A stretch of DNA of 24,000 nt from an uncultured Alphaproteobacteria bacterium (GCA_963774345.1 CAVZFB010000035.1:33915-57914), one strand, 5' to 3'. Positions 1-24,000 are shown, counted from the stretch's first letter. Numbers and translations: made by a program. Notes: a model not told the origin generated them from the letters alone.

Positions 1-530
1 GGGCGGTAAGCGAATACGGCCGCCTCGACGTCGCCTTCAACAATGCCGGCACGATCGCGCTGAACCCGGTCGCGGACGAAACCGAGGAGAATTTCCGCTC
101 AATTGTCGACACCAACGTCAAAGGCGTCTTCGCCTGCCTAAAGTACGAGATCCGGGAGATGCTGAAGACCGGCGGCGGCGCGATCGTCAACACGTCGTCG
201 CTGGCGGGGCTGGTGGGATCTCGCGACCGCAGCCTCTATGCCGCCAGCAAGCACGCGGTGATCGGCCTGACCAAATCAACCGCGCTGGAGGTCGCCGCCC
301 ACGGTATCCGGGTCAACGCCGTCTGTCCGGCGGCGATCGAAGGGGCGATGGACGCGTTGTTCATGGACTACTTCCATCTGACACGGGAACAACTCGCCGC
401 TGCCGTGCCGCTGGGCCGCGCCGGCGCCCCGGATGATGTGGCGGGCGCGGTATTGTTCCTGTGCTCAGCCGACGCCTCGTTCATTACCGGCGCGACGCTG
501 GCGATCGACGGCGGCATGACGGCGCAATGA
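1..530 (+). CDS. SDR-family oxidoreductase (short-chain dehydrogenase/reductase), N-terminus outside window
   Basis: Frame 3 is open from the window edge (..EYGRLDVAFNNAG..). It carries the NNAG motif, the catalytic Ser...YxxxK (SSLAG...SLYAASKHAV) and a classical SDR C-terminus (FITGATLAIDGGMTAQ). Stop at 528-530. Confidence 0.9.
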   Translation, partial: AVSEYGRLDVAFNNAGTIALNPVADETEENFRSIVDTNVKGVFACLKYEIREMLKTGGGAIVNTSSLAGLVGSRDRSLYAASKHAVIGLTKSTALEVAAHGIRVNAVCPAAIEGAMDALFMDYFHLTREQLAAAVPLGRAGAPDDVAGAVLFLCSADASFITGATLAIDGGMTAQ

Positions 531-540
531 AGAGCCGCGC

Positions 541-1593
541 TCAGCCGCGGTGCTGGCGCTCGACCTGCATGTTGGCGAGAAACGGCACCAGCGGGTGGCC
601 GCCCATCGCAACGATCGCGCGCGTGTCTAATGCGACCAGCGCCTCGCGCTGCGGCGGGGGCAGGCGAAAGCGGTCGGCGTAGGCGCCGGGATCGGCGAGA
701 AAGGCGGCGCGGCTTGCCTCGTCATGGGCGAGGCCTTGGAGCGCCACGGTCAGCTCGACGAGGTCGGGCCTGATCGACGGGTAGTGGGGATCAGGCGGTG
801 GCTCCGGCGGGCTGAACCAGCCGAGCGAGGCGTAATTGTGGTGCCAGCTCGGCTCCAGCGAGACGATGTCGGGTTTGCGCTCGCCAAGCGCGCCGGCGGC
901 GCAGGCCCAGCAGCGCAGTTCGACATTGCCCGAGGCGTCGAGCTCGGCCGCGTCATAGCCGATCAATGATTTGAGGTGGCCGGCGGCGAGCCGGTCGAGC
1001 GCCCGCTGATCCCAGGCGAGATCGGGCTCGGCATAGCGCTCGGTGCCCGGGTAATGCGACATGCCGCCGCTCGCCAGCACCGCCGTCTTCAACCCCATCG
1101 CCGTAACGATCCGCGCCAGGGCCTGGCCAAAGGCATAGCAGCGCTCCATCGTCGGCTGCGGCGGCAGATAGGCGTTGACGTAGATCGGCAGGACCGGGTC
1201 GCTGACATCGAGATGGGTCAGCGGGATGCCGAGCGCGTAGTCGATCTTGGCGACGCTGGTAAAAGCCGGGTCGAACCCCTCGGCGTACATCCGGCGCACG
1301 ATCTCGAAGCCGATCTCGCCCGGCACCCGCCAATCAAACTGGTGGCCGGCGAAGGAGCCCTTGGCTTCGCCGCCGACATGGATCGTGAACGGCGGGGCCG
1401 CGGTATGAAAGAACTGCTCGGCATGGTCGTTGGCAAAGATGACCCACAGATCGGGACGCAGCGCCCGGAACCGAGCACCGATCTCGGCGGCCGCCTGTTT
1501 GACGCGGGCGACCGTGCCTCGGTCCTCGGTTTCCGGCATCGTAAAGAATTGCGGGGCATGGGGCAGCATCGCCCCGCCAATCACGCTTGACAT
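541..1593 (-). CDS. Class III extradiol ring-cleavage dioxygenase, LigB-type catalytic domain fused to a LigA-like C-terminal domain
   Basis: The N-terminus MSSVIGGAMLPHAPQFF, then FANDHAEQFF, GGMSHYPG and NVELRCW resemble the LigB-family metal and catalytic motifs. The C-terminal ~80 aa (LAHDEASRAAFLADPGAYADRFRLPPPQREALVALDTRAIVAMGGHPLVPFLANM) aligns by eye with the protocatechuate 4,5-dioxygenase alpha (LigA) fold region. I prefer the ATG at 1593 over the TTG at 1629. Confidence 0.85.
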   Translation of the reverse strand: MSSVIGGAMLPHAPQFFTMPETEDRGTVARVKQAAAEIGARFRALRPDLWVIFANDHAEQFFHTAAPPFTIHVGGEAKGSFAGHQFDWRVPGEIGFEIVRRMYAEGFDPAFTSVAKIDYALGIPLTHLDVSDPVLPIYVNAYLPPQPTMERCYAFGQALARIVTAMGLKTAVLASGGMSHYPGTERYAEPDLAWDQRALDRLAAGHLKSLIGYDAAELDASGNVELRCWACAAGALGERKPDIVSLEPSWHHNYASLGWFSPPEPPPDPHYPSIRPDLVELTVALQGLAHDEASRAAFLADPGAYADRFRLPPPQREALVALDTRAIVAMGGHPLVPFLANMQVERQHRG

Positions 1594-1663
1594 CGCAACT
1601 CTTTCACCGGATCGATCGTCGATCGACAATATCGTGGCTCATGCCAGGCTCGCGAGCGCCAAA

Positions 1664-2989
1664 ATGTTGCCCGAGGAAACGCCCCAAATGCCGCCAGCCG
1701 CCGACGATCCGCAGAGCGATCGGGTCAGCGCCGACCTCCCCGCAGGCCCATCCGCAGATGCAGCCCCGGATGCGCCGCCGAGCGTCGCAAGCGAGCCCGA
1801 GGGGAGAAGCGAAGCCTCGCCCGGTGAACAGCTGCGCCGTCGCCGGCGACGTCGGCGACGACGCCCGCCCAGTGAGGCAAACCCTGCGACGGGCGGAGAC
1901 CCTGCGGTGATATCGGCCGATGAAGCGCCGTCAGGCGCGAATGCCACCGTCGTCGATCTGGGAGGCGGCGACGGCAGCGGCGAGGCAGGCTCGACGCCGG
2001 GTACGGCAGCATATACGGCCGGCGATCGCCTGCCCCGCCGGCGGCGGCGTCGGCACCGTCCGCTGCCCCATGGTTTGGGATCCGCGCTGCCGCCGGCCGA
2101 TCGCGATGCGGCGACACAGAACGCAACAGGTGACGGCTCTCAGCCGGAGAGGACGGCTAACGAGGAAGCTGGCGCAGCCGCGGCCACGCCCTACGGCGCG
2201 GGTGGTACGACAGGTTATCTCCGGCTGCCGGTGCGACGCCGGCGTCGGCTTCCGCGACCGCCGGGCCTGCAACGCGGAACGGCGGAGGTGGCGCCACCAA
2301 ACGGGGATACGCCCGCGGGCGACACCGCGACTGACGCGCCGCGTGCGGAAGGCGAGTTCCCGCCCCGCCGGCGCCGGCGACGCCCACCCCCGCGTGTCGG
2401 CGAAGCTGTGCCGGCCGGCCAAGACCAATCAGCCGACGGCGCGCGGCGGGATACCCCTCGACCGCCGTACGGCCGGGAACCCCACCGCCGCCCTGGCGAG
2501 GAAGGGTCACGCGACGGTCAACCCCAGCGATTTGGGGAGACGCCCTATCGCGAGCGCGGCCGTGGACCGCGTGATGGGGACAGCAGCGGCCCACGCGGCC
2601 GCGAACGCGGCGACCGCAACGACCGCGGCAGGGGCCCGGGCGGCCCGAGAGATGGGCAGCGCGGGCGGGGACGCGACGCGCCGGCAAGGCGCGTCGAGCA
2701 GAAGCTCTATACGTTAGAATCGATGGTCGATCGCGGTTTCGAGGATGTCTCCGACGAGGCCGAGGATAGCGGGACCCGGCGGGTTCACTGGACGATCATC
2801 AAGCGATCGATCGCCGACCAGAGGAGCGGCAAGGCGATGTCGACCACATATGTCTTGCAGCGTGAAAACGCCGAGACCGAGTTTCCCAATCTCGGGGCCG
2901 CCCGCGCTGCCGCCAACAAGACCATCGTCCACCCGGAAAAGCTGACGATGTCAAAGGCAGAACACGTCGCCGCCAAAAACAGCAAGTGA
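1664..2989 (+). CDS. Hypothetical Arg-block low-complexity protein: acidic/neutral spacers alternating with four poly-Arg tracts, an RG/RD-rich segment and a ~100-aa Lys-containing C-terminal domain
   Basis: Long ORF in frame 2. The track start (TTG 1430) overlaps the divergent dioxygenase, so I prefer ATG 1664 (GTG 1634 or ATG 1688 are possible). Between 1664 and ~2690 the translation has no Cys, Trp or Lys, unlike the off-frame translations of the same DNA, which are full of C/W/R. The C-terminal part (VEQKLYTLESMVDRGFEDV...HWTIIKRSIADQRSGKAMSTTYVLQRENAETEFPNLGAARAAANKTIVHPEKLTMSKAEHVAAKNSK) looks like an ordinary folded domain. I do not recognise a family for it. Confidence 0.6.
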   Translation: MLPEETPQMPPAADDPQSDRVSADLPAGPSADAAPDAPPSVASEPEGRSEASPGEQLRRRRRRRRRRPPSEANPATGGDPAVISADEAPSGANATVVDLGGGDGSGEAGSTPGTAAYTAGDRLPRRRRRRHRPLPHGLGSALPPADRDAATQNATGDGSQPERTANEEAGAAAATPYGAGGTTGYLRLPVRRRRRLPRPPGLQRGTAEVAPPNGDTPAGDTATDAPRAEGEFPPRRRRRRPPPRVGEAVPAGQDQSADGARRDTPRPPYGREPHRRPGEEGSRDGQPQRFGETPYRERGRGPRDGDSSGPRGRERGDRNDRGRGPGGPRDGQRGRGRDAPARRVEQKLYTLESMVDRGFEDVSDEAEDSGTRRVHWTIIKRSIADQRSGKAMSTTYVLQRENAETEFPNLGAARAAANKTIVHPEKLTMSKAEHVAAKNSK

Positions 2990-3026
2990 GCTGAGCACCC
3001 CCGCGGCGGCCCAGCTGTCGGCGGCG

Positions 3027-3428
3027 CTATTCGGCGGCGCTGCGCTCCCGCATTTTCTGGTACCGCCCCTGCGGCACGATTTCGGCGACGGTGCCGTCGG
3101 GCGAGCGGTATTTGATCGGGATCTCGCCGGGCTTGGACAGGATCGTCCCGCCATTGGCGACAACCTTCTCGGCGAAGCCCTCGTGGTCCTCGACTTCGAT
3201 GCCGAAATGGTGGATCGCCGGGCCAGGGCCGACCATCTTGGCCTCGGCGTCGTCCTCGCTGTCATAGACCATCAATGCCAGATCGATATAGCCGTCGGTC
3301 ATGTGCCGCGAGATGTGCCCGCGCGACCGGCCCGTCCCGACCTGGCGGAAGCCATATACATTCTCATAGAACCGGGTCGCTTTTTCGAGGTCGGTCACCT
3401 TCAGCGCGACGTGGTTGATCCGTGCCAT
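3027..3428 (-). CDS. VOC-family (glyoxalase/bleomycin-resistance/dioxygenase fold) protein
   Basis: MARINHVALKVTDLEKATRFYENVYGF...HHFGIEVED is a typical VOC beta-alpha-beta-beta-beta module. ATG 3428 is preceded by AGGAGA (reverse complement of 3433-3440). It starts 10 nt after the stop of the upstream SBP gene. Confidence 0.88.
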   Translation of the reverse strand: MARINHVALKVTDLEKATRFYENVYGFRQVGTGRSRGHISRHMTDGYIDLALMVYDSEDDAEAKMVGPGPAIHHFGIEVEDHEGFAEKVVANGGTILSKPGEIPIKYRSPDGTVAEIVPQGRYQKMRERSAAE

Positions 3429-3438
3429 TACCTTTCTC

Positions 3439-4701
3439 CTATTCGCTGCCGCCGTCGTAGGGCGCCACAACCGTCCCGGTCCGGTATTGTGAGGGCTCGA
3501 GGATCACCTCGGTTTTGGTATCCTTGAACTGGTCGAGGCTGTTGCTTTTGATGTTCTGCCACTGCACTTCGAGCACCCGGGACTTCGACCATTCACCGTC
3601 CTTGCCGAAGGTGATGTCGCCGACGATGGTCTTGAACGGATGACTGCGGATGTAGTCGGCGACCTTGTCTTGGTCGACGCTGTTGGCGCCGGTGATCGCG
3701 TCACCCAGCACCTGCAGATCGGCATAAGCGAACGGCGGCAGATACCACCCCACCGGATCAACCCCGGCCTTACCGGCTTTCGACTGGTATTCCTTCAGGA
3801 AATCGAGGATCCCGGGGAACTGCATCGTCTGCGCCGGGATCCAGAAATCGTAATCGATAATGTTGTTGAGCTTGGGTCCGAACTGCTTTTTGATCGGTGT
3901 AAATTGCAGTCCGACCATGCCGCCGCCGAAGAAACGGGTCTTGAGCCCCAATTCGGTCGCGGCGCGCAGCATCCCGACCGAGCCCGGCGGGTAGGAAGCG
4001 ACATACACCATGTCAGGGTTGGTGGCCTGAATGGCATGGACGATCGGGGTGAAATCGGGCGTGCCTGGCGGATAGGTCTTGTCGTAAACGAGCTGGAGCC
4101 CGTTTTGCTTGACGATGTCACGAATGCCCTCCGAGGCGTGTCTCGGGAACTCGGAATCCTCGGCGAGCAGAGCTAGGGTCTTCGGTTTCGGGTTGGCTGC
4201 CAGCGCAACATCGAAGAACGGCTGGGCGTTGGCATGCTTAGGGTCGGGCCCCATCGGGAGCATCGAGAAATATTTCGGATAGTGGAACTCGCTGTTGACC
4301 GCGAGCCCGAACAGGCCGAGGAACACCTTGTCATGCGCAATCGCGATCGGCATCGCTGGCGCGATCTGGTTGGTGCCGTAGCCCGAAATGATGAAGTCGA
4401 CTTTGTCGACGTCGAGCATCTTGGTGTAGATGCCCGGCACCGTTGCCGGGTTTGACTGGTCGTCGTAGTAGATCAGCTTGACCGGCCGGCCCAGCAGGCC
4501 GCCCTTGGCGTTGATCTGGTCCTGCCAGATCTGCATCGCCAGCAAGGCCGATTTGCCGCCACCGGCGAGCCCTCCGGTCAGCGCCATGCCGAGGCCGATC
4601 GTGATCGGCTCCGCCGCCTGTATTGCACCCGATACCAGCACGCACGCAGCCAACCCCGCAGCTGCGCCGCCGATCACATGACGAATCTTCTGCCGAAACA
4701 T
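3439..4701 (-). CDS. Periplasmic ABC-transporter substrate-binding protein, LivK / branched-chain-amino-acid-binding type (Peripla_BP_6-like)
   Basis: Signal peptide MFRQKIRHVIGGAAAGLAACVLVSGAIQA, followed by ITIGLGMALTGGLAGGGKSALLAMQIWQDQINAKGGLLGRPVKLIYYDDQSNP, which is typical of the family. ATG 4701 has a GGGAGGGAAG Shine-Dalgarno. The longer track start (4764) would overlap the upstream MBL gene. Confidence 0.9.
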   Translation of the reverse strand: MFRQKIRHVIGGAAAGLAACVLVSGAIQAAEPITIGLGMALTGGLAGGGKSALLAMQIWQDQINAKGGLLGRPVKLIYYDDQSNPATVPGIYTKMLDVDKVDFIISGYGTNQIAPAMPIAIAHDKVFLGLFGLAVNSEFHYPKYFSMLPMGPDPKHANAQPFFDVALAANPKPKTLALLAEDSEFPRHASEGIRDIVKQNGLQLVYDKTYPPGTPDFTPIVHAIQATNPDMVYVASYPPGSVGMLRAATELGLKTRFFGGGMVGLQFTPIKKQFGPKLNNIIDYDFWIPAQTMQFPGILDFLKEYQSKAGKAGVDPVGWYLPPFAYADLQVLGDAITGANSVDQDKVADYIRSHPFKTIVGDITFGKDGEWSKSRVLEVQWQNIKSNSLDQFKDTKTEVILEPSQYRTGTVVAPYDGGSE

Positions 4702-4732
4702 CTGCTTCCCTCCCCGTTTGCCTGTTCCGCGC

Positions 4733-5773
4733 TTAGCCGCTCGCGCCGACAAAGCGATAGACACCGTCGGAACCGAGCACGCGGTCGAGCGCGCCCTGCG
4801 CCATCAAATAATGCAGGTGGGCGAGAGCCTCGCCAAGCGCAAACGCCGTCTGGTGCTGATCGAGCGGACGACGGAACAACAGCGGCAGCAGATCCACCGC
4901 GCTCTGCGGGGCGACGCACGCGCTCAGGATCTCCTTGCACCGCGCCTGGTGGTGCGCGGCGAGCGCGTCGATGCGCGCATGCAGACCGAAAAAAGGCAAA
5001 TTATGCGACGGCAATACCAGGACTTCGGGCGGAACCGCGGCCCGTAACTTGGCGAGCGAGGCGAGATAGCGCGCCAGCGGGTCGCCGTCAGGTTCGTGCG
5101 CCTGGACCGAGACGTTTGGCGAGATCTTGGGCAATACCTGGTCACCCGAGATCAACACGCCCGCTTCGGCGCAATAGAGACAGGCCAGTTCGGGGGCGTG
5201 GCCCTCGCCGACGATAACCCGCCATTCCCGCCCGCCGATCGCCACACTCATCCCATCGGCGAGCCGTTCGAACGAGGGCGGCACCGAGGGCACGCCGCGA
5301 CGATACCCCTTTCCATGCTCGCCGAAGAGCTCGCTCGACGCGACGTCGAGCCCGGCGCGGCGGGCAAATTCGCGGCGCGAGGGCGCGAAGTCGTCGCTCT
5401 CGCGGCTCATCACCCGGGCATGAAGCCACTCTTTTTCGGTGGTCCACAATCGCACCCGCCAGCGCTCGCACAGCCAGCCGGCGAGCCCGATATGGTCGGG
5501 ATGGTAATGGGTGACGATGACCCTGGTGACTGGCCGCCCACCCAACTGCTCGGCAAAGATTCGCTCCCATAACGCCCTGCTCTCGGGCATCGCATAGCCG
5601 GTATCGACGATCGTCCAGCCGTCGCCGTCCGCGACCAGCCACAGGTTGATGTGATCGAGCGCAAAGGGCAGCGGCATCCGCAACCACAGCACTCCGGGCG
5701 CGATCGCCACGGTCTCGCTCGGCATGGGCGGGTTGGCAACCGGAAAGCGCAGCGGGGCGAAACTTCCATCCAT
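4733..5773 (-). CDS. MBL-fold metallo-hydrolase
   Basis: HxHxDH motif (VTHYHPDHIGLAGW), further His/Asp ligand positions (GEGHAPE, SGDQVLP, LPSHN) and about 346 aa. ATG at 5773. Confidence 0.9.
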   Translation of the reverse strand: MDGSFAPLRFPVANPPMPSETVAIAPGVLWLRMPLPFALDHINLWLVADGDGWTIVDTGYAMPESRALWERIFAEQLGGRPVTRVIVTHYHPDHIGLAGWLCERWRVRLWTTEKEWLHARVMSRESDDFAPSRREFARRAGLDVASSELFGEHGKGYRRGVPSVPPSFERLADGMSVAIGGREWRVIVGEGHAPELACLYCAEAGVLISGDQVLPKISPNVSVQAHEPDGDPLARYLASLAKLRAAVPPEVLVLPSHNLPFFGLHARIDALAAHHQARCKEILSACVAPQSAVDLLPLLFRRPLDQHQTAFALGEALAHLHYLMAQGALDRVLGSDGVYRFVGASG

Positions 5774-5905
5774 GATCGGTTTTATTCCCGGGTCGCGAAT
5801 TGACGCCTAGGGTAAGACCGTGCATTAGTCCTGGGCAAGCGGCGAGCCCGCCGGTCAGCATTGCTGCGCCGGCGGGCGCTTTGCACTTCGGGCGAGGATG
5901 GGGCG

Positions 5906-7487
5906 ATGCGCGACTTCAATATTCCCGGACGCTCGGCGGCAATGGCGGCGAACGGGATGGCGGCGACCTCGGCCCCGATGGCGACATTGACGGCACTCGA
6001 CGTGCTGCGGTCGGGCGGCAACGCCGCCGACGCCGCGATTGCCGCAGTCGCCATGCAATGCGTCGTCGAGCCGCAAAGCACCGGGATCGGCGGCGATTGT
6101 TTTGTTCTCTATTCGCGCGGTGGCGCGCTTCCGGTCGCACTCAACGGCTCGGGACGGGCGCCGGCCAAAGCCAAGGTCGAATGGTATGTCGAGCACGGCA
6201 TTCACGAAATCGCAGGTTCCCACACCGCATGCCGTAACCATCCCCGGCGCCGTCGACGCCTGGTGCATGTTCAACCGCGAGTACGGTACGCGACCGCTCG
6301 CCGAATTGCTCGAGCCGGCGGCGCGGGCGGCCGAAGCGGGTTACGTCGTGAACCCCCGCGTCGCCGCCGATTGGCGGCGCAACCAGGCGAAATTGCGCGA
6401 TCCGGTGACCGCCGCATTGTTCCTGCCTGGCGGCAAGCCGCCCCAGGCCGGGGACCGGATGGCGAACCCGCCGCTCGCCGCCACCTTGCGCCGGATCGGC
6501 CGCGAGGGTCGGGAGGCCTTTTACGACGGCGCCGTTATGCGGGACATCGTCACTCGCCTGAAATCGCTCGGCGGATTGCACGAGGAGGAGGATTTCGCGG
6601 CGCAGCACTCAAACTGGGTCGAGCCGATCACTGCCCCCTATCGCGGCTATGATGTCTATGAGTGCCCACCGAATGGGCAGGGCATGGCGGCGCTGATGAT
6701 CCTGCGCACGCTCGAAGGCTATGCACTTGGCGGCGACGGATTCAGCGAGGCTGACCGCCTGCATCTGCTCGCCGAGGCGAACAAGGCGGCCTATTGGGTG
6801 CGCGACAATTTCATCGGCGATCCCGATCATGTCTCGGTCGACGTGGCGGAATATCTGTCGGAGGCCAGGGCGGAGAAGACGCGCCGCACGATCCGGCTCG
6901 ATCGTGCATTGCCGGGGCCGCATTGGGCCGAGATCGAGCAGAAGGACACGGTCTATCTCTGCGTCGTCGACCGCGACGGCAATGCCTGCTCGTTTATCAA
7001 CTCGCTATTCTCGGGTTTCGGCAGCGGGATCGTGGCGCCCGAAAGCGGCGTGTTGCTGCACAACCGCGGCACCGGGTTCCGCACCATCCCCGGCCATCCC
7101 AATGCGATCGCGCCGCGCAAGCGCCCTTTGCACACGATCATTCCCGGAATGCTGGTCAAGGACGGCCGCGCGGTGATGCCGTTTGGCGTGATGGGCGGGC
7201 ACTACCAGTCGGTCGGCCATGCGCATTTCCTGCACCGCATGCTCGACCGCGGCCTGGACCCGCAGCAAGCCGCCGAGCAGCCGCGCATCCTCGCACTTAA
7301 CGGCGTCTTACAGGTCGAGCAGGCGGTTCCCGAGCCGATCGTGGCCGACCTTGCGCGCCGCGGCCACAAAATCGCGGTACAGGAGGTGCCACTCGGGGGT
7401 TGCCAGGCGATCTGGATCGACCATCAGCGCGGCGTCCTGATCGGCGGGTCGGAGCCTCGCAAGGACGGCCTCGCGCTCGGCTATTGA
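5906..7487 (+). pseudogene. ggt: Gamma-glutamyltransferase family gene with an apparent single-nucleotide frame disruption near 6213-6217
   Basis: The N-terminal fifth is in frame 2 (MRDFNIPGRSAAMAANGMAATS...STGIGGDCFVLY...VEWYVEHGIHEIA). The rest is in frame 3 (VPTPHAVTIPGAVDAW...EQKDTVYLCVVDRDGNACSFINSLFSGFGSG...HTIIPGM...[14 protein letters not shown]). After the junction, frame 2 runs into Arg-rich nonsense and stops at 6652. Removing one nt in gcaggtt restores a continuous GGT-like sequence. Confidence 0.8.
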
Positions 7488-8308
7488 CGCACGGGATCGC
7501 CGAAATCGGCTTTGCCCGCCGCGACGGGGTCACCCGCCTCGCCCATCTTTATCAGGCCGACCCGCTGCGCGTGCTGTTCCCGACTCCGGAAGCGGATGAT
7601 CCGATCCAGGCAGCGCTCGTCACAACTTCGGGCGGGCTGGTCGCCGGCGACAGAATCGACATCGCCGTTTGCGTCGATCCCCGGGCGAGCGCCCATGTCA
7701 CGGCCTCGGCGGCGGAGAAGATCTATCGCTCGACCGGCGTGACGACGGTGGTGCGGCAAGCGCTGACGGTGGGCGACGGCGGCGCACTCGAATTCCTGCC
7801 GCCCGAGACGATCCTGTTCGACGGCGCGCGTCTCGAGCGGGAGAGTGTGATCGAGCTTGCGCCCGATGCTGCGTTCCTTGGCGGCGACATCGTGGTTTTT
7901 GGCCGCCGCGCCCGCGGTGAACGCTTCACCCACGGATTTCTGCGCGATGTCTGGGAGGTTCGGTGCGAAGGCTGCCTCGTTTGGGGCGATGCGCTCCATC
8001 TCGACGGCGATATCGCCGCGATCGTTGCCGATCCCGCCTGCTTCGACGGCGCTGCGGGTTTCGCCACCCTGATGCTGGCGCCCGCTGGTCGCGATCCGCA
8101 GAAATTTGTCGATGGCGCGCGCGCGGTCCAGGCAGCCGCGCCAGAGGGGGTCAGGGCTGGCGTTACCGCGATCGCCGGTCTTGTCCTCGCCCGCTGGCTG
8201 GCCACCGACGCGGCCCTGCTGCGACGCGCCTATGCCGATCTCGCTTGCCATTTGCGTTGCGAGGCGATGGGATTGCCCGGCCGCCTGCCGCGGATTTGGC
8301 ACGTATGA
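7484..8308 (+). CDS. ureD: Urease accessory protein UreD
   Basis: [30 protein letters not shown]...[15 protein letters not shown]...AAEKIYRS is UreD-like. The start is ambiguous. TTG 7484 overlaps the ggt stop (aTTGA) and gives about 274 aa. TTG 7400 lies 13 nt downstream of an AGGAGG and would overlap ggt by 88 nt. Confidence 0.88.
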
Positions 8309-8327
8309 TGCTGGGTTATCAGATGCG

Positions 8328-8630
8328 ATGAACCTGACCCCGCACGAAAAGGACAAGCTGCTGATATCGGTCGCGGCGATGGTTGCCGAGCGCCGGCTGA
8401 GGCGCGGCGTCAAGCTCAACTACCCTGAGGCAATAGCACTGATCACCGATTACGTGCTCGAAGGCGCGCGTGATGGCAGGAGCGTCGCCGAGCTGATGCG
8501 CGACGGCGCGACCGTGATCGGCCGCGAGCAGGTCATGGAGGGGGTAGCGGAGATGATCGGGGAAATTCAGGTCGAGGCGACCTTTCCCGACGGCACTAAG
8601 CTCGTCACCGTCCACGAGCCGATCCGGTGA
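8328..8630 (+). CDS. ureA: Urease subunit gamma
   Basis: [39 protein letters not shown]...[12 protein letters not shown] is 100 aa with a canonical UreA sequence. Confidence 0.97.
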
Positions 8631-8656
8631 GTTGGATATTGATCCAAGCGTTTTTT

Positions 8657-8742
8657 GTCGTCACCCCCGCGAAAGCGGGGGCCCAGGGATACCGCCGAGA
8701 CACCCGCCCTCCCTGGGTTCCCGCTTTCGCGGGAACGACGAG
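8657..8742. repeat. REP/MITE-like intergenic palindromic element with two nested hairpins
   Basis: The left arm 8659-8688 (cgtcacccccgcgaaagcgggggcccaggg) is an imperfect inverted copy of the right arm 8711-8740 (ccctgggttcccgctttcgcgggaacgacg). Each arm holds its own perfect 7-bp stem: cccccgc-GAAA-gcggggg at 8664-8681 and ttcccgc-tttc-gcgggaa at 8718-8735. Its translation ([10 protein letters not shown]...SRFRGNDE) is the signature of a repeat family that is often mis-translated in alpha- and beta-proteobacterial genomes. Confidence 0.65.
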
Positions 8743-8748
8743 GCCGCG

Positions 8749-9057
8749 ATGATCCCGGGCGAGTTGTTCCCCGGGCCGGACGACGTCGAAATCAATGCCG
8801 GACGGTCGACCGTGACCTTGACCGTCGCCAACACCGGCGACCGGCCGATCCAGGTGGGCTCGCATTATCATTTCTACGAGACGAACTCCGCCCTCGCCTT
8901 CGACCGCGAGCTGGCGCGCGGCTATCGACTCGACATGCCGGCGGGGACCGCGACGCGCTTCGAGCCGGGGCAGAGCCGCGAGGTCAGGCTGGTCGCCTAT
9001 GCCGGAGCGCGCCGCGTTGTCGGCTTCAACGGCAAGATTAACGGCTCGCTGGACTAG
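8749..9057 (+). CDS. ureB: Urease subunit beta
   Basis: [46 protein letters not shown]...[15 protein letters not shown] is 102 aa and canonical UreB. The longer track ORF (from 8632) merely translates the upstream repeat. Confidence 0.96.
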
Positions 9058-9061
9058 AGCG

Positions 9062-10771
9062 ATGGCGATGACCATTTCGCGCGCCGCGTATGCCGGGATG
9101 TTCGGCCCCACCACCAGCGATCGGCTGCGGCTGGCCGACACCGAGCTCGTCATCGAGATCGAGAGCGACCACACAATCTATGGCGAAGAAGTCAAGTTCG
9201 GCGGCGGCAAGGTCATCCGCGACGGCATGGGGCAGAGCCAGCGGAGCCGCGCCGACGGAGCGGTCGACACTGTTATCACCAACGCCGTGATCCTCGACCA
9301 TTGGGGCATCGTCAAGGCCGATATCGGCATCAAGGACGGCCGCATCAGTGGCATCGGTAAGGCTGGCAATCCGGATATCCAGCCGGGTGTCGACATCGTG
9401 ATCGGGCCGGGGACGGAGGCGATCGCCGGCGAGGGCCGCATCGTCACCGCCGGCGGGATCGACTCGCATGTCCATTGGATCTGCCCACAGCTTGCCGAAG
9501 AGGCGCTTTACAGCGGCATCACGACAATGCTCGGCGGCGGCACCGGGCCGGCCGCCGGGACCGCGGCAACGACCTGCACGCCGGGGCCCTGGCATCTCGC
9601 GCGGATATTGCAGGCGGCGGAGGGGATCCCGGTCAATCTCGGCTTCTTCGGAAAAGGCAACGCCTCGGAGCCGCGGGCATTGGTCGAGATGGTCGAGGGC
9701 GGCGCCTGCGGGCTCAAGCTGCACGAAGATTGGGGCACCACGCCGGCGGCGATCGACACCTGCCTCGGGGTCGCCGAGCAGCTCGATATCGCGGTCGCGA
9801 TCCACACCGACACGCTCAACGAATCCGGTTTCGTCGAGGATACGATCGCCGCCTTCAAAGGCCGCAACATCCACGCCTTTCACACCGAAGGCGCCGGCGG
9901 CGGCCATGCCCCCGACATCATCAAACTATGCGGGCTGGCGAACGTCCTGCCGTCTTCGACCAATCCGACCCGCCCCTACACGATCAACACCGTCGCCGAG
10001 CATCTCGACATGCTGATGGTGTGCCACCACCTCGATCCGCGCATTCCCGAGGACGTGGCCTTCGCCGAGAGCCGCATTCGCCGCGAGACGATCGCCGCCG
10101 AGGACATTCTGCACGACCTCGGCGCCTTCAGCATGATGTCGTCGGACAGCCAAGCCATGGGCCGGGTCGGGGAGGTCATCATCCGCACCTGGCAAACCGC
10201 CGACAAGATGAAGCGTCAGCGCGGCCCCCTTCCTGAAGACAGCGAGCGTGCCGACAATTTCCGGGTCAAACGTTATGTCGCGAAGTACACGATCAACCCG
10301 GCCTTGACCCATGGGCTGGCCGAGCAGGTCGGCTCGGTCGAAGTGGGCAAGCTCGCCGATCTCGTCCTATGGTCGTCGGCCTTTTTCGGCGTCAAGCCGG
10401 ATCTGGTGCTGAAGGCGGGGATGATCGCCGCGGCCTTGATGGGCGATCCTAACGCCTCGATTCCGACCCCACAGCCGGTCCATTATCGGCCGATGTTCGG
10501 CGCTTTCGGCCGCGCGCTGTCCGTCTCGACCGTCACATTTCTGCCGGTTGTGGCGATTGAGCGCGAGCTGCCGGCCCAACTCGGGCTGCAGCGGATGGTG
10601 CTGCCGGCGCGCGGCATTCGCGCCATCGACAAGAAATGCATGGTCCACAACGCCGCATTGCCACATATCGAGGTCGACCCGGAGACCTACGAAGTACGGG
10701 CCGATGGCGTGCACCTGACTTGCGAGCCGGCCACGGTATTGCCGCTGGCTCAGCGTTATTTCCTCTATTGA
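9062..10771 (+). CDS. ureC: Urease subunit alpha
   Basis: [29 protein letters not shown]..., [46 protein letters not shown] and MLMVCHHL are canonical nickel-site and flap motifs. 569 aa. Confidence 0.98.
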
Positions 10772-10798
10772 TTACGGCCCGGCGGCATTGGTTAGCAA

Positions 10799-11767
10799 GT
10801 GAAAATCGGCCGGCGGCATGTTCTCGTTTTGCTGAGCACAACGTTCGGCGCGGCGCTTTCCGCATACGCCGCATCTGCGAAAATCCCCAAGATTGGCGTA
10901 TTAATCGTGGCTAAACCCGACCAGGAACCAGCTTTGCGGGAGTTTCGGGCGGCCTTGCGCGATCTGGGATATGTCGAGGGACAGAATATTTTTATCGAAG
11001 TGCAATCTGCCGAGGGAAAGCTCAACCGGTTGCCGGAACTTGCGGCGCGACTGGTTCGCGACAAGGTCGACATTATTGCCGCTTGGATGACGCCGGCGGT
11101 GACGGCGGCGAAGGATGCGACAACCGAAATCCCGATCGTGATGCTGGGAGCAGGCGACCCGGTCGGCACCGGGCTTGTCGCCAGCCTCGCGCGGCCTGGC
11201 GGCAACGTTACCGGGATTGCCGGGGTGACCGCGGAGTTAGCTGGTAAGACCATTGAATTACTTAAGGAGACGCTCCCGTCGATGCGCCGAGCCGCAGCCC
11301 TTTGCAATGCGTCGGACCCATTCTCACAACCGTTTCTGAAGCAGATCCAGCTCGCCGGTCATACCCTCGGCATCGAGGTGACGCCGATTATGGTGATGAA
11401 AGATCATGATCTTGACTCGGTCTTCGCGGCTGCGCTCGAAAAGCGGGTCGACGGCGTGATCGTCCAGCCGAGCCTGCAGCTCAAGCATGCCGCCCAAATG
11501 GCGTTGCGCGATCATCTCCCGGCAGCCTCGCCGTCACCCACGTTTGCTGGCCTTGGCGGGCTATTGGGGTACGGCGGCTTATCGTCCGAGGGTTCATCGC
11601 GGGCGGCCTTATTCGTGGACAAGATTTTAAAGGGCCGCAGCCCCGCCGAACTGCCGGTTGAGCGGCCTACCCGATTTGATCTGGTGATCAATTTGAGAAC
11701 CGCCAAAGTACTTGGGATAACCGTGCCAGGAAGTCTGTTGGCGCGCGCCGACCAAGTAATCGAGTGA
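10799..11767 (+). CDS. Orphan ABC-transporter substrate-binding protein (ABC_sub_bind family) embedded in the urease operon
   Basis: GTG start. Signal peptide MKIGRRHVLVLLSTTFGAALSAYAASA, then KIPKIGVLIVAKPDQEPALREFRAALRDLGYVEGQNIFIE...PELAARLVRDKVDIIAAW...ARPGGNVTG..., characteristic of the ABC_sub_bind family. Only 27 nt separate it from the ureC stop and 9 nt from the ureE ATG. Confidence 0.88.
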   Translation: MKIGRRHVLVLLSTTFGAALSAYAASAKIPKIGVLIVAKPDQEPALREFRAALRDLGYVEGQNIFIEVQSAEGKLNRLPELAARLVRDKVDIIAAWMTPAVTAAKDATTEIPIVMLGAGDPVGTGLVASLARPGGNVTGIAGVTAELAGKTIELLKETLPSMRRAAALCNASDPFSQPFLKQIQLAGHTLGIEVTPIMVMKDHDLDSVFAAALEKRVDGVIVQPSLQLKHAAQMALRDHLPAASPSPTFAGLGGLLGYGGLSSEGSSRAALFVDKILKGRSPAELPVERPTRFDLVINLRTAKVLGITVPGSLLARADQVIE

Positions 11768-11776
11768 CGGTGAAAG

Positions 11777-12247
11777 ATGCGCCGGGCGATCGCTGTTCAC
11801 CGCTGCGGGCACTGGCCCGAGTCGGAAACGGCCGCCGCCGTGACGCTCGCCTATGTCGACCGGCATCGGCGGCGTATTCGCTTCGTCACCGATTCCGGCG
11901 TTACTTTTCTGCTCGACCTTGCGCGCGCTCAGCATCTTCACGATGGCGATGGGCTCGAGTTCGACAGCGGCGGCTATGTCCGCGTGTGCGCGGCGCCGGA
12001 GCCGGTATTGGAGATCGAGACGCCTGATCGCGCCAGTCTGTTGCGGATCGCCTGGCATCTCGGCAACCGCCATTTGCCATTGCAGGTCGCCGGTGAGCGT
12101 CTGCGTATCCGCGCCGACCACGTCATCGCCGAGATGGTCGCCGGTCTCGGCGGAAAACTAACCCCGCTCGACACTCCATTCGACCCGGAAATCGGCGCCT
12201 ATGCCGGCCCCCAGCATCACCGGCACGATGACCACCATCACGACTGA
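11777..12247 (+). CDS. ureE: Urease accessory (nickel metallochaperone) protein UreE
   Basis: LLRIAWHLGNRHLPLQV... and the His-rich tail GPQHHRHDDHHHD. 156 aa. Confidence 0.93.
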   Translation: MRRAIAVHRCGHWPESETAAAVTLAYVDRHRRRIRFVTDSGVTFLLDLARAQHLHDGDGLEFDSGGYVRVCAAPEPVLEIETPDRASLLRIAWHLGNRHLPLQVAGERLRIRADHVIAEMVAGLGGKLTPLDTPFDPEIGAYAGPQHHRHDDHHHD

Positions 12248-12933
12248 CGCCGTCCTCGCCGATGCCGGGCTCTACCGTATGCTCGCCTGGCTGTCGCCGG
12301 GCTTTCCGATCGGCGCCTTCAGTTATTCGCACGGCCTCGAAGCTGCTGCCGAAGCCGGTCAGGTGCGCGATCGCGCGTCCTTGCAGGGCTGGATCGCCGC
12401 GGTCGTCGCGCTGGGCGCCGGGCGAGTTGATGCCGACATCCTACGGGACGCGCATCGCGCAGCCGCGGCGAACGACATCGAGTTCGCTGGCCGCCGCCAA
12501 CCGCCACGGCTTGGCCTATCGTGCCACAGCCGAGCTGGCGCTCGAAACCGGCGCCCAGGGCGAGGCGTTTCTGGCAACGTGCCGCGCCGCCTGGCCCGAA
12601 CCGTTCTGCACCTTGTGGGCGACGAGCCTCGACGCGGTGTGTCATCCCGCGGCCGTTGGCGCGGCAATGGCGCGCGCCGGAATCCCCATCGCCAGCGCGC
12701 TAACAGGATATTTGCAGGCACTAGCCGCCAATCTTGTTTCGGCCGGACTGCGGCTGGGGATCATCGGTCAGACTGATGGTCAGCGGATCCTGGCCGCATT
12801 GGAGCCGGCCGTCGTCGAGGCGGCCGCGGCGGCGATCGCGCGGGACCGGGCCGAGTTTGGCGCGGCGACCTTCGCCGTCGACCTGGCCTCAATGGCGCAC
12901 GAAACCCAATATACGAGGCTGTTCCGCTCATGA
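12228..12933 (+). pseudogene. ureF: Urease accessory protein UreF gene with an apparent single-nucleotide frame disruption near 12483-12485
   Basis: The N-terminal third is in frame 3 (MTTITTDAVLADAGLYRMLAWLSPGFPIGAFSYSHGLEAAAEAG...AANDIE). The remainder is in frame 1 (SLAAANRHGLAYRATAELALETGAQGEAFL...[29 protein letters not shown]...[20 protein letters not shown]). Dropping one t in gagttcg restores about 234 aa of contiguous UreF-like sequence. Start is ATG 12228 (or ATG 12201), overlapping the ureE end. The stop overlaps the ureG ATG (ATGA). Confidence 0.8.
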
Positions 12934-13553
12934 GCGAAGAGACGAGACGCGATCCGTTACGGATCGGGATCGGCGGGCCGGTCGGGTCGGGCAAGACCGC
13001 GCTGATGGATTGGCTGTGCAAGAGCATGCGCGGCCGCTGGGAGATCGCCGCGATCACCAACGACATCTACACCCGCGAGGATGCCGAGTTTCTTACCAAG
13101 AGCGGCGCATTGCCGCCTGAGCGGATCCGCGGCGTCGAGACCGGCGGGTGCCCGCATACGGCGATCCGCGAGGACGCCTCGATCAACCTCGCCGCGGTTG
13201 CCGAAATGAGCCGGTTGTTTCCCCGTCTCGACCTGATTTTGATCGAGTCGGGCGGCGATAATCTGGCGGCGACTTTTTCACCCGAGCTAGCCGATCTGAC
13301 GATCTACGTCATCGACGTCGCTGCCGGCGACAAGATCCCGCGCAAAGGCGGTCCCGGCATCACCCGTTCAGACCTCCTCGTCATCAACAAGATCGACCTC
13401 GCCCCGTTGGTCGGCGCCAGCCTCGACATCATGGACCGCGACGCCAGGCGCATGCGTGGCGAGCGGCCCTTCGTCTTCACGAACCTCAAATGCGGCGACG
13501 GGGTAGACACGATCGTCGATTTCATCGCCACGCAAGGCGGGCTTGGCGTCTAA
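12930..13553 (+). CDS. ureG: Urease accessory GTPase UreG
   Basis: [17 protein letters not shown] (P-loop), [20 protein letters not shown] and INKIDLAP are canonical UreG motifs. 207 aa. Confidence 0.97.
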
Positions 13554-13569
13554 CCGCGCGGATCAGCTG

Positions 13570-14784
13570 ATGCCAACTCTTTCCTGCCTCGCTGCGCACG
13601 GAGCCGGCCCGCAGGGCGGGGTGGATTGGGGCAGCGCCGCCGCGCCGCTCGCGATCTACATCCATTGGCCGTTCTGCCGGTCGAAATGCCCTTATTGCGA
13701 CTTCAACAGCCATGTCCGCGACGGTATCGACGCAGCTCGTTGGACGCGGGCCTTGCTGGCCGATCTCGATTATCAGGCGGCACTGTTGCCTAGGTGCACG
13801 GTCGGCTCGGTCTTTTTCGGCGGCGGTACGCCTTCGCTTATGCCGCCCGAAACGGTCGCCTCATTGCTCGAAAGGGTAAAGCGGCATTGGACGGCCACGG
13901 CCGATGTCGAAATCACCCTCGAAGCCAACCCGAATTCCGCCGAGGCCGCGCGTTTCCGCGCCTTCGCCGAGGCCGGCGTCAACCGGCTTTCGCTCGGCGT
14001 CCAGGCGCTCGACCCGGCGGCGTTGCGCTTTCTCGGCCGGGCACATGACCGCGCCGAGGCGATCGCCGCGATCGAGCATGCCCGCGACAATTTCGCCCGG
14101 TTCTCGTTCGATCTGATCTATGCCCGCCCCGGCCAGAGCATCGCCGCTTGGCGGCGCGAACTCGACGAAGCGCTGGGCCTCGCCGGCGACCATCTCTCGC
14201 TCTATCAGCTGACGGTCGAACCCGGCACCGCCTTTGCCACCTTGGCGCGACGCGGCGATCTCGTACCGCCTGACGAGGACTCCGCCGCCGCGCTGTTCGA
14301 GACGACCCAGGACCGCCTCGCCGCCGCAGGCCTCCCGGCCTACGAGATCTCGAACCACGCCCGTCCCGGCGCCGAGTGCCGCCACAATCTCGTCTATTGG
14401 CGTTATCAGGACTATGCCGGCGTCGGCCCCGGCGCGCATGGCCGGCTGACCCGCGCCGGCATCAAATACGCCACCCGCCAGCGCCGCGCGCCCGAAGCCT
14501 GGCTCGCCGCGGTCGAAGCCACCGGCACCGGCCTCGAAGAGACCGCCGCGATCGGCCGCGACACAGCGATCGAGGAAATGCTGATGATGGGGCTCCGGCT
14601 GACCGAGGGGGTCGCGCGCCCGCGGCTCGAGCAAGCCGCCGGCCAGATCATCGAGGCGCTGTTCGCCGATACTCTCCCGCCGCTGATCGAAGGCGGCTTC
14701 CTGACCCTCGACCGCGACCGCCTCGCTGCCACCCCTGCCGGCCGCCAGCGCCTCAACGCCGTGCTCGCCGCCCTCCTCGGTTGA
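13570..14784 (+). CDS. hemW: Radical-SAM family heme chaperone HemW (HemN-like, coproporphyrinogen-III-oxidase-related)
   Basis: IYIHWPFCRSKCPYCDF (CxxxCxxC radical-SAM cluster motif), FFGGGTPS, EANP...NRLSLGVQ and HLSLYQLTVEPGT. I prefer ATG 13570 (16 nt after the ureG stop). The track start TTG 13543 would overlap ureG. Confidence 0.9.
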   Translation: MPTLSCLAAHGAGPQGGVDWGSAAAPLAIYIHWPFCRSKCPYCDFNSHVRDGIDAARWTRALLADLDYQAALLPRCTVGSVFFGGGTPSLMPPETVASLLERVKRHWTATADVEITLEANPNSAEAARFRAFAEAGVNRLSLGVQALDPAALRFLGRAHDRAEAIAAIEHARDNFARFSFDLIYARPGQSIAAWRRELDEALGLAGDHLSLYQLTVEPGTAFATLARRGDLVPPDEDSAAALFETTQDRLAAAGLPAYEISNHARPGAECRHNLVYWRYQDYAGVGPGAHGRLTRAGIKYATRQRRAPEAWLAAVEATGTGLEETAAIGRDTAIEEMLMMGLRLTEGVARPRLEQAAGQIIEALFADTLPPLIEGGFLTLDRDRLAATPAGRQRLNAVLAALLG

Positions 14785-14840
14785 GCGGGCGGCTCCAAGA
14801 CTGTAGCTAAATCTAAGCTCCGGCCGTCGGCGCCGAATGC

Positions 14841-14863
14841 GGTAACCGGATATCGGGTTTACC
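14841..14863. promoter_or_regulatory. Imperfect 23-bp palindrome upstream of the pilus operon (candidate operator)
   Basis: ggtaaccg-GATATC-gggtttacc: the arms are complementary apart from a one-base bulge, centred on GATATC. It lies about 160-180 bp upstream of the pilin ATG. No protein partner can be inferred. Confidence 0.2.
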
Positions 14864-14952
14864 AAATAGGCGCGGGCCCGAGGGTGGCCTTCGAGCCCAA
14901 GGGCATCGGCAATTCTCGGGCCGGACCGAAGGTCCGTCATCACTTGAAATCG

Positions 14953-14975
14953 TTGACAGTAAATTGACGGTTGAT
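14953..14975 (+). promoter_or_regulatory. Phased TTGAC/TTGAT direct repeats (candidate -35 element(s) or response-regulator half-sites) upstream of the pilus operon
   Basis: TTGACagtaaaTTGACggTTGAT has repeats starting at 14953, 14964 and 14971 (11-nt then 7-nt spacing). It lies 45-67 bp upstream of the pilin ATG at 15020, inside the AT-richest stretch of the window. I could not find a convincing -10 hexamer. Confidence 0.3.
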
Positions 14976-15019
14976 CGCTTAAGGATGATTGCTGCCCATT
15001 ACGATAGGTTCAGGTTCAC

Positions 15020-15529
15020 ATGCTCCATATACGACGTAGAGGTTTTGATTTTGTCGTTTTCATTCTGCTGTCAGTATTGTCGGCAATCGTGCCAACCAGC
15101 TCGACTTTCGCGGCGACAGCCACGACGACATTCCAGGTCACCGCGACGGTTCAAGCTACCTGCTTGATCTCAGCCACAAATCTGGCCTTTGGCACCTACA
15201 CCGGCGTCCAGATTGCCGCGACCTCCACGATCTCGATAACCTGCACCAATACCTCACCCTACAATGTCGGGCTCAACCCCGGGACCGCGCCCGGGGCGAC
15301 GGTGACCACGCGCAAGATGACTGGTCCCGGCGGCGCCCTGCTGGCTTACGCGCTCTACCAGGACGCCGGCCACACGATAAACTGGGGCCAGACCGTCGGC
15401 ACCGATACCGAGGCCGGCACCGGCAATGGCAGCGCTCAGGTGTTGACCGTCAATGGTTTGTTGACGGCTGGCCAATTTGTTACGCCGGGCTCGTACGTCG
15501 ACACGATCACCGCGACCGTCACCTATTAA
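15020..15529 (+). CDS. SCPU-domain (spore coat protein U / Csu-type) fimbrial subunit
   Basis: Signal peptide (FVVFILLSVLSAIVPTSSTFA), a Thr/Ala/Gly-rich beta-type sequence, a Cys pair (ATC...ITC) and the C-terminus GSYVDTITATVTY, shared with the fourth gene of the operon. Confidence 0.85.
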   Translation: MLHIRRRGFDFVVFILLSVLSAIVPTSSTFAATATTTFQVTATVQATCLISATNLAFGTYTGVQIAATSTISITCTNTSPYNVGLNPGTAPGATVTTRKMTGPGGALLAYALYQDAGHTINWGQTVGTDTEAGTGNGSAQVLTVNGLLTAGQFVTPGSYVDTITATVTY

Positions 15530-15553
15530 TCCTGCGCCGGCGGCCGGGCCCGG

Positions 15554-16279
15554 ATGACCCCGCAATTCCGCGCGGCAATGCTTGGCGCATTGTTGCTCTG
15601 TCTGTCCGCGACGATGGCCGCGGCCGACGGACTGACCGTGCTCCCCGTCACCATTCAGATGGCGCCGGGGCAGATGGCGACGAGTCTGACGGTCAAGAAC
15701 GAGGCTGACGCGGCGACCTCGCTGCAGGTCCGAGCCTTTGCCTGGAGGCAATCGGCCCACGGCGAAGAGCGATTGGAGCCGACCACGGAACTCATGGCGA
15801 GCCCGCCGATTTGCACGATCGCGGCGGGGGCCAGCCAGGTCGTAAGACTGGTATTGCGGCTGCCGCCGCAAGGCGGGGAGGCGAGCTACCGCATCCTGCT
15901 CGACCAGATCCCGCCACCGGCTGAGCCGGGAACGGTACGCATCGCGCTGCGCCTATCGATTCCGATTTTTGCTGAGCCAAATGTACGCGCCGCACCGCAT
16001 CTGCGATGGCGCATCGAGACCGGCGGCGGGCAGGCAGAGCTGGCGGCGGCCAATGACGGCAACCGCCACGAAAAGGTCCTCGATATTTCTCTCCTGGCCG
16101 TCGGCCGCTCTTTGCCGGTGGAGGCCGGCATTTCCCCATACATTCTTCCCGGCGCTACCCGCCGATGGCGCATCTCCGGGTCCAACTCGCCGCTCGTCCC
16201 TGGGACGACACTCCGGCTGACCGCGCGGGCCGACGCGGGCGAAATCGATCAGTCGGTTTCGGTGGTTGCGGGTCCATAA
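15554..16279 (+). CDS. Periplasmic fimbrial chaperone (PapD-like, Csu/archaic type)
   Basis: Signal peptide MTPQFRAAMLGALLLCLSATMAAA, then LTVLPVTIQMAPGQMATSLTVKNEADAATSLQVRAFAW..., the pattern of a two-domain Ig-like chaperone. It sits between the pilin and usher genes. 241 aa. Confidence 0.85.
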   Translation: MTPQFRAAMLGALLLCLSATMAAADGLTVLPVTIQMAPGQMATSLTVKNEADAATSLQVRAFAWRQSAHGEERLEPTTELMASPPICTIAAGASQVVRLVLRLPPQGGEASYRILLDQIPPPAEPGTVRIALRLSIPIFAEPNVRAAPHLRWRIETGGGQAELAAANDGNRHEKVLDISLLAVGRSLPVEAGISPYILPGATRRWRISGSNSPLVPGTTLRLTARADAGEIDQSVSVVAGP

Positions 16280-18701
16280 TCACCGTTGCACCCCGGCAAC
16301 GCTGCTCCGCGCCGTCGCGACAGTCATTTTAGTTGTCGTCATCGCTCCCACGCGAGCCTCGGCCGACCAGACGTTGCTGTTGGAGGTCGTGGTCAACGGT
16401 CACCTGATCGGCAAAATCGGCGAGTTCGTACAACGCGACAACGAACTTCTCGCCCGCCCCGGTGAGCTACGCGATCTCGGCATCCGCGTTCCGGATAGGG
16501 CGCCATCGAACCAGGCTGATCTTGTCCCTCTCTCGGCAATCGAGGGCCTGGCCGCCCGCCTCGATATGGCGACGCAGACATTGTACGTCACTGCCGCGCC
16601 GGAGCGCTTGTTGCCCGAGCTATTGCTGGCCGCTGGGGTCTCCGGCAGCAATGTCCCGGTCGAAAGCGGGATCGGGGAGACGCTCGATTACGATGTCGTC
16701 GGTACCTCGGTCAGCGGGCAGAACCTCGGCAGTGGGCTGTTCGATTTGCGCGTTTTCTCGCCGTGGGGCGTGGTTTCCTCGGGCTTCCTAGGCTACGCCG
16801 GGACCAATCCCAACGGCCCCCTTCCGTATTCGGCGATACGGCTCGATTCGGTCTACACCTATGCCGATTTCGATAATCTGCGCTGGTATCGGGCGGGCGA
16901 TTTCATCAATGGTGGTCTCGGTTGGACCCGTCCAGTGCGGATCGGCGGGGTGCAGATCCAGTCGGATTTCTCGATGCGGCCCGATCTCGTGACGTTTCCG
17001 CTGCCTTCGGTCGGCGGCTCGGCCGCGGTCCCGTCGACGGTCGACGTCCTGGTCAACGGCACGCGGGTCCTTTCGCGTCAAGTGGCGCCCGGCCCATTCG
17101 AGATCCCGCAACTTCCGATCGTTACCGGCGGCGGCGCGATCCAGATGACCGTGACCAACGCACTCGGCCAGCAGGTCACCACGACCTTGCCGTTCTACGC
17201 CAGCTCCAATCTGCTCGCTCCGGGCCTTCAAACCTATTCGGCAGAAGTCGGCGCGGTGCGGCGGAACTGGGGCGTCATCAGCGACGATTACGGTGCCCTG
17301 GCCGGTTCCGCCACCTACCGCCGCGGCTTGTCGCCGGTGGTGACGATCGAGGCCCATGCCGAAGGAACGTCCGGTCTGATGGCCGCCGGCGCGGGCAGCG
17401 TGGTGAACGTCGGCGATCTGGGCGTGATCAATTTCTCGGCCGCCGGCAGCGGTCTCGATCTGCCCGGTGTTCAGTTCACGGCCGGTGCTCAGCGGATCGG
17501 TCCAGTCGCCAGCCTCGGCGCCTTTGCCAGTGTCGCCAGCCGAAACTTCCGCGACATTGCGACGGTGAACGGCGATCCCGTGCCGCAGCGTCAGCTGAAT
17601 GCTTATGCAAGTCTGTCGTTCGGGCGCTTCGGTTCCGCCGGCATTTCCTATATCGGCATCGATCGCAGCGCGGTCTTCACACCGATCAATTTCGTGGCTC
17701 CAGCCAGCGGGTTTCTTGCCCAGAACACCGTCCTACCGGGCGGAACCGTTTCGACCACGAGCGGGGCAGCCCCCTTTCTTCCGGTTCTACGGGCCCGAAT
17801 CGTCTCGGCGAATTACTCGGTGCAGATCGGCAAGCTGTCAATCTATGCGACCGCTTTCCGTGATTTCGCCCAAGGTGGCGGCAGCGGCGCGATATTGGGG
17901 GTGACGATTCCGATCGGTCCGCGCAGTTCGGCCGGCGTCAGCGCCGGCTCCGGATCGGGTAGCGGTTATGCTCAGGTGCAGGCGACGCAGTCGCCGGTGC
18001 TGATCGGCGATTGGGGCTACCAAATCTACGGCTCAGCCGGCAATCCATATCAGCAATTTGGATTGGTGCAATACAAGTCGCCATGGGGGCTGGTCTCCGC
18101 CGGGGCCAGCCGGGTCGGCACGCAGACCGCCCTGCGTGGCGAAGCGCAGGGCGCTCTGTCCTATGCCGATGGCGGGCTGTTCGCATCCAATACGATCAAT
18201 GATGCGTTCGCCGTGGTCGACACCACCGCCCCCGACATTCGCGTCTACAGCGAGAATCGCGAGGTGGAGCGGACCGACTCCGCCGGGCGCGTATTGGTGC
18301 CCGATCTTCGCTCTTTTGATCTCAACAATTTGTCGATCGATCCGTCCGATGTGCCGGCTGACGCTTCGGTTCCGTATATGACCAGGGAGGTGCGGCCGCA
18401 GTACCGCTCCGGGGTCGTGGTGCGTTTCCCGGTCCGCGCCAGCCACGGCGCCCTGCTGCGGCTCGTCGATCAGGCGGGCCAGCCGCTGCCCGTCGGCAGC
18501 GTTGCCACCCTAAAAGCGACAAAGGCCTCGGTTCCCGTCGGCTATGACGGCGAAGCCTATGTCCAGGATCTCCGCCGTCACAACGGACTCGCCGTCGAAC
18601 GGCCGGATGGGTCGCGTTGCACTGTAGCCTTCGACTATCAGCCGGCGCCGGGTGAGATCCCGACGATCGGACCGCTGATCTGCCGGCAGGAAGCTCCGTG
18701 A
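16266..18701 (+). CDS. Outer-membrane fimbrial usher protein
   Basis: 811 aa. TTG start overlapping the chaperone stop by 14 nt. Signal peptide ...VILVVVIAPTRASA, then LLLEVVVNGH...GELRDLGI (usher N-terminal domain pattern), a long Gly/Ser/Tyr-rich beta-barrel region and C-terminal plug-like domains. Confidence 0.9.
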   Translation: MRVHNHRCTPATLLRAVATVILVVVIAPTRASADQTLLLEVVVNGHLIGKIGEFVQRDNELLARPGELRDLGIRVPDRAPSNQADLVPLSAIEGLAARLDMATQTLYVTAAPERLLPELLLAAGVSGSNVPVESGIGETLDYDVVGTSVSGQNLGSGLFDLRVFSPWGVVSSGFLGYAGTNPNGPLPYSAIRLDSVYTYADFDNLRWYRAGDFINGGLGWTRPVRIGGVQIQSDFSMRPDLVTFPLPSVGGSAAVPSTVDVLVNGTRVLSRQVAPGPFEIPQLPIVTGGGAIQMTVTNALGQQVTTTLPFYASSNLLAPGLQTYSAEVGAVRRNWGVISDDYGALAGSATYRRGLSPVVTIEAHAEGTSGLMAAGAGSVVNVGDLGVINFSAAGSGLDLPGVQFTAGAQRIGPVASLGAFASVASRNFRDIATVNGDPVPQRQLNAYASLSFGRFGSAGISYIGIDRSAVFTPINFVAPASGFLAQNTVLPGGTVSTTSGAAPFLPVLRARIVSANYSVQIGKLSIYATAFRDFAQGGGSGAILGVTIPIGPRSSAGVSAGSGSGSGYAQVQATQSPVLIGDWGYQIYGSAGNPYQQFGLVQYKSPWGLVSAGASRVGTQTALRGEAQGALSYADGGLFASNTINDAFAVVDTTAPDIRVYSENREVERTDSAGRVLVPDLRSFDLNNLSIDPSDVPADASVPYMTREVRPQYRSGVVVRFPVRASHGALLRLVDQAGQPLPVGSVATLKATKASVPVGYDGEAYVQDLRRHNGLAVERPDGSRCTVAFDYQPAPGEIPTIGPLICRQEAP

Positions 18702-19141
18702 CGCGCGTAGCCGCTTTGGTCGCGATTTTGCTGCTTCTTCCGGCATTGGCCCGGGCCGCCACCTGCACCGTCTCGGCCACGCCAGTCGCTTTCGGCGTAT
18801 ACCCGCCCTTTTCCGGCACGCCGACAACCAGCACCGGCTCGACCTCGGTTCACTGTGTGGCAGGGGCGGCAAGTATTGTAATTTCGCTCAGCACCGGCGG
18901 AGGAGGCGCTTACGCCAACCGGCGAATGAGCAATGGCGCCTCCAATTTGACCTATCAGCTGTATTCGGACGCGGCTCGCACGATGATCTGGGGCGACGGC
19001 ACCGCCGGCACTGTCACCGTTTCGGCCCATGTCGCCAGCAATGGCACCCAAAACAACACGGTCTATGGACGAATTCCAGCGCTACAAGGGGTTCGCCCGG
19101 GCGCCTACACCGATACGATCACCGTCACGGTAACATACTGA
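18698..19141 (+). CDS. SCPU-domain (Csu-type) fimbrial subunit, second paralogue
   Basis: GTG start overlapping the usher stop (GTGA). Signal peptide MTRVAALVAILLLLPALARA, a Cys pair (ATC...VHC) and the C-terminus GAYTDTITVTVTY. 147 aa. Confidence 0.85.
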   Translation: MTRVAALVAILLLLPALARAATCTVSATPVAFGVYPPFSGTPTTSTGSTSVHCVAGAASIVISLSTGGGGAYANRRMSNGASNLTYQLYSDAARTMIWGDGTAGTVTVSAHVASNGTQNNTVYGRIPALQGVRPGAYTDTITVTVTY

Positions 19142-19278
19142 TCGTCCCCAGTGGGGCTTCGTCGTTATCGCTACCGACCTGCGCAGCTGCCTGAGCTTCC
19201 GCTCGGCCCCGGTCTATCAAATCACTTGCGGATCTCGATCGTCGCAAGACAATCGATTGGTTGGACGAGGATCGGGGA

Positions 19279-20910
19279 GTGGCCAAAGCATACGCCTACA
19301 TCATCGTCGGGGCCGGATCGGCCGGCTGCACCTTGGCCAATCGGCTGAGCGAGGACGCGGACGCGCGCGTGCTGGTGCTCGAGGCGGGCGGCTGGGACCG
19401 CGACCCGTGGATCCATATCCCGCTCGGCTGGGGCCGGATGTTGCAGCGTCGCCGCCACGACTGGATGTACTTCGCCGAGCCCGAGGCGACGATGGACGGC
19501 CGTCGCGTCGAGTGCGCCCGCGGCAAGATCATCGGCGGCTCGTCTTCGATCAACGCCATGGTCTATGTGCGCGGCCATCGCGGCGACTACCAGCGATGGG
19601 CGGCGGACGGGCTCGACGCCTGGTCTTACTCCCATGTGCTTCCCTATTTCCGTCGTCAGGAAAGCTGGGAGGGCGGTGCCGGCCCCTATCGCGGCGGCGA
19701 TGGGCCGCTGACGGTGCGGCGCTCGCGCTATTCCGACCCGCTGGTCGATGCCTATATGGCGGCGGGAGCCGCGGCCGGACATAAGCTCACCAAGGATTAC
19801 AACGGCGCGCAGCAGGAGGGCTTCGGCCGCTCGCAGATGACGATCCGCGACGGGCGGCGCTGCAGCGCCGCGGTCGCCTATCTGCGTCCGGCGCTGACCC
19901 GGTCTAATCTCGAAATTGTTGTGGGCGCGCTGGCGACGCGCATCCTGTTCGAGGGTAGCCGGGCGGTTGGCGTCGAATACCTGAAATCGGGCCAGCGCAT
20001 TGTCGCGTCTGCCGAGCGCGAGGTGATCCTTGCCGGCGGCGTCATCAATTCGCCGCAGCTGTTGATGCTGTCGGGGATCGGCGACCCCGCAGAGCTCGCC
20101 GCGCACGACATCCCGGTCAGAGTGCGCCTGCCCGGAGTCGGGCAAAATCTGCAAGACCACATCTCGGCGCCGGTAAGCTACGCCCGTAAAGAGCCCGGTC
20201 CCTTGCACGCCAGGATGCGCGCCGATCGCATTGCCCTGGAATTGGCCAAAACCTATTTCCGCGGCGCCGGCATCGCCAGCGACTTGCCGGGCGGGCTGAT
20301 GGCCTTTCTAAAGACGGCGCCCGAGACCGCTTTGCCCGACTTGCAGCTGCTGTTTAACGCCGCGCCGATGGCGGCCTCGCCGTATTTCCCGCCCTTTGTG
20401 CCCGCCTATGCCGACAGCTTCGCCTGCCGCGCTGTGCTGTTGCGTCCCGAGAGCCGCGGGCGGGTCGAGCTCGCCTCTTCCGACCCGAAGGTCCCGCTCC
20501 GCATCCACCAGAATTTCCTAGCCACCGACAAGGACTGGGCGACCTTGCGCGCCGGGATTCGCCTGGTTCGCGACATCGGCCAGGCCGCGCCCTTGGTCCC
20601 GTTCGCCGCGGGGGAGATCGCGCCCGGCCCCGCTTGCCACTCCAACGCCGAGATCGACGCCTACATCCGCGCCAGCGCGATCACGGTTCACCATCCGCTC
20701 GGCACCTGCAAGATGGGCCGGCCGGCCGACCCCACCGCCGTCGTCGATCCCGAACTCAGGGTCCTGGGGGTAGACGCGCTGCGCGTCGTCGACGCCTCGG
20801 TAATGCCCGACCTGATCGGCGGCAACATCAACGCGGTGGTGATCATGATCGCCGAAAAAGCCGCCGACCTGATCCGCGGCCACCCCCCGCTCGCCCCGGT
20901 CAACGTCTAA
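19279..20910 (+). CDS. GMC-family FAD oxidoreductase (choline/alcohol dehydrogenase-like)
   Basis: [22 protein letters not shown] (GxGxxG FAD fold), [18 protein letters not shown], and C-terminal HPLGTCKMG...[23 protein letters not shown] prefer GTG 19279, preceded by GAGGA, over the track start TTG 19261. Confidence 0.92.
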
Positions 20911-21063
20911 CAGCACAAGCTTCAGGCCCGTAAAACCTGCGGTCAGCCTACGCGCGCCGATTTTTCACCGCGCCGCTCTCGGATTTTGAGCAGTCTTGTT
21001 ATTCTGATCCCTTCAGGTCGAAGTTGCCGATCGGGCCACGGTCATCGCCACGCGGAGGGAAGA

Positions 21064-21465
21064 ATGCTCACCATCCTCGATCTCAATGCCGAGTTCGCCA
21101 AGCTGAAGACGTTGCGCGGACGCACTCCGGAAACTCCGGAGGCTGATCGCCAGGGCGCTTTCGCACGGTTGGCGCCGTACCGGGACAGCGCCATCAACGT
21201 CGCCAAATTCTCCGGCGAAGGCCCATGGGAGCGCCACATCAACGGGGACGAAATCGTACAGGTCGTCGACGGCGCCACGACTTTCCACATCATGTTCGAG
21301 GACGGGCCGCAATCCTACACACTCAAGGCCGGGATGGTGGTCGTCGTCCCGCAAGGGAAGTGGCATCGCTTCGAGGCGCCGGACGGGGTGAGCCTGATGA
21401 CCACCACGCCGCAACCGACCGAACACCTCACCTTCGCCGTCGACGATCCGCGAACCCTCGACTGA
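21064..21465 (+). CDS. Cupin-domain protein
   Basis: GPWERHINGDEIVQVVDG...GMVVVVPQGKWHRFEAPDG is a two-motif cupin beta-barrel pattern. ATG 21064 is preceded by GGAGGGAAGA. 133 aa. Confidence 0.8.
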   Translation: MLTILDLNAEFAKLKTLRGRTPETPEADRQGAFARLAPYRDSAINVAKFSGEGPWERHINGDEIVQVVDGATTFHIMFEDGPQSYTLKAGMVVVVPQGKWHRFEAPDGVSLMTTTPQPTEHLTFAVDDPRTLD

Positions 21466-21707
21466 CGGGTATGTCGAAGCGGTGCGATCCCCGCTCGACA
21501 GCCTTTTGACGGATGACAACTTCTCGCGGTTGGGCTAGCCTAGTTACTGGGCCTCGATGGGGCCGAATAAGGCGGCCGAAAACAGAACGCCGCCGGACAT
21601 GGAACAGGAGCAACGTCGATCCGGCGGCGTGTCGTGCGGCTGCCAGAATTTGCGAGGCGCGTACCGAGCGACGAGCAAGCAATTTAATCTAGATCCCCGA
21701 TAACGGC

Positions 21708-21730
21708 GACGGGCCCGCCTCGTCCGTTTT
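21708..21730 (+). terminator. Weak intrinsic-terminator-like hairpin in the leader of the MFS gene
   Basis: gacggg-cccgc-cctcgtc forms a 6-bp stem including one G-U pair (21708-21724), followed by cgTTTTgcg (T-run 21727-21730). The stem and T-tract are short, so this is tentative. Confidence 0.25.
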
Positions 21731-21776
21731 GCGCTTCCGCATGGTCCCCGGATTTCGACAATCTGGGAGGTCACCC

Positions 21777-23186
21777 ATGGCAGAAATTCGCTCGATCGCC
21801 CGATCGCCAACGGCCGCTAGCTTTGTGCTCGGTCGTAAGCTCGACAGCATCCCGTTCAGCGCTTACCACGTATTGATCATCGCCGTGCTGGCTCTCGTCG
21901 GCTTCGTCGAGGGCTACGATCTGTCGCTCACCAGCTCCTTGCTGGTACTGGCCAAGGCGCCGCTGCATCTGACCGGCACCGACATCCGCTGGCTCGTCGC
22001 CGGCCCGCCCCTGATGGCTTGCGTCGGCGGCTTTGCGTTCTCGGCAGTAGCCGACCACTGGAGCCGCAAGATGGTGATGCAGATCGGGGTAATTGCTACC
22101 ACGTTTTTGACGTTGTTGATCCCGCTGGTGCAAACCGCCGAGCAGCTGATCATCCTGCGTCTGCTGACCGGCCTCGGCGCCGGCGGGGTCGTGTCAGCAG
22201 CATTCCCGATCGCCGCCGAATTAATGCCGGCGCAGCACCGGCGCACCTACGGCGCGATCTATGAAATGGCGCTGGCCGCCTCGTTTACTTTGGTGCCCTT
22301 TATCTCCTTCCTGCTCGCCGGCAGCCCTAACGCATTTCGATTTCTCGCGTTGCCGGGCGGGCTAGTGATAACCGTTGTGCCGGTGCTGATCTATTTCGCG
22401 CTTCCCGAAAGCCCGCGCTGGTACTTGCGCAAGGGCGACGCGCAGGCGGCGGCCGATGCCGTCAACCAGATCATTCGGCGGGCCGGCGATCGCGTTCCGC
22501 CACTGACCGTCGAGGCGCTCCGCGACAGCCCACAGAGTATCCGCGAGCAGTTGCCGCCCTATTGGGCATTGTTCGCCCGGGGCCAGCTGCGCTGGACCAC
22601 GGTCGGGATTTTGAGCGGCGTCTGCGCCGGCACCGCCGGTCTTCTGATCCATGGATTGCTGCCCAAGGCGATGGTCGATCAGGGCCTGGCCGTCGCCTCC
22701 AGTTTCGGTTTGAGTACGCTGGTGTATCTCGCGAGCATCCCGGGCAAAGCCTTCACCGGCTTCCTGATGGAGATCATCGGGCGGCGGTGGACCATTGCCT
22801 ACGCCCTCGCCGGATCGCTGCCCGGCCTGTTCATGATGCTGCTGGCGCATCGGGCTGGGGAATACGCAACGGTTGTAATGGTCGCGGGCGGGCTGATCAC
22901 CGGCTTCACCGTGCTGTCGGCGTTCAGCGCCACCCGCGTCTACCTGTCCGAGCAGTTCCCGACAGCGTTGCGCGGCCGTGGACAGATCTTCGGTGAGTTG
23001 TTCGGCCGGCTGTTCGCCGGCGTGCTGGCGCCGTTTTTGATGGTGCCCTACACAGGCTCGCCGACGATCTTTTTCGGCACGATCGTGGTCGTGGTGTCGG
23101 TCGGCGCCTTCATCCCGCTGATCTTCGGCAAGGAGACTGTCGGCCAGCTCGAAACCGTGACCGAGGGCGTACCCGCGTTCGCCTGA
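21777..23186 (+). CDS. MFS transporter (12-TM, sugar-porter/aromatic-acid:H+ symporter-like)
   Basis: Hydrophobic segments occur throughout, with the MFS loop motifs DHWSRKMVMQIGV and LPESPRWYL. ATG 21777 is preceded by GGGAGG. 469 aa. Confidence 0.9.
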   Translation: MAEIRSIARSPTAASFVLGRKLDSIPFSAYHVLIIAVLALVGFVEGYDLSLTSSLLVLAKAPLHLTGTDIRWLVAGPPLMACVGGFAFSAVADHWSRKMVMQIGVIATTFLTLLIPLVQTAEQLIILRLLTGLGAGGVVSAAFPIAAELMPAQHRRTYGAIYEMALAASFTLVPFISFLLAGSPNAFRFLALPGGLVITVVPVLIYFALPESPRWYLRKGDAQAAADAVNQIIRRAGDRVPPLTVEALRDSPQSIREQLPPYWALFARGQLRWTTVGILSGVCAGTAGLLIHGLLPKAMVDQGLAVASSFGLSTLVYLASIPGKAFTGFLMEIIGRRWTIAYALAGSLPGLFMMLLAHRAGEYATVVMVAGGLITGFTVLSAFSATRVYLSEQFPTALRGRGQIFGELFGRLFAGVLAPFLMVPYTGSPTIFFGTIVVVVSVGAFIPLIFGKETVGQLETVTEGVPAFA

Positions 23187-23223
23187 TCCGCCGCGGTCGG
23201 CAATGGCGAGGCCAACGGAAGCC

Positions 23224-24000
23224 CTACGACGCGAAAATCTCGCCAAGGCGCTGGATCGAGCTCAGCACTTGCTGCTGGGGCAGCCCTGGCCACTGGCAGC
23301 GCATGATGAAGTGATCGACGCCGAGCAGCTCGTGATAGCGCGCGATCTCCTCCTTTACCGACACCTTGTCGCCGATGATGAACCGGTCGCGCGCAAAATC
23401 CTCGAAGTCGGGCGAAGTGCGGTCCTGAAGTCCCCAGGCGGCATAGGCGTTGTATTTGTATTCGAGCGGCCCGCGGCATTCCTCGTGCGCAGTTGCGTGG
23501 CTCGCGCCGACATAGCATTCGACAGTGATCGGGTACTCCATCGGGGTTCGTCCGAATTCCTTTAATGCCGCACGATAGGTTTGCATCAGCGGCCCCACCG
23601 TGCCGAGCCCGCCGCTGTTGACGATCAGCCAGGCGTCGCCGATCCGCGCCGCGCGCCTGACCGACACATCGGCCTGCCCGGCGATATAAAGCGGCGGTCC
23701 GCCCGGGCGCACCGGCTTCGCGCCGATGCCGGCGTCGTTGACCGTGTAGAACCGGCCCTTATGGCTGATCCGGTCCTCGGTCCACAGCCGGCGCATCAAG
23801 GCGATGCTTTCGTTAAACCGCGGCGCCCGCTCCTTCAAGGCGATGCCGAAGGCGTCGAACTCCGGCTGGCGGTAGCCTAAGCCGATGCCGAGGATGTAGT
23901 AGCCACCGGTCAGCACGTCCAAGGTGGCCGCTTCCTCCGCCACATGCATCGGGTTGAGCGGCGGTAGGATCAGGATGTTCGGTCCGATCGTCATGCCCTT
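23224..24000 (-). CDS. LLM-class (luciferase-like) flavin-dependent oxidoreductase, N-terminus outside window
   Basis: ...IGPNILILPPLNPMHVAEEAATLDVLTGGYYILGIGLGYRQPEFDAFG...RFNESIALMRRLWTE... is the typical LLM TIM-barrel core. The reading frame stays open through position 24000, so the true start lies beyond the window. Confidence 0.88.
   Translation of the reverse strand, partial: KGMTIGPNILILPPLNPMHVAEEAATLDVLTGGYYILGIGLGYRQPEFDAFGIALKERAPRFNESIALMRRLWTEDRISHKGRFYTVNDAGIGAKPVRPGGPPLYIAGQADVSVRRAARIGDAWLIVNSGGLGTVGPLMQTYRAALKEFGRTPMEYPITVECYVGASHATAHEECRGPLEYKYNAYAAWGLQDRTSPDFEDFARDRFIIGDKVSVKEEIARYHELLGVDHFIMRCQWPGLPQQQVLSSIQRLGEIFAS

Follow-up and report, generated by a model that had tools for sequence, protein, structure and literature searches.

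A Stellaceae protein with conserved poly-arginine tracts, a blocky charge pattern and a candidate new C-terminal domain

The locus and its product

The window, by which we mean the whole stretch of 24,000 nucleotides that was analysed, contains at 1688-2989 on the plus strand what, judging from the sequence comparisons given below, is almost certainly one real protein-coding gene of 433 aa that is conserved in Stellaceae (Table 1). The gene is monocistronic; its neighbours are a LigB-type dioxygenase gene in divergent and a VOC/glyoxalase gene in convergent orientation, an arrangement already described in the initial annotation. The divergent pairing with the dioxygenase gene was kept in 44 loci. 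Even with this conserved pairing, the context gives no hint of function, which is also how it had first been read: none of the neighbours (LigB-type dioxygenase, VOC/glyoxalase and an ABC substrate-binding protein) is connected with RNA or DNA. A scan of 1450-3150 for promoters and terminators returned no sites, and no Rfam elements were found in the locus.

Translation of 1664-2989 (+) gave exactly the protein of the initial annotation. A script run on this translation placed the four Arg tracts (R10, R6HR, R5 and R6) at the same coordinates as that annotation, and it was confirmed that every tract has Pro-containing flanks (EQL/PPSE, RLP/HRPL, LPV/LPRP and FPP/PPPR) and that Lys, Cys and Trp are all absent from residues 1-341. 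The switch to a normal composition at the C-terminus was reproduced as well, but the count of 9 Lys given for it was not, since the last 100 residues contain 8.

Table 1. Features of the gene and its product in window coordinates
Feature	Position	Strand	Basis or remark
Shine-Dalgarno box CGAGGAAAC, core GAGGAA at 1673-1678, 9 nt before the start codon	1672-1680	+	Identical in 15 aligned loci
Corrected coding sequence, 433 codons plus stop at 2987-2989	1688-2989	+	Conserved ATG and N-terminus
Acidic N-terminal spacer, 49 aa, net charge -8	1688-1834	+	Carries the conserved motif MPPAADDPQSD
Arg block 1 (R10), followed by PP	1835-1864	+	Script and translation; highest conservation in the disordered region
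Arg block 2 (R6-H-R), after GDRLP	2036-2059	+	Script; conservation 0.92
Conserved island PVRRRRRLPRPPG, including Arg block 3 (R5, 2234-2248)	2228-2266	+	Script and column conservation
Arg block 4 (R6), between FPP and PPP	2366-2383	+	Script and column conservation
RG/RD-rich segment, 43 aa, ending in the conserved GRGRD	2549-2677	+	Protein-level conservation in homologues
Conserved C-terminal domain, ~95-97 aa	2696-2986	+	Family mean identity 0.81; AlphaFold2 models
Internal ATG (MVDRG...), a frequent false start of gene callers that gives 86-88-aa calls	2723-2725	+	

The start had originally been placed at ATG 1664, and this had to be corrected: the true start is ATG 1688, 24 nt downstream. 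The Shine-Dalgarno box precedes the conserved ATG in ~45 loci, the distance from CGAGGAAAC to ATG 1688 is 7-9 nt, and the N-terminus that follows this ATG is conserved as MP(P/H)xxDDPxSD. ATG 1664 was rejected as the start because it is missing in 6 of the 15 aligned loci (L028, L035, L038, L041, L053 and L068) and because the interval from the box to ATG 1688 contains 1-2-nt indels, which disrupt the frame that would begin there. Since the box and ATG 1688 are conserved whereas ATG 1664 is not, the product has 433 aa.

Coding status of the long frame

The region has a GC content of 69-75%, and long shadow ORFs are present in other frames. GC by codon position is 0.83/0.71/0.70 in the N-terminal part of the gene, and GC3 of the disordered region (0.70-0.73) is lower than that of the neighbouring genes (0.80-0.84). 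The shadow ORFs and this atypically low GC3, together with the many database calls of only 86-178 aa, would fit a short gene of ~88-105 aa that follows non-coding GC-rich DNA, in which case the long ORF would be an artefact of high GC. Comparison with related loci effectively refutes this reading, and we regard it as scarcely credible. In ~70 of 80 related loci the frame of the C-terminal domain extends upstream for 280-500 codons without interruption, with 2-5 poly-Arg tracts in it; conservation and frame preservation are thus not confined to the last ~100 codons, the case that the initial annotation had named as telling against a long gene. Among the 43 loci that have an identifiable start in frame with the domain, the poly-Arg frame runs without a stop from the conserved start to the domain in 41, and the +1 and +2 frames are free of stops in 7 and 0, respectively.

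Indels in the N-terminal region of relatives had been proposed at the outset as a check on the frame. In frame-blind nucleotide alignments of this region with six relatives (L001, L002, L005, L007, L014 and L016; 66-90% nucleotide identity to the window), 28 of 28 indels were multiples of 3, and the frame is therefore kept. Substitutions in the disordered region showed an approximately twofold excess at the third codon position (for example, 25, 23 and 55, or 88, 93 and 165, at the first, second and third positions), and the excess was stronger in the C-terminal domain (for example, 7, 5 and 26). Conservation of the protein extends upstream past the internal Met (GRGRD....EQKLYxLES), and most homologues have Val, Thr, Leu or Ile in place of this Met. 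The databases also contain full-length proteins (420-470 aa) that are laid out in the same way (e.g., P0335, P0336, P0343 and P0360). The open frame, the indels, the substitution pattern and the conservation across the internal Met favour the long ORF, and on these comparative data the Arg-block ORF with its small folded C-terminal domain is a genuine coding sequence, as originally claimed.

Truncated calls and broken frames

When the C-terminal 102 aa were used as a query, only 'hypothetical proteins' of 86-178 aa were returned. An 88-aa call (P0006) is identical to the C-terminus encoded in the window and begins at the Met of MVDRG. Three further calls of 86-88 aa (P0082, P0070 and P0102) come from the contigs of the intact loci L056, L062 and L063, where the frames are open for 481, 410 and 583 codons despite these short calls.

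The start motif and the C-terminal domain lie in different frames in nine related loci. All nine belong to MFD MAGs, which we take to be long-read assemblies, and no short-read MAG with a broken frame was found. The frame-broken loci examined contain isolated 1-nt indels, one of which, in L024, lies inside the conserved EQKLYTLES codons. Because all nine loci are long-read MAGs, the frame breaks are probably assembly errors; some of them may be pseudogenes or reflect relaxed constraint in some lineages. The indels in L003 compensate one another (net −3), so that the overall frame is restored. On the near-identical contig L084, indels split the gene into an 88-aa call and a 258-aa call (P0341); the latter was considered as a pure wrong-frame call, a reading that was rejected in favour of a frame chimera made by the indels. 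In high-GC genomes, coding regions rich in Arg, Pro, Gly and Ala reverse the usual GC3 signal, and since gene callers and long-read MAG indels easily truncate or split such regions, proteins of this kind are probably under-counted.

Poly-Arg tracts and charge pattern

The members of the family share an acidic N-terminus, 2-4 Pro-flanked poly-Arg tracts, an RG/RD segment and a domain of ~95 aa, and the spacers between the tracts are acidic or neutral and poorly conserved. Each of the 41 full-length proteins compared (369-501 aa) has between 2 and 4 tracts of at least R4; the longest one is R8-R10 in 38 of them, and Pro is the most frequent residue on either side of the tracts. Their disordered regions have hardly any Lys, whereas its frequency in the domain is normal. 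A high GC content alone favours Arg over Lys.

Within the disordered region, conservation is highest in the Arg tracts. Mean column identity in the 41 proteins was 0.93 for Arg block 1 with the following PP and 0.92 for Arg block 2; next came PVRRRRRLPRPPG (0.65) and block 4 (0.65), then the RG segment, while the spacers were poorly conserved. When the disordered region was shuffled 20,000 times with its composition preserved, any Arg run of at least 5 appeared in 4.5% of the shuffles, a run of at least 8 in at most 5 and a run of 10 in one. Such long runs are rare in the shuffles, which indicates that the tracts are not an effect of composition. Low-complexity regions are reported to occur infrequently in bacteria and to be, in general, less well conserved than globular domains (PMC8004648). 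Conserved homopolymeric Arg tracts are unusual for bacteria, and here they form the peak of conservation in the disordered region across a family-level clade.

An origin of the tracts as slippage-type DNA repeats was considered and rejected, because the Arg codons inside the tracts are mixed (CGC, CGG, CGT and CGA) and because the repeats detected by TRF are weak and short. The mixed synonymous codons, the high conservation of the tracts and the scarcity of Lys around them speak for selection on the tracts. Among the four block regions, which are spaced by 198, 195 and 135 nt, TRF and a repeat finder detected a weak mutual similarity (71-79% over stretches of 28-48 nt); this could reflect an ancient modular duplication of a unit 'G-[DE]-x-[LF]-P-Rn-P-P'.

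In the window protein, spacers with net charges of -8, -7, -3 and -3 alternate with blocks of +10, +7, +5 and +6, and the RG-rich stretch after the blocks has a net charge of +7. The disordered region contains 18% Arg and 14% acidic residues; its fraction of charged residues is 0.32 and, owing to the acidic spacers, its net charge per residue is close to zero (+0.04). Kappa, calculated with our own approximate implementation, was 0.29, compared with 0.167±0.026 in 300 shuffles (z = 4.9); by the same approximate calculation, residues 1-240 gave 0.42 and the median of the family was 0.315. The alternating net charges and a kappa above that of the shuffles bear out the charge-block description of the initial annotation, and the disordered region is a near-neutral blocky polyampholyte, which is a physicochemical class and not a homology family.

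The C-terminal domain

Two AlphaFold2 models of the domain, based on alignments of 25 and 111 sequences, agree in topology (core pLDDT ~85-90) and consist of two long β-strands, two shorter ones and one helix. The domain contains an acidic loop, and its net charge is only ~+1. It ends in an invariant tail, NKTIVHPEKLTxSKAEH, which was modelled with low confidence; this suggests that the tail may be a motif that depends on a partner or on oligomerisation.

Neither the whole protein nor the C-terminal domain gave a match at E ≤ 1 in Pfam, NCBIfam, PHROGs or PADLOC. Profile scans of ten distant relatives, as well as a scan of all 111 alignment members at E ≤ 10, returned only noise. The best hit in a sequence profile search of the PDB was a BLUF protein (E 0.29), and Foldseek searches of PDB and BFVD with the two models returned nothing at E ≤ 0.001, the best E values being 0.03-0.1. 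No paper on this protein family was found in the literature. The domain had been said to belong to no named family; profile, PDB-sequence and Foldseek searches agree with this, and no confident match to a characterised family, with which the claim would have fallen, appeared among the profile or structure results. These searches make the C-terminal domain a candidate for a new, previously undescribed domain family.

Several known folds resemble the models weakly. SecB was matched by Foldseek with a probability of up to 0.90 and an rmsd of 2.5 Å over 56 residues, at E ~1 and TM 0.36, and the SecB profile in Pfam gave no match. Several phage ERF/SSAP models, with probabilities of up to 1.0, and RAD52 were also among the Foldseek hits, but at E 0.03-1 and TM ≤ 0.43, and neither ERF nor Rad52 was matched in Pfam. 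SecB, LptE/GNA1162-like and Rad52/ERF cores share with the domain long twisted antiparallel β-strands packed against one helix; however, this topology is generic, all E values are at least 0.03 and all TM values at most 0.43, and sequence profiles give no support. The Pfam family DUF6894, a domain of unknown function, has a similar hairpin-helix motif ('G-x-E-F-P-x-L-x-A-A-R') and was weakly matched by 5 of the 111 family members, but the best E value of 0.025 falls far below the gathering threshold.

Distribution and ancestry of the family

The gene had wrongly been called an orphan: the databases contain more than 270 relatives, and 155 genome loci were confirmed. The latter were obtained by scanning 185,579 species genomes, and the best 80 of the 155 loci, all of them from MAGs, were used for comparison; among 1.84 billion clusters at 50% identity, the family has 123 representatives. 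All named members with a family-level taxon are Stellaceae (for which the NCBI name is now Allostellaceae, within Rhodospirillales), except for one contig labelled Micropepsaceae. The family is thus small and almost confined to soil MAGs of Stellaceae (Rhodospirillales). The disordered region alone, used as a query, matched this family only, and no relatives were found in IMG/VR, among INPHARED phages or among PLSDB plasmids.

A few distant relatives of 112-174 aa have the same domain with Lys/Arg/Gly-rich N-terminal tails and KGGKK C-terminal tails, without Arg blocks. Every relative has some basic tail. Because basic tails accompany the same domain in these distant relatives, the ancestral state looks like a 'basic tail plus domain', and the expansion of the Arg blocks appears to be specific to the Stellaceae lineage. 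Some of the distant short relatives lie within mobile-looking gene arrays, and their gene neighbourhoods were uninformative. An 'AVGKT' sequence in short relatives was considered as a Walker A motif; this reading was rejected, as the Stellaceae proteins have 'AANKT' there, in a predicted helix.

An alternative is that the real function lies in the C-terminal domain, which could be chaperone-like or partner-binding, for example, and that the Arg/acidic region is a lineage-specific tail for regulation or solubility. The domain is conserved far more than the disordered region (0.81 versus 0.38 in the 41 proteins), the distant relatives have it without Arg blocks, and its fold resembles SecB (E ~1) and LptE-like sandwiches weakly. 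However, conservation of the Arg tracts is 0.92-0.93, an argument for a direct function of the tracts and against their being filler, and some basic tail is found in every relative. We consider this alternative improbable.

Possible functions

From the conserved Arg tracts, the RG segment, the basic tails and the charge segregation, we propose, with less than even confidence, that the protein may be a cytoplasmic multivalent binder of polyanions, most likely of RNA. The Arg tracts and the RG segment would supply the binding valency for RNA or another polyanion, and the interleaved acidic spacers would make the chain a near-neutral, charge-segregated polyampholyte. Blocks of opposite charge could then pair within or between molecules and lead to self-association or to condensation with nucleic acid, and the folded C-terminal domain might serve for oligomerisation or for docking to a specific partner. 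Several observations stand against this proposal. The folded domain has no detectable similarity to known nucleic-acid-binding folds (Foldseek E 0.03-0.1), it contains the acidic loop and has a net charge of only ~+1, the neighbouring genes are unrelated to RNA or DNA, a high GC content alone favours Arg, GC3 of the disordered region is lower than in the neighbouring genes, and the frame is broken in nine related loci.

Our best guess, made by analogy, is that the protein would follow the condensate-scaffold logic of the C-terminal region of RNase E, by which no homology is implied. This region of alphaproteobacterial RNase E, the scaffold of BR-bodies, is also disordered and consists of alternating Arg-rich and acidic blocks. 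The alternating charge blocks are necessary and sufficient for RNA-dependent condensates, and their pattern is needed for the assembly of these condensates in Caulobacter (bioRxiv 10.1101/272286). RNase E differs in having a catalytic domain, whereas the window protein has neither an RNase E/G domain nor sequence homology to RNase E; the RNase_E_G catalytic domain (PF10150) gave no Pfam match, and the sole folded part is ~95 aa. Moreover, the positive blocks of the window protein are pure R5-R10 tracts bracketed by Pro, and its disordered region is N-terminal and joined to the undescribed domain.

Another comparison is with RG/RGG RNA-binding tails, such as the extensions of DEAD-box helicases and those of eukaryotic RGG proteins, which resemble the 43-aa RG/RD segment adjoining the folded domain. 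In contrast to these, the window protein has no helicase, RRM or KH domain, and its RG alternates with Asp or Glu (RGRD, RERG) instead of forming classical RGG boxes.

Compaction of DNA by a nucleoid-associated protein, in which the Arg blocks would bind and bridge duplex DNA and the acidic spacers would tune the affinity, is unlikely in our estimate. Protamines have Arg clusters with spacers between them, a pattern that the Arg tracts and spacers recall; the Lys-rich tails of the short relatives resemble bacterial H1-like proteins, and a gene of the GapR DNA-binding type lies near one short relative in a mobile-looking region. The disordered region is near-neutral (+0.04 per residue), however, unlike protamines; RG/RGG-type segments are more typical of RNA binders; and no protamine, histone or HU match was found in Pfam. 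The likeness to eukaryotic protamines and sperm nuclear basic proteins consists of clusters of consecutive Arg with short non-basic spacers. Those proteins are short, very Arg-rich and strongly cationic, whereas the window protein has 433 aa with 18% Arg in the disordered region, a near-zero net charge and a folded domain.

Poly-Arg binds any dense polyanion, and by this general chemistry the ligand might also be a polyanion other than nucleic acid, for example polyphosphate in granules or an anionic polymer of the envelope. The sequence shows neither a signal peptide nor a transmembrane segment, and ppk, ppx and CHAD were not found among the neighbours. Binding to such a ligand is quite improbable.

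By mechanism, the protein that we propose as a multivalent polyanion binder would be a variant of known charge-block or Arg-rich disordered scaffolds, carried on a candidate new-family domain. Its conserved tracts offer a natural, sequence-simple system for studying charge-block-driven polyanion binding and condensation in bacteria. A more novel version, to which we assign a low probability, is that Stellaceae evolved a condensate or compaction scaffold without a described bacterial counterpart, in which R8-R10 'stickers' and acidic spacers would coacervate with RNA, DNA or polyphosphate and the small new fold would nucleate or anchor the assembly. If true, it would be an independent bacterial analogue of protamines and of nucleolar Arg-rich proteins, one that arose when the short basic tail of an older domain expanded.

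The R8-R10 tracts and RLPVRRRRRLPRPPG also recall cell-penetrating peptides and peptides of the Bac7/PR-39 type, which we take to be a resemblance only. That the protein is a precursor or relative of Pro/Arg-rich membrane-penetrating or antimicrobial peptides is highly improbable: it has no export signal, processing sites or neighbouring transporter or immunity genes, and it retains a conserved folded domain and acidic spacers.

Start codons and competing reading frames

The self-complementary element GATCGATCGTCGATCGA, found between the Arg-block gene and the divergent LigB-type dioxygenase gene, could represent the first codons of the dioxygenase, provided that TTG 1629 is the real start. 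The conserved N-terminus of the dioxygenase family (MSSVIGGAMLPHAPQ) suggests that the true start is the ATG at 1593, which would result in an intergenic region of ~94 nt. Among the aligned loci, the element was kept in the closer ones (the window itself, L001, L002, L005, L007, L014, and L016), and it could alternatively be an operator of the divergent promoter region.

The disordered region of the Arg-block gene is overlapped by a shadow ORF, which by GC3 appears more coding-like than the true frame because its third positions are the GC-rich first positions (0.83) of the Arg-block gene. Stops break this shadow ORF in 36 of the 43 related loci.

Features of the window and loci of short distant relatives
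Feature	Location	Strand	Remarks
Dioxygenase ORF as listed	window 541-1629	-	start TTG 1629
GATCGATCGTCGATCGA element	window 1610-1626	+	between dioxygenase and Arg-block genes
Shadow ORF	window 1941-2717		258-265 aa; +1 frame relative to Arg-block gene
Rfam match 5_ureB_sRNA (RF02514)	window 9214-9500	-	within urease alpha-subunit gene
P0234	L088 6001-6411		short distant relative
P0242	L089 6001-6411		short distant relative
P0226	L091 4612-4950		short distant relative

Split, frame-broken, and duplicated copies

On L084 (ERZ25039468:contig_33707), a near-identical contig, the Arg-block gene is split into two gene calls (630-1406 and 1412-1678), one of 258 aa (P0341) and the other of 88 aa. Owing to indels between L084 and the window, the 258-aa call runs partly in the +1 frame and partly in the true frame of the Arg-block gene. 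The conserved start motif was out of frame with the conserved C-terminal domain in L004, L013, L020, L024, L030, L042, L047, L059, and L061, all nine of which are MFD MAG assemblies. The indels in these loci are isolated and of 1 nt, and that in L024 lies inside strongly conserved codons, at window-equivalent nt 2714.

Four MAGs contain the locus twice, on different contigs (L006/L010, L020/L022, L029/L032, and L035/L040). The paired copies are often at contig ends and have the same tract pattern; instead of being true paralogues, they may stem from duplication during assembly or from different strain haplotypes.

Distant relatives and the urease cluster

The genes for P0234, P0242, and P0226 are embedded in runs of small, unannotated genes that all point in the same direction, and their neighbors include GreA-like, peptidase M78, GapR-like, SspB, phage-type RNA ligase, and RF-1-like genes. 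Such a setting resembles a phage or some other mobile element, but neither IMG/VR nor INPHARED yielded any relatives.

The RF02514 match (89.8 bits, E 2e-22), as placed by offset from L084, falls on the antisense strand of the urease alpha-subunit gene, in its 5' part, and this gene belongs to a ureD-ureA-ureB-ureC cluster. The match probably reflects conservation of the urease coding sequence, not a genuine sRNA.
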